DNA of 57,901 nucleotides, from NCBI GenBank assembly GCA_046597065.1, contig JBKJLI010000003.1:356841-414741 (forward strand), written 5' to 3'. Shown here piece after piece: positions 1 to 57,901 of the stretch. Numbering within the stretch: the stretch's first letter is position 1; every line of letters starts with the position of its first letter. A program made the position numbers and the translations under genes. Source of the stretch: Candidatus Saccharimonadia bacterium (lineage in GTDB: Bacteria > Patescibacteriota > Saccharimonadia > UBA4664 > SCTI01). The notes beneath the pieces were generated by a model that saw only the letters and a list, made by a program, of their open reading frames with translations, was not told the DNA's origin and ran no database searches.

Positions 1-1
1 T

Positions 2-760
2 GTAACTAGTGGCATCGCTATTATCAGTAATATCCAAAAAGAGCGTGAGGTGGAGGCGGTTAAAAGTGATTTTATCTCGATAGTTTCGCATGAGTTACGC
101 ACCCCGCTTACGGCAATTAAGGGCTTCATGAGTATGCTTTTGCAAAAAGATTTTGGCCCACTAACCGAGCGCCAATTTCACTTTTTAAACCGGGTGTACC
201 AAACTAATCAACGGATGATACACCTGGTTGAGGATTTGCTTGATGCTAGTTATATCGAAAGCGGCAAAATTCAACTAAAAGTTACCCCGCTTTCAATTGA
301 GCCAGTAATTAGTGACGTAGTTACCGAGCTAGCAGCAAAGGGCTTTGAGCGACAGATAATGCTTAAGGTCGGCCGTAAACAACGCCTACCATTGGTACTA
401 GCCGATGAGGTGCGCCTCCGCCAAATACTGGTGAACTTGGTCGATAATGCCATCAAATACTCCCTGCCCCATAGTGAAGTGGTAGTGGAGTTTAGGGTTC
501 ACGGTAGCGAGTTAGTTACAACCGTACGAGATCAGGGTGTTGGGATCTCGCCGTCTGATATTGAGCGGCTTTTTCAAAAGTTTGGGCGCATCTACAACCC
601 AATGAGCTTGCAGGCCGGCGGCAGTGGCATAGGACTATATATTGTTAAAAACTTAGTTGAGTCTCATGGGGGTCGTATCTGGGTAACCAGCCGGCCAAAC
701 AAGGGTAGCCGCTTCAATTTTAGTTTGCCAATTGCCAAGCAAATGCCACTTTTGCCCTAG
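2..760 (+). CDS. Sensor histidine kinase, catalytic C-terminal half (5' end outside window)
   Basis: The frame is open back to nt 2, so the GTG at 50 in the ORF track is internal. H-box FISIVSHELRTPL (HisKA), then HATPase_c boxes NLVDNAIKYS, RDQGVGISP, GGSGIGLYIVKNLVESHGG. Confidence 0.9.
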   Translation, partial: VTSGIAIISNIQKEREVEAVKSDFISIVSHELRTPLTAIKGFMSMLLQKDFGPLTERQFHFLNRVYQTNQRMIHLVEDLLDASYIESGKIQLKVTPLSIEPVISDVVTELAAKGFERQIMLKVGRKQRLPLVLADEVRLRQILVNLVDNAIKYSLPHSEVVVEFRVHGSELVTTVRDQGVGISPSDIERLFQKFGRIYNPMSLQAGGSGIGLYIVKNLVESHGGRIWVTSRPNKGSRFNFSLPIAKQMPLLP

Positions 761-834
761 TGGTATAATTGGTAACAGTTTCGCGCCTAATATACAGGCA
801 GGCGCCAGTGGATAGCAAACAAGGAGAATTGAAC

Positions 835-1212
835 ATGGCAAACATTATGTTGGTAGAAGATGATCTAATGTTGGTCGAAATGTATGAGGCCAAATTTGAT
901 ATGGAAGGCCACCAGATTGTGGTGGCAAGTAACGGCCAAGAGTGCCTGAACTTATTGGAGGGTTACACACCAGATATTATTTTGCTTGATATTTTGATGC
1001 CCAAAATGAACGGTTTCCACGTGCTAAAAGAGATAAAAAAGCAGCCTCAATTTCGAAATATTCCGGTAATTTTATTAACAAACTTAGGAGAAGCCCAGGT
1101 TGATATGAACGCCGAGCTGGCCACCGCCCTGGGTGTAAGCGACTACCTAATTAAATCTCATCATACTCCCGACGAGGTGGTTGAAAAGGTGATGAAAGCC
1201 CTGGCCAGCTAG
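835..1212 (+). CDS. Response regulator, receiver domain only (CheY-like, no output domain)
   Basis: MLVEDD, DIILLDILMPKMNG (phospho-acceptor Asp), ILLTNL, DYLIKS. ATG at 835 lies 8 nt after AAGGAG (821-826); the ORF-track start at 769 looks like a spurious 5' extension. Confidence 0.9.
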   Translation: MANIMLVEDDLMLVEMYEAKFDMEGHQIVVASNGQECLNLLEGYTPDIILLDILMPKMNGFHVLKEIKKQPQFRNIPVILLTNLGEAQVDMNAELATALGVSDYLIKSHHTPDEVVEKVMKALAS

Positions 1213-1244
1213 GGCTAACCACCGGGGAGGGGCCCATCGCCGCA

Positions 1245-1985
1245 ATGGCAACTTATAAAACTACCGGAATCGTAATCGGCCGTCACAACTTTGGCGAGGC
1301 CGATCGTGTTGTGGTACTGCTAACACCCGATCGAGGCGTGTTGCGGGTGGTGGCTAAAGGATTAAGGCGCATCAAAAGCCGTATGGCAGGTCATCTCGAG
1401 TTATTTTGCGAATCGGACTTAATGCTGGTTGAAGGCAAAAACATGGATATTATCACCTCGGCGCGTCTGCAGCATCATGTGTCGCTGGGAGACGATTACG
1501 ATCGAATGCGCCTGGCCTATTTAATTGCCGAAATGGTCGGTCGACTGGGTGGAGACGGCGATCATCCTGGGCTGTTTGAGCTGGTGCAGGCGGTTTTGGC
1601 GGCAATTGGAACCAGCAATAGTGGCGAAAGCAGTACTACTCTAGATCTCGATTTATTAGAGTTGTGGTTTAAGCTTAGACTGCTCGAAGTACTCGGCTAT
1701 CGGCCTCAACTTGATGCATGCGTTGTCTGCGGCACCAACGATTCGGCCCGCCATTACAGTTTTAGTTTTGAAAAAGGGGGGATTGTTGATGGTGGTTGCG
1801 CCGATGCCAGTAACCCGTCGCTGTCACACGATCAAATTAAGTTGTGGCGGATTTGTTTGGCGCGTGATTATAGCGTGGTGGCCCAAGTGGGTGAGGGTGC
1901 TTCGCTGGCTACGCCATCACTAGTGGTTTGTGACAATTTTTACTTGCATATATTTGGCAAAAAGTTTCGTTCGGACTCGGTCTAG
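1245..1985 (+). CDS. recO: DNA repair protein RecO
   Basis: Typical RecO N-terminus TTGIVIGRHNFGEADRVVVLLTPDRGVLRVVAKGLRRIKSR, plus the Cys motif CVVCG in the C-terminal half. Confidence 0.85.
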   Translation: MATYKTTGIVIGRHNFGEADRVVVLLTPDRGVLRVVAKGLRRIKSRMAGHLELFCESDLMLVEGKNMDIITSARLQHHVSLGDDYDRMRLAYLIAEMVGRLGGDGDHPGLFELVQAVLAAIGTSNSGESSTTLDLDLLELWFKLRLLEVLGYRPQLDACVVCGTNDSARHYSFSFEKGGIVDGGCADASNPSLSHDQIKLWRICLARDYSVVAQVGEGASLATPSLVVCDNFYLHIFGKKFRSDSV

Positions 1986-2093
1986 CTTTGTTGTTATGTA
2001 TCGAATTACGGTGATTTAAAAATTAGCGCAAGCTGCAATGCACTATATGCGGTTTTCGCTACGATCAAACTTTAACGTATAATAATCAATAAC

Positions 2094-3491
2094 ATGACAG
2101 CCCCAAAATCAGACGATCTTAAACCAACCATCGAAGATATTACCTCGCTTGCCAAGCGACGTGGCTTTATTTTCCAGGGCTCGGATATATATGGTGGCTT
2201 AGCCGGCACTTACGATTACGGCCCCTATGGTGTTACCCTTAAAAATAATCTTAAAAACCTGTGGTGGAACCATTTTGTAGAGAGCCGCGATGATATGTAT
2301 GGCATCGACTCCGCAATTTTAATGAACGCTAAAGTATGGCAGGCTAGTGGACACACCGGAGCCGGTTTTGCCGATCCACTAGTTGAAGACAAGGTTACCC
2401 GCAAACGTTATCGTGTTGACCATCTTCTAGAAGAGGCGGGGATCGACCCCAAAGGCATGACGCTCGAACAAATGAGCGCCGAAATTACCAAGCACAAACT
2501 AAAAAGTCCCGACGGCAACGAACTTAGCGCCGCCCGTCAGTTCAACTTAATGTTTGAGACCCGCGCCGGTGTGGTCGAAGACAGCTCCAGCCAGGTTTAC
2601 TTGCGCCCAGAAACCGCACAGGGCATGTTCGTAAACTTTAAAAACATCATCGACACCATTCACCCCAAGTTACCGTTCGGCATGGCCCAGATTGGCAAAG
2701 CTTTCCGCAACGAAATTACTCCCAAAGATTACATTTTTCGCACCCGTGAGTTTGAGCAGATGGAAATCGAGTATTTTATCGATCCGAAAGATTGGGAAAA
2801 TCAGTTTGAGGCTTGGCTTAAGTTAATGTACGGCTGGATCGAATTAATTGGCCTGCCAAAAGCCAAAGTTCATGAGCTCAACGTGCCTGCGGCCGACCGC
2901 GCTCACTACTCAAAAAAAACCATCGATTTAGAGTTTGAGTTTCCCTTTGGCACCAAAGAGCTTTACGGCCTAGCTTACCGCACCGATTTTGACCTGGCCA
3001 ACCACACCAAGCACAGCGGTAACGATTTAAGCTACCTTGATGCCCAAACCAACACACGTACCACTCCACACGTTTTAGAGCCCACCTTTGGTGTGGATCG
3101 TACGATCCTAGCGCTGCTAAGTTCGGCTTACACAATCGAGAGGGTGGGGGATGATACCCGCACAGTCCTTAAATTTAAGCCCAATATCGCTCCAGTCAAG
3201 GTGGCTGTTTCACCACTGTTGCGCAACAAGCCCGAGCTGGTTAAGCTGGCCGAACAGGTGTATCGCACCCTTAAAACAGAGTTTGGCGCCGTCATGTATG
3301 ATGACAACGGCAACATTGGCAAGCGCTACCGCCGCCAAGACGAGATTGGCACACCGCTGTGCGTGACCATCGATTTTGACTCATTAGAAGATAATGCAGT
3401 TACGGTTCGCCACCGCGATACTCTTAAACAGGTGCGCGTTAAGATCGATAAAATCATCCCCGAAATCACTTCGCAGCTCGACAAGTTTTAA
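2094..3491 (+). CDS. glyQS: Glycine--tRNA ligase, dimeric class II type
   Basis: RRGFIFQGSDIYGGLAGTYDYGPYG N-terminus, class II motif 2 FRNEITPKDYIFRTREFEQMEIEYF, motif 3 region EPTFGVDRT, anticodon-binding C-terminus YDDNGNIGKRYRRQDEIGTP. Confidence 0.95.
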   Translation: MTAPKSDDLKPTIEDITSLAKRRGFIFQGSDIYGGLAGTYDYGPYGVTLKNNLKNLWWNHFVESRDDMYGIDSAILMNAKVWQASGHTGAGFADPLVEDKVTRKRYRVDHLLEEAGIDPKGMTLEQMSAEITKHKLKSPDGNELSAARQFNLMFETRAGVVEDSSSQVYLRPETAQGMFVNFKNIIDTIHPKLPFGMAQIGKAFRNEITPKDYIFRTREFEQMEIEYFIDPKDWENQFEAWLKLMYGWIELIGLPKAKVHELNVPAADRAHYSKKTIDLEFEFPFGTKELYGLAYRTDFDLANHTKHSGNDLSYLDAQTNTRTTPHVLEPTFGVDRTILALLSSAYTIERVGDDTRTVLKFKPNIAPVKVAVSPLLRNKPELVKLAEQVYRTLKTEFGAVMYDDNGNIGKRYRRQDEIGTPLCVTIDFDSLEDNAVTVRHRDTLKQVRVKIDKIIPEITSQLDKF

Positions 3492-3506
3492 TAAAACTGG
3501 TATAAC
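3478..3506 (+). promoter_or_regulatory. Candidate sigma70-type promoter for the orphan cassette (TCGACA-17 nt-TATAAC)
   Basis: Hexamers at 3478-3483 and 3501-3506 with a 17-nt spacer, overlapping the glyQS stop. Sequence match only. Confidence 0.35.
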
Positions 3507-3550
3507 ATCTTAGATCTGTAGTTTCCCCGACAAAAGTAAGGAGCTCGCAG

Positions 3551-4015
3551 ATGAGCCTTGAAAGTAGTATCGCCTCGATGAGGTCTGACGGTCCAACGGT
3601 TGTGCCCGAACATGCTGTTGCACAGGTGTGTGGGCGGCTGGTAAAAGACGAGGTTGTGGCTCCTTTCAGGATGCAGCTCTCGCGCCTGCTTGCCCCGATG
3701 GGCGAGTTCAGCCTGGCCCTGATTCTCGATCCACACTCGCGCTCTGCGTTGGTGCGGCTGTACTCAAGGGATGAGGACGCTCAGGCATTCCTGAATCTTG
3801 GCCCAGATCATTCCAACTGCCCCAATAATCATCACATTCAAATTCGTGGAGTGGATGATTCAGAGGCTCCAGGTGCAACGGTGACCATCTATGGGCGTGC
3901 TGATAGCCTTGATGAGGCAGCACGTGTTCTACGGGTAGAGACCCGCATTCTCGAAGCCGCATCCGTCGTCCGCCTCGAGACCGGGGTCCCGTTCGACCTT
4001 CAATGGGCGCTTTAG
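3551..4015 (+). CDS. Hypothetical protein (154 aa), no recognisable motif
   Basis: ATG lies 7 nt after AAGGAG (3538-3543). The translation looks protein-like, while the antisense ORF 3708-4049 is Arg/Pro/Ser-rich nonsense. Visibly more G+C-rich than its neighbours. Confidence 0.6.
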   Translation: MSLESSIASMRSDGPTVVPEHAVAQVCGRLVKDEVVAPFRMQLSRLLAPMGEFSLALILDPHSRSALVRLYSRDEDAQAFLNLGPDHSNCPNNHHIQIRGVDDSEAPGATVTIYGRADSLDEAARVLRVETRILEAASVVRLETGVPFDLQWAL

Positions 4016-4055
4016 GGCGCTGCGTACAGAAACCAACCCTACTTCTCACCTGGAG

Positions 4056-4514
4056 GTGATGAATATTCCTATCTATGCGCCCGATTATGGGAGGCTGGTT
4101 CTTAGGGAGATGATTCAGGAGTTGTACCCAGGTATGAACCTTGGATCTGAACGCGTCGACTGTCGAAGGATGATGCGCTCACCAGATGATCGGTTCTGGG
4201 TTGTATTCGCCGAAAGCACAGCCTGCAGCCGCATACTTGTATACAAAACCGAAAAGTCCGCCGAGAGGTATAACGTCTCGACAAACGATCGTGCTCTCAT
4301 AGCTGTGGTAGGGGACTTTGACCGTGTCTCAATTACACAAAAAGTTCTACCCATCGGAGAAACCTGGATTGGTTGCCTCGAGATTCTGGCGCGTCAGATC
4401 GATGAGGCCCGAACGAGAGCCGTGTACAAGATCAACCGAGCACTCGGCGTCAAAGCCAAGAAAGCTGCAAAGTTGGCTAAGAAGAAGTCGAAGAAAAAGG
4501 CTAAGAAGCTTTAG
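4056..4514 (+). CDS. Hypothetical protein (152 aa) with a Lys-rich, histone H1-like C-terminal tail
   Basis: GGAGG at 4052-4056 overlaps the GTG/ATG start cluster (4056/4059). C-terminus is KAKKAAKLAKKKSKKKAKKL. Followed by two hairpins. Confidence 0.6.
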   Translation: MMNIPIYAPDYGRLVLREMIQELYPGMNLGSERVDCRRMMRSPDDRFWVVFAESTACSRILVYKTEKSAERYNVSTNDRALIAVVGDFDRVSITQKVLPIGETWIGCLEILARQIDEARTRAVYKINRALGVKAKKAAKLAKKKSKKKAKKL

Positions 4515-4524
4515 CCCAAACCTT

Positions 4525-4553
4525 GCCGCCCAGGAAAGATACCCCTGGGCGGC
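4525..4553 (+). terminator. GC-rich hairpin (10-bp stem GCCGCCCAGG/CCTGGGCGGC) after the orphan cassette
   Basis: Perfect 10-bp stem at 4525-4534 / 4544-4553, but no T-run directly after it. Confidence 0.45.
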
Positions 4554-4574
4554 AAACCGCCACACTACGTGGTT

Positions 4575-4602
4575 GACTACCTTAATTGGTGGTCTTTTTT
4601 TT
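4575..4602 (+). terminator. Rho-independent terminator
   Basis: Stem GACTACC/GGTGGTC (7 bp, one G-T pair), loop TTAATT, then T8 (4595-4602). Confidence 0.75.
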
Positions 4603-4681
4603 GTGGCAAAGGATGGCAGTTGGGCAAAAAAGCGACATTTGAACCATAAGTACTATCAATAGAAGTGAATTAAATCTTAAT

Positions 4682-4725
4682 GTGGGTAAAAGGGGGTTGA
4701 CGTGGGTAGTAGTGGGTAATATACT
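4682..4725 (+). promoter_or_regulatory. dcw (mra) promoter with phased GTGGG MraZ-box repeats
   Basis: TTGACG (4697-4702), 17-nt spacer, TATACT (4720-4725). GTGGGTA at 4682, 4702 and 4712 and GGGGGTT at 4692 give a 10-bp phasing across the promoter, as described for MraZ operators. Confidence 0.7.
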
Positions 4726-4779
4726 TTGAACCAATGAGTTGTATAGCAAATGGCTCATCGAGGGTTGAAATGGAGAGCA

Positions 4780-5151
4780 ATGAACAATTTCGAACGCAAA
4801 CTGGACGACAAGAATCGACTGACAATACCAGTCGAGGTCCGTGGCGAACTCGCAAACGGTTACATTGTACTCACCAAAGGATATGACAACACCCTGGCGC
4901 TATATTCGCAAAACTACTGGGAGCAGGTGATCGCACCGGCCCTAGAAGGCGATTTCCGTGATGTAGAGAGCTTTAGGCTCAACCGCCAGATCCAGTCCGG
5001 GCAAACCATTATGAAACTGGATGCCAAACAGGGGCGTGTCACCATAGAGCAGCGGTTTTTAGACTACGCCGGCATCACCAAAACTGTGAATGCCTTTCGG
5101 GTTAAAACCAGCGGCGATAAATCCTACTGGGCCATCGAAGCCGTAAAATAG
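4780..5151 (+). CDS. mraZ: Transcriptional regulator MraZ
   Basis: FERKLDDKNRLTIPVEVR and a second SpoVT/AbrB-like half, KLDAKQGRVTIEQRF. The ATG at 4780 gives a canonical N-terminus; the track start at 4750 is probably an extension. Confidence 0.85.
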   Translation: MNNFERKLDDKNRLTIPVEVRGELANGYIVLTKGYDNTLALYSQNYWEQVIAPALEGDFRDVESFRLNRQIQSGQTIMKLDAKQGRVTIEQRFLDYAGITKTVNAFRVKTSGDKSYWAIEAVK

Positions 5152-5516
5152 GCGATCGGCCCATACAAACCAGATAGTAAGCACTTGTTCCTTAAAAACC
5201 AAAACAAAAATTCAAGAATACCTGCTTGGCAGTCAGCAAAACGGTCCGAGGGATCCGTAAAACCCTGGCTCCTAGCAACAAAAAAACTCCACCTCACACA
5301 ATCGTTATAAGGAATCCGCCACAATTCTTTCGGAATTATGACATTTCCTTACCACAACAACTCGCTGGCTCATCTTGAGTCAGCCACTCTCACAAAAACC
5401 AAAACTTCAAACAGAAGTTGGCTGCTGAGCAGGTGACCTTGAAAACCCCGGCACCGGGAGGCTCGCACTAATTTGGTCACCACCAAGCGGCCAACCTTTG
5501 CCAACTAAGAGAACCG

Positions 5517-6446
5517 ATGACCCAACCCACCCACATTCCAGTACTCTCAAAAGCGGTCGTAAACCTACTGGATCCACAGTCAGGCGAGCGTTACTTTGAT
5601 GGAACCGCTGGTTATGGGGGACACGCCGAGTTGATTGCCGAGCGTATTGGGCCAAGAGGCCGATTGATCCTAGTTGATCGCGACCCCCAGGCCATAACAG
5701 CGCTAACGGCCAAGTTTGGCAAACGGGCCAATGTTATCGCAACCGACTACCTAGCTGCTGCTAAGGCTTTACGCCATGCCGGCGAACAGGTGGATATGGT
5801 GCTTTTAGATCTGGGGGTATCGTCACCACAGCTTGACAGTAGTGAGCGAGGCTTTAGCTTTCGCTTTGATGGACCACTCGATATGCGCATGGACACTAGC
5901 GCGGCTGAAACTGCCGCCGACTTGGTTAACACCCTGCGTGAAGGCGAGCTAGCCGATATCATTTATCGCTACGGCGAAGAGCGCCATTCGCGCCGCATCG
6001 CCAAAGCCATAGTCGCAGCCCGGCCCATTACTACCACTAAACAGCTGGCTGATTTGGTCGCGCGCACCATTGGGCGCCGCGGTGAAATCCACCCAGCCAC
6101 CCGCACCTTTCAGGCAATACGCATCTACTTAAATGATGAACTCGGCCAGCTCGAGGCTGCTTTACCGGTGTTGGTTGAGCTACTCAAGCCTGGTGGACGC
6201 ATAGCGGTTATCAGCTTTCATTCACTTGAAGACCGAATCGTTAAAGAGTTCATTAACCAAGAGATTCGTGACTGTATCTGCCCACCAGAGCAGCCGGTTT
6301 GCACCTGCCAGCACCACGCAACCTTGCAGAAACTAACCAAAAAGGTTGTCAGTGGCGCCACCGAAGATACTTCTAACCCGCGTGCCCGGAGCGCTAAACT
6401 CCGAGCCGCAGTGAAGCTAAACCAAAACCAAAAGGAGAAAATATGA
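5517..6446 (+). CDS. rsmH: 16S rRNA (cytosine1402-N4)-methyltransferase RsmH
   Basis: HIPVL, DGTAGYGGHA, LLDLGVSSPQLD, RGFSF, GPLDMRM, ISFHSLEDRIVK, NPRARSAKLR. Confidence 0.95.
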   Translation: MTQPTHIPVLSKAVVNLLDPQSGERYFDGTAGYGGHAELIAERIGPRGRLILVDRDPQAITALTAKFGKRANVIATDYLAAAKALRHAGEQVDMVLLDLGVSSPQLDSSERGFSFRFDGPLDMRMDTSAAETAADLVNTLREGELADIIYRYGEERHSRRIAKAIVAARPITTTKQLADLVARTIGRRGEIHPATRTFQAIRIYLNDELGQLEAALPVLVELLKPGGRIAVISFHSLEDRIVKEFINQEIRDCICPPEQPVCTCQHHATLQKLTKKVVSGATEDTSNPRARSAKLRAAVKLNQNQKEKI

Positions 6447-6627
6447 CACTACAGATCAAAAACCAGTCTCCCCGCGCTCGTCGCGTACTTGTCCGCGTTG
6501 TTAGTCGCTAAGACTACCAGTATCTGACACTAGCGATTGGCGGCGACAAAAAAGAGATGAGCGCTGCCAATCGCCCATGGAACTAAAAAAACCAAAACAT
6601 CAAAAAACCAAAGGAACCCAAGTCATT

Positions 6628-6948
6628 ATGAGCACCGCTACTATCGCCGTTAGGCGCAACCAAAACTTGTATCGCAGTAAATCTGATCTACATCTTGGCC
6701 CGGTATCAAGCAGCGTTGTAATGGTCGCAGTTGTGGCAGTTTTGGCCCTGTTGTACCTTACTCAGATCACTAAAACCAGCGTGTTTGGTTATCAGTTAAC
6801 CGAACTGCAGACTCAACGTACGCAGGCCGTCTCCGCCAAGCAAGAGCTAGAGGTCGAGGCCGCCCGTTTAACCTCAATTCAACAAATACAAAACTCCAAA
6901 GCCGTAAGCGGTCTGGTGCCCACCGGCCAGGTTAGTTACGCCAAGTAA
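6628..6948 (+). CDS. FtsL-like small bitopic cell-division protein
   Basis: Lies between rsmH and ftsI. One TM helix (VVMVAVVAVLALLYL) followed by a coiled-coil-like segment. The start could also be 6577. Confidence 0.6.
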   Translation: MSTATIAVRRNQNLYRSKSDLHLGPVSSSVVMVAVVAVLALLYLTQITKTSVFGYQLTELQTQRTQAVSAKQELEVEAARLTSIQQIQNSKAVSGLVPTGQVSYAK

Positions 6949-6971
6949 TCGCTAGAACTGGTGTCGAGCCT

Positions 6972-8696
6972 ATGAATCCACGCCGCCGCTTATTTACACT
7001 TAGGTTGCTGCTGTTTGGTTTGGGCATTTTGGTACTGGCCCGGTTAGGCTATTTGCAGATTGTGCAACATGGTTACTACACCGCCCTAGCCGCTGGGGAG
7101 CACCAACGTAAGTATGAGCTTCCGGCAGCTCGTGGACAGATCTATTTGCAAGACGGTGACACTAAAGTGCCGCTAGCGCTTAACCAGACGTTAAAGCTAA
7201 TGTACGCCGACCCTAGCATTATTGTTGATAAGGCCGATACCGCCCGCAAGCTTTCGGCAGTTACCGGCCAGCCGCCCGAACGTTACATTGATGCCATGTC
7301 GAAGGCCAAGGAGTACGCTGTGCTTCAAGCCCGGCTAGATGAAGCTACCGCCACCAAAATCAAGAACTTGCGCTTAACCGGAGTTGGCTTAATTAACCAA
7401 ACCTACCGCACTTATCCCGAAGGGTCACTTGCTAGCCAGTCGCTTGGTTTCGTAAATAATGATGGCCAAGGGCAGTATGGATTAGAAGGCTTCTTAAACA
7501 AAGAGCTCAGCGGCCTGCCGGGGCTACTAAACGCTAAGACCGATACCAACGGTGTACCGATCGCGACTAGTGACAACCTCAGTAAGGCTCCAGTAGATGG
7601 CACCAGTGTGGTTTTAACGCTTGATCGAAATATCCAGGCCCAGGCCGAAAAATTCTTAAAAGCCGGAGTTGAGACGGTGCGGGCTGATTCTGGCAGTGTA
7701 GTGGTGATTGACCCGAATACTGGTGCGGTTAAGGCCATGGCCAATTTTCCCACCTACGACCCAAACGATTATGCCAAAACCACCGATTATAGCCGATTTA
7801 GCAACGCCATTGTTAGCGACCGCTTTGAGCCTGGTAGTGGATTCAAAGTTTTTACCATGGCGGCTGGTTTGGACAGTGGCAAAATAAAGTCTGAAACCAC
7901 TTATAACGACACTGGGTGTATCGAAATCAGCCGTCATCAAATCTGCAACGCCGCCAACCATAAAGATGGACCTGATACCAATATGACCAAAGTGCTACGT
8001 GACTCACTAAACACGGGAGTCGTGTTTGTTCTAAAATCGTTGGGCAGCGATCCTAATGCCATAACCAGCGCTGGTAAAAAACTATTTTACAGCTACATCA
8101 GCGACCGATTTCACTTTGGTCGCAAAACCGGCATCGAGCAGGCAGGTGAGGCGGCCGGTGTGGTTAACCCACCTTCAAGTAACGACACCAATTATGCCAA
8201 TATGACCTTTGGTCAGGGCTTGTCGGTTACGCTTTTGCAGATGACCAGCGCCGTTGGAGCAATTGCCAATGGGGGAACGCTTTACCAGCCCTACTTGGTT
8301 GCCAAGCGCACCAAAGTGGATGGCACTACTCAAACCACTTCCCCCAAAGCTACCGTAAACAATGTCATGTCAAAAACCGCCGCTCATGACTTAACTGAGA
8401 TGATGAAGGTGGTGGTACAACATGGTTCCGGGTACTTAGCATACACTCCCGGTTACAATATCGCTGGCAAAACCGGCACCGCCCAAATACCCAACCCATC
8501 TGGGCCCGGCTACTTAGATAACCAAAATATCGGTACTTTTGTTGGATTTGCGCCGGCAGAAGCGCCCAAATTTGTAGTAATGGTGCGGATTAACAAACCC
8601 AAGATCGAGGGCTTTGCCGAGAAAACTACAGTACCGGTGTTTGCTAACCTGACCCGTTGGTTACTTCAGTATTACTCGGTTCCGCCAAGTGGTTAA
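6972..8696 (+). CDS. ftsI: Penicillin-binding protein 2B/3 type transpeptidase (FtsI)
   Basis: N-terminal TM, PBP dimerisation region, transpeptidase motifs SGFK (SxxK), SLN (SxN) and KTGTA (KTG). Confidence 0.9.
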   Translation: MNPRRRLFTLRLLLFGLGILVLARLGYLQIVQHGYYTALAAGEHQRKYELPAARGQIYLQDGDTKVPLALNQTLKLMYADPSIIVDKADTARKLSAVTGQPPERYIDAMSKAKEYAVLQARLDEATATKIKNLRLTGVGLINQTYRTYPEGSLASQSLGFVNNDGQGQYGLEGFLNKELSGLPGLLNAKTDTNGVPIATSDNLSKAPVDGTSVVLTLDRNIQAQAEKFLKAGVETVRADSGSVVVIDPNTGAVKAMANFPTYDPNDYAKTTDYSRFSNAIVSDRFEPGSGFKVFTMAAGLDSGKIKSETTYNDTGCIEISRHQICNAANHKDGPDTNMTKVLRDSLNTGVVFVLKSLGSDPNAITSAGKKLFYSYISDRFHFGRKTGIEQAGEAAGVVNPPSSNDTNYANMTFGQGLSVTLLQMTSAVGAIANGGTLYQPYLVAKRTKVDGTTQTTSPKATVNNVMSKTAAHDLTEMMKVVVQHGSGYLAYTPGYNIAGKTGTAQIPNPSGPGYLDNQNIGTFVGFAPAEAPKFVVMVRINKPKIEGFAEKTTVPVFANLTRWLLQYYSVPPSG

Positions 8697-8722
8697 ACAG
8701 TGGTAAAATAAGCTAAAGCCTA

Positions 8723-9766
8723 ATGCACATGACATTCATTCACGAAACCGAAATTATCTCTCTTTCTAGCATATTGCTGCTGGGCTTTGCTGGCTTTGCG
8801 CTATCAATGCTACTTACACCTATATATACCCATTTTGCCTATAAGCTTAAATGGTGGAAGCAACTACGTGACACGGCCGTTACGGGAGAGAAAGCACCGA
8901 TTTTTCATAAACTCCACGCCGCCAAGCACAAGCGTCACTTACCGACCATGGGTGGAATTGTTATTATCGCCGCTATTGCGATTGTAACGGCCACGCTTAA
9001 CTTAAGTCGCAGTCAAACCTACCTACCGCTGTTTGTACTAATAGCGGCCGGAGCGGTGGGGTTACTCGATGATTACATCAATATTCGCGGCGATGGCAAG
9101 GGGGTTGCCGGATTGCGTAGCAAGCTTAAGTTTTGGCTGATATTTGGTGTGGCTACACTGGCAGGTTTGTATTTCTATTACAAATTGGGCTACAGCATGA
9201 TACATGTACCGGCGGTGGGAGACTTTAATATTGGCTGGCTATATATACCCCTGATCATTGCAGTAGTGGTTTCTACTGCCAACGCCGTTAATATTACCGA
9301 CGGTCTTGATGGCCTATCGGGCGGGCTGCTTTCAACCGCCTTTTCGGCCTACGGAGTAATAGCTTACTTTCAGGGCAGTTTTGGTATCGCGGCCTTTTGC
9401 GCCACGGTAGTGGGTGTAATGCTTACCTACACTTGGTTCAATATTTTCCCAGCCCGTTTCTTAATGGGGGATTCCGGAGCTTTTGCCTTAGGCACCACCC
9501 TAGGTGTGATCGCGGTGTTAACCAATGCGGTATTAGTTTTGCCAATTATTGGTGCAGTGTTTGTGGTCGAGGCCGGCTCTAGTGCATTACAGATATTTTC
9601 AAAAAAGGTGTTTAAACGCAAAATCTTTATATCTGCACCAATCCATCATCACTTTGAGGCCTTGGGATGGCATGAATCACGTGTAACCATGCGCTTTTGG
9701 GTGGTTGGGCAGGTATTCGGCGTCATTGGATTAATTATCGGTTTGCTGGGCAACCATGTACTTTAA
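8723..9766 (+). CDS. mraY: Phospho-N-acetylmuramoyl-pentapeptide transferase MraY
   Basis: PTMGG, DDYINI, NAVNITDGLDGL, MGDSGAFALG, APIHHHFE. Confidence 0.95.
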   Translation: MHMTFIHETEIISLSSILLLGFAGFALSMLLTPIYTHFAYKLKWWKQLRDTAVTGEKAPIFHKLHAAKHKRHLPTMGGIVIIAAIAIVTATLNLSRSQTYLPLFVLIAAGAVGLLDDYINIRGDGKGVAGLRSKLKFWLIFGVATLAGLYFYYKLGYSMIHVPAVGDFNIGWLYIPLIIAVVVSTANAVNITDGLDGLSGGLLSTAFSAYGVIAYFQGSFGIAAFCATVVGVMLTYTWFNIFPARFLMGDSGAFALGTTLGVIAVLTNAVLVLPIIGAVFVVEAGSSALQIFSKKVFKRKIFISAPIHHHFEALGWHESRVTMRFWVVGQVFGVIGLIIGLLGNHVL

Positions 9767-9796
9767 ACAAACTGATTAGATATAAACAATACCAAA

Positions 9797-11038
9797 ATGG
9801 CACAAATCCAAACCACTCGAAATAATTCAAACCAAATGCAAGCCCGCGGTCATCGTGGCGACTACGTTTTAGCTTTGGCGGTTTTTATACTGATGGCTTT
9901 TGGACTAATCATGATGTACAACATTAATCCGGCTCTTAGCCAAAAGTTGCTGGGCCGAGTAGATAGTGGTTACTACTTTCGTGGCCAGCTCGAAAATATT
10001 GCTATCGCTACTGTGGCTTGGGCGATTGCCATCAACATTTATTATCAACGTTGGCGCAAGCTCGCTGTGCCGCTATTAATAGGAGCTTTGTTTGGATTAA
10101 TCTTACTAATGGTCCCAGCCTTAAGTTTTTCCAAAAATGGCGCAACCAGATGGCTTAGCCTCGGTCCATTTTCATTCCAACCCGCTGAGCTGCTTAAACT
10201 GTCATTAATTGTTTATCTGGCCGCATGGTTCGAAAAGCGCCAGGATGATATACGAAGTTTTTTGGATGGCGTTATCCCATTTGTGGTAATGCTTGGAATC
10301 ACAAGTATTGTGGTGGTGATTTTTCAACGCGATATGGGGACCATGATGGTGCTGGCTCTGGCTGCTTTGGGCATGTTTTACGTGGCTGGTATTCGATTTC
10401 AACACCTTTTGTTGATCATGGCGACTGGTGTAACGGCTGGCTGGCTAGCTATTATTACTTTTCCGCACCGGTTAAGTCGGCTAGCTACCTTTTTGGACCC
10501 AGGTAAGGACGCCACCGGAGGGGGCTATCATATCAGCCAAGCCCTGATTGCGATCGGCAGCGGTGGGGTGTTAGGGTTGGGATTGGGTAAAAGTATACAG
10601 ATTTATGGCTATTTACCCGAGGCTTCAAACGACTCTATTTTTGCGATTATCGGCGAGGAGTTTGGGTTGATTGGTGCAGTTATCATCATTGGCCTGTTCG
10701 GGATTGTAGTATACCGGGGCATCGAAATTGCTAGGCGTGCCCCCGATCTGTTCGGCCGTTTGGTAGCCACCGGCATTACCTTAATAATTCTTTTCCAGTC
10801 GTTTATTAACATCGCAGCCATGCTGGCTTTGGTGCCCTTGACGGGTATACCGTTACCATTTATCAGCTACGGGGGCTCAAGCCTGGTGATAATGCTGTTC
10901 GCAACTGGTATGCTATTTAATATCTCTAGATACACTGTAAACGAGGAAGCTTATGCGGATAGTCGTCAGCGGCGGGGGGACAGCCGGCCACATCTCACCG
11001 GTTCTAGCGGTCGCCGACGCGTTAGCCCAGCGCGCTAA
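9797..11038 (+). CDS. ftsW: SEDS family peptidoglycan glycosyltransferase FtsW
   Basis: About 10 predicted TM segments. FQPAELLKL, LPEASNDSIFAIIGEEFG, TGIPLPFISYGGSS. The 3' end overlaps murG by 86 nt in another frame. Confidence 0.9.
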   Translation: MAQIQTTRNNSNQMQARGHRGDYVLALAVFILMAFGLIMMYNINPALSQKLLGRVDSGYYFRGQLENIAIATVAWAIAINIYYQRWRKLAVPLLIGALFGLILLMVPALSFSKNGATRWLSLGPFSFQPAELLKLSLIVYLAAWFEKRQDDIRSFLDGVIPFVVMLGITSIVVVIFQRDMGTMMVLALAALGMFYVAGIRFQHLLLIMATGVTAGWLAIITFPHRLSRLATFLDPGKDATGGGYHISQALIAIGSGGVLGLGLGKSIQIYGYLPEASNDSIFAIIGEEFGLIGAVIIIGLFGIVVYRGIEIARRAPDLFGRLVATGITLIILFQSFINIAAMLALVPLTGIPLPFISYGGSSLVIMLFATGMLFNISRYTVNEEAYADSRQRRGDSRPHLTGSSGRRRVSPAR

Positions 11039-12155
11039 GGCCACTAAATTAGCCGGTAACGGCTCGGGTTCACTCGAGCTGCTCTACATTGGCGAAGCTG
11101 GTGGCATCGAAGAGCGCTTGGCTGTCACTGCCGGACTGCACTTTGCTGGTATCCCGGCCGGTAAGTTTCGTAGAATCGGAGGAGTTTCGTGGCTGCGTCA
11201 GCTGGTTGATGTACCAATGCAAGCCAATAACCTGCGCGACATTGGCAGGATTTACCGAGGTTACCGCCAGGCACGAAGGCTAATCCACGATTTCAAACCA
11301 GATGTGGTGTTTGTTAAAGGTGGCGGTGTTGGTATGCCGGTTGGCCGTGCGGCTCACAGCTTAGGTGTGCCATTGGTTGTCCACGAATCGGATGTTGTGC
11401 CGGGCTTAGGTACAAAACTTCTCAGCGGGTGCTCAAGTAAAATTGCTGTGGGTTTCCCAGTCGAAGCTTACGCAGGGGGTATCTTGCCGGCCTCTAAATT
11501 GGTATATATAGGCGCCCCTTTACCGCCAGGGCAAACCTCCGGTACGATTGCCAGCGCTCGAAAGCGATTTAAGCTTGATGCCAAGCGGCAAGTCATCTTG
11601 GTGCTCGGGGGCAGCCAAGGGTCGCGTGCTATCAACCAGGCCGTTATCGCCCAAATTAAGTCTCTAGCTGCCGCCGGCCAGCTAATTCATCAGGCAGGAG
11701 AAGGCGAATTACCCAGTATAATGACTCAGCCAGCTGCCAGAATGCCTGGATACCAGGTTTATGGTTTTTTGGACGCATCTGCAATGGGCGATGCTTATGC
11801 AGTGGCCGACATTGTGATTGCGCGAGCCGGTGCGAATACAATTGCTGATCTGGCGGCCAACGCTAAGCCAGCCATCATCATCCCTAACCAAGAATCTGCC
11901 GCTCATCAGTTAGCTAATGCTCGTTGGTTAAGTAAATTTGGAGCCGCCGAAATTCTGTCCGAAGATGATATTGATTCACTTGCAACTGTTACCACCAAAC
12001 TACTTCATTCCCCAGATCGACTTAAGCGATTATCTCGCACCATATCAACCTTAGATAACCCCGAAGCAGCCTCTAAGCTAGCAGAACTAATAGAGGGTGT
12101 GTCGGGACATAAGTCAGCCCAGAGCTCAAAAATTGGCGTTAGAGGGAGCCTGTGA
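10953..12155 (+). CDS. murG: UDP-N-acetylglucosamine--LPS/lipid I N-acetylglucosamine transferase MurG
   Basis: Canonical N-terminus MRIVVSGGGTAGHISP, C-terminal GT28 region RAGANTIADL. Confidence 0.9.
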   Translation: MRIVVSGGGTAGHISPVLAVADALAQRAKATKLAGNGSGSLELLYIGEAGGIEERLAVTAGLHFAGIPAGKFRRIGGVSWLRQLVDVPMQANNLRDIGRIYRGYRQARRLIHDFKPDVVFVKGGGVGMPVGRAAHSLGVPLVVHESDVVPGLGTKLLSGCSSKIAVGFPVEAYAGGILPASKLVYIGAPLPPGQTSGTIASARKRFKLDAKRQVILVLGGSQGSRAINQAVIAQIKSLAAAGQLIHQAGEGELPSIMTQPAARMPGYQVYGFLDASAMGDAYAVADIVIARAGANTIADLAANAKPAIIIPNQESAAHQLANARWLSKFGAAEILSEDDIDSLATVTTKLLHSPDRLKRLSRTISTLDNPEAASKLAELIEGVSGHKSAQSSKIGVRGSL

Positions 12156-12964
12156 GGCCACAGCGGCAGGTAAAACGCGCCGGTGCTCGACCCAACTACG
12201 CCCGCCGTGACCAGCCAGTACGCCGTTCGGCGCCAAGGGGGCCACGCCTAAAGATTGGCTGGGTGCGGCCGGCAATAATTGCCTTAGCCTTAGTAGTCAT
12301 AATGGGCTTGGTTTCAAGTGCTACAAGATTGCAAAAAATCACCATCAGCGGGCAGCAGAGTCTTGATGGTGATCACCTAACTAGGGTGGCCGAGGAGGGC
12401 GCTCGGCGGCAGTGGTTTGGCGGTAACACTCTACTGCTAAACACGGGGGCTCTGCAGAATTATATCGAACAAGCCGAACCGGGGGTTAGGCAGGCCAAAG
12501 TATCAAGGAGTGGGCTACACCAGGCTCGCGTGGTAGTTAACGAGCGCCAACCCAGCCTAAATTGGAAGAGTGGGGCAGCGCTTTACCTACTTGATAGCGA
12601 TGGTACCGTTATTGGGGAGAGTAGGGGTGTATATGTTAAGTTGCCGGTTGTGATCGATAGCAACAGCCTACCGGTTAAGGTGGGTGATAGAGTGGCCCCA
12701 ACCGCCTTTGTTAGCTTCACAACCGAGTTTGTTGGTAAGCTGGCCGGCTTGGGTCTAGTTGCGACCGAGATTACAGTGCCGGCCTCTACTAGCGAGTTGT
12801 ACATTAAAACTAACCAAGGTTACACCCTAAAGCTAGATACCACTCGCTCAGCAGCAGGGGAGATAGAGGACCTTCAAGCCGTTAAGAAAGAACTAGCGCG
12901 AGCAAAAAAGTTACCGGCCGACTATATAGACCTGCGCATAGAAAATAAAGCCTACTACAAGTAA
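12152..12964 (+). CDS. ftsQ: FtsQ-like cell-division protein (TM + POTRA-like domain)
   Basis: GTGA start/stop overlap with murG. Basic N-terminus, single TM, beta-rich periplasmic part, in the usual dcw position after murG. Confidence 0.65.
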   Translation: MRPQRQVKRAGARPNYARRDQPVRRSAPRGPRLKIGWVRPAIIALALVVIMGLVSSATRLQKITISGQQSLDGDHLTRVAEEGARRQWFGGNTLLLNTGALQNYIEQAEPGVRQAKVSRSGLHQARVVVNERQPSLNWKSGAALYLLDSDGTVIGESRGVYVKLPVVIDSNSLPVKVGDRVAPTAFVSFTTEFVGKLAGLGLVATEITVPASTSELYIKTNQGYTLKLDTTRSAAGEIEDLQAVKKELARAKKLPADYIDLRIENKAYYK

Positions 12965-13357
12965 GGGCAGTATGACCTTAGCAACTCCTCTACTTCACCT
13001 CCCTGTTCGGTTTTTGTTTAGATAGAAATAAATTTGGTTTGGCTAGAGAGAAAAATAATTAGTTAGATTTAAGAATGGGGGAGATGGTGGGGTAGTAGCA
13101 TTTATTATCAGTAGATTAACTATCAAGCAATTAAATGCCGAGGCTGGGCTAACGACTTAAGCTTAATAAATCGGCTAAGTTCAGCATAAGTCGAATTTAC
13201 AACGGGCCATCGGCAGCCATCATCTCAAACATAACCTATCAATATGAAGATAAAACTAAGACTAAATACGGGGCATTAAGGCGGCTATTAACCCTTTACT
13301 AAGCCATAACTATAAGTATTAAAGGTACAAACAGTCACGGAAACAATAAATATATCT

Positions 13358-13385
13358 AGTTCGCAAAATATACATTGTGCGACAC
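13358..13385. other. dif-like Xer recombination site candidate
   Basis: AGTTCGCAAAATATACATTGTGCGACAC. Its reverse complement GTGTCGCACAATGTATATTTTGCGAACT matches E. coli dif GGTGCGCATAATGTATATTATGTTAAAT at 20/28 positions by hand count, and at 16/18 over the core CGCA.AATGTATATT.TG. It lies in the ORF-free gap where the + and - gene blocks converge. Confidence 0.5.
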
Positions 13386-13578
13386 TATCAATAAACTCTC
13401 CTCTTAGTCTTTAAGTATGCGCTCGGCGCTTATTATTGATACTAGCCCCGACATCTACGCGTTGCTATTCCCCTTTGTGACATATACATACACTAACTGG
13501 CGCTAATTACGTATAGGCATTAACAATACGTATAATCTTTCGGCTAAAATACCCAATCTGTCCAACGGGTATATAAAT

Positions 13579-16284
13579 TTAGCGTTTAGCCGCAGCCGGC
13601 CTTCTGTTGTCTCGGTTACGCCCTGCGGAGCTATTGCTGTGGTTTCGGTTGCTCCCAGACCCGCCTGAGCTTCGATTTCCACTATTATGGCTGTTGCCTC
13701 GCGCGGCCGAATTAGATGGAGGGTTTGGATTCTTTAGTCCACCCAAAAAGCTGTTTTCAGTGTTCGGTTTATGTTCAGTAGTCGAATTAGCTGAGCTAGA
13801 GTTCTCCCCACCCGCCGAACCGCCATTCATGGCATCGTTATCAGCCTGTCCACTACTCCAATAGGCAATCGCCTTTTCAACGTCCTCGCGGCGCGATCCA
13901 AAGTTAGCGCGAGTATTTTCCATAATTTGTGGCGTAAGATCGTTATCGGGTTCTGGCATACGTAACGTGGTTGCCGAAAATGCTGGCATCTTTTCGCCAT
14001 TCACACTCATACTGATAACAATATGCTGGTTGTGTAGTTTAATTAAGTCGCTCGATTCAAAGTCCGGTTCAAAATACTTTTCGAGAGGCTTGGCATCTTC
14101 TGCCCCAACTCTAAAGGTGATGATAGAGCCAACGTTACCAAATACAGCGTCACGTACCGTCTCAGGCATCTGCGAGATATATTGGTTGGCCACAGTTAGG
14201 TTAAGGCCATACTTACGCGCTTCACTCAAAATCACGGCAAAGCTATCGGTAGCAAAGTTTTGGAATTCATCGACATATAAGTAGAACGGACGACGCTGCT
14301 CTAGCGGAACATTGGCGCGGCTCATTGCGGCCAGCTGTATTTTAGTCACCATCATCGCACCTAGGATGGCAGCATTATCCTCGCCGATCTGCCCGTGCGA
14401 AAGATTAACAATTAAAATCTTACCCTCATCCATAACTTGTCGTAAATCAAAGGCTGACTTGGGCTGACCAATAATATTGCGAATAACTGGGTTGGCGGTA
14501 AAGGCTCCAACTTTGTTAAGTACCGGCGCGACCGCCTCGTTGGCAAATTTGTCGTTCCAGCTGGCAAACTCGTTCACCCAGAAGTTACGCACTACTGGGT
14601 CTTTAATCTCCTTGATAACCTTTTTACGGAACTCCTTTTCGGTAAGCATGCGCGTTATGCCGAGTAGCGTTGAATCGGGATAGTCAAGCAACGCCAAAAT
14701 GGTGTAACGCAGAATGTATTCCAACCGAGGGCCCCAGCTGTCGAACATCCGCTTTAGCACACCAATCATTTCCGAAGAGATGTTGTTTTTCATGACCGGG
14801 TCGTTAACCTCAAGGGGGTTAAAGGCAATCGGGTTGTCGCGGTCGGTTGGGTTAAAATAGATGACGTCCTTAAGTCTGTGCTCTGGAATAAACTGCAGCA
14901 TATCGGTAGCAAAGTCGCCGTGGGGGTCAACAATCGCAAAACCTTCATTATGGTAAATATCCGAGAGAGTTAGAAGGTTAAGTAACTTAGACTTACCGGT
15001 GCCGGTTTGGCCAATTATGTATAAATGTCGCCCACGGTCGACTTTGCGTTTTATTCCAAACTTGTTAGATACACCACGGAAGTTAGTTAGACCGAACAAA
15101 CTGACTTCGCCTGGTTCTACCGTACCCTCTACTGGTAGATTCGGAGGTGGCTCCGAGGTTTTTACGGTCGACCACACCATGCTAGGTGTCTCTACGCTCT
15201 TATGGGGTAAGTGATAAATGCTTGCTAGCTCTTCAATGTTTAAGGTGTCTCCCCTATCTGCAAACAAACGCGCACGGTAATCTTGCAGACCATCGGGTCC
15301 TTTATTAATCCCCTCCGCCATAAAGCCGTTTAGATTGGTAGTATTAAACTGCTTAAAACCACCAACAATCGCTTGGATCCGACTTTTGGCCACATCGGGG
15401 TTGTTACCAAGATAGGTCACTCGCACCTTAACCTGGTAGCCAAGTTTTTGAGCCTTTTCTTCTACCGCCTTGATCACCGTCTGCTGGCCGGTAGATAGCT
15501 TGCTGTCGTCCTTTTTACCATCCTTGGGGGCCTCTGGCGGCACAAACAAGGCTTTAAAAAAGTTACTAAGAACGTAAATTGGTAATTCGATTAACTGTGG
15601 TAACACCTGCCGGTGTAGCGATACCGACTTGCCGTTCTTAACCTCATCTATAAAAGCGTGGCCCTTGTCTTGCCAATCGTCCTCAACTGGCCGTGCTAGA
15701 ATTTGGATCCACATCTCCTCGCCGGCTTGTTCCAGCTTGGCTAGCACTGCTGTAATGCCGGCCAGTGGGTCGACTTCAAAGGTGGCAAAGGTCTTTATCG
15801 GTAATACATCGGCCTTGGTTAAGTGCAGCTCAGTGGTATATGCATGGCGCTCCCCTACCTTGGTGCGGGCGTAATCTTCGACTCCTTCGCGGATTCGTAC
15901 GTTGGGGTACTGGGCGTAAATTTGACCCTCAACAAAATCCTTTAGGTGCTTAGGTGTCCAGACGTAAAAATGAATCCGCCCTTCGATTGAGGCTAGCTCT
16001 AGGCTGATGTGTTCTTGCAGCGATCCCTCGCGATCAAGTTCTGCTTTGGGGCGCAATATGCCGTGTAAGCTGGCGAACATCTGCTCAGCTGAAAGCTCTT
16101 TTTTTTCATTGTCTTTCGGTACCTCAATCATCAGCATGATGTGATCGGTTTGGTTAACCCATTGCTCGCGGCGGCGATTTTGCCAGATTAAATAACCTAA
16201 AATTAGGGCAATGACTACCCAGCCATAAAGCTTAAATAGCACAATTCCCAAAATTTGTATCACGCCGATGAGTATCCCTCCCAA
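13579..16284 (-). CDS. Membrane-anchored P-loop ATPase of the VirD4/TraD (type IV coupling protein) / FtsK-HerA superfamily, with a low-complexity S/N/G-rich tail
   Basis: Two N-terminal TM helices. Walker A IIGQTGTGKSKL, Walker B-like RPFYLYVDEFQNF, then RKYGLNLTVANQY. TTG start 5 nt after the stop of the upstream gene. Confidence 0.7.
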   Translation of the reverse strand: MGGILIGVIQILGIVLFKLYGWVVIALILGYLIWQNRRREQWVNQTDHIMLMIEVPKDNEKKELSAEQMFASLHGILRPKAELDREGSLQEHISLELASIEGRIHFYVWTPKHLKDFVEGQIYAQYPNVRIREGVEDYARTKVGERHAYTTELHLTKADVLPIKTFATFEVDPLAGITAVLAKLEQAGEEMWIQILARPVEDDWQDKGHAFIDEVKNGKSVSLHRQVLPQLIELPIYVLSNFFKALFVPPEAPKDGKKDDSKLSTGQQTVIKAVEEKAQKLGYQVKVRVTYLGNNPDVAKSRIQAIVGGFKQFNTTNLNGFMAEGINKGPDGLQDYRARLFADRGDTLNIEELASIYHLPHKSVETPSMVWSTVKTSEPPPNLPVEGTVEPGEVSLFGLTNFRGVSNKFGIKRKVDRGRHLYIIGQTGTGKSKLLNLLTLSDIYHNEGFAIVDPHGDFATDMLQFIPEHRLKDVIYFNPTDRDNPIAFNPLEVNDPVMKNNISSEMIGVLKRMFDSWGPRLEYILRYTILALLDYPDSTLLGITRMLTEKEFRKKVIKEIKDPVVRNFWVNEFASWNDKFANEAVAPVLNKVGAFTANPVIRNIIGQPKSAFDLRQVMDEGKILIVNLSHGQIGEDNAAILGAMMVTKIQLAAMSRANVPLEQRRPFYLYVDEFQNFATDSFAVILSEARKYGLNLTVANQYISQMPETVRDAVFGNVGSIITFRVGAEDAKPLEKYFEPDFESSDLIKLHNQHIVISMSVNGEKMPAFSATTLRMPEPDNDLTPQIMENTRANFGSRREDVEKAIAYWSSGQADNDAMNGGSAGGENSSSANSTTEHKPNTENSFLGGLKNPNPPSNSAARGNSHNSGNRSSGGSGSNRNHSNSSAGRNRDNRRPAAAKR

Positions 16285-16289
16285 GGTGG

Positions 16290-17321
16290 TTACCTCAACG
16301 CATAAGTGGCTTTGGCCACTCGTTCAAACTGGTCTTTTTCTTGAAGGTTCAAAACAATAGTGGTGGTTTTAACCTGGCGCTTTTTAAGCACACGGCGCAC
16401 GATCTCATCTTTATGCAGTGGCGACTCGGCCTTTAAAACGTCGGTAATAATATCGGCGACAGTTCCAGGGGTATAGCCCCAATCAGCCAGGGCGTAAATG
16501 CCTCGCCCTACTAGAACGAACCGAGGGTCTTTAATTAGTTCATTGTGTACCGCTTGCACGGTAACGTTGCGCTTTCGACTGCCCAAATCAGCAATTCGGC
16601 CGGCAATCTCGCTAAAGTGAAGTGGCTGACCATGTTTGTTTAGAACTAAGTAGGTTTTATCGCGGATCGAACGTGGGTTAACTTCTGGCCAGTGGCTAAG
16701 CCCCCACTGTCCATCGAGCTCTTCGATATGCTTAGAAGCTCGAGCAAGATTTTCAATGGTCACACGCTGCTCGTTAGGCGCGGCTTTGGAATGTAAACTA
16801 TCAATCGACATTGGCTTGCCCACACGCTTTAAGTGACCGGTTAGCTGGTCACTAAGGGTTTTTAACTTGGTGCGATCGTATTCAGGTAGCAGGCTGATGG
16901 CGGCGTGGTAGTGGTCGCTGTCGTCAATTACATGAACCGAGGGAGCCAACGTAGCTAAAAAGCTAATATAAGTTTGCTCCGACGGAGTCTTGGCGCCAAT
17001 TGCCGTAGCAACTTCCTTTAGTAGGCGGATATTGCCGCCAGCTTCTAAATGGCGCTTAAGTAAAGCATCAATCTGCTGTAGCTCAGGGGTGGCTAGAGCT
17101 TGAAGCTTAGTGGTTGCGCTTTTTTCGATCTGGCGAACACGCTCGCGGGTTATACCAAACTGGCCACCGATTTTCTCAAGTGTCTGGCGCTTTTCGGCAC
17201 CCAGGCTGTAGCGTGCGGCTACAATTTGACGATCGCGCTCATGCCGCAGCGCACCCAAAATCGCTTCGGCGACGGTGCGGTAATCAAGCTCAGGCTGTAC
17301 AGATGTAGATTCGGTATTCAT
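16290..17321 (-). CDS. DNA-binding protein with a sigma-70 region-4-like HTH and a C-terminal HARE-HTH-like domain
   Basis: RQIVAARYSLGAEKRQTLEKIGGQFGITRERVRQIEKSATTKL (sigma r4 pattern). C-terminal LHFSEIAGRIADL...VHNELIKDPRFVLVGRGIYALADWGY (HARE-HTH pattern). Confidence 0.65.
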   Translation of the reverse strand: MNTESTSVQPELDYRTVAEAILGALRHERDRQIVAARYSLGAEKRQTLEKIGGQFGITRERVRQIEKSATTKLQALATPELQQIDALLKRHLEAGGNIRLLKEVATAIGAKTPSEQTYISFLATLAPSVHVIDDSDHYHAAISLLPEYDRTKLKTLSDQLTGHLKRVGKPMSIDSLHSKAAPNEQRVTIENLARASKHIEELDGQWGLSHWPEVNPRSIRDKTYLVLNKHGQPLHFSEIAGRIADLGSRKRNVTVQAVHNELIKDPRFVLVGRGIYALADWGYTPGTVADIITDVLKAESPLHKDEIVRRVLKKRQVKTTTIVLNLQEKDQFERVAKATYALR

Positions 17322-17387
17322 AGTTTGGTGATGATTGATGTGTTGGCAGCCAAATTAACCCTCACTGCCACGATCTATCTGAAACAA

Positions 17388-17416
17388 ATTATAAAATATG
17401 AATTCAAAAGTGTCAA
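17388..17416 (-). promoter_or_regulatory. Perfect-consensus sigma70 promoter (TTGACA-17 nt-TATAAT) for the HTH/ATPase operon
   Basis: On the - strand: TTGACA = complement of 17411-17416, TATAAT = complement of 17388-17393, spacer exactly 17 nt, about 60 nt upstream of the ATG at 17321. Confidence 0.7.
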
Positions 17417-17458
17417 CTATCAATTTTAAGGGAAATGTTGAACACTTCTACCTAATTA

Positions 17459-19870
17459 TTACGGGGTGGTTGGTGTGCCACTGGGTGGAGCATTCCCGCC
17501 GCCGCCTCCACTAGGAGGCGTGTTGCCTCCGTCACCCGGTGTAGTGTTGCCACCTCCCCCGCCACCACGGCCCCCGCCACCGGTTGGTGCCGGTCCAACG
17601 GCTTGTTCTGGGCTTGGTGTTTGCTGCTGCCCCAGGGGTACTGGTGCCGGAGTAGCGGCAGGTGCAACTTGGGCACCACCACCTATGCTGCCACAGCGTT
17701 TGGTTGGTACTGCTTCGGCCAGAAAAACTTCGTTTACTGAACTAGCATCATTTGCTTCGGCTAGTCCGCCATCGGCTTGGCAAATCCTTACGAACACCAC
17801 GCCGGTCGGGATTGTAAAATCATGTATTGGTGTATTTGCTAGGGCCATCTCCATATAGTTGTGCCAAATAGGTGCTGCACCGGTAATGCCGTCCACGTTG
17901 TTCATAGCTGTGTGATCGTTATTGCCCACCCACACGGCTGTTACAAGATCGGGCGTATATCCTACCGTCCAGTTATCGCGGAAATCGTTGGTGGTTCCAG
18001 TTTTGGCCGCGGCCGGTCGACTTAAGGCTAGGGGGTTGTTTGGCCCAAACTCCTCTTGTCGGGCCTTGGTATCGCTTAGGATGTTGGTTAACATAAAGGC
18101 CACGCGGGGGTCTAGCACCTGGGTGTTGGTTTTAGGTGCTGGCTTCGAGATATCCTGCCCAAAACGGTCATCAACACTGGTAATAGCTCTAGGTGTAACG
18201 GTTCGACCCTGGTTGGCTAGCGCCGCATAAACTGCTGCCATATCAATCGGTCGGACCTCCCCACCACCTAATACTAAGCTCAGCCCGTAACGCGATTCAT
18301 CAACCAGGCTGGGTTCGGTTATACCTAGACTATGGGCCATAGCAATGGTGTCATGAATGCCGGCGTACTGCAGCACTTCAACGGCCGGGATGTTGAGTGA
18401 GTTTGCCAGGGCACGGCGTAATAATACCGGCCCACGAAACTTCTGGTCGTAGTTTTGAGGCGCGTAAACAGTACCATTGCTCTGGGCTACGCTTAAAGGC
18501 TTGTCATCGACTTTGGTGGCACCGTTCCAGCCCTTGGTAAAGGCCGCGGCGTAAGCAATTGGCTTAAAGCTAGAACCCGGCTGTAGTTCGGCCAGCGTAA
18601 CGTTTACATTACCAAAGCCGGGCTCGTCAAAACCGATGCTGCCCACCATTGTAATGATGTCTCCGGTGTGGGTATCAAGCGACACCAGCCCCCCGTTGGT
18701 GGCGTGGTGATCGGAAAGGCTTAAAACTTGCTCGCGCACAATCCGCTCGCCTTCTACTTGTTTGGCGTAGTCCAAGCTGGTGTGCACCGTTATCCCGCCT
18801 TTTTCAATTGTGTCTTCACCATATGCTCGACGTAGTTCATCTAGCACATAAAAAACAAAGTGTGGTGCTTTGATTTCGATCGTTCGCTGGCTGACTACCA
18901 CCGGTTCAGCTTTGGCAATATCGGCTTGCTGTTGGCTAACGTACCCTTGTTCTTGCATCCGGTCGAGCACGTAGTTACGGCGGTCGGTGGCGGCTTCGAG
19001 ATTAACGTTAGGATCAAATCGGCTTGGGCTCTGGGGCAGCCCGGCCAGGAGTGCGCTTTCACCCAGCGTTAGGTCCTTGGATGGCTTATTAAAGTAGGTT
19101 TGTGCCGCCGCCTGGGCCCCATAGGCACCTTCGCCATAGTAAATGGTGTTTAGATACATTTGTAAGATCTGGTCCTTAGTGTAGTCCGACTCCATCTTTG
19201 ATGACAAAATTACCTCTTGGTATTTGCGAGTAAAAGATTTTTCGCTGCTTAGGAGCGTGGTTTTGACCAACTGCTGCGAAATAGTTGAGCCGCCCTGAGC
19301 CTTACGGGTCTGCAGCAAATCTTCGTAAGCTGCCCGAGCAGTGCTACGCAAAGAAAAGCCGGAATGTTGGTAGAAATCAGGATCCTCGGTAGCCAAGGTG
19401 GCTTGTTTTAAAGTGGCCGGCATCTCATCAATTGAGATGATCCGACGATCAACGGCCCCATAGCCGCGATACAAAACCACCCCATTGCGATCCAAAATTG
19501 TTGTACCGGTATTTTTGGTATTCATGATGATAGATGGGTTGGACAAGCTGGGTCCGTACTTTTTTAATGTTTGATCGGCTACCCGTACCGCAGTCACCGA
19601 GCCACCAATTAACATTGAAAGTGCCATCACAATGTAAAGCGCCCTGGCCCATGTGCCAGTAAGAGTTCGCTTTATACCACCAATAACCAAACCAGCATCA
19701 TGCAAGCCCGCTGATAAATCATTCCAGACCTCTCCACCTAATGGCAGAGCATTTATTGACATATTGTTAGCCGATATCGGCTGTAACATAACCGGTTGTT
19801 TCAGAACTCGAGGCGCCTTTTTCAGCGTCTCATAAAACTGCAGCTGGTTTTTGTGCACCGGTTTCGCCAT
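17459..19870 (-). CDS. Class A penicillin-binding protein (PBP1A type, glycosyltransferase + transpeptidase) with a Gly/Pro-rich tail
   Basis: GT51 motifs ATEDPDFYQH, GGSTISQQL, RKYQE. Transpeptidase motifs SSFK, SLN, KTGTT. C-terminal GGGGRGGGGGGNTTPGDGGNTPPSGGGGGN. Confidence 0.9.
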   Translation of the reverse strand: MAKPVHKNQLQFYETLKKAPRVLKQPVMLQPISANNMSINALPLGGEVWNDLSAGLHDAGLVIGGIKRTLTGTWARALYIVMALSMLIGGSVTAVRVADQTLKKYGPSLSNPSIIMNTKNTGTTILDRNGVVLYRGYGAVDRRIISIDEMPATLKQATLATEDPDFYQHSGFSLRSTARAAYEDLLQTRKAQGGSTISQQLVKTTLLSSEKSFTRKYQEVILSSKMESDYTKDQILQMYLNTIYYGEGAYGAQAAAQTYFNKPSKDLTLGESALLAGLPQSPSRFDPNVNLEAATDRRNYVLDRMQEQGYVSQQQADIAKAEPVVVSQRTIEIKAPHFVFYVLDELRRAYGEDTIEKGGITVHTSLDYAKQVEGERIVREQVLSLSDHHATNGGLVSLDTHTGDIITMVGSIGFDEPGFGNVNVTLAELQPGSSFKPIAYAAAFTKGWNGATKVDDKPLSVAQSNGTVYAPQNYDQKFRGPVLLRRALANSLNIPAVEVLQYAGIHDTIAMAHSLGITEPSLVDESRYGLSLVLGGGEVRPIDMAAVYAALANQGRTVTPRAITSVDDRFGQDISKPAPKTNTQVLDPRVAFMLTNILSDTKARQEEFGPNNPLALSRPAAAKTGTTNDFRDNWTVGYTPDLVTAVWVGNNDHTAMNNVDGITGAAPIWHNYMEMALANTPIHDFTIPTGVVFVRICQADGGLAEANDASSVNEVFLAEAVPTKRCGSIGGGAQVAPAATPAPVPLGQQQTPSPEQAVGPAPTGGGGRGGGGGGNTTPGDGGNTPPSGGGGGNAPPSGTPTTP

Positions 19871-20029
19871 GGTTGTTCGACGCTAGCAGCATCGCCCTCA
19901 AGTAATCGTTAATATTGCATTTGTGGTCTAAAGCAGCCGCGTTTAAGAGCGGCTAAAATGGGCAGTCTCTTAAGACCGACGATAGCACATTTTACAGGTT
20001 AAACAAGCAGTTTTTTATACCGCTTATGG

Positions 20030-22327
20030 CTATGCCTTGCGGACGCGCTTTCGGGCTTTACGGGCCGGTGCGGCCGCAAGCAGTTCGGCGGCCTGTTTAG
20101 CATCAACGGTAGTTGGATCTTGGTCTTTAGGGATCTTAGCGTTCTTTTTACCATCGGTAATGTAGGGTCCGTAGCGGCCAATAAGCACCTTAATACCTCC
20201 ACCAAAATCGTTAATCAGTGCCTTGGCGGCTGCCTCGCGTTTTTCTACAATTAATTCACGAGCTCGTTCCAGCGTAACCGAAAAAGGATCATCTGGCCGA
20301 ATCGAAACCGATGTTGTGCCTGCTTTAACATAAGGCCCAAACGGTCCAAAGTTCGCTCCAATATCCTCTCCCTCTGCGGTCTGCCCCAGAATGCGCGGCA
20401 GTTCAAACAACTTTAACGCCATCTCGATTGTGACGTCACCCATTTTTGCGCCATCGGGTATTGGTGCGAATAGCGGCTTTTTTTCGTCGGTGGTTTCGCC
20501 CATTTGGAGCATCGGCCCAAATCGGCCAATGCGGGCGTAAATTGGCTTACCGTTTTTGGGGTGATTGCCAACTAACCGTGCCTGACTAACTTCTTGGCGG
20601 CTAAGCCCGTCTACGGCGGTGACGGTTTCATGAAAGGGTCCGTAAAATGCCGCTATGACCTCTTGCCACTTGCGTTTACCCTCTTCGATGTCATCAAAGC
20701 TAGCTTCTGAGTCGGCGGTAAACTGGTAATCGATAATGTGCGGGAAGTATTTTACTAAAAAGTCGGTTACAACCTCGCCGGTAGGAGTTGGCAAAAGCTT
20801 GTTCCGGTCGGCGCCGTAATTTTCACTAAGCTTGGTTTCGACCACCGCCTTGCCATCAAAAGTCAGTTCATCGACCTGGCGCTGCTTGCCCTCGACATCG
20901 GCCTTCAGAACGTACTCGCGGTCTTGAATCGTCGAAATGGTAGGAGCGTAGGTAGAGGGTCGGCCAATACCCATTTCTTCTAGTTGGCGCACTAAGCTGG
21001 CCTCGGTGTAGCGAGCTTTGGGTCGGTTAAAGGTTTCGCGACCGATTATCTGTTTTAACGGCAGCGCTTGGCCCTTCTTTAGTGGTGGCAACAGATCTGA
21101 ATCCTCATCTTCATCATCACGACCCTCTAAATAGACTTTCAAAAAGCCATCAAACATTACCATTTCGGCGGCAGCACTAAACCGAGCCGCATTATTTGTT
21201 GGCGCCACGGTAACCGTGGTTTTTTCTAGCTTAGCGGTTGCCATTTGTGAGGCAATCGCCCTTTGCCAAATCAGTTCGTAAAGCCGCCGCTGACCGCTAT
21301 CACCAGTCATACTGTCGCGTCCAAACTCGGTTGGGCGGATGGCCTCGTGAGCCTCCTGCGCCCCGGCCGACTTGGTTTTATAGCTGCGCTGCTCGGCATA
21401 CTGTTTGCCGTAGCGCTTGGTAATTTCGATCGCCGCAGCAGCTAGGGCGGTTTGGCTTAAGTTAACCGAGTCGGTACGCATATAGGTGATTAAGCCGGCT
21501 TCGTAAAGACGCTGGGCCACAGTCATGGTTTGGCGCACCGAAAATCCTAATTTGCGACTAGCCTCTTGCTGTAGGGTTGAAGTGGTAAATGGTGCCGCCG
21601 GGTTGCGCGTGCCGGGTTTGGTCGCAAGCGACTCTACGGAGTAGCTTGATCCTACCAGCCCTTTAAGTAAGTCCTTAACCTCAGTTAGCGAGCCAAGTCG
21701 GCTGGTTAGCTCGGCCTTTAACAAGGAATCGCCAACCTCAAACTCGGCAGTTACCTTGTATTTGGCAGTCGACTCGAAGCCCTCAATTTCGCGCTCGCGT
21801 TCTACAATCAGGCGCACCGCTACCGACTGTACCCGGCCAGCACTTAAACCCGGTCGGACTTTTTTCCATAATACTGGCGACAGCTCATAACCCACCAAGC
21901 GATCTAACACTCGTCGTGCTTGCTGCGCATCAACCAACCCGACATCAACACTGCGTGGGTTAGCAACCGCCTCTAAAATTGCCGGTTTGGTGATTTCGTG
22001 AAACACGATCCGCTTGGTGTTTTTGGGGTCGATGCCAAGAGCACTGCATAGGTGCCAGGCAATCGCCTCGCCTTCACGGTCTTCATCGCTTGCCAGCCAA
22101 ACGGTGGCACCCTTGGCGGCTTTTTTTAGTCCGGCCACAACCTTCTTTTTATCTGCACCGACTTCGTAACTAGGCTCAAAGTTATGTTCGATATCGATTG
22201 ACATACCTTTTTTAGGGAGGTCACGAACATGCCCAAAACTAGCCGCTACCTGATAGTCAGGTCCCAGAAATTTCTGGATAGTAGCGGCTTTTGCGGGTGA
22301 TTCAACAATTACTAAGTTCTTTGCCAT
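20030..22327 (-). CDS. topA: DNA topoisomerase I
   Basis: TOPRIM N-terminus LVIVESPAKA, DEDREGEAI. Active-site region GLITYMRTDS. C-terminal basic tail. Confidence 0.95.
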   Translation of the reverse strand: MAKNLVIVESPAKAATIQKFLGPDYQVAASFGHVRDLPKKGMSIDIEHNFEPSYEVGADKKKVVAGLKKAAKGATVWLASDEDREGEAIAWHLCSALGIDPKNTKRIVFHEITKPAILEAVANPRSVDVGLVDAQQARRVLDRLVGYELSPVLWKKVRPGLSAGRVQSVAVRLIVEREREIEGFESTAKYKVTAEFEVGDSLLKAELTSRLGSLTEVKDLLKGLVGSSYSVESLATKPGTRNPAAPFTTSTLQQEASRKLGFSVRQTMTVAQRLYEAGLITYMRTDSVNLSQTALAAAAIEITKRYGKQYAEQRSYKTKSAGAQEAHEAIRPTEFGRDSMTGDSGQRRLYELIWQRAIASQMATAKLEKTTVTVAPTNNAARFSAAAEMVMFDGFLKVYLEGRDDEDEDSDLLPPLKKGQALPLKQIIGRETFNRPKARYTEASLVRQLEEMGIGRPSTYAPTISTIQDREYVLKADVEGKQRQVDELTFDGKAVVETKLSENYGADRNKLLPTPTGEVVTDFLVKYFPHIIDYQFTADSEASFDDIEEGKRKWQEVIAAFYGPFHETVTAVDGLSRQEVSQARLVGNHPKNGKPIYARIGRFGPMLQMGETTDEKKPLFAPIPDGAKMGDVTIEMALKLFELPRILGQTAEGEDIGANFGPFGPYVKAGTTSVSIRPDDPFSVTLERARELIVEKREAAAKALINDFGGGIKVLIGRYGPYITDGKKNAKIPKDQDPTTVDAKQAAELLAAAPARKARKRVRKA

Positions 22328-22381
22328 GAAGCCTACAATATCGATAAAGCCGCCGTAGTGTAAACCCTTTTATTTTGGGCC

Positions 22382-22410
22382 TTGCACCAACGCCCTTAAG
22401 GGCGTATAAG
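22382..22410 (+). promoter_or_regulatory. Candidate promoter TTGCAC-17 nt-TATAAG with a 14-bp perfect palindrome in the spacer
   Basis: -35 at 22382-22387, -10 at 22405-22410. The spacer contains CGCCCTTAAGGGCG (22391-22404), a possible operator. Confidence 0.45.
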
Positions 22411-22455
22411 ATGTACTATCGTATTTTCGACAATTCGACTAATAGGAGCAGAGCT

Positions 22456-22971
22456 TTGCCTCCCATCAAACGTGAGCCTCTAATGTCATCGCTTAGTCGA
22501 GACGCAATCGCAAGTGGTTACACCAGTAGAAAGGCTGAGGTCAGGCTTCCGGTTCGCTTTGAGCGTGGCAGCCGAGTACTCGATGGCAGGGTGGAGAGCA
22601 CGGTTTTGCCCGAAGAACGCAAGCATCTGCGCGCATTGATGGCATTTCTGAAAACCAGGGGCGAAGTCATTTTCAACCCATCGGGGATAGAGGCTCTGCT
22701 AGAAGAAAATCTTGGGTTTGGCAGGGATCCATTGGTGCTGCTGCTGCGTCACGCGACTTCTGATGGTCATATCTATCGCAAGGTACGAAATGGCTGTACA
22801 GTTGGCATCTCCGCCCCCAAGCGCATGGAAGAACTTGATGAGCTAGACGACGCTCCGGCTAACTTGCATGGCAAGGTTGACCATCATAAGGTTGATCGAT
22901 ACGGCAAAGAGAAGAAGTCGCGCGAAGTAGCAATGCTCGAGGATGTTGATGCGTTGGATGTTGAGAGCTAG
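22456..22971 (+). CDS. Hypothetical protein (about 170 aa), no recognisable motif
   Basis: ORF-track frame 22375-22971. The TTG at 22456 lies 7 nt after AGGAG (22444-22448) and downstream of the candidate promoter; ATG 22483 is an alternative start. Followed by a hairpin terminator. Confidence 0.55.
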   Translation: MPPIKREPLMSSLSRDAIASGYTSRKAEVRLPVRFERGSRVLDGRVESTVLPEERKHLRALMAFLKTRGEVIFNPSGIEALLEENLGFGRDPLVLLLRHATSDGHIYRKVRNGCTVGISAPKRMEELDELDDAPANLHGKVDHHKVDRYGKEKKSREVAMLEDVDALDVES

Positions 22972-22997
22972 ACAGCGACCCACAGACTGTCAAAACT

Positions 22998-23029
22998 GCC
23001 CCCATACGGCGTCCTCGCTGTCTGGGGGC
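22998..23029. terminator. Bidirectional hairpin between the convergent hypothetical ORF and dus
   Basis: GCCCCCA (22998-23004) pairs with TGGGGGC (23023-23029), with additional inner pairing. T-rich sequence follows on the + strand. Confidence 0.55.
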
Positions 23030-23030
23030 G

Positions 23031-24005
23031 CTATTTATTTAGCAGGTAGGTCTTAAGGATTTTGCGTGCTTCATCACCACTTTTGGTCTGCATGATTTTT
23101 GCTCGCAATTCAGATGCTCCGTTAAAACTGTTGATGTAGAGCTTGGCAAACTTTTTCATCGGGTCGTATTTTTTATGCTGGCCCCAGGCAGCTTCATAGG
23201 CTTTCAAGTGGCGTAAAAGTAGGTCTATGCGATCTTTTGGAGTCATTTCTTTTGGCTCTTTAGCAAAAGCTTGGATATCATGCAGCACGCCTCGGCCAAT
23301 CATGATGCCATCTACCCCACTCTCTTGAACTTTCTGCAGGGCTTCGGTTCGGTTCTCTACGTCGCCATTTCCAATAATGATGGTATCGGGAGCTATTTGA
23401 TTGCGCAGCGCCACCACTTTGGCGATCTCGTCCCAGTGGGCCGGAACTTTGCTCATTTCTTTAGCAGTACGGCCGTGTACGGTTAGCGCGGCTATATCTT
23501 GCTTTAATAAGTGGCCACACCATTCATTGGTAATGATCTGGTTTAAACCGATACGGGTTTTTACGCTTACGGGCAGATTGCCGGCTCCGCGCTTGGTGGC
23601 AGCAATTACTTCTGCAGCAATATCTGGGTACTTAATCATGCCTGCGCATGTTCCTCGCCGCACCTTTGCCTTTTCGGGGCAACCCATATTAATATCAATA
23701 CCCACAAAATCGCCGCGGGCAGAAAGGGCTTTAGCGGTTTGGTAGTAATGATCAGGACTTGCACCCCAAATCTGGGCGATCACCGGCACCCCCGCCTTTT
23801 TCTCGGCATCATCAACTTGCAATCTTCGCTCTACACTAGCCCGGCCCTTGGGATGCACAAACCCGTCAACCGAGGCAAACTCGGTGACAGCAAGGTCGGC
23901 CGGCGCTACTTCGGCCACAATTTGTCTAAAGACGGTATCGGTGACATCGTCCATTGGCGCGAGTACCATTATTGGCGATTTAAGCTGTTTCCAGATGTTA
24001 GACAT
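23031..24005 (-). CDS. tRNA-dihydrouridine synthase (Dus family)
   Basis: VLAPMDDVTDTVFRQ, GIDINMGCP, TVHGRT, IIGNGDV. Confidence 0.9.
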   Translation of the reverse strand: MSNIWKQLKSPIMVLAPMDDVTDTVFRQIVAEVAPADLAVTEFASVDGFVHPKGRASVERRLQVDDAEKKAGVPVIAQIWGASPDHYYQTAKALSARGDFVGIDINMGCPEKAKVRRGTCAGMIKYPDIAAEVIAATKRGAGNLPVSVKTRIGLNQIITNEWCGHLLKQDIAALTVHGRTAKEMSKVPAHWDEIAKVVALRNQIAPDTIIIGNGDVENRTEALQKVQESGVDGIMIGRGVLHDIQAFAKEPKEMTPKDRIDLLLRHLKAYEAAWGQHKKYDPMKKFAKLYINSFNGASELRAKIMQTKSGDEARKILKTYLLNK

Positions 24006-24038
24006 GGGGCTACTGTACTGGATATGCCCCCATTTAGG

Positions 24039-24914
24039 CTAGTTGTAGCCAGGGATCCAGATTCCGGCACCTAGATTTCGAGCTCGACCGCTGATCTCCA
24101 TTAAACTGATGGTTTGAGCAAACTCAGAGGCATGCAGCCCACTTGCTTCTACTAGTAGTTGCTCGTCACGAATGCCCTTAAGTAACAGTTTCATGATTAA
24201 CTTTTCGCGTTGGCTTAGGCCAATCAGGCTACGCTCGATCTGCGGCAGTGTGTTATCTAGCCCCAAGGCTTCACGAACATCAACAGCTGAGGTTATCGGA
24301 ATGGCACCATTACGGAGTAAGTTGTTGGGCCCGGCCGAACGCAGACTGGTAATATTACCCGGAACCGCCATCACCACTCGATTAAATTCCAGTGCCTGTT
24401 TGGCCGTTATGCCCGAGCCGCTGTCTTGATTGGCTTCGGTAATAATGGTGCCAAGCGACATGCCCGCGATAATGCGGTTTCGTGCCGGAAAGTGCTGCTT
24501 TAAAGGTGGGGTTCCGGGACGATACTCACTAATAATTGCCCCATTGCCGCGTAAAATTTCCCGACCCAGCTGATCATTTGAACGCGGGTAAATTTCATCG
24601 ATGCCATTTCCTAAAATTGCGACTGTTTGTCCACCGCCATCAATTGCCGCACGGTGAGCAATCGCATCTACCCCCAGGGCTAAGCCCGATACCACCACCA
24701 CTCCGCCAGCCGCTAAATCGCGAGCTAACTTATAGGTAACTTCCTTGCCGTAAGTAGTGGGTCGCCGGCTGCCGACAATCGCAACCATCGGCCCTTTAGG
24801 CAGCTCGCCCCTAACGAGTAACAACGATGGTGGCGACGTTAAACCCTCTCTTAAAAGCGCTGGATATTGTGAGTTAGCATAACTATATTCAGAGAACTGC
24901 ACAAACGCTTGCAT
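24039..24914 (-). CDS. dprA: DNA processing protein DprA (Smf)
   Basis: VAIVGSRRPTTYG, SGLALGVDAIAHRAA, VAILGNGIDEIYP, FPARNRIIAG, plus a C-terminal winged-helix-like part. The ATG at 24914 follows AAGGAG (complement of 24919-24924); the TTG at 24929 in the track is probably an extension. Confidence 0.9.
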   Translation of the reverse strand: MQAFVQFSEYSYANSQYPALLREGLTSPPSLLLVRGELPKGPMVAIVGSRRPTTYGKEVTYKLARDLAAGGVVVVSGLALGVDAIAHRAAIDGGGQTVAILGNGIDEIYPRSNDQLGREILRGNGAIISEYRPGTPPLKQHFPARNRIIAGMSLGTIITEANQDSGSGITAKQALEFNRVVMAVPGNITSLRSAGPNNLLRNGAIPITSAVDVREALGLDNTLPQIERSLIGLSQREKLIMKLLLKGIRDEQLLVEASGLHASEFAQTISLMEISGRARNLGAGIWIPGYN

Positions 24915-24922
24915 AATGCTCC

Positions 24923-24951
24923 TTGACAATTATAACAATATGTGATAGATT
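24923..24951 (+). promoter_or_regulatory. Candidate promoter TTGACA-17 nt-TAGATT pointing into the dprA-pth gap
   Basis: -35 at 24923-24928, -10 at 24946-24951, 17-nt spacer. Divergent from dprA. Confidence 0.5.
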
Positions 24952-24957
24952 CGTACT

Positions 24958-25190
24958 TATACCTTTTTTGGTCGCTCTTCAAACCAGTAAACCCTACTGA
25001 CCTGCCCGCCTACATCGGCCTAAATGCACCCTCCTTTAGGTTGTAGCGGGTAGTTCAGTCCCTCGAATACCCGGTCTCAATATTGTCGCCAGATCGCTAA
25101 AATATCTTCGGATAGGTATTGGAGGGTGCTTCAAAACCCTGTGTCAGTGGTAAGTCTAGTACTACCCTGTTACGGGGTTTTGTTTATTAT
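24958..25190 (+). ncRNA. Candidate structured small RNA (about 230 nt), class unknown
   Basis: No ORF. Promoter at 24923-24951. 9-bp closing helix GCACCCTCC (25026-25034) / GGAGGGTGC (25121-25129) encloses CGGGTA/TACCCG (25047-25052/25068-25073) and TATC-UUCG-GATA (25103-25114). Then a 9-bp hairpin AAAACCCTG/CGGGGTTTT (25133-25181) running into TTTTGTTTATT. Confidence 0.45.
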
Positions 25191-25220
25191 GGCAAGATTA
25201 GATTAAATTGAGATTAAAAC

Positions 25221-25793
25221 TTAGATAAGCTCGCGGGTATGATCATCAAGTTTAGAATCAAGCAATGCAGCCGAAATATAATCGACGGTTTTATCGATTA
25301 GGTCGGGTAGCTGGGCTTGTTCGCTTTTACTAAAGTTGTCTAAAACGAACTTATCGGTCTCGGTATCTCGAAGATAATCATTACTAATCCCCAACCGCGC
25401 TCTCCAGAAGCCATCGCCCAAATGCGCAATCACAGACTTAACGCCATTATGGCCGGCGCTACCACCCCCTAGCCGCACCCGGAGTTGACCAAACTTTAAG
25501 TCAACATCATCATAAATTAGCCAGATGTTTTCTAAATCTACTTTGTAATAACGCACTAATTCACCAACAGCTTGGCCACTTAAGTTCATCATAGTTGTCG
25601 GTTTAACCAAAATCAGATCATGTGGTCCCTTGATGTCGAGAGTTAATGCTTTGGCTTTCGAATGCGGCTTAAATTCGTTTACGTTATGTCCAAATGTTAG
25701 CGCTAAGCTATCTGCAACCATAAATCCTAGATTGTGGCGGGTTTTTTCATAGTTTTCGCCAATATTACCTAGCCCGATAATTAACCGACTCAT
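25221..25793 (-). CDS. pth: Peptidyl-tRNA hydrolase
   Basis: LIIGLGNIG..Y..TRHNLGF, KPTTMMNLSG, DDVDL.FG..R...GGS.AGHNG. ATGA overlap with the der stop. Confidence 0.95.
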   Translation of the reverse strand: MSRLIIGLGNIGENYEKTRHNLGFMVADSLALTFGHNVNEFKPHSKAKALTLDIKGPHDLILVKPTTMMNLSGQAVGELVRYYKVDLENIWLIYDDVDLKFGQLRVRLGGGSAGHNGVKSVIAHLGDGFWRARLGISNDYLRDTETDKFVLDNFSKSEQAQLPDLIDKTVDYISAALLDSKLDDHTRELI

Positions 25794-27097
25794 TTATTGC
25801 TAAACTCCAAAAAAATTGGCGTACCACTAAAATCATGAGCAGCGCGCAAGCCATTTTCTAGATAACGCTTATACGAAAAATGCACCAAATCGGGATAGCT
25901 CGAAAAGAAGGTAAAGGTTGGTGGTTTATGACCGGTTTGGGTGGCATACTTTATTTTTGGCCGCTTACCCTTTAATCCGGCTGGTGGTTGCCGAGCAAGC
26001 AGAGGCGAAACGATCCGATTAAGTTCACCAGTTGGAACCTGGATGGTGCGGCGCTCAGCAATTTCTAGTGCCAGCCCAAACAGCTTGGTAATATTTAAGC
26101 CATGGGTGGCAGAGGTATAAACCAGAGGTGCCCATGGGGCAAAAGCAAAGTCGCGCATTAGTCGTCGGGTTAGCCGCTCTTGGGTGCCAGTTTCTTTTTC
26201 AACCACATCCCATTTGTTCACAACTAGAATCAACCCCTTACCGGCCTCTAAGACCATACCGGCGATTGCTTGGTCGCCGGCTACCGCCAGCTCATCGGCA
26301 TCCATTACGATGGCGCAGACGTCGGCCTGGCCAATGGCAGCCATTGTGCGCAGGGCGCTGAACTTTTCGACACCGCGCTCTATTTTGCCGCGACGTCGCA
26401 AGCCAGCGGTATCTAGTAATGTGATGGTTTCGTTGTGATAACGCACTCGGGCAGTGGCAACGTCGCGGGTGGTGCCGGGGGTGTCTGAAACCACCGCTTG
26501 TTGCTTGCCGACCAGCGCATTAAGTAAGCTCGATTTACCAACGTTGGGTCGTCCTAAGAGCGCCAGTTTAACACCGGGTTCGGCATCATCGGGTTTAGGC
26601 GCGGCCTCAACTAGTTTGGTGATCTCGTCCAACAAGTCTCCAGTACCTTGCCCGTGGATAGCCGAAGTTTCCATTATCTGCTTTACGCCTAAACGTTCGA
26701 GGGCATCTACTAGTCCTTTGGCTGCAGTATCGATTTTATTGGCTACAAGTATCACCGGCTTACCGGTTTTTAGTGCTAGCTTGGCTGCCTGCCTATCCTC
26801 ATTAGTAAGCATGCTGCCAGCATCAACCACTACCAGCAAAACGGCGGCAATATCGGCAACCTCTGCCAGCTGATCCTGTACTTGGCTTTCGATGTCATTG
26901 GCGCTTTTCTGTAGTCCGGCGGTGTCAACCAGCATAAAGTAACGTCCACCCCACTCTACGTTGCCGTAGTTAGCGTCGCGAGTGGTACCAGCGGTTTCGT
27001 GTACGATCGCTTGACGTCGTCCCACCAGCCGGTTAAACAGACTCGATTTGCCGACGTTTGGGCGGCCAATAATTGCAATTAAGGGGGTCACTGCCAT
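25790..27097 (-). CDS. der: Ribosome-associated GTPase Der (EngA), two G domains + KH-like C-terminus
   Basis: GRPNVGKSS occurs twice (IAIIGRPNVGKSS and LALLGRPNVGKSS). DTAG twice, NKID/NKWD. The ATG at 27097 has AGGAA 6 nt upstream; the track start at 27118 is less likely. Confidence 0.93.
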   Translation of the reverse strand: MAVTPLIAIIGRPNVGKSSLFNRLVGRRQAIVHETAGTTRDANYGNVEWGGRYFMLVDTAGLQKSANDIESQVQDQLAEVADIAAVLLVVVDAGSMLTNEDRQAAKLALKTGKPVILVANKIDTAAKGLVDALERLGVKQIMETSAIHGQGTGDLLDEITKLVEAAPKPDDAEPGVKLALLGRPNVGKSSLLNALVGKQQAVVSDTPGTTRDVATARVRYHNETITLLDTAGLRRRGKIERGVEKFSALRTMAAIGQADVCAIVMDADELAVAGDQAIAGMVLEAGKGLILVVNKWDVVEKETGTQERLTRRLMRDFAFAPWAPLVYTSATHGLNITKLFGLALEIAERRTIQVPTGELNRIVSPLLARQPPAGLKGKRPKIKYATQTGHKPPTFTFFSSYPDLVHFSYKRYLENGLRAAHDFSGTPIFLEFSNK

Positions 27098-27987
27098 TGA
27101 AAGTTCCTGTTTATCCATGCTGCTAGTCGGCTAGATTCGCCAAAGCGGTCTGGGCTGCCTAACACTGCGGTTACGATTTGATGCCCGTTGCTCTCTGTTA
27201 GCCCCACAAAACACTCGCCTGCAGCTAAGGTGTATCCCGTCTTTATACCTGAAAAACCGCCATTTTGCAACAATTGGTTGGTAGTTTCAAGGTTTATTCG
27301 ACGTCCGCCTTGGCTCGTAATTGCCAGGTTTTTGGTGTTAACCAATTTAGAAAGATCGGTGTTGTGCAGAACCAATAATCCCATTTGGGCTACCGCTTGT
27401 ACGCTAGCACCATTACCACTATCTATAAGCCCACTGGGATTGTTAAAGTTTATGTCACCAATTCCCCATTCCTTCAGCCGGGCGTTCATGTTTACAGCAA
27501 AAGCCTCCTTGCTGCCACTATCCATAATTGCGAGTGCGTCAGCGGCATCGTTTCCAGAACCAATTAACGCCGCTGCCACCAAATCGCGCACTTTCCAGCG
27601 TTCACCAGCCGCCAGGCCTACCAACTCATCTTCGGGTTTGTAAATTGGTAGACTTGGGACTGTTACGAGCTGGTCTAGGCTGTGGCTATGTAGCACCGTT
27701 ATAACGGTAGCTAGCTTGGTAATTGATGCTATCGGGAGCTGTGAATCGCTGTTCTTGCTGTACAATATCCGCCCACTAACGCGATCTATGGCTATCGCCG
27801 ACTTAGCCTCGAGTTCTAACGGTTGGCTGCCGGTTTTAATTGGCTGCACCGCAATTATAGGTGGTGGTACGGTAGTGGTAGATTGTTCAATTTGGCTACC
27901 CAACGCCAAAATACCGGGCCATAGTGAAACGAAGCTTGTCCCAGGTAACAGCGCCACCAATATTAATAAAATGGTCGTCAAACTCAT
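27088..27987 (-). CDS. D-alanyl-D-alanine carboxypeptidase (peptidase S11, PBP5/6 type)
   Basis: Signal/TM N-terminus, SITK (SxxK), SGNDAA (SxN), KTGYT (KTG). ATG at 27987 forms an ATGA overlap with the upstream stop. Confidence 0.85.
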   Translation of the reverse strand: MSLTTILLILVALLPGTSFVSLWPGILALGSQIEQSTTTVPPPIIAVQPIKTGSQPLELEAKSAIAIDRVSGRILYSKNSDSQLPIASITKLATVITVLHSHSLDQLVTVPSLPIYKPEDELVGLAAGERWKVRDLVAAALIGSGNDAADALAIMDSGSKEAFAVNMNARLKEWGIGDINFNNPSGLIDSGNGASVQAVAQMGLLVLHNTDLSKLVNTKNLAITSQGGRRINLETTNQLLQNGGFSGIKTGYTLAAGECFVGLTESNGHQIVTAVLGSPDRFGESSRLAAWINRNFQWQ

Positions 27988-28637
27988 GGGGTTAAGTCCC
28001 GCCACTGTCCGCTGGCTAAATCGCCTAATTCAATATCACCCAGGTTTATTCGGTGTAAGCGGTCTACTCGATACTTTAAGGCTCCAAAGCTGCGCCTAAT
28101 TTGGCGATTGCGCCCCTCGCCAAGGCTAACTATTAAACTTCCGCCACTGGCTTTAATATGCAACCGGCTTAAGCCGTCATTTAGCTTTATACCCTGCTCT
28201 AGATGTGAATGGTCGGCGGTTGTAAGTTTGCGGTCTAGTTCTACAACGTAACGCTTAAGCTTACCCTTAGATGGATGTGCCAATCGGTGGGCTAGCTCGC
28301 CGTCATTGGTTAGCACCATCAGGCCGGACGATTCGGCATCTAGCCGTCCAACTGGTTTAAGATGATGCAGCTCAGGCGGTAAGAGCTCGTAAATTGTCGG
28401 CCGTTCATCTTGCTTCAGGCGGCTGGCAACATAGCCAACCGGCTTGTTTAACACAATCGTCTGTAGCGTTAAAGCAACCAGCCGCTCGCTATCAAGCTCA
28501 ATAACATCATTATCTTCTACTGTTTGGCCAATAGCGCCAGGCTTGCCATTAACCATAATCTTGCCATCAGTAATTAGGGTGTCGGCGGCTCGCCGCGACT
28601 TCCCGGTAGCAGCGGCCACAAAACGGTTTAGGCGCAT
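27984..28637 (-). CDS. Pseudouridine synthase, RsuA/RluB family, with an S4 domain
   Basis: MRLNRFVAAATGKSRRAADTLITDGKIMVNG (S4), catalytic GRLDAESSGLMVLTNDG. The ATG at 28637 lies 5 nt below the response-regulator stop; the track extension to 28757 overlaps that gene and is rejected. Confidence 0.88.
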   Translation of the reverse strand: MRLNRFVAAATGKSRRAADTLITDGKIMVNGKPGAIGQTVEDNDVIELDSERLVALTLQTIVLNKPVGYVASRLKQDERPTIYELLPPELHHLKPVGRLDAESSGLMVLTNDGELAHRLAHPSKGKLKRYVVELDRKLTTADHSHLEQGIKLNDGLSRLHIKASGGSLIVSLGEGRNRQIRRSFGALKYRVDRLHRINLGDIELGDLASGQWRDLTP

Positions 28638-28641
28638 AAAG

Positions 28642-29145
28642 CTACGTTTGGTTAGGGTCGTCGTTCGCAGGGGCCGGAGTTGGCGGAGCCGGCTCAGGGG
28701 CGGGCATTTGTGTCGGTGCAGCTGATGGTGCTGGAGTGGGGGCGCTAGCCGGGCCACTTGCAGGCTTAGTAGGAGTCTCGCCGCCTAATACTTGGTTAAC
28801 CGAGGCAATCACGTCTTCTAGGGTCACTTGTGACTTAACCAAGTACTTATTTACGCCAAGGGCTTCGCCGCGGGCACGATCGGAGTCTTGGCCTAGTGCG
28901 GTCATCATAATCACTTTAACCGTTTTGGTTTCGGGCGTTGAGCGTAAAATATCCAGGACATCAAAGCCACTGATTTTAGGCATCATTACGTCCAAAATGA
29001 TTAAGTCGGGATGTTCGCGCATGGCTACCGCCAATGCTTCTTCACCATCAGCTGCCGTTACAACATTATGCTTATCGGCCTGCAAGCGCGCACCATATAT
29101 ATCGCGCAAGTTAAAATCGTCTTCAACCAGTAAAATCTTCGACAT
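28642..29145 (-). CDS. Response regulator, receiver domain + Pro/Ala-rich tail, no DNA-binding output
   Basis: ILLVEDD, DLIILDVMMPKISG, MMTAL, KYLVKS, then PTKPASGPASAPTPAPSAAPTQMPAPEPAPPTPAP. Confidence 0.9.
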   Translation of the reverse strand: MSKILLVEDDFNLRDIYGARLQADKHNVVTAADGEEALAVAMREHPDLIILDVMMPKISGFDVLDILRSTPETKTVKVIMMTALGQDSDRARGEALGVNKYLVKSQVTLEDVIASVNQVLGGETPTKPASGPASAPTPAPSAAPTQMPAPEPAPPTPAPANDDPNQT

Positions 29146-29195
29146 TAGAGGATCCCTTTGCTAAAAAGCATAACAATATTAGCCACCATCTGCAA

Positions 29196-31046
29196 CTATC
29201 TGGCCGCAACCGGCTTCTTAATATCGGTAACAGTCCGGTCGCTAGCATCAATCGGTGCGCTTACAGGAGGCGGCGGCATAGGGGCAGTAGCTAAGGCCGC
29301 CTGGGGGCTATGAACCACCGGCTTAGTAATTCGCTGGCTAGGATCGGTTGATGATTCCGGTCCGGCCAGGCTGCCAATAATCGCCGGTTTTTTAACGAGC
29401 TTCTCGCTGGGTTGGCGCGGCAGGGTAAAGTTAAAGCTACTACCTTCTCCGATATGGCTTTCAACCCAAATTCGACCGCCAGAATGTTCGATAATACTGC
29501 GGCAAAGGTACAACCCCAACCCAGTACCTCCAATAGTACGGGTGGCGGTGCTATCGATACGGTAAAACTTCTGGAACAAATGCTGTATGTCCTCTTCGGC
29601 AATACCTATGCCACTATCAGCGACCGATATCGTAACGCTATCGCTGGTGCCACCAATACCTACACGTACGCTACCACTAGCGGTAAACTTAATGGCATTT
29701 TCGAGCAAGTTCATGGTTACTTCGCGAATTCGCTGAGGGTTGGCCTTAACCGCGTAAACCGGAATTACATTGTGATCGCGACGGACTTTTTGATCGGCTG
29801 GCCCAAACTGTAAATCTAAACCTTTCTTTTCGGCTTCAAAACGCATGTCATCTACAGCGTCGGCTATCAGCTTGCCGGCATCAAAGTATTCTACCGTGGT
29901 AGCACGTCCGTCTTCTAACTTGGTCACAGATAGCAAGTCCCTAAATAACTCACCCAAATGCTGGGTAGCGGCATGGGCTTTAACTAAGTAGCCCTTAGCT
30001 CGATCGTCTACGGTTGCAACCGCACTGTTCATTGCCAAGCTCAGGTATCCTTCAACCGCTGCCACCGGTGTACGCATTTCATGAGAGGCGGTCGAAATAA
30101 ACTCGTTGCGCTGGCGCTCCACCGCTTTTTCGGCGCTAATATCACGGAACAGGCCAATTGCCCCAGTGATTGAATTATTGCTAATAATTGGTGACAACGA
30201 AATCTCGACGGCAATTTTACGACCCGCCTTGGTTTCCATGGTCAGCTCGGTGCTTACCAAGTTCTTGCCAGACTGCCAAACCTTAGTTATCGGATCGGAG
30301 ATGTCCGTCAGCTTGCTCCCGGCACTGTCGCGCAGGTTTAACACTAGTCGGTAGTCGATACCGGTGGCGCTTTGCAGATCCCACCCGGTTAGCTTGGCAG
30401 CAGCTGGGTTAAACAGCTGAATCTGGCGAGCGGTGTTCATTACCAACACGCCCTCGCCCACGCTCTGCATTATGGCCTCAGATTTAAGTGACTCCTCGCT
30501 CAGCTTGCCCGAAAGCCGCGCCACCGTTTCGTGGTGGTCAGCTCTCCCCAAGGTGCGGTGGATCCACTCCGATACTCCGCCAGTGCCATAGCTAAGCACA
30601 ATTACACCCAGATGAGAAATAAAATAGCTCGAGCTGGCTCCAGGCGCCACCCACGCCTCGTAGGCCACGTAGGCCGATGTAACCAGCACTACTATTAGCG
30701 TGGCGCCAGCGCCAAAGAAGCCGGCCACCACAATACCCAGTAGCCACATCGCGTAGTAGGGCGAATCCAGTCCGCCGGTGGCAATAATGATTAGCATTAC
30801 GGTGGTGGCGGTGATTAAGCTAACCATGATCGATGAAAATTTGAGGTGATTTTTCTTTAGCAACTGGTGCAAGCTAACATAGTACAGTAGGGCCAATGCC
30901 CCGAACCCGCCGATTACCACGGTCAAACTAGCGTTGCGCAGCGAATCGGGCGTCAACAGATACACCGCCAGCGTCGTGCCGGCAATTATTGCCCCCATCA
31001 TCGCCTGTAGCGCGGCGAGTACTCTATAGCGCTTGGCTAAATCCAA
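29196..31046 (-). CDS. Membrane sensor histidine kinase (multi-TM + PAS + HisKA + HATPase_c)
   Basis: Five to six N-terminal TM helices, a PAS-like segment, H-box FISTASHEMRTPV, NLLENAIKFT, DSGIGI, GGTGLGLYLCRSIIEHSGG. TTG start 5 nt after GAGGG. Confidence 0.9.
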   Translation of the reverse strand: MDLAKRYRVLAALQAMMGAIIAGTTLAVYLLTPDSLRNASLTVVIGGFGALALLYYVSLHQLLKKNHLKFSSIMVSLITATTVMLIIIATGGLDSPYYAMWLLGIVVAGFFGAGATLIVVLVTSAYVAYEAWVAPGASSSYFISHLGVIVLSYGTGGVSEWIHRTLGRADHHETVARLSGKLSEESLKSEAIMQSVGEGVLVMNTARQIQLFNPAAAKLTGWDLQSATGIDYRLVLNLRDSAGSKLTDISDPITKVWQSGKNLVSTELTMETKAGRKIAVEISLSPIISNNSITGAIGLFRDISAEKAVERQRNEFISTASHEMRTPVAAVEGYLSLAMNSAVATVDDRAKGYLVKAHAATQHLGELFRDLLSVTKLEDGRATTVEYFDAGKLIADAVDDMRFEAEKKGLDLQFGPADQKVRRDHNVIPVYAVKANPQRIREVTMNLLENAIKFTASGSVRVGIGGTSDSVTISVADSGIGIAEEDIQHLFQKFYRIDSTATRTIGGTGLGLYLCRSIIEHSGGRIWVESHIGEGSSFNFTLPRQPSEKLVKKPAIIGSLAGPESSTDPSQRITKPVVHSPQAALATAPMPPPPVSAPIDASDRTVTDIKKPVAAR

Positions 31047-31145
31047 TCAACCCTCTTATGTTTGCTCCTATATTATGGGCGTTTTACCCTGATCTGCCAA
31101 GGGGTATGGTCGGTTAACCGCGGCTAAGTTGTTATCTGGATCCAG

Positions 31146-31646
31146 ATGAGCAATAATGATGACAATCTTGCACCTACCATAAAGGAGTTCGCAGTGTGTA
31201 CTGATCGCCGAATTGAACGGTCCGTGCAGATAATGTTGTTTGGGAGCGACTGTCTGGACATCATCTTCATGCTGGCCCACCTTCGGCAGAGTTACTCCCT
31301 GTCGAGCCAAGACGTCAATCGAACCCCGATCGTGGAGCGAACCGCCCAGCTGTTCGACGAGCTGGCGGCCGAGGATGATGGCCTCGAAGCCGTACAGAGG
31401 ATCCTGCGCCTGCCGTCTAGCCGGCTGAACGAGGTTCTCTTTGCCGGTGAGGCGCTCGACCGAGCTGTGGCTGTGGTCCGGCCAGGAGAAGCCGTGGCCG
31501 CCGTGGCCGCCGAGGTTCGTGATCTGCTGCAGCAGATTCTCGATGACCAGCCGCTTACCGGCGCGCAAGAGGCGTTCGGATTGGAGCTGTTCGGCGAGCT
31601 GCAGGTGGCAGCCTACGCTGGCTCGCCCTACGCGGCAGCGCTGTAA
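31146..31646 (+). CDS. Hypothetical acidic helical protein (166 aa); strand assignment uncertain
   Basis: A same-length mirror ORF exists on the - strand (31068-31568) with identical codon boundaries. The + strand is favoured by G-rich first codon positions (hand count), a plausible amphipathic-helix translation, and a strong +-strand terminator directly downstream. The - strand is favoured by GC3 > GC1. Confidence 0.45.
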   Translation: MSNNDDNLAPTIKEFAVCTDRRIERSVQIMLFGSDCLDIIFMLAHLRQSYSLSSQDVNRTPIVERTAQLFDELAAEDDGLEAVQRILRLPSSRLNEVLFAGEALDRAVAVVRPGEAVAAVAAEVRDLLQQILDDQPLTGAQEAFGLELFGELQVAAYAGSPYAAAL

Positions 31647-31658
31647 CCGCTCTGCCCC

Positions 31659-31703
31659 GGGGCACGAAACTTGAGAATCAACCCTCTGGTTTCGTGCCCT
31701 TTT
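31659..31703 (+). terminator. Rho-independent terminator
   Basis: GGGCACGAAAC (31660-31670) pairs with GTTTCGTGCCC (31689-31699), an 11-bp perfect stem, followed by TTTT. Confidence 0.8.
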
Positions 31704-31792
31704 GCACGACTTAGATCTATACTTTGGGCTCTAAATTTGCTAATATACTCGAGTTCAAGTACTTCGTGGCCGCCAAAACAGCGCCGCGATTT

Positions 31793-31867
31793 GGTCCCAT
31801 CGTCTAGCGGTTAGGACGCTGGATTCTCATTCCAGTAACCGGGGTTCGATTCCCCGTGGGACTACCA
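31793..31867 (+). tRNA. tRNA-Glu (anticodon CTC), CCA encoded
   Basis: Hand-folded cloverleaf: acceptor GGTCCCA/TGGGACT (G-T at 1:72), D arm GTC..GAC, anticodon stem CTGGA/TCCAG with loop TTCTCAT, T arm CGGGG-TTCGATT-CCCCG, then A-CCA. Confidence 0.9.
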
Positions 31868-31881
31868 TAGATGATTCAGAG

Positions 31882-31900
31882 GGCGCATCGGCGCTTTTTT
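31882..31900 (+). terminator. Short hairpin + T6 after tRNA-Glu
   Basis: GCGC-ATCG-GCGC (31883-31894) followed by TTTTTT (31895-31900). Confidence 0.5.
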
Positions 31901-31915
31901 GGTATACTTCCAGTT

Positions 31916-32101
31916 ATGAAAGAAGACAACAGGTCAGCAATTTGGGGAGGTGCTACAGCTGGACTGATAATTGGGTTAGTCCTAGGTTTTTTCGTCGGCA
32001 ATTATTGGAACACAGTAATTAAGTCGGTCATCGTAGGTATTATATTCGGCGTAGCGGCAAATTTACTATCATTTATCGGGACTAAAATTAAACGCCAATA
32101 G
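31916..32101 (+). CDS. Small two-TM membrane protein (61 aa)
   Basis: MKEDNRSAIWGGATAGLIIGLVLGFFVGNYW...VIVGIIFGVAANLLSFIG. The ATG at 31916 lies after the tRNA terminator; the track start at 31871 overlaps that terminator. Confidence 0.55.
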   Translation: MKEDNRSAIWGGATAGLIIGLVLGFFVGNYWNTVIKSVIVGIIFGVAANLLSFIGTKIKRQ

Positions 32102-32186
32102 TCTTACAATTACGCCTACGCCAATATTTTTAATAACCTACCTCTTTGACATTTATGCTATTCTAGCCTTACCAAAGGTATAAACA

Positions 32187-32745
32187 ATGAAAAACTGGTA
32201 CAAGCAGTTATCGAATCTCAAAAAAGCCGGAATTATAATCGCAAGTTTAGCGGTAGTTAGGAGTTGTTGGTGCAGCCTCAAACTCACCCACATCACAACA
32301 AGTGCAAAATCGTACAGCAGATCGCACTGAAAATGAAGTAACTGAGACTGAAGTAATTAGTTATGAATCACAAAAAGTTGAAGACTCAACCATCGCAAAA
32401 GGTCAAACTTCGGTCAAGCAAAAAGGTGTCAACGGTACAAAATCCATTAAGTGGAAGGTCATCTATATAGATGGTAAGGAGGCTAACCGTGAGAGGGTAT
32501 CAGAAACAGTGACGTTAGCGCCGGTAACCGAAATTATTTCACAAGGAACCTACGTCGCACCGGCTCCTCCCGCTGTTAAATCTTCATGCGATCCTAATTA
32601 CACCGGATGTGTCCCCATCGCTAGTGATGTTGATTGCGCAGGAGGTAGCGGAAATGGTCCGGCGTATGTCAGCGGCCCAATCAGAGTAATTGGATCGGAT
32701 ATCTATGGGCTTGATCGAGATGGTGACGGCATAGCTTGTGAATAA
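32187..32745 (+). pseudogene. Secreted G5-domain + Excalibur-domain protein, interrupted by a 1-nt frameshift near 32257-32262
   Basis: ATG 32187 (AAAGG upstream) encodes the signal anchor MKNWYKQLSNLKKAGIIIASLAVV, then runs into a stop at 32328. The next frame is open from 32257 and continues GVVGAASNSPTSQQ..., followed by a G5-like region (TETEVISYESQKVEDSTIAKGQTSVKQKGVNGTK...VTEIISQGT) and Excalibur (CDPNYTGC...DRDGDGIACE). Confidence 0.7.
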
Positions 32746-33013
32746 TAATTACTTAGTGGCCAACTTTGGTGTAAAGCCATCTGGAATTGACGTTACCGAG
32801 CAGGTCAATTACTTAAAAAGCCATGGTTACAATATTAATATTTCTCAGACCGGCGAGAATCGGCCTGAACAGTACGTCTCAAATCAGGGCGGGTCTCCTC
32901 CGTTAGCCAAGCCAAGTATATCCTACTTCGAAATTGCGGCTATTTCCTCCATTATCCTACTTGCCGCTGCAGTATGTTTTCTGGCAATTGTTTTAATGCG
33001 TAAAATTTCGTAA
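32738..33013 (+). CDS. Hypothetical tail-anchored membrane protein (91 aa)
   Basis: GTG start overlaps the preceding stop (GTGAATAA). C-terminal TM IAAISSIILLAAAVCFLAIVLM. A+T-rich. Confidence 0.5.
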   Translation: MNNNYLVANFGVKPSGIDVTEQVNYLKSHGYNINISQTGENRPEQYVSNQGGSPPLAKPSISYFEIAAISSIILLAAAVCFLAIVLMRKIS

Positions 33014-33022
33014 AGAGAAATA

Positions 33023-33301
33023 ATGGACTTACTCCAGCAGGATTCAATTAAACATATACTCATAGGCGCACTTTGGGTGTCTTGTGGTATTTGGAGCATG
33101 CTGATCGCTCAGCGTAAGCGTATGGACCGATTTACTGCCTTGCTCACAGGAGTAATATTTGGCTTCTTAGCAGTCCTCTACTACATGCTTGCCGACAGGG
33201 AGAAGTCTCCAAGGGAAAGTAACCCAAGTGTCTTATATGCGCTGGTGGCAATTTTAATTGCAGTAATGATCTGTGGCACCATCGTTATAGTCAATAAATA
33301 A
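33023..33301 (+). CDS. Hypothetical three-TM membrane protein (92 aa)
   Basis: Three hydrophobic helices (ILIGALWVSCGIWSMLIA, LLTGVIFGFLAVLYYML, LYALVAILIAVMICGTIVIV). Confidence 0.5.
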   Translation: MDLLQQDSIKHILIGALWVSCGIWSMLIAQRKRMDRFTALLTGVIFGFLAVLYYMLADREKSPRESNPSVLYALVAILIAVMICGTIVIVNK

Positions 33302-33351
33302 ATTTCCTTGGGTAGCATTGATTACCATGGAGTGGAATTAATGGCACTTTC

Positions 33352-33475
33352 TAATTACGGTTCACATCCCGCCAGGGAGAGGTCTTAACGGATGCACATC
33401 TCTCAATAACACATACCACTCACTTACCTCCCCTATGATTTGGTTCCAATTCGATAACAGATGGTCTACCAATTG
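33352..33475 (+). repeat. Intergenic repeat, copy 1 (about 120 nt)
   Basis: Aligns by eye with 33991-34111. The core ATACCACTCACTTACCTCCCCTATGATTTGGTTCCAATTCGA is about 90% identical to copy 2, and about 80% over the 95-nt segment 33381-33475 vs 34017-34111 (hand alignment). Confidence 0.75.
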
Positions 33476-33519
33476 CAATTACGCTATCGACCGCAGGGTC
33501 GCTTTGTTATTATGGTTTT

Positions 33520-33993
33520 ATGATATTCATTACAGGCGCTGCTAGCGCAGGGAAAACCTCATTAATTGATCGACTAAAAGCGCAGCTACCGAGTGATAAA
33601 TTCGACATTCATGATATAGATGAAGCCGACAAGTGGGAGGACGACTATGAAGCTTGGCGCAATGCAAAAATTGAGCAATCGCTTAAGCAGTCCATCCAAA
33701 ATAAGAAAAACGGAATTGAAACAATCCTTTGTGGGATTATATATCCGGAAGACGTCGCAAAGTGTCATTCTTTTCATGATGCGGGGCCAATACGCTACAT
33801 CCTTCTAGATGCTTCGCCGGAAGCTTTAAAAGCAAGGTTTTATATGCGCTTAGAAGGTCGGATAAATAGACAAATTGAAATCAGCAACGAGATTAAAAAA
33901 GAAATTTTAGGGATTGAGGGCGCAGATATTATAGACACCTCGCCACTTTCGACAGAAAACATCACTAGGTTGGTTACGAAAAAGTTTCAGTAA
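33520..33993 (+). CDS. P-loop NTPase / small-molecule or nucleotide kinase-like protein (157 aa)
   Basis: Walker A at the extreme N-terminus, MIFITGAASAGKTSLIDRL; size and layout match AAA_33/NMP-kinase-like proteins. A+T-rich. Bracketed by the two repeat copies. Confidence 0.6.
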   Translation: MIFITGAASAGKTSLIDRLKAQLPSDKFDIHDIDEADKWEDDYEAWRNAKIEQSLKQSIQNKKNGIETILCGIIYPEDVAKCHSFHDAGPIRYILLDASPEALKARFYMRLEGRINRQIEISNEIKKEILGIEGADIIDTSPLSTENITRLVTKKFQ

Positions 33994-34111
33994 TTAGTTT
34001 TCATAAGGCCCGGGTAGGTCATTAACGGATATACACTCTTAAGTAACTCATACCACTCATTCACCTCCCCTATGATGTGGTGCCAATTCGACATTAGATG
34101 ATTTACCATTG
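33991..34111 (+). repeat. Intergenic repeat, copy 2
   Basis: Starts at the TAA stop of the kinase ORF. See copy 1. A weak third relative may start at the stop of the 31916-32101 ORF (32101-32158: GTCTTA..AATAAC..CTACCTC..ATTTATG). Confidence 0.75.
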
Positions 34112-34232
34112 TAAAAAACGCATTAATATGTTAATATAACGTTTAATCCCTGGTCTATTGGCCTGGTGGCTCCTTTGGGGGTAACGCGAGTCTTTGCGCA
34201 CACAGAGACACTTTGACAGAAAGGCGGATCTA

Positions 34233-34583
34233 ATGATCCTCCAGCCTGGTGATACGATCCAGATCATCAACGGTCCATCGAAGTTCGACTTCGCTATGGC
34301 TTTCGTCGATCGCTTCGGGCCGTCCGACGATGTGCGCTTTAAGCGCGAACAGCGTTCGGTGCTGTTCACAACTGGGTTCAGGACCGCGGTCGGCGACAAT
34401 GCTGTCGCGCTTTGCGCCAAGGTCAGAATCGTTACCCTGAGGCACGAAAACGGTACCGGCCACGGCTGGTACTTCGAAGGGGTCCTTACGGGTACTGGTT
34501 CTTTTACCTCACCCGCCACAAGCGAGCGGATCAAGGGTTTCTACGACTCCCGTTCGCATAAGGGATTCTTTGAAGCAAACTAA
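34233..34583 (+). CDS. Hypothetical small beta-rich protein (116 aa)
   Basis: ATG at 34233 follows GAAAGG. Translation MILQPGDTIQIINGPSKFDF...GWYFEGVLTG...IKGFYDSRSHKGFFE looks protein-like, whereas the antisense ORF 34103-34534 is S/R/P-rich. G+C-rich. Confidence 0.55.
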   Translation: MILQPGDTIQIINGPSKFDFAMAFVDRFGPSDDVRFKREQRSVLFTTGFRTAVGDNAVALCAKVRIVTLRHENGTGHGWYFEGVLTGTGSFTSPATSERIKGFYDSRSHKGFFEAN

Positions 34584-34690
34584 CACCCATGACAGTTTCC
34601 GGTCTGTCTTTAATTAAAACCGGCGTAGTCAACGAATGTGATTTTGTTCTGACGAGCTTTAAAAAGCGAAACTACGTAAGGGGCGTTTTG

Positions 34691-35098
34691 TTATTTAGTT
34701 GGGTGGACTTCGCAGATGTGGGGGCCGCCGGCCAGCCACTCACTGCCGTAACGATAAGCCAAGGCATCGGCACTGTCGGGCCCCCAACTGCCAGATTTAT
34801 AGCGATCAATTGGGCGCTTATCAGCTCCCCAGGCGTCTAATACCGGCTGCAGTAAGCGCCAACTTGCTAGCACCTCTACGCTGGTAGCAAATAGCGACTG
34901 ATCGCCACGAATGGCATCTATTTAAACGCGTTGGTAGGCATCTGGGTGATCTTCGCCAAAGTTGCCCTGGTAACAAAACTCCATTTGCACCGGCTCAACA
35001 TCATCCGAAAATCCGGGTTTTTTGGCCAACAGTTTTAATGAAATCCCCTCGTTGGGTTGAATTCCAATTACCCTTAAATTGGCGAACTTGCATAGGAA
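34691..35098 (-). pseudogene. zwf: Glucose-6-phosphate dehydrogenase remnant: C-terminal ~135 codons only, with an in-frame TAA
   Basis: Hand translation: FANLRVIGIQPNEGISLKLLAKKPGFSDDVEPVQMEFCYQGNFGEDHPDAYQRV*IDAIRGDQSLFATSVEVLASWRLLQPVLDAWGADKRPIDRYKSGSWGPDSADALA...W. This matches the conserved G6PD C-terminus (IQP.EGI, AYE.L..D...GD.TLF, Y.AGSWGP). Stop at 34922-34924. The N-terminal ~330 codons are absent. Confidence 0.8.
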
Positions 35099-35100
35099 CA

Positions 35101-35129
35101 TTGATTAATACTACAAGATGTGGTATAAG
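35101..35129 (+). promoter_or_regulatory. Candidate promoter TTGATT-17 nt-TATAAG at the zwf truncation point
   Basis: -35 at 35101-35106, -10 at 35124-35129. Begins about 3 nt beyond the last zwf-like codon. Confidence 0.5.
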
Positions 35130-35197
35130 TTTGTTAGATTGTTGAGATACACGCTCGGCAATGGCAACTTCCCTCCTCCCGGAAAGGCTAACAATTT

Positions 35198-35572
35198 ATG
35201 CCTGCATCAACGATGTCCCGTGCCTACAAGCTCGCAATCATCTACGTTGTAGGGATGATTGTTACAGCAGCGCTGATCAGCTTAGTGAGCTCATTCCAGC
35301 ACACCAGCAGCAAAGAGCTGAACTCAGCTGCAAAGGCTGGATTGGCCATGCGCTACCCGAGTGTAGTATCTGTGAGGCTTGAAACCCACGACAATGGTTT
35401 CCCGGGTATGGCCAAGATTTACGGGTCCGGCACCTTTAACTACGCCGGGGCATCTTGCCAGCTCCCCTTCAGCAAGATTGGTGGGGCCTACAGGATTCAG
35501 AACACCGGCGCCAAGGGCGCATGTGCTCGGATCCCCCGGGCGATCAACAATCAGAACCCTTTTGGGGACTAG
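35198..35572 (+). CDS. Hypothetical membrane-anchored/secreted small protein (124 aa)
   Basis: N-terminal TM/signal anchor LAIIYVVGMIVTAALISLVSS, then a Gly/Ala-rich globular part containing two Cys. Own promoter and a strong terminator. Confidence 0.55.
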   Translation: MPASTMSRAYKLAIIYVVGMIVTAALISLVSSFQHTSSKELNSAAKAGLAMRYPSVVSVRLETHDNGFPGMAKIYGSGTFNYAGASCQLPFSKIGGAYRIQNTGAKGACARIPRAINNQNPFGD

Positions 35573-35585
35573 CGGCATTGGCCGC

Positions 35586-35620
35586 GGGGTGGTACGCCTA
35601 ACGTGTACCACCCCTTTTAT
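35586..35620 (+). terminator. Rho-independent terminator
   Basis: GGGGTGGTAC (35586-35595) pairs with GTACCACCCC (35605-35614), a 10-bp perfect stem, then TTTTATT. Confidence 0.85.
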
Positions 35621-35633
35621 TCGTTATTATTTA

Positions 35634-35662
35634 TTGACACAATGCACTTTGGGGCGTATAAA
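35634..35662 (+). promoter_or_regulatory. Near-consensus promoter TTGACA-17 nt-TATAAA driving the ORF-less segment
   Basis: -35 at 35634-35639, -10 at 35657-35662, 17-nt spacer. Starts 14 nt after the preceding terminator. Confidence 0.6.
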
Positions 35663-35668
35663 AATAGA

Positions 35669-36256
35669 GCTGTGTCACCTGCCGAGTCGCGAAACGATTT
35701 GTGCTGCAGGTAAGGTAGAATCCTAAAGAGGAGAGTTCACAGCAATCCTCTCGGCGAACTTAGCTCGTTCTAAGCGTCCGGAGACCAAACTGCTCTTCGG
35801 AGCATAAGGGTCCGCTGCGACGGTGCCCCAAACCGGGGCTGCGTTCAATCCGAGCCTCATCGGCTCCCAACTACGCTGCGGGGATGTTCTCCCGTTGCCA
35901 GGTGCGACCGCTAAAGTCGTACTCCCAATGTCCGTTGGGTTTACTCTCGAATTCGGACAATCGATCACGCATCCAGCGTGGCAGATTACATTCGAGGGTG
36001 CTCCTCTTTCGCGGGATCACTCCCAAGCTCCCGCTTAAGCGCCAGACGACGTCAAGCCGCAAGGCGAGGCATAGGGTCGTTTGACGGAGCGCCCCCGCGG
36101 GCGCCTCAACAAGGGGGTTACTCCCCGCCAATACTTAGTCTGCATCTAATGCAGGCAAGGCACTATCTACTTCCAAAGCACGTGTCGCCCTTGCTCACAG
36201 GGTTTTTCTCGAGTGTGAAGCCGGTCCAGACAGACTGACTCGAGGATATATTTTTT
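35669..36256 (+). ncRNA. Candidate large structured ncRNA (about 590 nt, possibly extending to 36341), class unknown
   Basis: No ORF over 86 codons; five overlapping junk-like ORFs on both strands. G+C-rich relative to its flanks. At least 14 hand-folded helices, including nested CGUC/GACC/GCUC-UUCG-GAGC/GGUC/GACG (35775-35822), GCCCC/GGGGC (35825-35839), GAGCC/GGCUC (35852-35866), GUGCGAC/GUCGUAC (35902-35922), CCCAA/UUGGG (35924-35939), CUCUCGAA/UUCGAGGG (35944-35998) enclosing CACGC/GCGUG, GCGGGA/UCCCGC (36011-36034), CGUCAA/UUGACG (36050-36086) enclosing GCC-GCAA-GGC, GCGCCC/GGGCGC (36089-36104), CUGCAU/AUGCAG (36140-36154). Confidence 0.5.
36208..36256 (+). terminator. Hairpin + T-run, candidate 3' end of the ORF-less transcript
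   Basis: CTCGAGT (36208-36214) pairs with ACTCGAG (36238-36244), followed by GATATATTTTTT. Confidence 0.45.
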
Positions 36257-36313
36257 ACCCACTTGTTGGGTGCCAACCTTTCAGCGGCTCCTCCCAGCTG
36301 TGCTGAGAGAGAA

Positions 36314-36341
36314 GGGCCGCCGCTATAAAAAGCGGCGGCCC
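36314..36341. terminator. Perfect 11-bp GC hairpin
   Basis: GGGCCGCCGCT-ATAAAA-AGCGGCGGCCC. No clean T-run on either strand, so it may be a second terminator or a protective 3' stem. Confidence 0.4.
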
Positions 36342-36431
36342 TAAACTATTTGCAATCATTATTAACCATGAGCTTTGCTTCCACCCTAACTGGCAATACG
36401 CTAATGGGCATCCGCTAATTATTTAGCAACC

Positions 36432-36460
36432 AAAAACGACCCCTTGTGGGGCCGTTTTTT
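36432..36460 (-). terminator. Rho-independent terminator of the RRM-protein gene
   Basis: On the - strand: AAAAAACGGCCCC-ACAA-GGGGTCGTTTTT, 16 nt after the stop at 36477. Confidence 0.75.
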
Positions 36461-36476
36461 ATTGGCTTAGCGGTTG

Positions 36477-36737
36477 CTAGAAGCGCTTTTCAGGTGGGCG
36501 AGCCACGCTGACAGCAATCTGGCGACCATCAAGATCGTGACCATCGAGCGCCTTAATGGCGGCCTCGGCCTCGGCGTCGGTCGACATTTCAACAAAACCA
36601 AAGCCTTTTGAGCGGTTGGTTTCGCGATCTGTGATAACGCGAGCCGAAGAAACGGTTCCGTGAGCTGCAAACAGCTCCTGGAGTTCGCTATCGGTGGTGG
36701 CGTAAGGCAGGCGCCCTACGTATAAACGGTTAGACAT
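36477..36737 (-). CDS. RNA-binding protein, single RRM domain
   Basis: RNP-2 LYVGRL and RNP-1 KGFGFVEM. 86 aa. Confidence 0.92.
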   Translation of the reverse strand: MSNRLYVGRLPYATTDSELQELFAAHGTVSSARVITDRETNRSKGFGFVEMSTDAEAEAAIKALDGHDLDGRQIAVSVARPPEKRF

Positions 36738-36871
36738 TTGAATTCCTTGTTAGTAATCGCAGTCGACCTTTATAATTCTCTAGGCGATCTACGAACTAAC
36801 GCGTAATTCTCAGCTATCGAATGATTCCTGCTCGCCCCCACTCTACACCTGTCTAGGCAAAAAGTAAATGC

Positions 36872-38008
36872 TTAAAAAACCCAGCGGCCCCAGCTGGCGA
36901 TTAGCTGGCGCAGTTTTTTGAGTAACGGTCGTTGGCTCCAGGCCACCCGATCAACTTCTATAGCGTGTTTAAGATCAGTATTAAACTGCTTAGTCAGCTT
37001 GTCTACAATCGTTTTGCTATCAATTAGCAGATTAAATTCATCATCGTGTTTTAGGGTTCGAAAGTTCAAATTGGCGGATCCTACCGAAGCTAATTTGCCG
37101 TCAACCAAAGTGATTTTACAGTGAATCTTAGTTGGTTGGTATTCGTAGATTTCTAGTCCGGCTCTTAGCATTTGACCATACCAGTGGCGTCCAGCATCGC
37201 GAGCAACACCATGGGTAGCGTGTGGGCCATTTAAGAGTAGTCGTACACGAACACCGCGTTTTACGGCCGCTTTTAAAGCGGTTCTAAGCTGGCGAGTTGG
37301 ACCAAAATAGGCGCTTACTAGAATTAAATCGGTTTTGGATTCACGAACCAAGTGAGTTAAATGCTCGCCCACTTGAGTCATACGATTAAAGCGCCAGTGG
37401 CTGTCTATTGCCATAATGTTGGTTCCCCGCTCACGTGCGACCGCCGGTAATGAAGAATCTATTTGTGGCAACAAAACTTTACTAAAACGCCGCCAGCTTT
37501 TATCAAAAGCCGTAATCATGTCGCGGATAATCGGCCCCTCTAGCTGAAAGTGAGTATCTCGCCAACGCAATGGATAGCTGCCAGTAGCATGATCCCAGAA
37601 ATCAGCTAACCCAACCCCACCCGTAAATGCGGTTTGGCCATCAATTATCAGCAGTTTTTTGTGTAGATGGTGATTAAAGTCGAGCAACTTCCATGGGTTA
37701 AAAGGTTGATACCAGACCCAGTCGATGCCAGCCTGCCGCAGGCGATGCACCTGGCCTCGGTTAACTCGTCCCGATCCGTATTCATCTGCCAATATGTAGA
37801 TTTTAACGCCCTCTTTGGCCCGAGCAATCAGCGCGTTCTCGAAGCGATTAAACATTTCGCCGGCTTGCATGCAAAAGTTGGCAAACAGAATGGTTTGCTT
37901 AGCCTCGATAATAGCTCCAAGCATGGCGGCATAAGTTTCGGGTCCGTCATCGAGCACTTTAATGTCGTTGCCGCCTACCCATGTAGTTTGGTATTTCGAG
38001 GATGTCAT
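36872..38008 (-). CDS. Phospholipase D family protein / cardiolipin synthase-like
   Basis: Two HKD motifs: HKKLLIIDGQTAFTGGVGL and HCKITLVDGKLASVGSANLN. Confidence 0.85.
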   Translation of the reverse strand: MTSSKYQTTWVGGNDIKVLDDGPETYAAMLGAIIEAKQTILFANFCMQAGEMFNRFENALIARAKEGVKIYILADEYGSGRVNRGQVHRLRQAGIDWVWYQPFNPWKLLDFNHHLHKKLLIIDGQTAFTGGVGLADFWDHATGSYPLRWRDTHFQLEGPIIRDMITAFDKSWRRFSKVLLPQIDSSLPAVARERGTNIMAIDSHWRFNRMTQVGEHLTHLVRESKTDLILVSAYFGPTRQLRTALKAAVKRGVRVRLLLNGPHATHGVARDAGRHWYGQMLRAGLEIYEYQPTKIHCKITLVDGKLASVGSANLNFRTLKHDDEFNLLIDSKTIVDKLTKQFNTDLKHAIEVDRVAWSQRPLLKKLRQLIASWGRWVF

Positions 38009-38259
38009 TAGAACTATGATGTCAGTCTACCCACTAACCGTCAAACCATGATTTCGGCCTGTGGAAAACTATTGGCTACCCACCACCAGGTAGTAATTGC
38101 CATGTGCTGCGTCAAACTTGTCACAATTTTGTAAAAATGCCCTATTGACCACTCTACGGGCCACTGTTAGCCTAAGATTTCGTGCCGCAGTGAGGTGGGT
38201 TTTTTGGCAGACTGTGTCGCCAACCCAGGGGTACGTTTTGAATAAAGCAAAGGAGCAAT

Positions 38260-38841
38260 ATGCGTAAATTCGCTAGGCTGCTACTGATTGTAGCGGCAGG
38301 AACTGTGATTGCTGGAGGAACCGCCCAGGCGGCCGAAAGCAAACCTAAAGATCAACCTAAACATGTGGTTGCGGCCGGAGAGTCACTCTCTTCTATCGCA
38401 ACCGACAGCAAGCTCGAGAACTGGCGACCAATTTGGAATGCCAACACCCAGCTCACCAACCCAGACGTCATCAACGTTGGCCAGGAACTGATTGTGCCAA
38501 ACGATAAGGCCGATGATCGCCCGTTGCCGGCAGGCTACGGCGAGGTGGCACCAGCGCCTGTTAAATCAAATGGTGCTGTACGAGCCAGCAGTCACTTTAA
38601 TGGTGGGGCTGCTCCTACTGGAGACATATTTGCCCGCATACGTGCCCGTGAGGCCGGTGGAAACTATGCCACTAATACCGGCAATGGCTACTACGGTGCC
38701 TACCAGTTTAACCTTGGTACCTGGCAAGGAGTTGGCGGTAGTGGCTTGCCATCAAACGCCTCTCCGGCCGAACAAGACATGCGTGCGGGGATGCTTTACG
38801 CACAACGTGGCTGCAGCCCCTGGCCCCAAACCTGCTACTAG
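38260..38841 (+). CDS. Secreted LysM + transglycosylase-like (Rpf-type) cell-wall protein
   Basis: Signal peptide MRKFARLLLIVAAGTVIAGGTAQA. LysM HVVAAGESLSSIA...VGQELIVP. C-terminal GGNYATNTGNGYYGAYQFNLGTWQGVGG...SPAEQDMRAGMLYAQRGCSPWPQTC, resembling the actinobacterial transglycosylase-like domain. Confidence 0.75.
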   Translation: MRKFARLLLIVAAGTVIAGGTAQAAESKPKDQPKHVVAAGESLSSIATDSKLENWRPIWNANTQLTNPDVINVGQELIVPNDKADDRPLPAGYGEVAPAPVKSNGAVRASSHFNGGAAPTGDIFARIRAREAGGNYATNTGNGYYGAYQFNLGTWQGVGGSGLPSNASPAEQDMRAGMLYAQRGCSPWPQTCY

Positions 38842-38895
38842 GCTTTAAATAAACTTTTAACCAGCGACGGGAGACCCACCTCCCGCCGGGCCTAA

Positions 38896-39822
38896 TTAGA
38901 CTTTAACGCGCCGATTAGACAGCGCCAGCCACCCATTGGCCATCAAGCCATATGCGATTCCGGTTGCTACTATACTGACTCGCATTAACAAAGTGGCAGT
39001 CACAGATAGTGCAGCGCCAAGATCAAGCAGCAGCAGCCACCCTATGCCAACCTGTTCGCTGGCTCCCAGACCACCAGGCAAAAACGATATAAAGCCGATA
39101 ACTATTGGTAGTACATAGAGTAATGCGGCTTCGGGCAGACTAATGCTACCACCAACCGCAACCACGCTAATATAAGCTATCGCTACTCCGATCGCTTCGG
39201 CCAGTAACGATAGCGCTACAAGTGTAAAGAATGCGCTGCCTTTTAAAAGCTCTTGGCTATTTTTGCTAAAGTACTCAATTTTGGCACGGCTGATGTTTAC
39301 CAACGGTAAGCGGTTAAAGCCACTTAAAAGACTCCTAAACCCACCAAAACGCACCGCTACTACAGCTGCTCCGACAACTATCAACAAACCGGCGGCTGTT
39401 AAACGCCCTAACTGTAGCTGTAGCGAGGCAATTGCCGCCACTGTGGCTAGCGCTAGTGCCTCAAGAATCCCCTGGGTGGTAAAGATTGGCAAAATTTGTG
39501 AGGTTGGAACCGTTTCGTGCACGTGCACCATCCTCACTCGGTACAGTTCACCTCCGGGTAATAACGACACCGGCTGTGCGGCTAGGTAAAGTTGAGCCAC
39601 TCTCCAAAACGGCAATCTTACTTTTAACTCACGTAAGATATAGCCGTAGCGCAGGATTTTGATGCCGTAATAGGCCAAACTTGCAATCAACAGTAATACT
39701 AGCGATTCAGCATCGATATTGCGGACAATCAACCAAACTTGGTCCCAGGGCGCCAGTCGTACAATAATTAAAATCAGAACGGCGCTAATGAGGGCCGGCA
39801 AAATGGTACGCAGCAGCTTCAT
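38896..39822 (-). CDS. Polytopic membrane protein, lysylphosphatidylglycerol-synthase-TM / flippase-like (UPF0104) family
   Basis: About 8 TM helices with the layout typical of that family. No catalytic motif recognised. Confidence 0.5.
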   Translation of the reverse strand: MKLLRTILPALISAVLILIIVRLAPWDQVWLIVRNIDAESLVLLLIASLAYYGIKILRYGYILRELKVRLPFWRVAQLYLAAQPVSLLPGGELYRVRMVHVHETVPTSQILPIFTTQGILEALALATVAAIASLQLQLGRLTAAGLLIVVGAAVVAVRFGGFRSLLSGFNRLPLVNISRAKIEYFSKNSQELLKGSAFFTLVALSLLAEAIGVAIAYISVVAVGGSISLPEAALLYVLPIVIGFISFLPGGLGASEQVGIGWLLLLDLGAALSVTATLLMRVSIVATGIAYGLMANGWLALSNRRVKV

Positions 39823-39840
39823 AACGCGATTATAGCGGAA

Positions 39841-40437
39841 TTAAGGACCTTGGGTGACTCGAACTTCGGCTGGCAGTGTACCAGACCCTAGTCCTTCAAG
39901 TTGGCTATAGCTACCTCGCGAGAGATCAATGATGCGGTTAGTACCGGCAGTTGGCCCGTAATCATTAACTAAACAAGTGACTTTTTTACCATTACGTAAA
40001 TCGGTAACTTCTAAGTAGCTTCCTCGAGGAAACTGTCTTGATGCGCAGGTTAGTGCATCTGGAGCTCTAAGGCCAAGTGCGTACCAACTGGCTTGGCCCG
40101 ACTGGTCGGCTGGTCTAATCCCAGAAGCTTTGTTTGCTTGAGCAGCACGAATGTAAACATCAGCATCAATTGGCTGGCCAGATGGGGGGACCAAATTACT
40201 AGCGGTCGCCACCACCACACTGGTTACGCAAAGTACCACTGCAATCGCCAATGCTAAAACGCCAAAATGGTGAGTAGCCTGTCTTTGATGGCTTAATCGA
40301 TGCCAACGAGCCTTAGCTGCCGCCGAACGCTTTAACACAGCGATCTTGGCGGCTTTTCCACGCGGCGCAGGCTTGCTGGCCAACGCGACTGGTGCAGACT
40401 TCTTTTTAGCGGTGGATTTTTTAGTTTGAGTTTTCAT
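39841..40437 (-). CDS. RlpA-like double-psi beta-barrel (DPBB) protein
   Basis: Basic N-terminus + TM, then ASWYALGLRAPDALTCASRQFPRGSYLEVTDLRNGKKVTCLVNDYGP. Confidence 0.75.
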   Translation of the reverse strand: MKTQTKKSTAKKKSAPVALASKPAPRGKAAKIAVLKRSAAAKARWHRLSHQRQATHHFGVLALAIAVVLCVTSVVVATASNLVPPSGQPIDADVYIRAAQANKASGIRPADQSGQASWYALGLRAPDALTCASRQFPRGSYLEVTDLRNGKKVTCLVNDYGPTAGTNRIIDLSRGSYSQLEGLGSGTLPAEVRVTQGP

Positions 40438-40465
40438 TTTTGAATTATTGAATGTCTCGCTTTAA

Positions 40466-41725
40466 TTAGTAGCTGACGGTTTTCCCTAAAGGCACGATGC
40501 TGTACCAAGTATTTCCTTTGTCTAACGGAATCTCTTTGCCAGCAACATCTAACAGTTTGGTGCGATCGGTATGAGCCGATTTAACCCAAGTTCCTTCAAT
40601 TGCTGTGCCGTCACGAAACACTACCGCTTTGCCCGACCCTGGTGTGCCCATTATTACAGTTTGTTCCCCAATTCGAGTAGTGCCGTAGCTGGTAGGCATG
40701 TACTCTACAACGACGTTTTTAACCTTAATTTGCTGATTGTCATTGCGGTCAACATGTGGCGCCCCAGCCAAAAACCGTAAATAACAGTTACAGGTGGCAT
40801 CATACTTATATTCAACTTGGTACCCTGTATAGGAGTAGTTGATGTTAATATCCGGGTGAGGCGCCCCGGCTACGGGTGCATCAGCTTGGCGTAAGTTGGG
40901 TTTAAAGCTAGATGGTACGCCGTAGCCTAATTTTTTCTCTAACTCATCTAACTTGTCACTAGATGTGTAGAGGTTATGTGGCGCATAACGATCATTTGCG
41001 CGCCAGAAATACCCACCATTAGAAAACTGGTTCAAATCTTTCATGCCCAACGGGCCGATAAGGTCGAGCGCGTCAGCATTGCCTCCGGCGTGGGCCACTG
41101 GTGCGTTAAACTCAAGAGCCCAATCTACAAAGTAGGTACGGACCGAGCGAACTGGGCCCAGGGTCGCAGGGCGGTTTTCTAGATAAAAGGCTAAAAACCT
41201 GGTAATACCACCTTCTGCCAAGGCTTCGTATACTACTCCGGCTTGCCCCAAACCGGACTGTGGCCGCGCGTCGGTATGGTTTTCGATTACAACCGCTGTT
41301 ATGGGCCGATCGGCTAACTCTGGCGCCAGCTCAACTCCAGTTAAGGGGGAGGCTTTGGTTGTAGGTTTGGGCGGAACTTTCTTAGGAACATGGACTTCAC
41401 TAGAAACCTGATCTACTGGCTTGGTGAACTGAATATAGGCCCAAGCGCTGACCGGCAGTACGATTAGTAAGCCGATAGCCATGATTATTCGTGTATGGTG
41501 GGTTTGAACGAAGTTTTTGAAGCCCTGACCTTTAACTGGTTTATCCTCTGGCATTTTAAAATCGTCGAGAGGTGGTGCGCTTTCAGCCTGAGGTGTAGCG
41601 GCGGCCGGCTTATCCGCTTTTTTAGCTGGATTTGTGGTCACAGAAATTACTTGCTCGGTTATGGGAGTGTTATTAACCGATGGATTAGAACTTTTGGGAT
41701 TTGGTTTTTTGGACGGAGCCGCCAT
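40466..41725 (-). CDS. DUF3048 (YerB-like) domain protein, membrane-anchored
   Basis: PITAVVIENHTDARPQSGLGQAGVVYEALAEGGITRFLAFY matches the DUF3048 signature. Confidence 0.75.
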   Translation of the reverse strand: MAAPSKKPNPKSSNPSVNNTPITEQVISVTTNPAKKADKPAAATPQAESAPPLDDFKMPEDKPVKGQGFKNFVQTHHTRIIMAIGLLIVLPVSAWAYIQFTKPVDQVSSEVHVPKKVPPKPTTKASPLTGVELAPELADRPITAVVIENHTDARPQSGLGQAGVVYEALAEGGITRFLAFYLENRPATLGPVRSVRTYFVDWALEFNAPVAHAGGNADALDLIGPLGMKDLNQFSNGGYFWRANDRYAPHNLYTSSDKLDELEKKLGYGVPSSFKPNLRQADAPVAGAPHPDININYSYTGYQVEYKYDATCNCYLRFLAGAPHVDRNDNQQIKVKNVVVEYMPTSYGTTRIGEQTVIMGTPGSGKAVVFRDGTAIEGTWVKSAHTDRTKLLDVAGKEIPLDKGNTWYSIVPLGKTVSY

Positions 41726-41799
41726 GTGTGTATTTTATCATAATAGTGGTTATGCTTGAAGCTACGACACAGGATGCGTGACGACAATACTTCATATAG

Positions 41800-43206
41800 C
41801 TAGCTTTTGCTAAGCCGCCGTAGAACCACCTCTTTTCCAAGTACATGTAGCGTTTCGAACAAGCCCGGCGAGGCAACCGAACCCGTTACTATAACTCTGA
41901 TTAAACTAAACAATTGACCGGCTTTAATATCCTGATCCTCAGCCAGCCCGCGAAGGCGTTTTTCAAGATCTGGTTCGCTGAAATTACTTTCGTTCAAACT
42001 GTTATTAATCATTATTAGCAATTCAGAGCGTCGCAATAGTTCGATAGATTTAGGCAATAAATCATCATCTACTTTGGGGTCTGTAAAAAAGAACTCAGTA
42101 AGTTCGGGCAACTCCCCCAAAAATTTAAGCCGTTCCTGCACTAGTCCTAAAACTGCTAGTTTATAGTCTTCGCGAGCGGATTTTGCAGACGTTGGCCAAA
42201 AACCCAAGCTGCGCTTCAGCAGATTACCTAAATCTAGCCGCCTGATGTATAGGCCATTCATCCACTCTAGCCTTTCTGGATCAAAGATGGCCGGGCTGGT
42301 CTGCACACGACTAAGATCAAACACCCCGGCTAATTTATCCAGCGAATAAATTTCTTCGGTGGTGCCATCATTAAAACCTAAGCTGGCCAGGTAGTTAACC
42401 ACCGCTTCTGGTAAGTAACCCTCATCTCTATACTCGAGGGCAGACTTAGCGCCGTGGCGCTTACTTAACTTGGCCTTATCTTTGCCAAGCACTGGGGGCA
42501 AGTGCCCAAATCGTGGCAAATCCCAATTCATCGCCCCGTACACCAAAATATTTTTGGGGGTAGTGGGCAAAAATTCTGAACCGCGGAGAACATCACTGAT
42601 CTCCATTAAATGGTCGTCAATTACCACCGCGAAGTTATAAGTTGGAAAGCCATCAGATTTAATCATCACAAAGTCGTCCAACGCCGATCTCTGCCAGTTT
42701 TGTGGTCCCCATACCGCATCATCCCACCAGACATCCTTGCCAGCTTTAATTTCGAATCTGATCACTGGCTTGGCGTCCGCCGAAGGTGCTTCTAGTGTTG
42801 CCATCGACTTTACAAATCGAAAGGGCTTTTTGGACTTTTGAGCAGCGCTGCGCAGCTCGGCTAGGCGTTCAGGTGGAGTGTAGTCCAAATATGCGGCATT
42901 ATTGGCAACTAGCTCGTTTGCAAACTTTTGATACAGTTCTAAGCGTTCAGACTGGACATAGGGGCCGTGATTGCCGCCAGCAGCAATCCCCTCTTGCCAG
43001 TCGATACCCAGCCAGCGCATGCTATTTTGAATCTGATCGCTGGCGCCATCAACCAGCCGTTCTCGATCGGTGTCCTCAATGCGCAGAATAAACGTACCCT
43101 TAGTATTGGCAGCTAGCAGATAATTAAATAAGGCCGAACGTAAACCGCCAACATGCAAAAAACCGGTTGGGCTAGGTGCAAATCGAACTCTTATGGGTTT
43201 AGACAT
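41800..43206 (-). CDS. gltX: Glutamate--tRNA ligase
   Basis: IRVRFAPSPTGFLHVGGLRSALFNYL (HIGH region) and KLSKRHG (KMSKS). The ATG at 43206 gives a normal N-terminus; the track start is 43248. Confidence 0.95.
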   Translation of the reverse strand: MSKPIRVRFAPSPTGFLHVGGLRSALFNYLLAANTKGTFILRIEDTDRERLVDGASDQIQNSMRWLGIDWQEGIAAGGNHGPYVQSERLELYQKFANELVANNAAYLDYTPPERLAELRSAAQKSKKPFRFVKSMATLEAPSADAKPVIRFEIKAGKDVWWDDAVWGPQNWQRSALDDFVMIKSDGFPTYNFAVVIDDHLMEISDVLRGSEFLPTTPKNILVYGAMNWDLPRFGHLPPVLGKDKAKLSKRHGAKSALEYRDEGYLPEAVVNYLASLGFNDGTTEEIYSLDKLAGVFDLSRVQTSPAIFDPERLEWMNGLYIRRLDLGNLLKRSLGFWPTSAKSAREDYKLAVLGLVQERLKFLGELPELTEFFFTDPKVDDDLLPKSIELLRRSELLIMINNSLNESNFSEPDLEKRLRGLAEDQDIKAGQLFSLIRVIVTGSVASPGLFETLHVLGKEVVLRRLSKS

Positions 43207-43251
43207 GTTTACAGTGTAGCGGTTATCAAACTGATTGTCAGTTTGCACTTT

Positions 43252-43587
43252 TTACAAACTAAGCGCTGAAAGCTCGACCTCGGTCCAGTCATCTCCATTG
43301 CGTTCGAGTAGCCGGACGCGCGAGGCTTCTTCGGATGAATCATAAATGGTCTCAATGCGATTGGCTACTCCGGGCCGGTGGCTATAGTGAGTCTTGCGAT
43401 CAACGATGGCTGGACCAGTAATACGCTCCAATCTTAAAGGGCGGCCGCTCGACTCAAACTCCACAAACTCCACCCTTTCTTCAAGCTTAGGATGGTCTTC
43501 GATTGGACGCTGGCTCTTGCCGTGTCGGTCAACTCCAGATTTTAAGTCGATACTGTCTACCAGTCGCTCCCAGGCGGTGGTGTTCAT
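43252..43587 (-). CDS. Hypothetical protein (111 aa)
   Basis: ATGA overlap with the upstream gene. Charged, soluble-looking translation; no motif recognised. Confidence 0.5.
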   Translation of the reverse strand: MNTTAWERLVDSIDLKSGVDRHGKSQRPIEDHPKLEERVEFVEFESSGRPLRLERITGPAIVDRKTHYSHRPGVANRIETIYDSSEEASRVRLLERNGDDWTEVELSALSL

Positions 43588-44894
43588 AAGCCGTAGGCCA
43601 CCTTTAATATTTGCTCGCGGCTAAGCTTGGCGGTACCACTTACGTTGTACCAAATACCATGGTTTACCCAACTGGCATTATCGTTATACAAGAATATGGT
43701 TAGACCCTGGCCGGAAACCGCAACGTAGTTATCGCTTTGGCGTGTGATGAAGTTTTCACGTAGGCTGTTTGAATCCCAGGCGGTTTTCTTTTGGCTAATT
43801 CGCAGAGGGTCGTCACTACTGGGTGATCGAAAATCAAGTGTTAGCTGGCCATCGCCTACCGTTGCAGGGCCATTTTGGTGGTAGCTAGAAGGAATGTAGG
43901 TAGGCAGGCTGGCTTCGATTCCGGCCTTGCTAGCCGCCGAACGAAAGGCTAGCTTGGGGGAGTTTTGTAGCCATACAAATCCACCCATAATGGCGATGGC
44001 GGCAAGTGCGGCGCCAACTTTTAGTACGCTTGGTGCCTTGGTGGTTTTGGCGGCGTCAAGGGCTTGTTGTAAATCTGGTGATGATACCGCCGCTGGGGCT
44101 AAAGCAGTAACATCGGTTGGCGCCATTATCGCTGGGGCAGCACCAAGCTGGGCCTGCAACGCCTCTAGTTGGGTGGCTACTTGGCCGGGTAGATCATTGC
44201 CAGTAGTAAGCGTTTCGGGTGCTTTGGCGACGGCTGGATGTTCGGGAAAGCGCTTAACCAATGGATGCGTCGCCACGTTTGGAGATAGGGCCATAGGCGC
44301 TGGATGAGTGGCTAAGTCGACTGGTGTTGTAGTAGCTACTGGTGCTGGAGTGCTTGCCGGGCGTTGACTGGTTATTGATGGCGCATGGATTAATGATGAG
44401 ATTTCTGGCGCAGCGGCTGGAGTAACCACTGGCTCAACGATTCCGTCATCGGCAGTGGCCTCAAGTAATAACTCATTTTCAGCTGGCGTTGGCGCCGCAG
44501 TTACCACTGTTGGAGTCGCAGCGGGCTCGGCCGTTGCTGCTGGGGTGGTGGCTACTACTACGGTTTGTGCTAATGGCAGTAATGTAGTGTCTGCCGGGCC
44601 AGTGCCCCGCAAATCAAGAACACCAGCGCTAATAGCTCCTGGTCGGGTTCCGTGAAGTTGGGTAGCCGGCTTGGCCACGCTGACCGCAATTGGCGCAGCG
44701 ACATCACTGCTTAGTGGCGGCTGAGGGTTGGTGGCTGATACTGGTGTTGCAACTGCCGCACTGGCGCTGGCAGGCTTAATATCAGACATAGCCCTTGGCG
44801 CACCTTGATCGGAATATTTGGCGCCACAAGAGCTACAGTAGCGCTTGCCACTGACCACTACAAACCCAGTTTTGCCACAACTAGAACATTGCAT
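43584..44894 (-). CDS. Zinc-ribbon membrane protein with a long Ala/Pro/Thr-rich linker and a C-terminal extracytoplasmic domain
   Basis: MQCSSCGKTGF...YCSSCG (CxxC..CxxC), about 250 aa of low complexity, TM VGAALAAIAIMGGFVWL, then a globular C-terminus reminiscent of anti-sigma/DUF4367-type domains (weak). Confidence 0.55.
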   Translation of the reverse strand: MQCSSCGKTGFVVVSGKRYCSSCGAKYSDQGAPRAMSDIKPASASAAVATPVSATNPQPPLSSDVAAPIAVSVAKPATQLHGTRPGAISAGVLDLRGTGPADTTLLPLAQTVVVATTPAATAEPAATPTVVTAAPTPAENELLLEATADDGIVEPVVTPAAAPEISSLIHAPSITSQRPASTPAPVATTTPVDLATHPAPMALSPNVATHPLVKRFPEHPAVAKAPETLTTGNDLPGQVATQLEALQAQLGAAPAIMAPTDVTALAPAAVSSPDLQQALDAAKTTKAPSVLKVGAALAAIAIMGGFVWLQNSPKLAFRSAASKAGIEASLPTYIPSSYHQNGPATVGDGQLTLDFRSPSSDDPLRISQKKTAWDSNSLRENFITRQSDNYVAVSGQGLTIFLYNDNASWVNHGIWYNVSGTAKLSREQILKVAYGL

Positions 44895-44960
44895 CTACTT
44901 ACAGATTCAACCTACTTATAGTGCTTATGTTACATCACTGCGAGGCGGCTGGGAATAGTT

Positions 44961-45827
44961 TTAGCGTTTTGGTTGGCGATAAACCGCCCACATAAACCGT
45001 GGTATGGCTAGCTGCCGCCTCCAGCGACCAGGCTCAAGGGCTAGCCTCCATAACCACTCTAGCCCCAAATCACGCATCCAAACCGGTGCTCGCTGCTTTT
45101 TTCCGCCAAAGCTATCGTAATCAAAAGTGCCACCCTCACCCACCAACACCCCCCTTAAAAGTTGTGGTGCCAATCGGTCCATTAGGACTTCTTGTAAGGG
45201 AAATCCCATCCCAACCAAAATGATATCTGGTTTTAACCGACGCAGCTCTTTAACTAGTTCCTTTTCAATATTGTGTTTTTGCTTCAAAGAATCCAGCAGC
45301 TCATTGCGGCTTTTGCCGCCCAGTTCCCCGGCTCGGGTTCCGACAATTTTTATGTCTGGGAGCCGGCGTTTGATCACCTGCGCAGTCAGTTCAATACTGC
45401 TATCGACCGGGCTGCCCATTAAGTAGACGCTTTTACCGGCTTGTGCCGCTCGTTCAAGCAGCAGCCAACTAAACGAGGCGCCGCTATAGCGTTCTGGGAT
45501 AATTTGGCGCATTCGATCTGGAGATAATACAATCGAGGCGGCTAGCCCAAAGGCCCTCAAAATTCCTGGTTTACCACCATATAAATAGGCAGTTGCCCAT
45601 TGCATCGATACACTATCTGGGAGAGATAGCCAGCTGTGGTTAAGCAACCGCTTAATTTCATCATCTCGTTGTGCGGCATCTAAAAATTCAACGTATGGCT
45701 TTGCTACATACACGGCACCCTTTTGGTTACAGCGCATCATTATGGCGTCGGCTGCTTCTGTCATTAACATGGCATCAAGCATCACGCCCAGAACATCGTA
45801 GCGTTTAGTTTTTGTTTTGATTGTCAT
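44961..45827 (-). CDS. WecB/TagA/CpsF family glycosyltransferase
   Basis: ILVGMGFPLQEVLM, GVLVGEGGTFDY, APVWMRDLGLEWLWRLALEPGRWRR. Confidence 0.85.
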   Translation of the reverse strand: MTIKTKTKRYDVLGVMLDAMLMTEAADAIMMRCNQKGAVYVAKPYVEFLDAAQRDDEIKRLLNHSWLSLPDSVSMQWATAYLYGGKPGILRAFGLAASIVLSPDRMRQIIPERYSGASFSWLLLERAAQAGKSVYLMGSPVDSSIELTAQVIKRRLPDIKIVGTRAGELGGKSRNELLDSLKQKHNIEKELVKELRRLKPDIILVGMGFPLQEVLMDRLAPQLLRGVLVGEGGTFDYDSFGGKKQRAPVWMRDLGLEWLWRLALEPGRWRRQLAIPRFMWAVYRQPKR

Positions 45828-46917
45828 AAGCCTCCTCTATAAACTGGCGTAACTCTATACGGAACCGTTCCATACTAAACTTATGAGCTTGAGCCACCAG
45901 CGCTTTTTGCTCGAATTGATGCTCATCAAAGCGCTGCAAACACTCGGCTAAGCTATCTACGCTGGGCTGTTCAAAGAACACCCCGGTTTTTCCAGCAACC
46001 ACCGTTTCGGTAAGGCCGCCTCGGCCATAGGCCACTACTGGGGTACCGGCTGCCATTGCCTCTATTGGCGCAATGCCAAAATCTTCTTCATTCGGGAATA
46101 TAAGCGCCTGAGCCTTGGCTAAGAGAATCGGTAGTTTAGCATTGCTAACGCGACCGGCAAACTCAATGGTTGGCCCAGCCAGCTTTTCTAATCGCCCGCG
46201 ATCTGGTCCATCACCAATGACAATTAATGGCTTACCCAAGCGGTTACAGGCCTCAATTGCCATATCAACTTTTTTATAAGGTGTGAGATTGGATAGTGTA
46301 ACAAAGTAGTCGGCTTTTTGATGATCAGCTACTGGCTTAAAGCGATCGACATCGGCACCAGGATAGATGACAGTTGAATTTTGGTGATAATACTTTTTGA
46401 TGCGTCCGGAAACGGTTTTAGAGTTTGCGATCCATTTATCAACCCTTGGAGCACTGTAAAAATCCCACAGCCGCAAGCGGCTCGTAAGAACGCGAATCGC
46501 AAATCGGCGGATAAAGCCTACTCGCTGTTCATTAAGGTAGCGTGGCCAATAGTCCCACACAAATCTCATTGGTGAGTTGCAGTAGCAAATATGCAGAGTT
46601 TCGGGTTTGGTAATAACGCCTTTAGCCCAAGCCCCAGATTGTGATAGTACTAAATCATACTCACTAAGATCAAACTGTTCGATGGCAGCTGGGATAAAAG
46701 GCAATAAGTATCGAGGGCGTTTTTTTAAGAATCCGGGAGCTTTTTGCAAACGTGAAGTCCGGATCCTCTGCGGGTCGATCGCGTCACCTACAGCCATGGG
46801 GTCATATATCAACGTGTAGATAGGGGCATCAGGGTACATTGCTGCCATTTCAACTAACAGATTTTCGGCCCCACCCATTTTGGTGTTAAGCCAATCGTGA
46901 ACAATTGCTACTTTCAT
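45805..46917 (-). CDS. Glycosyltransferase family 4 (GT-B, Glycos_transf_1)
   Basis: MKVAIVHDW N-terminus. C-terminal EDFGIAPIEAMAAGTPVVAYGRGGLTETV. Confidence 0.85.
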   Translation of the reverse strand: MKVAIVHDWLNTKMGGAENLLVEMAAMYPDAPIYTLIYDPMAVGDAIDPQRIRTSRLQKAPGFLKKRPRYLLPFIPAAIEQFDLSEYDLVLSQSGAWAKGVITKPETLHICYCNSPMRFVWDYWPRYLNEQRVGFIRRFAIRVLTSRLRLWDFYSAPRVDKWIANSKTVSGRIKKYYHQNSTVIYPGADVDRFKPVADHQKADYFVTLSNLTPYKKVDMAIEACNRLGKPLIVIGDGPDRGRLEKLAGPTIEFAGRVSNAKLPILLAKAQALIFPNEEDFGIAPIEAMAAGTPVVAYGRGGLTETVVAGKTGVFFEQPSVDSLAECLQRFDEHQFEQKALVAQAHKFSMERFRIELRQFIEEAYDNQNKN

Positions 46918-48206
46918 TTGGCAACCGGCTTCTTAGCGATGGCTTCTGGTTTAACGCTGGCCCCAAGGACTGCGCCAGTAAATGCCCAATATGTTAATGC
47001 GGTACTGCTATCGGCCCAACCGTGCAAAAACAGGTTAATAACCGCGATGCCCAACAATCCGCCAAGGGCCGCCGAAGCCGAAGGCGTTACCGTTGCTAAC
47101 GCCCCTAATCGCAGCGCAACAGCCAATTCAAAGGCCCCAAACAGCAGCAAACCCGCAAGCCCAGTTTCGATGGCAATTTGTAAATAATAACTTTCCGGTA
47201 TAAAAGGGTTAGCGCTGTAGAATGAGGCCGGTCCAGCACTCCCCAAGCCACTGCCCAGGGGTTGAGCCTTAAACCGTTCGGTGCCATTGCCCAGGGCTAG
47301 GCTGTGCTGTTCGGTGCTAGCGGCAATGCCGGTGTCGGTCGTAGTTGAATGAAACAAATAATATTGCAGTTTTGCCGTGCGGCCGCTAGCACCAACAATC
47401 AAGTTGAGGCCAATGGCCGCAACTATCACGCCGGACAGCAGAGTCGGCAATCGCCAAACGCGTGGTAAGGCCATTATCGTAACCACCAGTAGCGCCACTC
47501 CAAGCCCCAACCATGCGCTGCGGGAGTAAGTCGCCCACATTACCACGGCACCGCCTGACAAGTAGACGGGGTGCCACCAGCGCGGTCGGTTTAGCATCAT
47601 CGCATAAACCAAAGCTAATGGCAGTATTAAAAAGCTACCGAGCTGGTTTGGCCCTCCCAAAGTAGACAGTATCCGTATAGCATTAATGGCTGGGTCTACG
47701 GTTAAATATGGCTTAAGGCTAGTTGCTCCGTATCCAAAGTTGATCAGAAAATCCTTAGGCAGAACATATATCTGTAACATGCCAAAGCCAATTACAATTG
47801 CACTCGCGACAAGTAGTGTCTTAATGATTTTTATTTTAAGTGATTGACTCGCCATTATGCTCACAGCTACAAATAAAACCATAAATTCTAAGTCAGTCTT
47901 AATTCCCAGTACAGTAGCTTTAAGGTTAGGGTGAATCAGTAAGGTTACCAATAGCGCCAAAGCCCCGAACGCTATCGCCAATATAACCTCCGGGCGCTTT
48001 AGCCTAACTCGGGCGGCCGGCTCGCGCCAAAGCACTACGGCCGTCGCCAAAGCCACTATTAGCGTGACTATTTCTTTCCAAGCTTGCCACAGCGCCTGGT
48101 GGCCAACTAAGGAGCCCATCCAAACACTCAAAAAAGCGTGGAATGGCATTACAGCCACCAGCAAGATAACTCCTACTGCACCAATCCGCCGTGCGCTAAG
48201 GGTCAC
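46914..48206 (-). CDS. O-antigen ligase-like (Wzy_C) polytopic membrane protein
   Basis: About 11 TM helices with a central loop YSRSAWLGL typical of O-antigen ligase/polymerase families. GTG at 48206 overlaps the mreB stop (GTGA); the track extension to 48305 is Arg-rich and overlaps mreB. Confidence 0.65.
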   Translation of the reverse strand: MTLSARRIGAVGVILLVAVMPFHAFLSVWMGSLVGHQALWQAWKEIVTLIVALATAVVLWREPAARVRLKRPEVILAIAFGALALLVTLLIHPNLKATVLGIKTDLEFMVLFVAVSIMASQSLKIKIIKTLLVASAIVIGFGMLQIYVLPKDFLINFGYGATSLKPYLTVDPAINAIRILSTLGGPNQLGSFLILPLALVYAMMLNRPRWWHPVYLSGGAVVMWATYSRSAWLGLGVALLVVTIMALPRVWRLPTLLSGVIVAAIGLNLIVGASGRTAKLQYYLFHSTTTDTGIAASTEQHSLALGNGTERFKAQPLGSGLGSAGPASFYSANPFIPESYYLQIAIETGLAGLLLFGAFELAVALRLGALATVTPSASAALGGLLGIAVINLFLHGWADSSTALTYWAFTGAVLGASVKPEAIAKKPVAK

Positions 48207-49222
48207 TTTAGACCCGCCAGGCTGCGTTTGTACTCTTCTAGGTTGTCGAGAGCGATTCCGGCGCCCCGAGCCACACACAGCTGAGCGTCTTCGGCCACGA
48301 CGCAAGGCACTCCCGTTACCTCGGTTAGTAGTTTATCCAGGTTGTTTAATTGTGCGCTGCCGCCGGTTAAAATCATGCCACGGTCAATAATATCGCTGGA
48401 TAGTTCCGGTGGAGTCTGCTCGAGTACCGCCTTGATGGCTAAAATGATTTTTTCTAGCTCATCTCCCATCGAGCGAGTGATTTCGTTGGATGAGATTGTA
48501 ATGGTTTTAGGAAGCCCAGCCACCAGATCACGCCCACGCACCTCCATGGTCCGGTCACGTTTTAAAATGGTGGCGCTTCCGAGTTCGATCTTAATTTGTT
48601 CGGCGGTTTGGGCTCCAATTGCCAAGTTATGAGTACGACGTATGCCATCGGCAATCGCGGCGTCAAGCTTATTCCCACCAACCCGCACCGAATTTTGGGC
48701 AACAACACCGCCCAGCGACAGTATCGCAATTTCGGTTGTTCCCCCGCCAATATTTACGACCATATTGCCGGCCGCCGATGCGATCGGAATCCCGGCTCCT
48801 AGCGCTGCCGCGATCGGTTCGCGAATAATATAGGCGGCTCGAGCACCTGCAGCCAGCGTAGCATCTACCACTGCTCGTCGTTCGGTACTTGTGGCTCCAG
48901 CTGGTACGCTCACCATCACGTCGGGACGCGTCAAGCGAAAGCCACCTAGAACCTTGCCAATATAATGTCGGATCATAGCTTGAGTAATTCGAAAATCGGC
49001 GATTACGCCGTCTTTTAAGGGGTATGAGGCCGATATTGTATCAGGTGTACGGCCGAGCATTTCTTTGGCATCAGCTCCAATCGCTACCACACTATTGTCG
49101 GCGGTACTGATAGCGACGACGCTGGGCTCGTTTATGACAATCCCGCGCTTGGGCTCATATACCAAAACGTTGGCTGTCCCCAGATCAATGGCTAATTTTT
49201 TTCCAAACATATCAGGAGCCAT
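48203..49222 (-). CDS. mreB: Rod-shape determining actin homologue MreB
   Basis: LAIDLGTANVLV, EPSVVA, VPAGATSTERRAV, IREPIAAALGAG, VNIGGGTTEIAILS, GMILTGGSAQLNNLDKLL. Confidence 0.95.
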   Translation of the reverse strand: MAPDMFGKKLAIDLGTANVLVYEPKRGIVINEPSVVAISTADNSVVAIGADAKEMLGRTPDTISASYPLKDGVIADFRITQAMIRHYIGKVLGGFRLTRPDVMVSVPAGATSTERRAVVDATLAAGARAAYIIREPIAAALGAGIPIASAAGNMVVNIGGGTTEIAILSLGGVVAQNSVRVGGNKLDAAIADGIRRTHNLAIGAQTAEQIKIELGSATILKRDRTMEVRGRDLVAGLPKTITISSNEITRSMGDELEKIILAIKAVLEQTPPELSSDIIDRGMILTGGSAQLNNLDKLLTEVTGVPCVVAEDAQLCVARGAGIALDNLEEYKRSLAGLK

Positions 49223-49291
49223 TATACCCTGGTTTGGCCGCCAATCGCTACTGGTGTTTAGGGGCCAGCTGGCTTATAGTGAAGAGCGATT

Positions 49292-50674
49292 ATGAAACGC
49301 CCGTGGTTATCAATACTCGGTTTCTTACTTGGTGCGGCGTTGGTTGCCCTGGGCACCTTTGCCTTAATTGCCTATGGTAATGGGTACAGCTACGACTTCA
49401 AAACCGGCCGTCTTGCCCACAAAGGCCTTTTAATCGTTTCCAGCATCCCAAGTTCAGCCAAGATCTATATAAATGGCAAGGCCGGCAAAGGGGGTACACC
49501 CTATCGCAACACTTATGATGGTGGTCAGTACAAACTCGAAGTGATCAAGGACGGTTATCGTACATGGCAGAAAAATGTCGATGTCACCCCGGCCCAGGCT
49601 ACCCAAGTGCAATATGTTATATTACTGCCGCAGCATCTACAAGTCGAAGCCGCCGCCAGCTTTCCAGCCATCAGCCAAACCTTAGCCAGCATCGATCACA
49701 ACCGAAACGCTCTAGTTGTTCCATCCAGCGCACAGGCGGGGGTTTGGTGGGTTGATACCCAAAGTAAGCAGCAGACTCGGGTCTATCAGACAACCCTCGA
49801 TGCTGCCGGTCAACCAAGCGAAAAGCTGGAGATTTTAGGCTGGTCTAACGACGCTTCACACCTATTGCTACGACGCACTGGGAGTGATGGCAAGATTAAC
49901 CTACTTGTTGTTGCCGCCAATGGGAACGATGCCACTATTAACCTCACCGACTCGCTTAAGCAGCCCTTTTCCGAGCTACGCTTTAGCAACAATAACTGGA
50001 AGCAGTTGTATTGGAGCTCACCCGAAGGATTGCGCAAAATTGATATTGGCAGCCAGACGGTTAGCCAACCACTTACCGATCCGGTACTAGCTTACACCTA
50101 TGCCGGTGACCGCATAGTTTATATCGCTAACGTTGGTGTTAACCCTTCGTTATGGTTGCTGGAAAGCGGGGGTAAGCGCTCGAGATTAGCCGACAAGCTA
50201 CCGATTAGCAAAAATTACCAAATTGATTACGCCACCTATATTAACGTTCCTCAAGTAGTGGTTACCGCCTCCGATGCCAATCAGGCCCTGCTATACAGCA
50301 ACGTGTTTGATCACCCCAAACTTAAAACTATTCCGGTGACTGCTGGCCAGGTACGCTTTAACGGCGATGGCCGTTTTGCACTGCTATATGACGACATGCA
50401 TGTAAGCACCTATGATCTTGAGCGCGAACGCTTGTATAGCTTTCCCGAAATAAATGCGGCTGTTACTGGAATTAGCTGGTTTGATAACTATCACCTACTG
50501 TTTAACCGGGGAGGGCAAATAGTTTTATCAGAATATGACGGAAACTATGCTATTGCAGTAACGCGTGGCGATTTAAATACCCCAACAGGCTCAGCCGATA
50601 ATAAACGTATTTTTGCAACAGCCGTAACTTCAAATGGCCAGAGCCAGCTTAAGTCAATAAAAATTCGAAACTAG
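49292..50674 (+). CDS. PEGA-domain protein with a beta-propeller-like C-terminal region
   Basis: N-terminal TM. PEGA-like SSIPSSAKIYINGK...YKLEVIKDGYRTWQKNVDV. Long repetitive beta-rich remainder. Confidence 0.7.
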   Translation: MKRPWLSILGFLLGAALVALGTFALIAYGNGYSYDFKTGRLAHKGLLIVSSIPSSAKIYINGKAGKGGTPYRNTYDGGQYKLEVIKDGYRTWQKNVDVTPAQATQVQYVILLPQHLQVEAAASFPAISQTLASIDHNRNALVVPSSAQAGVWWVDTQSKQQTRVYQTTLDAAGQPSEKLEILGWSNDASHLLLRRTGSDGKINLLVVAANGNDATINLTDSLKQPFSELRFSNNNWKQLYWSSPEGLRKIDIGSQTVSQPLTDPVLAYTYAGDRIVYIANVGVNPSLWLLESGGKRSRLADKLPISKNYQIDYATYINVPQVVVTASDANQALLYSNVFDHPKLKTIPVTAGQVRFNGDGRFALLYDDMHVSTYDLERERLYSFPEINAAVTGISWFDNYHLLFNRGGQIVLSEYDGNYAIAVTRGDLNTPTGSADNKRIFATAVTSNGQSQLKSIKIRN

Positions 50675-51714
50675 TTACCTCTAAATAGGCTGGTCAAGCC
50701 TTGCCACCACTTACCTATCTGATCAGAAACACCGGCACTGTTACTGGTTAATGTACCGTTGGGTAATGAGCCAACACTGCCATCAGTCTTAACCTCTACC
50801 TGATCGGTTTTTGGTGCTGGGCTGGTTTGCTTGGCTTTCACCACTAATCGTTTCCAACTAGTGCCGGGGGGCGTACAGGTTATTAAGGTCATCTCGGCAG
50901 TGCCATTGCCGTTTAACACCGCAACATCGGTTGGTTGTACAATTTTAGTTTCGGTAACTTGGTATATGTACTGGACGCCATTGTTGCTGACCGTAAAAGT
51001 GTCACCTAACACCAACTTATCAAGAAGCACAAACACAAACTTATAATTCCCCGGCTCCCACCAATCATTCGATGAATGGCCAAAAATTACACTATTGCCG
51101 TTTTCACCCGGAATGGCAGTGCCGGAATAATGAACCACGCCTCCCTCTAGATCTTTTTGGATGCTGGCTTCAACATTTGATTTTGCGAACACAACTGGTG
51201 CGCTAACATTTATTTTGGGGATGGTTAGGGTTGGCGTACCAGTTACAGTTGCAACCGGGGCCACGCTCGAAGCAGCCGGCTTATTTGTTAAATAAGAGAC
51301 CTGCTGCAAAAAGATTGGCGCCTTAAAAACTAGCAGTAACAACCCAAAAGTTAAAATACCAATCGCGATCGGTTTAAGCCGACCAGACAGTACCCGAAAG
51401 CGCGCAGTTTTTGCGTGCGGATGAACACTGGGGGCATTCTTAGACACAGGGTCTGCTTTGTTTGAATAAGGTTGATTTAGTAGGGTGACTGGTTCTGGGG
51501 CTGATGATGTATCACCGCTGGCCATTGCTGCTTCGGCTGCCGGGCTAACTGGAACTACTTTGCCAGCCAGGCTTTCACGTGTGGGATTAGCAACAGCCCG
51601 GTAATGGTCGGGCAAACCTGCAATCCGCTGCCTGGCCGCTTCGGCCGCCACGCCATCATTATCAGCGGTTTTAAGCCTTTGTCCTGGAAAGTGGCCGATT
51701 TCAGATCGGATCAT
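50671..51714 (-). CDS. Sortase family transpeptidase with a long N-terminal extension
   Basis: TM LKPIAIGILTFGLLLLVF. Catalytic region IFGHSS and TLITCTP (TLxTC). Confidence 0.8.
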   Translation of the reverse strand: MIRSEIGHFPGQRLKTADNDGVAAEAARQRIAGLPDHYRAVANPTRESLAGKVVPVSPAAEAAMASGDTSSAPEPVTLLNQPYSNKADPVSKNAPSVHPHAKTARFRVLSGRLKPIAIGILTFGLLLLVFKAPIFLQQVSYLTNKPAASSVAPVATVTGTPTLTIPKINVSAPVVFAKSNVEASIQKDLEGGVVHYSGTAIPGENGNSVIFGHSSNDWWEPGNYKFVFVLLDKLVLGDTFTVSNNGVQYIYQVTETKIVQPTDVAVLNGNGTAEMTLITCTPPGTSWKRLVVKAKQTSPAPKTDQVEVKTDGSVGSLPNGTLTSNSAGVSDQIGKWWQGLTSLFRGN

Positions 51715-51796
51715 AGCTCTTTACCATTTATAGTCATAGCTATATATGATACTCTTTTGAGCGTTCTAACTCCATTTTTACAGATAGAATATTTTT

Positions 51797-51883
51797 GCCG
51801 CTGTGGTGGAATTGGTAGACACGCGGGACTCAAAATCCCGTGCTAGCAATAGCGTGTCGGTTCAAGCCCGACCAGCGGTACCA
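51797..51883 (+). tRNA. tRNA-Leu (anticodon CAA), long variable arm, CCA encoded
   Basis: Acceptor GCCGCTG/CAGCGGT, anticodon stem CGGGA/TCCCG with loop CTCAAAA, variable arm TGCTAGCAATAGCGTG, T arm GTCGG-TTCAAGC-CCGAC, then A-CCA. Confidence 0.9.
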
Positions 51884-51912
51884 GCACTAATTTATATTGA
51901 AATAATGAAAAC

Positions 51913-51949
51913 GCCCCCTGGCGAGGGCGCTTTCGTCCTTCCAGGGGGC
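51913..51949. terminator. Bidirectional terminator between tRNA-Leu and the convergent orphan gene
   Basis: GCCCCCTGG (51913-51921) pairs with CCAGGGGGC (51941-51949). T-rich tracts follow on both strands. Confidence 0.7.
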
Positions 51950-51965
51950 TGTTTGTTGGATCGTT

Positions 51966-52943
51966 TTAACCGACTCTCTCTATACCCACGGCCGCGTCGA
52001 TCTGCCTAACCATCGGATCTTCTCTCATTTGTAGGCGAGTGGCTAGCCGTAGGTCTTTGCGCAGTTCGATGATCAGCTCATCGATGTCGGACGTGAACTC
52101 GAAATCGATCGCGACGCCAGTTGGGACCTTGCGGATAACCGTTCTCCGAGCCTCAATTGCTGCACGGATGTCGGTTTGACAGCGCAGCAGTTCGGATTCT
52201 AGTCGCTGCAACTTAACAAACCGTTTAGTCATTTGCACCAGCAGAGTTTCGCGTTGCCTCATCAGCTCTTGAGTTTGCGCCAGCGATTCTGGCAGCGGCA
52301 CGTCAAGTGGCAGCTCTCGGCTTACCGCCCATGCCGCAAAGGCATCTGCCGGCTTTAGTTCGAGGTACCAGTTGGTCACAGAGAAGCGACCAATCCGAAT
52401 ATTTACCACTGGGCCGGGATCGATCGGCCCTGCAAGGTTACCCCTTGTAAAGCTGCTGTATGGCAGGCGGATAAGCGAGACATCTTCACCAGGACATGGC
52501 TGACTTGGGACCAGTGTTAAGCCGGTTGCTCCAACAATCTCCAGCCCATTTGTTGTAATGAGGTTTCGCACTGGCTTTACCCGAGCAGCTTTTGGAACCA
52601 CCCCCATCACTGCTCGGCCATAACCCATTCCAAAGACAACGAACGGTTCCCCGGGTCGGGTGCTCAGCATTAAGCCAAGTTGCTTAACTTGGTGGTAGCT
52701 ACTAAGCTTCCGGCTAGTTGTGCCTTCAAGCAGGATGATTGTATCCAGTGCGTCGTCTCCGGTTGACTCGCCATCTTCGATACGCCGCTGCACATCGGCG
52801 ATGATGGCCCAGGCTTGGGACCTAGCATTCTGTACCACTTGCTGCTGATCGGCAAGATCCGCTTCAGCAGCTGCCGCTACATCGAGCTTTCGCCGAGCTT
52901 GAGCTGTCAGCCTGGCGATGTCTCCGCCCTTAGATGGACTCAC
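51966..52943 (-). CDS. Hypothetical protein (about 325 aa): coiled-coil ends flanking a beta-rich core
   Basis: GTG at 52943 lies 6 nt after GGAGG (complement of 52950-52954); the track start at 52967 (TTG) is less likely. No catalytic motif recognised. Confidence 0.6.
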   Translation of the reverse strand: MSPSKGGDIARLTAQARRKLDVAAAAEADLADQQQVVQNARSQAWAIIADVQRRIEDGESTGDDALDTIILLEGTTSRKLSSYHQVKQLGLMLSTRPGEPFVVFGMGYGRAVMGVVPKAARVKPVRNLITTNGLEIVGATGLTLVPSQPCPGEDVSLIRLPYSSFTRGNLAGPIDPGPVVNIRIGRFSVTNWYLELKPADAFAAWAVSRELPLDVPLPESLAQTQELMRQRETLLVQMTKRFVKLQRLESELLRCQTDIRAAIEARRTVIRKVPTGVAIDFEFTSDIDELIIELRKDLRLATRLQMREDPMVRQIDAAVGIERVG

Positions 52944-52993
52944 TTTACACCTCCGTGTAAAATTCAAGGTTCACTCACAATCGAGAATGTTGT

Positions 52994-53022
52994 AATTATG
53001 CCCTAATTTTGGCTTGTAGCAA
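52994..53022 (-). promoter_or_regulatory. Candidate promoter TTGCTA-17 nt-ATAATT for the 325-aa orphan gene
   Basis: - strand hexamers are the complement of 53017-53022 and of 52994-52999. Confidence 0.4.
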
Positions 53023-53034
53023 GCAAAAGCAATA

Positions 53035-53095
53035 TAAAAAACCCAAGTGGTTAAACTTGGGTCAGGCGGCGGAGCGTCCGGTATGCTCCGCCGCC
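53035..53095 (-). terminator. Tandem terminators after the 140-aa orphan gene
   Basis: 11-bp stem GGCGGCGGAGC/GCTCCGCCGCC (53065-53095), then 8-bp stem ACCCAAGT/ACTTGGGT (53041-53062) followed on the - strand by TTTTTT. Confidence 0.8.
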
Positions 53096-53108
53096 GGTTG
53101 GCGCGACC

Positions 53109-53531
53109 TCACCCTTGGTTACGCGGGGACTTCGATGCCACCGCGGTAAGGTTCATCTCGGTATCAAGCCTTCTCAGCTTTTGCTTAACACCTTCAAGGA
53201 TTGCCAAGGCATCATCGGGTGCTAACTCGCTTATTGCATCCGAAATTGCGTTCCCTAGAAACGATATAGCCACATCAATTGATCTGGTAGTGATCGTTCG
53301 GGTTTTGATGACACTTGGATCATCGGTTAGCTGTATAGCTTCCTTGAAAGTTCGGGAGCTTGATCCTATTAGCCCCGCAACCAAAAGTTTTGAGTTTGAA
53401 CTTTCCGTTAACAAGAACTCCCCATCAGTTACAGCCGTTCGGAGATTTTCAAATCTGGAAACGCCGACAAGCACGTCTCCGCCAATAATGAAGACAATTT
53501 TGACTTCATACCCCTTGCCGGAATCCTTCAT
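53109..53531 (-). CDS. Hypothetical protein (140 aa)
   Basis: The - strand is supported by its own promoter and the tandem terminators. The overlapping + ORF 53047-53583 is Ser/Leu-rich with no signals. Confidence 0.55.
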   Translation of the reverse strand: MKDSGKGYEVKIVFIIGGDVLVGVSRFENLRTAVTDGEFLLTESSNSKLLVAGLIGSSSRTFKEAIQLTDDPSVIKTRTITTRSIDVAISFLGNAISDAISELAPDDALAILEGVKQKLRRLDTEMNLTAVASKSPRNQG

Positions 53532-53570
53532 TACGCTCTCGCTCTCGGTCGAAGTAATAAGTGATGGCCT

Positions 53571-53599
53571 ATTATCACATTAAATCATGCATCTATCAA
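53571..53599 (-). promoter_or_regulatory. Candidate promoter TTGATA-17 nt-GATAAT (TGT extended -10) for the 140-aa orphan gene
   Basis: - strand hexamers are the complement of 53594-53599 and of 53571-53576. Confidence 0.45.
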
Positions 53600-53647
53600 C
53601 AGCGTCTTGGCATACTGGAACATCAACCATAGGGTTCGCGCCAAATA

Positions 53648-54505
53648 TTAGTTGGCTAAGCCCTGTAGGGCCATTCGAATCGCAGTACTCGCAGCCCCAA
53701 AAGTTGTGATTGGATGACTTGTAACTCGCCTTGCCACTAACGCCGCTCCATTCAATCCCTCAAACGGCTTACTCCCTTGCTGTAGCCAAAAAGTTGCTAC
53801 TAGCCCTATCATGACGGGCGTCCAGTTACTTAAACCGTTTTCTAGTGAAGTTAAACTTATTCGCTCATCACTTGCCACAATCACCTCGTTATCAAAAACA
53901 ACATAACTACAGCGGCTTATAGAAGCCAGCTGTTTTATAATTTCAATTTTCCCAATAACCCCTCGATTCGGCTTGATTGCAATCGGCAGGTGGTGATGAT
54001 TGGCAAGTGCGAACAGACCCGGCATAGTTACAACCACAACCGCGCGCGGGTTACCAGTGATTAAATCAGGATGAAATTTTAAAACTTCAACAACTTCCGA
54101 AGTAATAATTAACCGACCATCGTACTGGCGTAATAACGATTCAACTAAAATGCCGGTCTCGGAATTGTTAGTTAGGTTTGCGCCAAGAACCATACCGTCG
54201 TATTCGCCGCCTAAGTGCAGTAGTTCGCCTAGAGCCGCTCGGCCGAGTGATCCAGATGCACTGGTTGGCAAAAAATGTCCAAAACCGCCGCCACCGACCA
54301 GCCGCTGCAAACTGTCGGGCATAGCCGCCTGTAACTCCCCTATCCCGGCAGCTTCGGCAATCTGATAAATTGCCTGTACGCCATCAAACTGCTGCTTGTG
54401 ACCACCAATAATTAGCAAGCGCCCGCCGCGACTTTTAAGTGTTGGTAAATTCCAAAACACATCAGGGAATAATGGTGTGTCGGATTGGCGCAAAAAATCA
54501 GTCAT
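53648..54505 (-). CDS. YjeF C-terminal / carbohydrate-kinase-fold protein (NAD(P)HX dehydratase-like), divergent
   Basis: GGRLLIIGGHKQQFDGVQAIYQIAEAAGIG resembles the family N-terminal pattern. I could not find the usual C-terminal GxGD motif. Confidence 0.4.
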   Translation of the reverse strand: MTDFLRQSDTPLFPDVFWNLPTLKSRGGRLLIIGGHKQQFDGVQAIYQIAEAAGIGELQAAMPDSLQRLVGGGGFGHFLPTSASGSLGRAALGELLHLGGEYDGMVLGANLTNNSETGILVESLLRQYDGRLIITSEVVEVLKFHPDLITGNPRAVVVVTMPGLFALANHHHLPIAIKPNRGVIGKIEIIKQLASISRCSYVVFDNEVIVASDERISLTSLENGLSNWTPVMIGLVATFWLQQGSKPFEGLNGAALVARRVTSHPITTFGAASTAIRMALQGLAN

Positions 54506-54524
54506 CTATTTAACTAGCCTTGGC

Positions 54525-55364
54525 CTAAGCCTTGGTTAAAGCTTTCAGTCGGTCAAGATTGGCCTTGTCTGGTCCCTTACCCTCTATGCCCGGAACCTCA
54601 AGCACCCCAACCATTGTTTTGACATTGGGATTGTTCAAGATAACCTTAAACCCTTCATTGCCAATATAGCCATCGCCAATGTTTTCGTGGCGATCGCGGC
54701 GGCTATCTAGCTCGGTTTTAGAATCATTTAAGTGCAGCAATGGTAGATTATCCAAGCCGATCAATTTATCGAATTTGGATAAGGCCTCATCCCAACCTTC
54801 TGTAGTCTTAACGTCATATCCCCCTGCCAGCATATGACAGGTGTCGAGGCAGAAGCCAATTCGCTCATCGCGGCCCATGGCCTCATAAATAGCCGCCAGC
54901 TCCTCAATACTATTACCGATGTTATTGCCGCTTCCAGCCGATATTTCTAGCAGTAACTTTCCATTTTTAATCGGCTCAATCACTTCTGTTAATGATTCGA
55001 CCATCTTTGGCATCACAGCCTCAAGCCCTTCGCCTTTGTGCGAGCCCATATGCGTAACCACGCCCTTAATCCCCAGTTGCTCGGCGTTAACCATGGTATT
55101 TTTTGCTGCTGCGACCGATTTAACCCGCATGGCTTCATCTGGAGTACCATATGCCGTTAAATACATCATGTGCACATAGCAGGGCATGTCTTCGTCGGCA
55201 CAGGCCTGCTTAAAGGCCTCGGCCACCTTATCTTCATAGCTTGTTAGGGCAAAAGTTCGTGGGCTACCTAAGAAAATCTGCAAAGCTTCTGCGCCCATTG
55301 CTTTAGCCCGGGCTGGGGTGCCCGGCAGATCGCCCGCGGTCGAGATGTGCACGCCGTATTTCAT
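54525..55364 (-). CDS. nfo: Endonuclease IV (AP endonuclease, TIM barrel)
   Basis: GVHIS, VTHMGSH, LLEISAGSGNNIG, CLDTCHMLAGGYD, LHLNDSK, DRHENIGDGYIG. Confidence 0.92.
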   Translation of the reverse strand: MKYGVHISTAGDLPGTPARAKAMGAEALQIFLGSPRTFALTSYEDKVAEAFKQACADEDMPCYVHMMYLTAYGTPDEAMRVKSVAAAKNTMVNAEQLGIKGVVTHMGSHKGEGLEAVMPKMVESLTEVIEPIKNGKLLLEISAGSGNNIGNSIEELAAIYEAMGRDERIGFCLDTCHMLAGGYDVKTTEGWDEALSKFDKLIGLDNLPLLHLNDSKTELDSRRDRHENIGDGYIGNEGFKVILNNPNVKTMVGVLEVPGIEGKGPDKANLDRLKALTKA

Positions 55365-55407
55365 GGCCTTAGTTTAGCGCCTTGCCAGAGTTTAGTACAC
55401 TTGGAGG

Positions 55408-56583
55408 ATGTCTTACACACTTTCGTCCGACCAAGTTGCCGCCTTAAAGCAGATTGGCGCTTGGTACCGCCAGCCGCCTCAGCAGTATCTAACTCTGGGC
55501 GGATACGCTGGTACCGGCAAAACCACCCTGATTGGCTACGTGCGCAAAGCCATTCGCGAAAACGACCCCGATATTAAAGTGGCCTTTTGTGCCTTTACCG
55601 GTAAGGCAGTGCGAGTCATGGAAACCGCATTAAAAAGCCAAAAGGTTAGCCGCAAGAGTGACTCGATTGGTACAATTCACAGCCTAATTTATGACACCCA
55701 GCTTGATCGCGCCGGCCATGTTACTGCCTGGCGGCGCAAAGCCCAGTTGGCAGTTGATTTAATTATTGTTGATGAGGCCAGTATGGTCACGGCCGAACTT
55801 TGGCAGGACTTAATTAGCTTTAAGTTGCCGATTTTGGCGGTTGGTGACCATGGCCAGCTACCGCCGGTGGGCAGCGATTTTAACCTTATGGCCGAGCCAA
55901 TGCTCAGGCTCGAGCAGGTTTACCGCCAGGCCGCCGCCAGCCCGATTACCAAAATTGCCACCCTGGCCCGCACTACCGGCCATATTCCGGCCGAGAATTT
56001 TGGTGAAGGTGTTATAAAACTTGATCGTTCTTCTGATTCGGTTGGTATCGCCATGGAGGAGTTACTGGAGCAGTGGCGACCCAGCTGGTTGGTGCTAGCC
56101 GGATACAACCACACCAGAGTAAAGTTAAATCACACGCTGCGCGATCGCATGGGTTTTGAGTCGGCCGATCCAGTTGCCGGAGACCAAGTAATCTGTTTGC
56201 GCAACAACCCTACCGCCAAGCTCTACAATGGCATGACAGGCACCATTACGCGTATTACCACCAGTAATAATGACGACGATAGCTTGTGGTGGTTGGCAGA
56301 TATAAGCATTGATGATGTCAGTTTTGAAGGCTACATTCTACGCGAGCAGTTTGGTGCCTCGACTACAGTCAAAAAGCCACCTCTTGCACCTGACGGCAAA
56401 CGTGGCAATCTGTTTGATTTTGGGTACGCCCTAACTGTGCACAAGGCTCAGGGCTCATCGGCCGAAACCGTATTGCTGTTCGAGGAGCGATCTAAGCACA
56501 TGAGCGATGAAGACTGGCGCCGCTGGCTGTACACTGCTGTTACGCGCGCCGAGCATAAACTTTATATTGTTGGCGACGCTTAA
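55408..56583 (+). CDS. RecD/Dda/Pif1-like SF1B DNA helicase (compact, 391 aa)
   Basis: Walker A GGYAGTGKTTLI, Walker B LIIVDEASMV, VGDHGQLPPV, C-terminal YALTVHKAQGSSAETVLL. Confidence 0.85.
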   Translation: MSYTLSSDQVAALKQIGAWYRQPPQQYLTLGGYAGTGKTTLIGYVRKAIRENDPDIKVAFCAFTGKAVRVMETALKSQKVSRKSDSIGTIHSLIYDTQLDRAGHVTAWRRKAQLAVDLIIVDEASMVTAELWQDLISFKLPILAVGDHGQLPPVGSDFNLMAEPMLRLEQVYRQAAASPITKIATLARTTGHIPAENFGEGVIKLDRSSDSVGIAMEELLEQWRPSWLVLAGYNHTRVKLNHTLRDRMGFESADPVAGDQVICLRNNPTAKLYNGMTGTITRITTSNNDDDSLWWLADISIDDVSFEGYILREQFGASTTVKKPPLAPDGKRGNLFDFGYALTVHKAQGSSAETVLLFEERSKHMSDEDWRRWLYTAVTRAEHKLYIVGDA

Positions 56584-56619
56584 GCCTACCGCTATACTGC
56601 TTGAATACAAGGAGACCAA

Positions 56620-57006
56620 ATGGAAGAAACCACCCTCGATGCCATCTATCGCTTAATGCAAGAACTCGAAGACATACGCGCTAAAACTAAGCAGATGCGG
56701 GACAACTTAAAAGACGTTTTGTTGCAGAATGAAGAGTATCAAGAGCTGCAAGAAGAGGCCAAGGAGTTAACACTCAAGCGCCAGGCTGCCAAGAAGCTTC
56801 TAGAAGCCGATCGTGACTTTCAAACCATTAACTCTGAGCTCGAAGAACTAAAATTTAAACAGAAAGATCTTCAAGAAATTATGAGTCATCACTTGGTGAC
56901 CCACTACAATCAAACCCAGGAAACCCAGATTAAAGATCCCGAAGGTGAGCTGCGCACGATCATTTTATCGGCTAAAATTGGCAAGCCCGAAGCCAGCTTT
57001 GAGTAG
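56620..57006 (+). CDS. Hypothetical coiled-coil protein (128 aa)
   Basis: AAGGAG 6 nt upstream. Heptad-like E/K/L/Q-rich sequence. Confidence 0.55.
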   Translation: MEETTLDAIYRLMQELEDIRAKTKQMRDNLKDVLLQNEEYQELQEEAKELTLKRQAAKKLLEADRDFQTINSELEELKFKQKDLQEIMSHHLVTHYNQTQETQIKDPEGELRTIILSAKIGKPEASFE

Positions 57007-57024
57007 CATTGACCAAATCCTGAG

Positions 57025-57606
57025 TTACTTATTTACTGTCTGTTTTTTTTGGGTTGATTCATCAACTTTGCAGCCGTCCCAAAGTCCTCTATTTGCTTCG
57101 CGGGCTGCCCGCTCCCATTTGTGAAAGTCGTCTAGCATACCGTTTGGAAACAACGTATAGGCAAAAGCGTAGCCTTGTTCTACCATATATTGATTCAAAA
57201 AAGTGCCATCTTCTAAATAGACGTAACGCAACAGTCGATTATATTTATCTCGATCACCACTAGCTGCATCAGCCTCTAACCGAACAGTTTTACCATCCAG
57301 TAACTTATGCGCTTGTTGCGATGCCACTTGGCCAAAGCACTGTACTGGTATGCGTGGATCCTTGGTTTCTGGGGTATCTATTCCAATCAAACGAACCGTT
57401 TCGTCTTTTCCGGCCATATGCACGGCAAATGTATCGCCATCGCTTACGTGCGCCACAGGGTAATAGCCCGGAGTCACCGGAATATCCAATGAAGTCGCGC
57501 CTAGCTTGCCACTGCGGTCAACGCTGAGCCCTAAGTAGCTAAGAATTATCAGCAGCAAGGCGCTGGCAGAGCTTTGAATTATTCTTTTACGCTGGCGTGT
57601 AGTCAT
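57025..57606 (-). CDS. Secreted/membrane-anchored thermonuclease (staphylococcal nuclease fold)
   Basis: TM ALLLIILSYLGL, then VSDGDTFAV...VRLIGIDTPET...DKYNRLLRYVYL.DGT.LN..MV.QGYA. Confidence 0.88.
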   Translation of the reverse strand: MTTRQRKRIIQSSASALLLIILSYLGLSVDRSGKLGATSLDIPVTPGYYPVAHVSDGDTFAVHMAGKDETVRLIGIDTPETKDPRIPVQCFGQVASQQAHKLLDGKTVRLEADAASGDRDKYNRLLRYVYLEDGTFLNQYMVEQGYAFAYTLFPNGMLDDFHKWERAAREANRGLWDGCKVDESTQKKQTVNK

Positions 57607-57647
57607 CCACCAACTATAACGGAGTCTGGTTAAAGTTTTATTACACA

Positions 57648-57680
57648 GCAAAAATACCCCAACTTTGCAGTCGGGGTATT
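57648..57680 (-). terminator. Rho-independent terminator of the pilin-like gene
   Basis: AATACCCC (57653-57660) pairs with GGGGTATT (57673-57680), followed on the - strand by TTTTT. Confidence 0.7.
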
Positions 57681-57711
57681 CTGATTCAAGCTCGAGCCTT
57701 AAGTAGAGAGT

Positions 57712-57901
57712 TTAATTAGCCGAGTTAACGGTGTAGACTCCGGCGGTAGCCTGAGGATCGTTAGCATTCTCAACCGTAGCAGTCAGTGTATAACTGGTAC
57801 AAGCACCACTAGCACATGAGGCTGGTGAGGGGGTGTAGGTGTAGTTCTGTCCACCCTTGGGATCATTTGGTACCGTCTTCATGTATGGGGTGGTACCGGC
57901 A
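57712..57901 (-). CDS. Type IV pilin / pseudopilin-like protein, C-terminal 62 codons (5' end outside window)
   Basis: Hand translation ...AGTTPYMKTVPNDPKGGQNYTYTPSPASCASGACTSYTLTATVENANDPQATAGVYTVNSAN*. The P.DP..G..Y.Y ... C..C..Y.L.A.LEN pattern is typical of pilin C-termini. Absent from the ORF track because it has no start within the window. Confidence 0.55.
   Translation of the reverse strand, partial: AGTTPYMKTVPNDPKGGQNYTYTPSPASCASGACTSYTLTATVENANDPQATAGVYTVNSAN

Follow-up and report, generated by a model that had tools for sequence, protein, structure and literature searches.

What is encoded in the ORF-less DNA that lies between a small orphan gene and the convergent gene of an RRM protein? 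An initial annotation of the window, that is, the whole stretch of 57,901 nt analysed here, had suggested that positions 35634-36341 harbour a large structured noncoding RNA. Elaborately folded bacterial RNAs of more than about 500 nt are rare, and OLE, GOLLD, ROOL and raiA have each opened new biology. To our knowledge, no large ornate RNA class is specific to the candidate phyla radiation. The genomes of this radiation are tiny and leave little space for useless DNA.

The window is chromosomal, its genes including glyS, topA, der, gltX, mreB and genes for penicillin-binding proteins. The glycyl-tRNA synthetase encoded in it reaches no more than 61-63% identity with its counterparts in Saccharibacteria and other Patescibacteria genomes, and for the neighbouring PLD-type protein the best relative found in a search among 5.8 billion proteins has 52% identity. 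Overall, the host proteins share 50-63% identity with those of the nearest relatives. Because of the low values for the synthetase and the PLD-type protein, the host is, as judged from protein identities, a deep-branching Saccharibacteria-like member of the candidate phyla radiation without a close sequenced relative. We also looked for strain variation. The only second copy of the locus found is that of a Logan assembly (L089), which is 100% identical across 13.1 kb. Run SRR31159421 contains the same genome.

The features that delimit the ORF-less unit are collected in Table 1. The strong upstream terminator of the initial annotation was recovered with 12 pairs and a T-run; it belongs to the upstream small gene and forms the 5′ boundary of the candidate unit. 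Directly 3′ of it sits the promoter-like site TTGACA-17-TATAAA, present as described before, with a predicted transcription start near 35669. This promoter pattern, allowing at most one mismatch, occurs twice in the 58 kb compared with 0.26 expected sites, and the other occurrence is a perfect consensus before the gene at 16290-17321. The -10 hexamer TATAAA lacks the highly conserved final T, and for this reason a consensus scanner omitted the site. At the 3′ edge, the hairpin plus T-run that had been pointed out is there and is, in our structure model, the most terminator-like 3′ end for a transcript of the + strand. It was omitted by the scanner because its loop is larger than 8 nt. Two long-range closing helices (35748-35765/36296-36312 and 35807-35824/36276-36292) have predicted probabilities of 0.6-0.9. 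Since these helices reach beyond the best terminator, the architecture of the unit is internally unsettled. The perfect hairpin still further downstream does exist, but it has 12 bp and not 11 bp as reported; its Rfam matches are at noise level only. The outer limit for read-through on the + strand is set by the terminator of the RRM-protein gene.

Table 1. Features at and around the ORF-less unit (window positions, except for the last row, which refers to the nearest relative L001)
Feature	Position	Strand	Remarks
Truncated zwf pseudogene	35083-34736	-	Last ~116 codons, one in-frame stop
Intrinsic terminator of the upstream small gene (35198/35213-35572)	35586-35614	+	12-pair stem with 8 G-C pairs, then TTTTATT
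Sigma-70-type promoter-like site TTGACA-17-TATAAA	35634-35662	+	Preceded by an A+T-rich tract
Candidate ncRNA body	35669-36256	+	~590 nt if ending at the first hairpin plus T-run
9-pair stem around an inner hairpin, then UAUAUUUUUU	36206-36256	+	Pair probability 0.97-0.99
Possible 3′ extension	36257-36342	+	Closing-helix partners 36276-36312, plus palindromic hairpin
Perfect 12-bp G+C-rich palindromic hairpin	36313-36342	+	6-nt loop; both strands lack a good U-tail
Terminator hairpin of the convergent RRM-protein gene (36477-36737, -)	36431-36458	-	7 pairs including one G-U, then TTTTT
ORF-less unit of L001 (PLD-type protein 52% identical)	14325-14877	-	Layout matches that of the window unit

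The stretch does not look like a gene for a protein. The ORF listing bears out that no ORF wholly inside the stretch exceeds 86 codons and that the five which had been described overlap on both strands. The codon-usage score is below zero for every ORF of the stretch (-0.05 to -0.35), compared with +0.18 to +0.48 for the genes of the window and +0.24 for the neighbouring zwf pseudogene, and a search for a period-3 signal in the stretch found none. No ORF of at least 40 aa has a Shine-Dalgarno motif before its start. Among those of at least 18 aa a single weak candidate of 37 aa (36276-36163, - strand) carries a Shine-Dalgarno-like motif, GGAGG located 10 nt 5′ of a TTG start. The ORF 35871-36131 on the - strand has a GC3 of 0.70 and resembles in this respect the foreign-looking neighbours. 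A public gene caller applied to L089 predicts no gene in the interval from the upstream small ORF to the RRM gene. Spurious ORF calls in homologous regions were sought and none was found, which is a weak test since the caller is empty here, too. Stop-codon recoding is unlikely, as there is no frame with a single type of stop codon. The frames of the + strand have 4-6 stops each per roughly 200 codons, close to random expectation. Any former gene must therefore be old, although promoter-like site and hairpins have remained intact.

Similarity searches lead to the same picture. Pfam, queried with the ORFs and with all six frames, recognises no family in the stretch and only a G6PD_C remnant outside of it. 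A word-indexed search with one whole frame against 5.8 billion proteins gave no match, nor did tblastn against plasmids. With the 86-aa ORF of the - strand, an exhaustive phmmer search of 1.84 billion representatives returned one protein (P0121, E = 4.6e-5). We consider this match to be due to chance; it covers 33 residues at 36% identity, and one segment of 33 residues is counted five times in a repeat protein. When zwf, opcA, pgl and tsaD from a relative served as tblastn queries, nothing inside the stretch was hit. A remnant of the zwf N-terminus, of opcA, of pgl or of tsaD was rejected, since all that is left of zwf is its C-terminal 116 codons, which lie outside the stretch. The initial annotation had named a decayed protein gene as the finding that would speak against an RNA; six-frame Pfam, protein searches of two frames and tblastn detect no frame-consistent similarity. 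In summary, the stretch shows no trace of a protein gene that is live or has recently decayed.

We then have to ask whether the stretch is unusually structured. The dense hairpins that had been claimed are real, with about three times as many as in shuffled sequences: between 35665 and 36305 we counted 10 perfect hairpins with 5 bp or more, compared with 3.5 ± 1.9 in dinucleotide shuffles (P = 0.01). This count ties for the maximum of 358 windows across the 58 kb (mean 3.4 ± 2.2); hairpins are just as dense nearby, at 33761-34401. The UUCG (35796-35799) and GCAA (36059-36062) tetraloops are also found where they had been placed. The folding energy of 35665-36260, computed with the terminal hairpin left out, was compared with 150 shuffles; z is -3.9 for the + strand and -0.4 for the - strand. 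Of the 98 window-strands of equal length that served as background (mean z -0.73, sd 1.28), the one containing the stretch is the most extreme. Ensemble diversity on the + strand is below that of the shuffles (1 of 40 shuffles is lower), an effect not seen on the - strand, and the energy excess of the + strand depends on G-U pairs. We regard the folding and hairpin signal as real but not overwhelming, because one coding window also reaches z = -3.9, because strand differences of about 3 in z are seen elsewhere in the window, and because single-sequence statistics are poor. It has indeed been reported that folding statistics and structures derived from one sequence are unreliable indicators of functional RNA (PMC8250186).

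The base composition adds little. The stretch has a G+C content of 0.56-0.59 and is thus, as had been noted, above the window mean of 0.495. However, the upstream coding DNA at 35250-35700 has the same G+C content. The further argument, that the stretch exceeds its surroundings as stable RNAs do, is weak for this reason.

Does the stretch belong to a known RNA family? At the Rfam gathering thresholds (4227 families) cmscan reports only two tRNAs in the whole window. A scan of the 1.5 kb from 35300 to 36800, with relaxed filters and a cut-off of E<=10, brought up nothing but sub-threshold noise at the terminator hairpins. ARAGORN detects no tmRNA. Rfam and ARAGORN thus agree with the initial annotation, which had seen no signature of RNase P, tmRNA or group II introns; RNase P RNA, tmRNA, SRP RNA, 6S RNA and group I and II introns were rejected for want of an Rfam match. 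On the other hand, the resemblance to ROOL, GOLLD, HEARO, OLE or raiA that had been seen could not be substantiated, as their Rfam models do not match, not even at E<=10. Within the reach of covariance models, ROOL, GOLLD, OLE, HEARO, raiA, RNase P, tmRNA and group II introns are excluded. Domain scans of the ORFs and of the six frames revealed neither partner genes of large RNAs nor a reverse transcriptase or nuclease nearby.

A wide search for homologues was likewise negative. There was none by blastn against phages and plasmids, none by translated-pattern scans with two frames against viral, genome and metagenome contigs, and no homologous locus by such scans with the flanking upstream ORF and RRM protein. 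The combination of nhmmer and blastn against about 170 related loci, including syntenic loci and 80 neighbourhoods of RRM genes, found none either. Since the genome is so isolated, the absence of homologues says little either way.

L001, the nearest relative, and L002 provide a different kind of comparison. L001 has, on the corresponding strand, an ORF-less unit whose layout is the same as in the window (Table 1): a co-directional small gene with its own promoter and terminator precedes it, then comes TTGACG-17-TATAAA at 14849-14877, followed by about 520 (521) nt without ORF (longest ORF 89 aa), and a hairpin plus T-run, that is, a terminator, ends the unit before a convergent gene. The unit folds with z = -5.4 (100 shuffles); for a 601-nt span of the gap z is -4.1 on the - strand compared with -2.4 on the + strand. 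It does not match Rfam, and in contrast to the window unit it is flanked by other genes. L002 has a weaker case, a convergent ORF-less gap of 655 nt. There was no sign of homology between the window unit and the gaps of L001 and L002, the similarity being at chance level in local and global alignment, shared k-mers and nhmmer. The homology of the L001 and window units is unproven and may be absent. By analogy, the recurrence of ORF-less units within the lineage would modestly favour real and fast-evolving RNA genes. A common route of debris formation could also explain why such units recur.

The surroundings of the stretch have a history of their own. The flanking genes are the upstream orphan ORF of 119 or 124 aa and the RRM protein. 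A block gltX-DUF3048-DPBB-LPG synthase-Rpf-PLD is conserved in all relatives examined and ends at or near the RRM gene, which in L001 comes after PLD; beyond this point the relatives carry other genes in place of the stretch. Upstream there is the truncated zwf pseudogene, which is still clearly recognised (Pfam G6PD_C, E = 1.9e-28; 48% identity to the intact gene of a relative). The 5′ two-thirds of zwf are replaced; the missing part would extend to about 36200. Neither this part nor opcA or pgl has left a trace that tblastn with the proteins of a relative could find, and hence the DNA from about 35100 to the terminator of the RRM gene replaced it. The small ORFs of the patch have a GC3 of 0.66-0.67, unlike native genes, which suggests a foreign origin. 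The idea of a tRNA-integrated genomic island is not supported, as there is neither a direct repeat of a tRNA 3′ end nor an integrase: in the window no second copy of the tRNA-Glu 3′ end (att-like repeat) was found, a search for terminal repeats, tandem repeats and repeated motifs was negative, and the neighbouring and island ORFs include no integrase, recombinase or replication gene. The locus is thus a patch of recent gene decay and rearrangement, and this makes leftover DNA a serious alternative to an RNA gene.

How should these observations be weighed? We suggest, with a rough probability of 0.4, that the stretch is a stand-alone lineage-specific ncRNA gene on the + strand. This reading accounts best for the promoter, for the structure specific to one strand and for a coding signal that is entirely lacking, and it is favoured by the L001 unit with its shared layout and strong fold. 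It is weakened by the missing homologues and by the fact that the L001 unit is not similar in sequence, by the coding window of equal z, the imperfect -10 hexamer and the unsettled architecture, and also by the zwf pseudogene, the foreign-looking genes and the break in synteny. The reading of the initial annotation is partly supported: the promoter-like site, the terminator-like edges, the structure excess of the + strand and the lack of coding signal agree with a stand-alone noncoding transcription unit, and no collection scanned contains a homologue in which the proposed helices could be compared. About equally likely is that we are dealing with a non-functional spacer left by a recent rearrangement or horizontal acquisition, in which neither the hairpins nor the promoter-like site serve any function today; such DNA may hold the relic promoter and terminator of an extinct gene. 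A spacer would be in keeping with the adjoining zwf gene, which has lost its 5′ two-thirds together with any trace of opcA and pgl, with the synteny that stops at the RRM gene, with neighbouring ORFs of foreign-looking GC3 that share the raised G+C, with the equally hairpin-rich stretch at 33761-34401 and with the lack of both homologue and Rfam match. However, this group has compact genomes, in which 0.9 kb without any use is expected to be short-lived. Moreover, the folding excess is confined to the strand that bears the promoter-like site, such a site is rare in this genome, and no coding residue is left in the stretch although the zwf remnant is still easily recognised.

The further explanations are in our view far less probable. 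It is very unlikely that the stretch harbours a live gene (or several) for a small protein, or an orphan gene missed by current methods. ORFs of 66-86 aa do occur on both strands, and the ORF with the high GC3 and the 37-aa ORF with its GGAGG could be taken as hints, but the codon scores are negative, the period-3 signal is missing, no large ORF combines a Shine-Dalgarno motif with a start codon, neither a family nor a homologue is found and the gene caller is silent. The excess of Watson-Crick hairpins, which is present regardless of the strand, and the 12-bp palindrome could instead indicate an element acting at the DNA level, such as clustered palindromes at which proteins bind or recombination or replication takes place. 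This we hold to be most improbable, as the energy excess is strongly strand-specific and dependent on G-U pairs, which is a property of RNA, and as repeated motifs, tandem, terminal or att-like tRNA repeats and a nearby recombinase or replication gene are all lacking. Least probable of all is a highly divergent ROOL, GOLLD, OLE, raiA or RNase P RNA, or the remnant of a group II intron, that lies beyond the reach of the Rfam seeds. The size and the many capped hairpins are broadly those of large ornate RNAs and the host is deep-branching with proteins only 50-63% identical to their nearest relatives, but none of the 4227 models matches at E<=10, tmRNA is absent and partner genes are not found nearby.

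If the stretch is an ncRNA gene, its expression could proceed as follows. RNA polymerase would start from the TTGACA-17-TATAAA site near 35669 and would produce a transcript of about 590 nt when it stops at the hairpin plus U-run at 36206-36256, or of about 675 nt when it continues to the 12-bp hairpin at 36313-36342. The transcript is predicted to adopt a multi-branched fold, in which a small domain at the 5′ end (35669-35743) precedes a large one made up of numerous short capped hairpins. The predicted helices include 35825-35839, 35852-35866, 35965-35981, 36011-36034, 36043-36083, 36138-36156 and 36206-36246. The transcript would work as an RNA and not as a message. Its most likely role, by inference only, would be that of a trans-acting, protein-binding or scaffolding RNA. 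That the unit is transcribed, that selection acts on its fold and that it has a function is likewise presumed. A link between the candidate RNA and the RNA-binding protein encoded by the adjacent RRM gene is pure speculation. It appears doubtful to us that the stretch is the first example known of a novel class of large (~0.6 kb) structured RNAs in this deep-branching, Saccharibacteria-like lineage of Patescibacteria. Because the nearest relative has a unit of like layout and unrelated sequence, the candidate may, by analogy, be one of several fast-evolving and lineage-specific large RNAs in these reduced genomes. Should the units of the window and of L001 both be true RNAs, these episymbionts would maintain large and rapidly diverging RNAs. 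Should the stretch be leftover DNA, it would illustrate that an ORF-less, hairpin-rich stretch between a promoter and a terminator next to a pseudogene must not be equated with a structured RNA on the basis of one sequence.

Finally, the candidate can be compared with known systems. With OLE it shares a length of about 600 nt, a high degree of structure and the organisation as a stand-alone gene. OLE, however, is known only from anaerobic extremophilic Firmicutes and adjoins the gene of its partner, oapA, whereas here the neighbours are a small secreted-type ORF and the RRM protein and the OLE model does not match. HEARO or omega-RNAs are also structured, several hundred nt long and without ORF. 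They adjoin a nuclease gene of the IscB, IsrB or TnpB type; no such gene adjoins the stretch, and no model match was obtained.

The likeness to ROOL and GOLLD concerns the size class (~0.6-0.8 kb), the stand-alone and ORF-less organisation, the many short capped helices and a tRNA gene within a few kb, here a tRNA-Glu gene 3.8 kb upstream. ROOL and GOLLD are found in a phage or prophage setting, often next to tRNA genes. Around the stretch, phage genes and an att repeat are absent, and searches of phage and viral collections showed no similarity. A covariance-model match is lacking even at E<=10. Both classes are also defined by many covarying representatives, whereas for the stretch no homologues were found. 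ROOL and GOLLD are known as large ornate RNAs of bacteria and phages from their cryo-EM structures (PMC12286853).

In screens of G+C-rich intergenic regions for bacterial ncRNAs, a region becomes an RNA motif only when it has covarying homologues (PMC8632094, PMC5737381). As no homologue was found here, the stretch remains, unlike the motifs of such screens, an unranked candidate known from a single sequence. What it has in common with the leads from which these screens set out is that it is a long, relatively G+C-rich and ORF-less intergenic region with predicted structure.

The candidate non-coding RNA, an ORF-less and hairpin-rich stretch on the forward strand (35634-36342), contains two small features of its own. 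The perfect palindrome near its 3′ end is G+C-rich and is followed by a proper U-tail on neither strand. When compared with small-RNA models it gave only noise-level matches (NsiR4, STnc240). Possible roles are stabilisation of the 3′ end of the candidate RNA, a second terminator of the convergent RRM gene (36477-36737, reverse strand) or a protein-binding site. The only Shine-Dalgarno-like motif in the stretch belongs to a 37-aa ORF, the product of which is not hydrophobic, and nothing beyond this motif speaks for the ORF.

Positions of the features in the window and in loci of related genomes
Feature	Location	Strand	Remarks
Promoter TTGACA-17-TATAAT, perfect	17388-17416	-	upstream of gene 16290-17321
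901-aa protein gene	13579-16284	-	weak similarity to TraD/VirD4-type coupling proteins
Direct repeats, ~125 nt	33360-33484 and 33997-34121		either side of gene 33520-33993
Orphan ORF, 129 aa	34194-34583	+
zwf pseudogene, truncated (glucose-6-phosphate dehydrogenase)	34736-35083	-	ORF fragments span 34691-35101
Orphan ORF, 124 aa	35198-35572	+
ORF, 37 aa	36163-36276	-	TTG start; GGAGG motif 10 nt upstream
Palindrome, 12 bp	36313-36342		6-nt A/T loop
ORF-less unit, ~520 nt	L001 14325-14877	-	promoter TTGACG-17-TATAAA to terminator
ORF-less gap, 655 nt	L002 13349-14005		rich in hairpins, between convergent genes; identical in L003 6831-7486

Upstream of the candidate lies the remnant of a zwf gene. 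All that is left is the final ~116 codons, from the C-terminal domain, interrupted by one in-frame stop; the N-terminal two-thirds are missing, as are opcA and pgl. This is consistent with a reduced genome that has lost the oxidative pentose-phosphate pathway. In a related genome, zwf (L086 6883-8474) is annotated as two overlapping ORFs of 384 and 157 aa, with opcA and pgl following it; the probable cause is a frameshift or a fault in the assembly, not a genuine split of the gene.

The two orphan ORFs look horizontally acquired. Their GC3 is 0.66-0.67, their codon scores are low compared with native genes, and neither matches a Pfam family; for the 124-aa ORF, the one of the two that was scanned, no relatives were found in the collections. 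The direct repeats, which agree at 71% from end to end and at 83% across 94 nt, enclose a small P-loop kinase-like gene, and this region may represent a small cassette that was duplicated or is mobile. The interval 33761-34401 equals the candidate in its hairpin count, the joint highest in the window.

Elsewhere in the window, the perfect promoter precedes a gene whose product carries sigma-70 region 4 and HARE-HTH domains, which shows that canonical sigma-70-type promoters are in use in this lineage. A 615-bp ORF-poor gap (12965-13578) adjoins the gene of the 901-aa protein.

ORF-less stretches also occur in relatives. The 655-nt gap of L002, from a related genome, gives a weak folding signal, with z of -2.4 and -1.3, and has no clear promoter. 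The unit in L001, the locus of the nearest relative, has a folding z of -5.4 and zero matches in Rfam. Although sequence similarity to the window unit is absent, the two have the same layout, and we regard the L001 unit as a second candidate RNA gene on its own merits.
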